Under the pieces are notes generated by a model. The model was not told where the DNA came from. It saw nothing but the letters and a program-made list of their open reading frames with translations, and did no database searches. The position numbers and the translations under genes are program-made. Shown here in pieces: positions 1 to 4,018 of a stretch of 4,018 nucleotides of DNA. The DNA lies in IMG/VR virus record IMGVR_UViG_2698536509_000023. One strand, 5' to 3'. The DNA is from a virus. Taxonomy: Duplodnaviria; Heunggongvirae; Uroviricota; Caudoviricetes. How positions within the stretch are numbered: position 1 is the first letter of the stretch; every line of letters begins with the position of its first letter.

Positions 1-1
1 T

Positions 2-316
2 GACTGGTGGCGCAACGGTCAGAACCTGTACCTGGACAATATGGAGGCGACTGGTTTTTACAGGATTTCCCTGCCTTCCGCACAGCCTGGCGATATCCTG
101 CTGTGCTGCTTTGGCGCATCGGTGGCCAATCATGCCGCCATATACTGCGGCAACGGTGAGCTGCTTCACCATCTGCCTGAACAACTGAGTAAACGGGAGA
201 GGTATTCCGAAAAATGGCAACGACGAACGCATTCTGTCTGGCGTCACCGCCACTGGCACGCATCTGCCTTCACGGGGATTTGCAACGATTTGGCCGCCGC
301 CTCAGCCTGTATGTGA
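2..316 (+). CDS. K: Phage tail assembly protein K, C-terminal portion (NlpC/P60-type peptidase region); 5' end lies upstream of the window
   Basis: The reading frame is open from position 2 (no stop in 2..40) to a TGA stop at 314..316. The translation (...DWWRNGQNLYLDNMEATGFYRISLPSAQPGDILLCCFGASVANHAAIYCGNGELLHHLPEQLSKRERY...) matches the C-terminal part of lambda gpK as I recall it, including the His-containing motifs typical of the NlpC/P60 peptidase end. Gene order K-I-J and an out-of-frame 3' overlap with I fit the lambda arrangement. The ATG at 41 in the ORF track is internal, not the true start. Confidence 0.85.
   Translation, partial: DWWRNGQNLYLDNMEATGFYRISLPSAQPGDILLCCFGASVANHAAIYCGNGELLHHLPEQLSKRERYSEKWQRRTHSVWRHRHWHASAFTGICNDLAAASACM
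195..202 (+). promoter_or_regulatory. Shine-Dalgarno-like element upstream of the I start codon
   Basis: GGGAGAGG at 195..202, 11 nt upstream of ATG 214. The spacing is longer than optimal, which would fit translational coupling with the overlapping K gene. Confidence 0.4.
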
Positions 317-894
317 ACACGGCAGCGGAAGCCATCCGGGCGCTGTCGTTACAGGTGCCGGGATTCCGCCGTCAGATGAACGAAGGCTGGTACCAGATAC
401 GTATTCGCGGTGAGGACACGGCACCGGAGGCGGTGTACGCCCGTCTTCACGAACCTCTGGGTGAGGGGGCGGTCATCCATATTGTGCCGCGACTGGCCGG
501 AGCCGGAAAGGGCGGACTGCAGATTGTGCTGGGGGCGGCAGCCATCGTGGGGTCGTTCTTCACGGCCGGGGCATCAATGGCGTTATGGGGTTCAGCCCTG
601 GCAGCCGGTGGTTTTTCTGCCACCACGATGCTGTTTTCACTGGGGGCCAGCATGATACTGGGTGGTGTGGCACAGATGCTTGCCCCGAAGCCAAAAACAC
701 CGGAATACAGGGCAACGGATAACGGCAGACAGAACACGTACTTTTCCTCGCTGGATAACATGATTGCCCAGGGGAACCCGATGCCGGTGCCTTACGGTGA
801 AATGCTGGTTGGCTCCCGGCGAATCTCCCAGGACATCAGTACCCGTGATGAAGGCGGTGACGGGAAGATGGTGGTTATCGGGCGGCAGGCATAA
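214..894 (+). CDS. I: Phage tail assembly protein I (lambda gpI family)
   Basis: A 226-aa ORF from ATG 214 to TAA 892..894. The N-terminus (MATTNAFCLASPPLARICLHGDLQRFGRRL...) and the C-terminal motif (...TDNGRQNTYFSSLDNMIAQGN...GEMLVGSRRISQDISTRDEG...VVIGR) closely resemble lambda gpI as I recall it. A purine-rich SD-like GGGAGAGG lies at 195..202. The gene sits between K and J as in lambda. Confidence 0.9.
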   Translation: MATTNAFCLASPPLARICLHGDLQRFGRRLSLYVNTAAEAIRALSLQVPGFRRQMNEGWYQIRIRGEDTAPEAVYARLHEPLGEGAVIHIVPRLAGAGKGGLQIVLGAAAIVGSFFTAGASMALWGSALAAGGFSATTMLFSLGASMILGGVAQMLAPKPKTPEYRATDNGRQNTYFSSLDNMIAQGNPMPVPYGEMLVGSRRISQDISTRDEGGDGKMVVIGRQA

Positions 895-936
895 AAGCGA
901 AAAAATCCCGCAGTGCTCACGGACAGGAACTGCGGG
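895..936 (-). terminator. Candidate rho-independent terminator reading on the minus strand
   Basis: A perfect 8-bp GC-rich inverted repeat, CCCGCAGT (907..914) pairing with ACTGCGGG (929..936), with a 14-nt loop. On the minus strand the hairpin is followed directly by ATTTTTTCGCTTTT (complement of 895..906). On the plus strand no T-run follows, so polarity is minus. Confidence 0.45.
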
Positions 937-1002
937 AGCGTTACGAAGATTGAGTGTAAGGAATTATTCTTATGTCACGACAAAAAACATTAACGCAGAG
1001 AA

Positions 1003-1030
1003 ATTATTAGCGCCACAGTCAGTTTGTGAA
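1003..1030 (-). promoter_or_regulatory. Putative sigma70-like promoter on the minus strand, firing leftward toward the 895..936 terminator
   Basis: Read on the minus strand: TTCACA (complement of 1025..1030; 5 of 6 matches to TTGACA), a 16-nt spacer, then AATAAT (complement of 1003..1008; 5 of 6 matches to TATAAT). The match is found by eye in AT-rich DNA, where chance promoter-like hexamers are common. Confidence 0.2.
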
Positions 1031-1067
1031 AATGTGAAGATATTCAGAATTTTTATTCAGTCATGAT

Positions 1068-1098
1068 ACAGGCATCCTCCGGGATGCCTGTTGTTTTT
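1068..1098 (+). terminator. Candidate rho-independent terminator / attenuator-like hairpin on the plus strand, just upstream of J
   Basis: A perfect 10-bp inverted repeat, ACAGGCATCC (1068..1077) pairing with GGATGCCTGT (1082..1091), with a 4-nt loop TCCG, followed by TGTTTTT (1092..1098). It lies 35 nt upstream of the J start codon. Confidence 0.5.
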
Positions 1099-1120
1099 GT
1101 GCGTAACAGTTATCACAGTA

Positions 1121-1129
1121 AAGGGTGAG
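1121..1129 (+). promoter_or_regulatory. Shine-Dalgarno-like element for J
   Basis: AAGGGTGAG at 1121..1129, ending about 4 nt before ATG 1133. Confidence 0.5.
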
Positions 1130-1132
1130 ACA

Positions 1133-4018
1133 ATGGGCAAAGGTGGCGGCAAGGCGCACACGCCGGTAGAGGCAAAGGACAATCTTAAGTCCACGCAGAT
1201 GATGAGCGTGATTGATGCCATTGGTGAAGGGCCGATTGAAGGCCCGGTGAAGGGGCTGCAGAGTATCCTGGTGAACAAAACCCCGCTGACGGACACGGAC
1301 GGCAATCCTGTGATACACGGTGTGACCGCGGTCTGGCGCGCCGGGGAGCAGGAGCAGACACCACCGGAAGGCTTTGAGTCCTCCGGAGCGGAAACCGGAC
1401 TGGGCGTGGAAGTGACGAAGGCAAAGCCGGTAACGCGCACCATTACATCCGCGAACATTGACCGCCTGCGGGTCACCTTCGGGGTGCAGTCACTGTTGGA
1501 GACCACCTCAAAGGGCGACCGTAATCCCTCTTCTGTCCGACTGCTGATTCAGTTGCAGCGTAACGGTAACTGGGTGACGGAAAAGGATGTCACCATTAAC
1601 GGCAAGACCACCTCGCAGTTTCTGGCGTCGGTGATTCTGGATAATCTGCCTCCCCGCCCCTTTAACATCCGGATGGTCAGGGAGACGGCGGACAGCACCT
1701 CGGACCAGCTGCAGAACAGAACGCTGTGGTCGTCATACACCGAAATCATCGATGTGAAACAGTGCTACCCGAACACGGCGATTGTGGGGCTGCAGGTGGA
1801 TGCGGAGCAGTTCGGCGGTCAGCAGATGACGGTGAACTACCATATCCGCGGTCGCATCATCCAGGTGCCGTCAAACTACGACCCGGAAAAACGCACTTAC
1901 AGCGGTATCTGGGACGGCAGCCTGAAACCGGCATACAGCAACAACCCGGCCTGGTGCCTGTGGGACATGCTGACTCACCCGCGCTACGGCATGGGAAAAC
2001 GTCTGGGGGCGGCAGACGTGGACAAATGGGCGCTGTATGCCATTGCGCAGTACTGCGACCAGACGGTCCCGGATGGCTTCGGGGGCACAGAGCCGCGGAT
2101 GACCTTTAATGCATACCTGTCACAACAGCGTAAGGCGTGGGACGTTCTCAGTGATTTCTGCTCGGCGATGCGCTGTATGCCGGTATGGAACGGCCAGACG
2201 CTGACGTTCGTTCAGGACCGCCCGTCGGATGTGGTGTGGCCGTACACCAACAGCGATGTGGTGGTGGATGATAACGGCGTGGGGTTCCGCTACAGCTTCA
2301 GTGCCCTGAAGGACCGGCACACGGCGGTGGAGGTGAATTACACCGACCCGCAGAACGGCTGGCAGACCTCCACGGAACTGGTGGAAGACCCGGAAGCCAT
2401 ACTGCGCTACGGGCGCAACCTGCTGAAGATGGATGCGTTCGGTTGCACCAGTCGCGGTCAGGCCCACCGTGCCGGGCTGTGGGTGATAAAGACCGGACTG
2501 CTGGAAACGCAGACGGTGGATTTCACGCTCGGGTCACAGGGGCTGCGTCACACACCCGGAGACATTATTGAAATCTGTGATAACGACTATGCCGGGACCA
2601 TGACCGGCGGACGTATCCTGTCCATCGATGCCGCCAGCCGCACCCTGACACTGGACCGTGAGGTGACCCTGCCGGAGACAGGTGCCGCCACGGTGAACCT
2701 GATTAACGGCAGCGGTAAGCCGGTGAGCGTGGCCATCACTGCACACCCCGCGCCGGACCGGATACAGGTCAGCACCCTGCCTGATGGTGTGGAGACATAC
2801 GGTGTATGGGGACTCTCCCTGCCGTCACTGCGTCGTCGCCTGTTCCGCTGTGTCTCCATCCGGGAAAACACGGACGGCACCTTTGCCATCACGGCGGTGC
2901 AGCACGTACCGGAAAAGGAAGCCATCGTGGATAACGGGGCCAGCTTTGAGCCGCAGTCAGGCACCCTGAACAGCGTTATTCCACCGGCAGTGCAGCACCT
3001 CACGGTGGAGGTGAGCGCGGCTGACGGCCAGTATCTGGCACAGGCGAAATGGGACACGCCGCGGGTGGTGAAGGGGGTGCGCTTCAGTCTGCGACTGACC
3101 AGCGGAAGCGGAGAAGACAGCCGTCTGGTGACCACCGCCATCACTGCGGATACAGAGCATCGTTCCAGTGGTCTGCCGCTCGGGGAATACACCCTGACAG
3201 TCAGGGCAATTAACAGTTATGGCCAGCAGGGCGAACCGGCCACCACCACCTTCCGGATTAACGCGCCAGCAAAACCCGCCACCATTGAACTGACGCCGGG
3301 GTATTTTCAGATAACGGCGGTCCCGCGTCTTGCGGTGTATGACCCGACGGTACAGTTTGAGTTCTGGTTTTCGGAGACAAAAATCGCAGACACATCTCAG
3401 GTGGAAACCTCTGCCCGTTATCTGGGGACCGGCAGTCAGTGGAGTGTATCCGGCCCGCACATTAAGCCCGGGAAGGATTTCTGGTTTTACGTGCGCAGCG
3501 TCAATCTGGTGGGCAAGTCTGCGTTTGTGGAAGCCAGCGGGCAGGCCAGCAATGATGCAGAAGGGTATCTGGACTTTTTCAGAGGAGAAATAGGAAAAAC
3601 GCATCTGGCTCAGGGGTTGTGGGAACTGATAGATAACAGCCAGCTTGCAGATGAGATGGCGGAGATGAAGACCAGCATCACGGAAACCCGCAATGAAATC
3701 ACACAGACGGTCAACAAAACGCTGGAGGACCAGAGCGCCACCATACAGCAGATACAGCGCGTGCAGAAGGACACAAATGATGACCTGGCTGCGCTGTACA
3801 TGCTGAAGGTTCAAAAAACGAAAGACGGCATTCCCTATGTGGCCGGGATTGGTGCAGGGATTGAGGATACTGATGGCCAGCCACTGAGCAACATACTGCT
3901 GCTGGCTGACCGTATCGCGATGATAAATCCGGAGAACGGCAACAGCACGCCGTTATTTGTGGCGCAGGGGAATCAGCTGTTCATGAACGACGTGTTCCTG
4001 AAGCGGCTGTTTGCGGTG
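1133..4018 (+). CDS. J: Tail tip host specificity protein J (central tail fibre), N-terminal about 962 codons; continues past the window end
   Basis: The frame is open from ATG 1133 to the window end (2886 nt, exactly 962 codons, no stop). The translation begins [42 protein letters not shown]... and contains blocks highly similar to lambda gpJ as I recall it ([115 protein letters not shown]). An SD-like GGGTGAG sits just upstream. Confidence 0.95.

Follow-up and report, generated by a model that had tools for sequence, protein, structure and literature searches.

Tail genes and the I–J spacer

The window analysed here, a 4,018-nucleotide stretch of a tailed-phage record from IMG/VR (IMGVR_UViG_2698536509_000023), carries three tail genes on its plus strand; the best identity found for the whole window is 97.6%, to the Stx1a phages LC744181-4. 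The 3′ part of the tail gene K, encoding an NlpC/P60 peptidase (Pfam NLPC_P60, E = 1.1e-8), occupies positions 2..316, and its TGA stop codon can be read from the sequence at 314-316. The tail assembly gene I follows at 313..894, with a product of 193 amino acids (Pfam Lambda_tail_I, E = 2.3e-8) and a TAA stop codon at 892-894. The open reading frame in the I frame covers 214..894; the GTG at 313, which lies within the overlap with the K stop codon, is likely to be the true start, and the I genes annotated in E2348/69 and Sakai have the same length and the same 4-nt K/I overlap as in the window. The tip attachment and host specificity gene J begins with the ATG at 1133 and runs off the window at 4018, and the 962 codons of its 5′ part contain five domains recognized by Pfam (FNIII-A_GpJ, Phage-tail_3, Ig_J, Ig_J_second and Phage_Tail_Tip).

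The sequence-only reading of this DNA had described a 238-bp spacer between the end of I at 894 and the start of J at 1133, had estimated a G+C content of about one-third for 941..1067 against more than half in the flanking genes, and had given a gap of about 60 bp at this place in lambda. The coordinates are correct, and our calculations bear out the remaining figures. The G+C content of 941..1067 is 31.5%, compared to 60.5% for I and 58.8% for the J part; sliding 100-nt windows drop to a fraction of 0.33, and the full spacer (895..1132) has a G+C content of 41.2%. The lambda junction measures 60 bp (I up to 15444, J from 15505), and comparison with lambda and lambda-type prophages shows that the window has an extra unit of about 155 bp with low G+C content. 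The same reading had pointed to terminator-like hairpins of opposite polarity and to promoter-like hexamers; a consensus scan finds a minus-strand and a plus-strand terminator and a minus-strand promoter, with four terminator-like sites (0.6 expected) and two promoter-like sites (0.6 expected).

We place the inserted unit at 895..~1049, where a terminator, an sRNA body, a promoter and an upstream palindrome are predicted on the minus strand. This region is absent from lambda. Spacers that lack it measure 60 bp in lambda and lambda-type prophages and 42-54 bp in Enterobacter, Rahnella and Pantoea, and those of Shigella prophages are also short, within the 42-60-bp range. A search of genome contigs with the I protein gave 21 loci, several of them from evidently contaminated assemblies, and this sample serves for the comparison of spacers and not for taxonomic distribution. 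Recombinant loci break immediately to the right of a sequence ending in TTCAGAATTTTTAT, and lambda retains AAATGTTTTAT at the point that matches the edge of the insert. The region 895..~1049 combines the properties expected of a moron: a predicted promoter and terminator of its own, a deviant base composition, and its absence from relatives in which the flanking sequences are adjacent.

To the right of this unit, the scan and folding predict a plus-strand hairpin with a 10-bp stem, a TCCG loop and a T-run (1068..1101; fold z = -3.5), in which the hairpin itself, 1068..1091, is followed by TGTTTTTGTG. The sequence-only reading had included both hairpins in a moron-like insertion; the insertion stands, whereas the plus-strand hairpin does not belong to it, being present in lambda as well. 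The 60-bp lambda spacer has a plus-strand GC hairpin and T-run right before J, each of the Enterobacter, Rahnella, Pantoea and Shigella prophages carries a different hairpin at the equivalent place, and one compensatory change from T:A to C:G is seen in hairpin 1068..1091 among the alleles described below. Given these equivalents in lambda and other lambdoid phages and the compensatory change, sequence comparison assigns the hairpin to the I–J backbone, outside the insert. The consensus scan found no plus-strand promoter feeding this terminator.

Predicted architecture of the minus-strand sRNA unit

Two motif scans of IMG/VR for I–J spacer units produced 65 distinct sRNA sequences, and their comparison reveals a constant order of modules. 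In RNA sense, the 5′ part consists of GCGUUA..UUUUUU, a variable segment, an A-rich (ARN)n stretch and AAYUCCUU; the 3′ part consists of a variable core of 4-6 nt, UUAAUCUUC, a variable linker, the stem CCCGCAG-loop-CUGCGGG and a tail of six to eight U residues. In the window the sRNA gene matches a covariance model over its full length at 899..995 on the minus strand. The primary transcript is predicted to start at ~996/995 and to end within the U-run at 905..900. The 5′ ends of homologues lie further in, as both the coverage of PasB and each of the three CLASH reads of Sakai begin just after the U-run of the 5′ module, at the equivalent of ~981. The 5′ end of the window RNA is ambiguous on this modelling: the transcript may start at 996 and then be processed, or it may start at ~981, about 14-15 nt further in.

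The intrinsic terminator, as given by scan and folding, spans 900..937 on the minus strand and has a 9-bp stem (937..929 / 914..906), a 14-nt loop and a U6 tail at 905..900; the consensus scan called it at ~923..907 with its T-run, beside the I stop codon. The stem sequence CCCGCAG/CUGCGGG is unchanged across 35 alleles, an invariance that is partly explained by the use of this stem as a search anchor. RNAalifold predicts the terminator hairpin alone and leaves the remainder of the RNA open, with zero compensatory pairs or covariation among the alleles. The U-tail of the window allele has six U residues, compared to seven or eight in the family.

The presumed seed is the single-stranded central region at 938..962, AAUUCCUUACACUCAAUCUUCGUAACGCU, defined from the allele alignment, in which conserved UCC and AAUCUUC blocks flank an allele-specific core. 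Next to it, at 963..971, lies an (ARN)3 tract, AAGAAUAAU, which on comparison of the alleles is a candidate site for the distal face of Hfq. At least three ARN triplets occur at this position in 58 of the 65 alleles, compared to 3.9% of composition-matched shuffles, and the tract is present despite differences in its sequence among the allele groups. An ARN tract and a U-tailed terminator are the determinants of binding to the distal and the proximal face of Hfq, respectively, as discussed for AgvB. Variation among the alleles appears to be concentrated in the putative target-pairing central segment, with the promoter region, ARN tract and terminator kept.

A sigma-70-type promoter is predicted by the consensus scan at 1003..1030 on the minus strand, with a -35 hexamer TTCACA (1030..1025), a 16-bp spacer and a -10 hexamer AATAAT (1008..1003), which reads TATAAT in most alleles. 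Upstream of it, at 1033..1048, is the CRP-like palindrome TGTGA-N6-TCAGA, a motif matched once in the window compared to an expectation of 0.02. Its pentamers are fixed between the alleles and its N6 is variable, with the proviso that part of the sample was picked by the motif itself; in the samples anchored on the terminator and on J, the palindrome is found at every locus with an intact promoter. The distance from palindrome to -10 hexamer is constant at 24 nt, and the intervening 24 nt, including the -35 region, differ strongly among allele groups.

These properties make the palindrome look like the site of a dimeric activator. The sequence AAATGTGAAGATATTCAGAATT has nine of the ten core bases of the CRP consensus, and the centre of the palindrome lies at -44.5 from the predicted start at 996 and at -59.5 from the homology-mapped 5′ end at 981. 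Canonical CRP sites are centred at -41.5 or -61.5, among other positions. The site is good but its position is non-canonical from either candidate start, and CRP control of class I or class II is a hypothesis. Spf is a CRP-repressed sRNA; PasB behaves in the reverse manner, with a higher level in overnight static LB than in DMEM, which is consistent with control by CRP-cAMP but unspecific. The palindrome would probably make transcription of the sRNA dependent on a dimeric regulator, for which CRP-cAMP is our best guess.

The sequence-only reading had seen no credible open reading frame in the spacer, and the two short ATG-initiated frames it listed, 21 codons at 1063..1128 and 12 codons at 972..1010, are indeed present. 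A small protein encoded by either of these, the shorter possibly a type I toxin under the control of an antisense RNA, would have some basis in the AAGGAA located 8 nt upstream of the ATG at 972 and in the antisense sRNA that covers this frame. However, a third of the alleles have no start for the 972..1010 frame, the frame is displaced as the A-run varies in length, and the products across the alleles range from 6 to 57 amino acids with no common sequence; the window peptide is hydrophilic, unlike type I toxins, and the 1063..1128 frame is without a Shine-Dalgarno sequence. We rejected the toxin-antitoxin module and the small protein on the ground that the frame is absent, shifted or variable in length across alleles, and consider a protein product extremely improbable.

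Relationship to PasB and EcOnc22/23/24

Hfq RIL-seq of EPEC E2348/69 gave five pathogenicity-associated sRNAs, with confirmation by northern blotting. PasB is one of them, an 83-nt RNA of prophage PP6 located on the minus strand at NC_011601.1 1466343->1466261 (Pearl Mizrahi et al., 2021; PMC8550237). In the E2348/69 record the last position of I is 1466255 and the first of gpJ is 1466496, so PasB lies within the I–J spacer, antisense to the tail operon. EcOnc22 (Stx1 phage Sp15), EcOnc23 (Sp14) and EcOnc24 (Sp11) are homologous Hfq-CRAC peaks of EHEC Sakai, and EcOnc22 was seen on a northern blot as an RNA of ~85 nt that is destabilized in an hfq deletion (PMC4104026). We find that these peaks map to the 240-bp I–J spacers of Sp15, Sp14 and Sp11, on the strand opposite the tail genes. 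The published EcOnc22 coordinates refer to an older Sakai record and are ambiguous alone; AgvB1 implied an offset of ~+140, and the offset was fixed at +135 by the read printed for EcOnc22/23/24 in the RNase E-CLASH supplement, GCCTGAAAAATAACTCCATAACGTTAATCTTCA (PMC5286369), which has an exact, single occurrence in the Sp15 spacer (NC_002695.2 2902852-2902884).

The window spacer aligns end to end with that of E2348/69, with ~93% identity in the promoter and hairpin part and ~65% in the sRNA body; pairwise, the window allele shares 65% identity with PasB and 59% with EcOnc22. We built a covariance model from 24 alleles whose identity to the window allele does not exceed 68%, with PasB and EcOnc22 included and the window allele and its close relatives left out. 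This model gave a single significant match in the window, at 995..899 on the minus strand, over its full length (61.5 bits, E = 5.4e-12). The window unit shares with the family the I–J locus antisense to the tail operon, RNA homology, and a predicted promoter and terminator of its own. On this comparison it is a new, divergent allele of an already published sRNA family.

The window allele and PasB agree in their I–J locus, their strand relative to the tail operon, the ~93% identity of the promoter region, the terminator stem and U-tail, and the conserved blocks. They differ in the core of the central region, which is CCUUCACAUUG in PasB and CCUUACACUC in the window, in the terminator loop, which is 5 nt longer in the window, and in the -10 hexamer, TATAAT in PasB and AATAAT in the window. 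EcOnc22/23/24, for which an Hfq-bound RNA of ~85 nt has been shown, have the same locus and orientation as the window unit but a different -35 region and the central core CCAUAACGUU.

An Rfam 15 scan of 895..1132, a check suggested by the sequence-only reading, returned zero matches even at E up to 10, and the prophage sRNA models in Rfam, including AgvB (RF02702), AsxR (RF02703), Esr41, STnc100 and IsrG, have no match in the spacer. AgvB, AsxR and HnrS resemble the window unit as short Hfq-binding sRNAs that are carried as non-coding morons in lambdoid prophages and have ARN motifs, variable 5′ parts and a conserved 3′ end. They differ from it in lying at the PR′ moron site or in the late-gene region and not between I and J, in having no sequence or Rfam match to it, and in having defined mechanisms (sponging of GcvB or FnrS; repression of hha). 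An identity with AgvB or AsxR was ruled out by their PR′ moron site and different sequences, and one with HnrS (EcOnc10-12) by its other locus. With the classical lambdoid morons (Juhala et al., 2000) the unit has in common that it separates genes which are neighbours in relatives, brings a promoter and a terminator of its own, and deviates in composition; the cargo of those morons is a protein, e.g. sodC, whereas here it would be an RNA transcribed against the late operon.

The link between PasB and EcOnc22-24 is made in neither of the two Pas papers (PMC8550237; bioRxiv 10.64898/2026.05.13.724894), and a 2021 review gives the targets of EcOnc22 as unknown. The 2026 survey of PasB by Zhu, Shabalina and Storz reports only variants that differ by a few nucleotides (bioRxiv 10.64898/2026.05.13.724894); the BLAST criteria of that survey probably did not capture the window allele. 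Three points seem to be described here for the first time: that PasB and EcOnc22-24 are equivalent, that the alleles vary broadly and do so mainly in the seed, and that the palindrome is conserved.

Because homologous I–J units produce validated sRNAs, the unit is extra relative to lambda, and it has a promoter and terminator of its own, we consider it highly probable that the spacer holds a moron encoding a minus-strand, Hfq-dependent sRNA of ~82-97 nt, as a divergent allele of PasB/EcOnc22/23/24. The spacer feature is real, and the view of the sequence-only reading that it is a moron with a non-coding rather than a protein function is supported: the homologues located at this junction are Hfq-bound sRNAs validated by northern blotting, and the small plus-strand frame is not conserved.

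Distribution, proposed mode of action and implications

The exact spacer is found with 100% identity in at least 30 records of Stx1a- and Stx2c-converting phages and in many genomes of O26, O157 and other E. coli. Megablast matches occur in 1729 of 5426 complete E. coli genomes, at up to eight places per genome. Selection solely by the J N-terminus, at 97% identity or more to that of the window, gave 79 loci. A complete sRNA unit is present in 62 of them, with 17 different bodies, and 13 of these 62 have an extra insert of ~100 bp to the right of the unit; in 14 of the 79 loci there is a minus-strand gene for a Cu,Zn superoxide dismutase, sodC (Sod_Cu, E = 3.9e-32), which has replaced the sRNA promoter and left the window-type sRNA body in place. 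The I–J junction is a general moron hotspot, which speaks for the moron view of the sequence-only reading, and the sample shows that sRNA alleles reassort freely relative to J.

The promoter-less copies of the exact window allele beside sodC, in which the body persists, bear on another reading of the spacer: that it is mere transcription punctuation or an insulator made of two terminators, or a decaying recombination scar, and yields no functional RNA. The -10 hexamer and the U-tail of the window, both slightly below the family consensus, point in the same direction. We regard this as very improbable, given that the complete unit is preserved without a single difference in the Stx1a/Stx2c phage records and E. 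coli genomes named above, that promoter, palindrome, ARN tract, seed blocks and terminator are all intact and the covariance model matches over the full length, and that the homologues are abundantly expressed.

For the preferred reading, an Hfq-dependent sRNA, the behaviour of the homologues, which are expressed in lysogens, gives insight into a possible mode of action. In the hfq deletion of EPEC E2348/69, PasB is reduced with log2 fold changes of -6.8 and -2.4, and it is nearly always the second RNA in Hfq chimeras. Its partners under virulence-activating conditions are bfpB, bfpI, ftsZ, galE, ler, perB and rplX, and the chimeras with ftsZ fall at the ftsA-ftsZ junction and the ftsZ start. 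EcOnc22/23 formed a CLASH hybrid with the coding sequence of yjbJ (PMC5286369), in which we find the mRNA sequence AACGUUAUGG on CCAUAACGUU of the sRNA, ten perfect pairs located in the allele-variable core; the EcOnc hybrids consist of 1-2 reads each. Pairing of the PasB central region with the chimera fragments was predicted at -23.7 kcal/mol for ler and -23.6 kcal/mol for galE (p ~0.04 against shuffles), and the test restricted to the central region gave marginal signals for PasB-ler, PasB-galE and Sakai-galE. The central region of the window allele has no significant predicted pairing with the PasB partners ler, galE and ftsZ, and neither duplexfold over whole lengths nor a simple score of local complementarity, applied to the sRNAs and the PasB RIL-seq partners, gave values above shuffles.

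We propose that the window sRNA would be transcribed in the lysogen from its own sigma-70 promoter, independently of the Q-antiterminated late transcription, and that it would be bound by Hfq through the U-tailed terminator and the (ARN)n tract. It may then act in trans, using the single-stranded central region at 938..962 to base-pair with mRNAs of the host or of islands. As the core of this region differs between the alleles, the set of targets is probably specific to each allele.

The conserved ARN tract of the PasB/EcOnc22 family also raises, by analogy, the prospect of a sponge, an anti-sRNA that would titrate an sRNA of the core genome, in the manner of AgvB with GcvB and AsxR with FnrS; EHEC prophage sRNAs with ARN motifs and variable 5′ regions work in this way, and one PasB chimera involves the intergenic RNA flanking pasA. 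The listed partners of PasB are, however, almost all coding sequences, we recognized no mimic of a known sRNA target in the unit, and AgvB and AsxR, which sit at the PR′ moron site, are related to it neither in Rfam nor in sequence. We consider such a sponge quite improbable.

The position of the sRNA suggests a further role, as a cis-antisense regulator of the late mRNA of the phage itself. The RNA is wholly antisense inside the I–J spacer of a polycistronic late operon, with perfect complementarity, and pairing could trigger cleavage by RNase III or RNase E, so that expression of J (or I) from a phage with the same allele would be lowered during induction or superinfection. The sRNA body is hypervariable between phages with nearly identical J genes, with 17 bodies among the loci selected by the J N-terminus; this pattern would fit an allele-specific recognition, and the role is compatible with action in trans. 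On the other hand, the complementarity stops ~140 nt short of the J ribosome-binding site, on its upstream side, so that no direct block of translation is expected, and the homologues were recovered with Hfq and RNase E, partnered in trans with mRNAs of the host and of islands. We regard a cis function as unlikely.

A related idea, which we hold to be decidedly unlikely, is that the I–J sRNA is a seed-swapping cassette whose diversity could reflect interference, specific to each allele, among lambdoid phages that are co-resident or superinfect, beyond a reprogramming of the host alone. It draws on the existence of at least 65 alleles, 17 of them upstream of near-identical J genes. A conserved promoter/operator and an Hfq-binding terminator would frame a central segment that is exchanged freely by recombination between prophages, and the tail-tip mRNA of rivals with the same allele might be cleaved through perfect antisense pairing to the I–J transcript; such interference is conceivable because each allele is perfectly antisense to the late I–J transcript of its own phage.

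Taken together, and with trans action through Hfq as the preferred reading, our analysis gives a concrete identity to an unannotated gap that is found in roughly one complete E. coli genome in three. It unites the separately named PasB and EcOnc22-24 as one family, whose diversity goes far beyond the variants of a few nucleotides described to date. With a seed that differs from allele to allele, lambdoid prophages, those of Stx phages among them, may deliver different regulatory specificities to EHEC and EPEC via one and the same slot. As the partners of PasB include ler, perB, bfp and ftsZ, the control of virulence or of cell division could be affected if the window allele is active, and the unit offers a defined construct for studying how phage morons are wired into Hfq networks.

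Rearrangement of the sRNA unit

The small RNA unit in the I-J spacer is found in several rearranged forms. One of these carries sodC, encoding a Cu,Zn superoxide dismutase, on the minus strand between the sRNA body and J, and is present in 14 of the 79 loci selected by a J N-terminus at least 97% identical to that of the window (L227 1..900, Pfam Sod_Cu, E = 3.9e-32; also L230, L233 and L235). In these loci sodC replaces the sRNA promoter, with a breakpoint equivalent to window position ~994/995, and a promoter-less sRNA body of the window type lies downstream of sodC.

Loci L244, L251, L254, L275 and L128 have spacers of 336-337 bp, with an additional segment of ~100 bp flanking the sRNA unit on its right side; here the usual hairpin is replaced by another, CCCCGGTATC..GATACCGGGG, with A/T runs on either side. 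This segment may constitute a second small transcription unit. Tandem sRNA units with differing alleles, spaced ~225-670 nt apart, are seen in L030, L038 and L179, where a duplicated fragment of gene I, from its 3' end, lies between the two units. Some alleles, those with AAAAACGCTCCCGC..., retain the promoter block and have the terminator stem CUCCCG/CGGGAG in place of CCCGCAG/CUGCGGG; this is a replacement of the terminator, not mere mutation.

Association of PasB with ftsZ

The homologue of the window sRNA in E. coli E2348/69, the Hfq-dependent PasB, is joined to ftsZ RNA in a RIL-seq chimera (odds ratio 43.6). The chimera maps to the ftsA-ftsZ junction (L216) and covers the ftsZ translation-initiation region, a known target of the prophage sRNA DicF. 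Duplex prediction between PasB and the ftsZ chimera region gave nothing convincing.

Annotation of the flanking genes

In the Sakai prophages Sp15 (L002 1..1191) and Sp14, the annotation divides J between two overlapping CDSs (ECs_2943/2944, and ECs_2720 of 1176 bp), a split which suggests that J is frameshifted in both. I proteins 91-98% identical to that of the window are encoded on short contigs assigned to Streptomyces flavalbus (L128), Parendozoicomonas haliclonae (L132) and a Clostridiales MAG (L140); the most likely explanation is that these non-enterobacterial assemblies are contaminated with E. coli prophage DNA.

The hairpin and short ORF upstream of J

A GC hairpin followed by a T-run lies directly upstream of J on the plus strand of the window (1068..1101), in lambda (L127 764..790), and in L135-L141 and L148. 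Across lambda and the lambdoid prophages of Enterobacter, Rahnella, Pantoea and Shigella the position of this hairpin is constant while its sequence is not, and it appears to be a conserved element of the tail operon, serving as a terminator, an attenuator or a determinant of mRNA stability. In both the window (1063..1128, plus strand, 21 codons) and lambda (L127 ~753..803, 16 codons) the hairpin is spanned by a short ORF without a Shine-Dalgarno sequence, whose stop codon falls a few nucleotides ahead of the J start codon, within the J ribosome-binding site. This arrangement may allow translational coupling or melting of the hairpin.

What the first reader, a model, noticed from the sequence alone, without database searches (positions are those of the whole stretch)
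897..1030. Candidate antisense small RNA (about 100 nt) within the late tail operon
On the minus strand a promoter-like TTCACA-16 nt-AATAAT (complement of 1003..1030) would start transcription near 996. The 8-bp GC hairpin plus T-run (895..936) lies about 60 to 100 nt downstream on the same strand. Promoter, short body and intrinsic terminator together form a self-contained unit of roughly 100 nt that reads against the K-I-J message. Prophage-encoded sRNAs are known in enterobacterial prophages, and one placed between I and J could act in lysogens or modulate late gene expression.
Basis: inference. Interest (0 to 1): 0.55.

Follow-up and report, generated by a model that had tools for sequence, protein, structure and literature searches.

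The report
Known prophage small RNA (PasB family)
The promoter-plus-terminator unit between tail genes I and J is real, but it is a diverged copy of a small regulatory RNA already found by experiment at this same spot in pathogenic E. coli prophages (PasB in EPEC, EcOnc22-24 in O157), so it is a correct call rather than a discovery.

Summary
Observation confirmed. On the minus strand a sigma-70-like promoter (TTCACA, 16 nt, AATAAT; 1030..1003) lies about 60 nt upstream of a 9-bp G+C hairpin plus U6 (937..900). This predicts a 97-nt RNA (996->900) that sits wholly inside the 238-nt I-J spacer.

The same spacer, strand and layout in EPEC E2348/69 encodes PasB, which was validated by northern blot, is Hfq-dependent and has RIL-seq partners. 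In O157 Sakai the I-J spacers of Sp15, Sp14 and Sp11 carry the Hfq-CRAC peaks EcOnc22/23/24 (~85 nt, destabilised in delta-hfq).

The window copy is about 70% identical to both. It shares the promoter, the 5' GCGUUA and U-run, an AAUCUUC core and an invariant terminator stem. Its body occurs in at least 652 of 5426 complete E. coli genomes and in many Stx1a/Stx2c phages.

The most likely mechanism is an Hfq-dependent trans-acting sRNA made from a prophage moron. A cis-antisense effect on the late transcript remains an untested extra.

This allele has no direct expression data, no covariation support and no Rfam family. Interest is low.

The parts
313..894 (+). Tail assembly gene I (context). 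The ORF is open from 214. The start at GTG 313 is taken from the RefSeq annotation of the identical O26 prophage.
900..996 (-). Predicted PasB-family sRNA of 97 nt. The 5' end G at 996 is inferred from the -10 position. The 3' end lies in the U-run at 905-900.
   Evidence: Homologues were detected experimentally.
900..937 (-). Rho-independent terminator and likely Hfq-binding module. The 9-bp stem pairs 937-929 with 914-906, the loop is 14 nt and U6 lies at 905-900.
   Evidence: The 7-bp core stem is invariant in 14 alleles while the loop varies.
945..951 (-). AAUCUUC core of the block conserved across alleles (AUCUU is invariant; the first A is G in the PasB-type alleles and the final C is U in L054). 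It lies in the candidate seed region. The flanks (UUCCUUACACUC upstream, GUAACGCU downstream) differ between alleles.
   Evidence: Zhu et al. 2026 place the PasB seed just upstream of the terminator.
981..996 (-). 5' leader GCGUUAAUGUUUUUUG; a GCGUUA start and a U-run are kept, with single substitutions, in all alleles.
1003..1008 (-). -10 hexamer AATAAT. Other alleles have TATAAT or TATCAT at the same place.
1025..1030 (-). -35 hexamer TTCACA with a 16-nt spacer. It is shared with EPEC PasB but not with the Sakai-type or L022-type alleles.
1030..1062 (-). Conserved upstream promoter region. It holds the invariant block CTTCACATTT (1039..1030) and an A/T-rich stretch that includes the palindrome GAATAAAAATTC (1058..1047). 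This may be an UP element or a regulator site.
1068..1101 (+). Terminator-like hairpin on the late-operon strand (10-bp stem, UCCG loop) followed by UGUUUUUGUG, just upstream of J. It is not part of the sRNA. It appears to be the ancestral I-J intercistronic element, and the sRNA cassette sits next to it.
1133..4018 (+). Tail tip / host specificity gene J, which runs off the window (context).

Best explanation
The unit is a diverged allele of the prophage sRNA gene known as pasB in EPEC and EcOnc22/23/24 in O157 Sakai. It is a small moron inserted between tail genes I and J of lambdoid (including Stx-converting) phages.

Inferred mechanism: host RNA polymerase starts at about G996 on the minus strand, from a sigma-70-type promoter that is independent of the late promoter. 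It stops at the hairpin plus U6 at 937-900, giving an RNA of about 97 nt. By analogy with PasB and EcOnc22, the terminator hairpin and U-tail, together with the 5' U-run, bind Hfq. A pyrimidine-rich single-stranded stretch upstream of the terminator, around AAUCUUC, then base-pairs in trans with purine-rich sites in host and virulence mRNAs.

Shown here: sequence homology, identical synteny and strand, and conservation of the promoter -10, the 5' leader, the core motif and the terminator.

Shown by others, for other alleles only: expression, size, Hfq dependence and RIL-seq partners.

Inferred for this allele: expression, Hfq binding, the seed and the targets.
For: Homology and synteny:
- The window spacer aligns over its full length with the EPEC I-J spacer. 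PasB maps there on the same strand, next to the stop of I.
- The predicted RNAs are 71% identical to PasB and 69% identical to the Sakai allele. All share the GCGUUA start, the U-run, the AAnAAnAA(C/U)UCC block, the (A/G)AUCUU core (AAUCUUC in most alleles) and the CCCGCAG...CUGCGGGAU6-7 terminator.

Experimental support for other alleles:
- PasB gave a northern band, is Hfq-dependent and ranks 15th by RIL-seq interactions. It is the 3' partner in chimeras with bfpB, bfpI, ftsZ, galE, ler, perB and rplX.
- EcOnc22 is ~85 nt and is destabilised in delta-hfq. EcOnc22/23/24 fall in the I-J spacers of Sp15, Sp14 and Sp11 on the anti-tail strand.
- After calibrating the old-to-new Sakai coordinate offset with AgvB1 (+137 to +146), the peaks lie inside the predicted 91-nt RNA.

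Conservation:
- The -10 is conserved 6 nt before the conserved start in 17 promoter variants, while the -35/-10 spacer diverges freely.
- The terminator core stem is invariant in the 14 alleles folded, with a hypervariable loop.

Distribution and seed:
- The window-type body is found in at least 652 of 5426 complete E. coli genomes. The whole spacer is 100% identical in many Stx1a and Stx2c phages.
- PasB nt 49-58 (AUCUUCAUUU) is perfectly complementary to a 10-mer inside the bfpI RIL-seq window and to two 8-mers in ler.
Against: - There are no transcript data for this allele.
- The promoter match alone is no better than chance in number.
- There are no compensatory changes in any stem, and no 5' structure is conserved between alleles.
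- Rfam has no model for the family, so there was no independent family score.
- The EPEC 5' end, annotated from read coverage, is 15 nt downstream of the TSS predicted from the -10.
- The link to EcOnc22-24 rests on a coordinate offset calibrated at 1.94 and 3.49 Mb, not at the loci themselves.
- The seed analysis uses only five targets and has no formal statistics.
Confidence: 0.85

Rival explanations
1. The RNA is a cis-antisense regulator of the late tail transcript. During lytic growth it pairs perfectly with the I-J spacer of the late mRNA. It would either trigger RNase III cleavage or collide with late transcription, and so tune J relative to the upstream tail genes. This could be its main role or an extra role.
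For: The RNA is fully complementary to 97 nt of the late transcript and is transcribed convergently with it. The cassette always sits at the same junction, next to a conserved hairpin on the late strand.
Against: - It overlaps no coding sequence or ribosome-binding site. The J Shine-Dalgarno sequence is more than 120 nt away.
- PasB was detected in uninduced lysogens, where the late operon is silent, and it forms Hfq chimeras with unlinked mRNAs.
- Related phages manage with a 60-nt spacer that lacks the cassette.
Confidence: 0.15
2. The unit is the leftover 3' end of a lost or exchangeable moron such as sodC. In this reading the hairpin is simply that gene's terminator, and the body is a former 3' UTR with no function of its own.
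For: In O157:H7 and in many IMG/VR loci the same body (97-98% identical up to about window 1001) lies directly downstream of a minus-strand Cu/Zn superoxide dismutase gene in an 851-nt I-J spacer. There the window's promoter is replaced.
Against: - Four allele classes without sodC keep a -10 at a fixed distance from a conserved start.
- Two of these classes are expressed as discrete Hfq-dependent RNAs.
- In the sodC variant, sodC has its own terminator hairpin upstream of the body.
Confidence: 0.07
3. The unit is a chance juxtaposition of a promoter-like and a terminator-like sequence in an A/T-rich spacer, and no stable RNA is made.
For: The counts of promoter-like and terminator-like sites in the window are within the shuffle expectation. 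There is no covariation.
Against: Both elements are conserved across alleles whose intervening sequence has diverged to about 70% identity. Homologous units are expressed in two pathotypes.
Confidence: 0.03

Closest known systems
PasB (pathogenicity-associated sRNA B) of EPEC O127:H6 E2348/69, prophage PP6 (Pearl Mizrahi et al. 2021, PMC8550237; Zhu, Shabalina and Storz 2026, bioRxiv 10.64898/2026.05.13.724894)
   Same: - Same locus (I-J spacer) and same strand, with its 3' end about 5 nt from the stop of I.
- Homologous promoter: same TTCACA -35 and 16-nt spacing, and a -10 that differs by one base.
- Same 5' GCGUUA and U-run, same AUCUUC core and same CCCGCAG/CUGCGGG terminator with a U-tail.
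   Different: - The RNA is only 71% identical, and the longest shared exact word is 16 nt.
- The stretches that flank the conserved core, where the seed is thought to lie, differ. The terminator loop is longer (14 nt against 11).
- Expression, Hfq dependence and targets are known for PasB only.
- The published survey describes PasB variants as differing by a few nucleotides, so this allele may lie outside it. I could not check, because their alignments are images.
EcOnc22 / EcOnc23 / EcOnc24 of E. coli O157:H7 Sakai, prophages Sp15 (Stx1), Sp14 and Sp11 (Tree et al. 2014, PMC4104026, Table S2)
   Same: - Same I-J spacer and same strand.
- Same architecture and the same conserved blocks.
- An ~85-nt northern band against 91 nt predicted, and destabilised without Hfq.
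   Different: - 69% identical to the window RNA.
- A different -35 region (TCCGGC / TTCCGG).
- No function or target has been reported.
- I found no paper that equates EcOnc22-24 with PasB. That equivalence is my inference from synteny, alignment and coordinate calibration.
AgvB / AsxR 'anti-sRNAs' of EHEC prophages (Tree et al. 2014; Rfam RF02702, RF02703)
   Same: These are also Hfq-binding sRNAs encoded by prophage morons. They come in several alleles with conserved and variable modules, and they act in trans in lysogens.
   Different: They lie downstream of PR' near the lysis genes, not in the tail operon. They are 51-60 nt long and act by sponging the core sRNAs GcvB and FnrS. No Rfam match was found in the window.
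Lambda OOP RNA (classical phage cis-antisense RNA; named from general knowledge, not tested here)
   Same: It is a short phage transcript with its own promoter and intrinsic terminator, transcribed against a phage operon.
   Different: OOP overlaps the 3' end of the cII coding sequence and acts in cis through RNase III. The window RNA overlaps no ORF, and its relatives have trans partners.

Membership tests
PasB / EcOnc22-24 sRNA family (I-J spacer sRNA of lambdoid prophages) | Encoded in the spacer between tail assembly gene I and tail tip gene J, on the strand opposite the tail genes, with its 3' end next to the stop of I | tested here: met
   Window RNA at 996->900; I stops at 894 and J starts at 1133. 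PasB lies at the equivalent place in NC_011601. The Sakai loci match too.
PasB / EcOnc22-24 sRNA family (I-J spacer sRNA of lambdoid prophages) | Sequence homology to the described RNAs over their whole length | tested here: met
   71% identity to PasB and 69% to the Sakai allele in global alignments, with 43 invariant columns across 14 alleles. Homology is clear, but the divergence is larger than the 'few nucleotides' reported for PasB variants.
PasB / EcOnc22-24 sRNA family (I-J spacer sRNA of lambdoid prophages) | Own promoter homologous to that upstream of PasB | tested here: met
   The promoter region, including the -35 and the 16-nt spacing, is nearly identical to EPEC and JJ1887. The -10 xATxAT is kept in all 17 variants.
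PasB / EcOnc22-24 sRNA family (I-J spacer sRNA of lambdoid prophages) | 3' Rho-independent terminator with a U-tail (Hfq-binding module) | tested here: met
   A 9-bp stem plus U6. The 7-bp core is invariant in 14 alleles.
PasB / EcOnc22-24 sRNA family (I-J spacer sRNA of lambdoid prophages) | Accumulates as a discrete RNA of about 80-100 nt in lysogens | not testable with these tools
   Shown only for the EPEC allele (83 nt by coverage and northern) and the Sakai allele (~85 nt).
PasB / EcOnc22-24 sRNA family (I-J spacer sRNA of lambdoid prophages) | Binds Hfq, depends on it for stability, and pairs with trans mRNAs | not testable with these tools
   Published for PasB and EcOnc22. For this allele there is only the presence of a terminator with a U-tail and a U-run.
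Cis-encoded antisense RNA (OOP-like) | Overlaps a coding sequence or translation start on the opposite strand | tested here: not met
   The RNA (900-996) lies wholly inside the non-coding spacer 895-1132. It is complementary only to the untranslated part of the late transcript.
Any Rfam 15 family (including AgvB, AsxR, STnc100, IsrK, DicF) | Covariance-model match | tested here: not met
   No match at E <= 1 in the window. No match in the Sakai I-J spacers at gathering score, although AgvB and STnc100 were recovered as positive controls.

The most novel reading that the evidence does not exclude
The I-J sRNA locus may be a modular, fast-swapping cassette. At least four allele classes are each present in hundreds of E. 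coli genomes: window type, PasB/PasB-2 type, Sakai EcOnc22 type and L022 type. They share the -10 and upstream promoter block, the 5' leader, an AUCUU core and the terminator, but they differ in the nucleotides that flank the core. Different Stx and lambdoid prophages, often several per cell, might therefore deliver different Hfq regulons.

On this reading the window allele is common in O26/O103-type STEC and in O157, where it is linked to sodC. It would be an uncharacterised regulator with its own target set. It might also act in cis on the late I-J transcript.
Probability: 0.3. Interest if true: 0.45.

Novelty: already known. Interest (0 to 1): 0.2.

Why it matters
The finding shows that a promoter-plus-terminator reading of raw sequence recovered a genuine, experimentally supported sRNA gene. 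GenBank and RefSeq annotation and Rfam still omit this gene.

- It ties together two names, PasB and EcOnc22-24, that the literature I could search treats separately.
- It shows that the locus is allelic, with about 70% identity between classes. A BLAST survey seeded with the EPEC sequence may therefore undercount it.
- For STEC biology it flags a common, unstudied allele carried by Stx1a and Stx2c phages.
- None of this changes the basic picture of prophage-encoded Hfq sRNAs.

Tried and rejected
- Rfam search of the window at E <= 1 found nothing.
- A small protein inside the RNA: the only ORF with an ATG is 6 codons long (990..970) and is absent from other alleles. Rejected.
- A divergent plus-strand sRNA ending at the 1068-1101 terminator: there is no promoter-like site on the plus strand, and Tree et al. 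list no Hfq peak for the late-operon strand of the three Sakai I-J spacers. Rejected as unsupported.
- A conserved 5' secondary structure: the window's long-range 5' helix is not conserved in other alleles. RNAalifold keeps only the terminator.
- Unconstrained RNAduplex of the sRNAs against RIL-seq target windows gave biologically meaningless full-length duplexes. I replaced it with exact complementary-word mapping.
- A megablast count of the EPEC-type 5' body gave 39 genomes. This is an artefact of low-complexity masking plus the 28-nt word. The blastn search with the 83-nt PasB gives about 925 records at 95% identity or more.
- EcOnc54 (Sp6) was checked as a further candidate I-J sRNA and is not at an I-J junction.
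- AgvB/AsxR were my first guess from memory, but they lie downstream of PR', not here.
- The non-activating-condition RIL-seq partners of PasB, which are the majority, were not retrieved because of the look-up limit.

Full report
**What is in the window.** The window carries the end of a lambdoid tail operon on the plus strand. It holds the 3' part of K (a C40 peptidase), gene I (stop at 894), a 238-nt non-coding spacer (895-1132) and gene J from ATG 1133 to the end of the window. The annotation comes from the identical O26:H11 prophage. The spacer is 100% identical in many Stx1a- and Stx2c-converting phages and in prophages of non-O157 STEC such as O26:H11 and O103:H2.

**Checking the observation.**
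- The consensus scan finds TTCACA-16 nt-AATAAT on the minus strand at 1030..1003 (10 of 12 matches). It is the only promoter-like -10 in the 4 kb, although the number of such sites is no higher than in shuffled sequence.
- The minus strand of 897-996 folds into a 9-bp G+C-rich stem (937-929 with 914-906), a 14-nt loop and U6 at 905-900, with MFE -26.9 kcal/mol and z = -2.9.
- Promoter, a 60-nt body and the terminator therefore predict a 97-nt RNA (996->900) that lies wholly within the spacer.

**What it is.** A literature search led to PasB, one of five 'pathogenicity-associated' sRNAs found by RIL-seq in EPEC E2348/69.
- Table S6 of Pearl Mizrahi et al. places PasB at NC_011601 1466343->1466261 on the minus strand. 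It is 83 nt long, lies in prophage PP6 between E2348C_1436 and _1437, and was probed with AATCCCGCAGTGATCGCGGAGCT.
- In RefSeq those two genes are the tail assembly protein I (stop at 1466255) and gpJ (start at 1466496).
- The window spacer aligns with the EPEC spacer end to end. The promoter region is almost identical (TTCACA, 16 nt, TATAAT in EPEC). The terminator arm CACTGCGGGATTTTTT is identical, and the body has diverged.
- PasB was validated by northern blot, is unstable without Hfq and is more abundant in non-activating conditions. It is the 3' partner in Hfq chimeras with bfpB, bfpI, ftsZ, galE, ler, perB and rplX.

**A second, older sighting.**
- Table S2 of Tree et al. 2014 lists the homologous Hfq-CRAC peaks EcOnc22 (Sp15, the Stx1 phage; ~85-nt northern band; destabilised in delta-hfq), EcOnc23 (Sp14) and EcOnc24 (Sp11).
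- All three fall in I-J spacers of Sakai, on the strand opposite the tail genes.
- The published coordinates refer to the older Sakai sequence. I calibrated the shift with AgvB1, whose Rfam hit lies 137-146 nt above the published peak. STnc100/EcOnc06 gives a shift of at least 99 nt at 3.49 Mb.
- Shifts of 122-154 nt place each peak inside the 91-nt PasB-like RNA predicted in each spacer.
- I found no paper that equates PasB with EcOnc22-24. The PasB row of Table S6 has no EHEC homologue note, and the 2026 survey does not mention EcOnc. This equivalence is my inference.

**Comparative evidence.**
- I collected I-J junctions from 80 IMG/VR loci and 21 GTDB loci found with the I protein, plus three reference regions (O26:H11, EPEC and the window's own spacer), and extracted the spacers of the 83 loci that contain both genes.
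- Spacers of 235-260 nt hold the cassette in at least four allele classes: window type, PasB type, Sakai type and L022 type, plus recombinants.
- All of these share the invariant block CTTCACATTT and an A/T-rich stretch upstream of it. They also share a -10 of the form xATxAT exactly 6 nt before a conserved GCG/GCA, a 5' GCGUUA and U-run, AAnAAnAA(C/U)UCC, an (A/G)AUCUU core (AAUCUUC in most alleles), and CCCGCAG...CUGCGGGAU6-7 (with one stem mismatch in L076).
- The sequence between these blocks, the spacer between -35 and -10, and the terminator loop all vary freely.
- RNAalifold keeps only the terminator, with 7 invariant pairs and no covariation. No 5' structure is shared.
- The canonical -35 is present in the window and PasB types only.
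- Pairwise identity between allele classes is 69-77%.
- Among 5426 complete E. coli genomes, the window-type body is in at least 652, the Sakai type in at least 542 and the L022 type in at least 463. About 925 records carry PasB or PasB-2 at 95% identity or more. The first three counts are lower bounds.
- More distant lambdoids (I 62% identical or less) have spacers of 23-90 nt without the cassette. The cassette is therefore an insertion, that is, a moron.

**How it most likely works.** By homology this is an Hfq-dependent, trans-acting sRNA transcribed from its own promoter in lysogens.
- The terminator with its U-tail and the conserved U-run fit the usual Hfq-binding modules. This rests on general knowledge and on Ishikawa et al. 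2012, as cited by Tree et al.
- Zhu et al. place the PasB seed in the single-stranded stretch just upstream of the terminator.
- Consistent with that, PasB nt 49-58 (AUCUUCAUUU) is perfectly complementary to a 10-mer inside the bfpI RIL-seq window and to two 8-mers in ler. Nt 36-45 (CUCCUUCACA) match ler and perB. This is suggestive only, because it uses five targets and has no formal statistics.
- The window allele keeps AAUCUUC and UUCCUU but differs on both sides, so its targets may overlap with or differ from those of PasB. This is inference.
- A cis effect on the late I-J transcript is possible, since the RNA is fully complementary to it. No evidence supports this, and the RNA overlaps no ORF or ribosome-binding site.

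**Novelty and score.** The kind of element, the gene locus and its expression are already published. The exact allele is uncharacterised, and it is not annotated in the records inspected or in Rfam. I rate it 'already known', with low interest. The residual interest lies in the allelic, modular nature of the locus and in the unrecognised PasB = EcOnc22-24 link.

**Other observations.** These are listed under 'noticed in passing':
- a conserved terminator-like hairpin on the late strand before J;
- a sodC-containing version of the spacer in O157 that keeps the sRNA body but not its promoter;
- a 342-nt version that carries PasB-2;
- probable contaminant contigs in three non-enterobacterial assemblies.

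Noticed in passing
window 1068-1101 (+); also L085, L086, L088, L094 and L103 spacers: A terminator-like hairpin on the late-operon strand (10-bp stem, UCCG loop, then UGUUUUUGUG) sits just upstream of J. Equivalent hairpins with a CUCCGG-type loop and a U-run occur in the short I-J spacers of distant lambdoids (Shigella, E. ruysiae, Rahnella, Pantoea). Their stems differ (GGCAUCC, GGCACCC, ACCGCC, GGCCACC), so the pairing is kept through changes on both sides. It looks like an ancestral I-J intercistronic element whose role in a Q-antiterminated operon is unclear. It could be an insulator in lysogens or a stabiliser of the mRNA 3' end.
   Followed up: partly
L004 and other loci with 851-nt spacers; L104 (O157:H7 ATCC 43894) 1459-2309: In O157:H7 and many IMG/VR prophages the I-J spacer is 851 nt long and carries a minus-strand Cu/Zn superoxide dismutase gene (sodC). 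The window-type sRNA body and terminator are retained downstream of sodC at 97-98% identity. Homology stops at about window 1001, so the sRNA promoter and the late-strand hairpin are replaced. The body may be made as a sodC 3'-UTR RNA, or it may be silent.
   Followed up: partly
L116 (ST131 JJ1887) and L117 (O157:H7 Gim1-1) 447-788; L029, L031, L061, L083: A 336-343-nt form of the spacer carries a PasB that differs from the EPEC copy by one base at nt 27 in L116/L117 (probably 'PasB-2'; two bases in L029), with the same promoter. Its J-proximal part is unrelated and holds another hairpin, AAACCCCGGTATC...GATACCGGGGTTT.
   Followed up: partly
window 1025-1062 (-): The -35 hexamer at the canonical distance is not conserved between allele classes (TTCACA, TTCTGT, TCCGGC). 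A block 24 nt upstream of the -10 (CTTCACATTT, 1039..1030) is invariant, and it is preceded by the palindromes GAATAAAAATTC (1058..1047) and TGAATATCTTCA. This hints at activator or UP-element dependence. PasB is reported to be higher in non-activating growth.
   Followed up: no
L017 (IMG/VR), late-strand hairpin: One spacer is a recombinant whose crossover lies inside the hairpin loop (window-type arm CAGGCATCC with L022-type arm GGGTGCCTG). This gives a U-G pair on the minus strand but a C-A mismatch on the plus strand. It shows that the spacer is a mosaic junction.
   Followed up: no
L083, L087, L095 (genome contigs): Near-identical E. coli phage I/J sequences (91-98% protein identity) sit on short contigs of assemblies labelled Streptomyces flavalbus, Parendozoicomonas haliclonae and a Clostridiales MAG. 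These are almost certainly contamination or mis-binning.
   Followed up: no
NC_002695.2 against the coordinates in Tree et al. 2014 (L105-L109): Published EcOnc coordinates are shifted relative to the current Sakai RefSeq record, by about +137 to +146 at 1.94 Mb and at least +99 at 3.49 Mb. Taken at face value, EcOnc22-24 would fall on the J-proximal hairpin instead of the sRNA.
   Followed up: yes
window 311-316: The K stop and the annotated I start overlap (ATGTGA, with GTG 313 as the I start in RefSeq homologues). The I reading frame is open from ATG 214, inside K.
   Followed up: no
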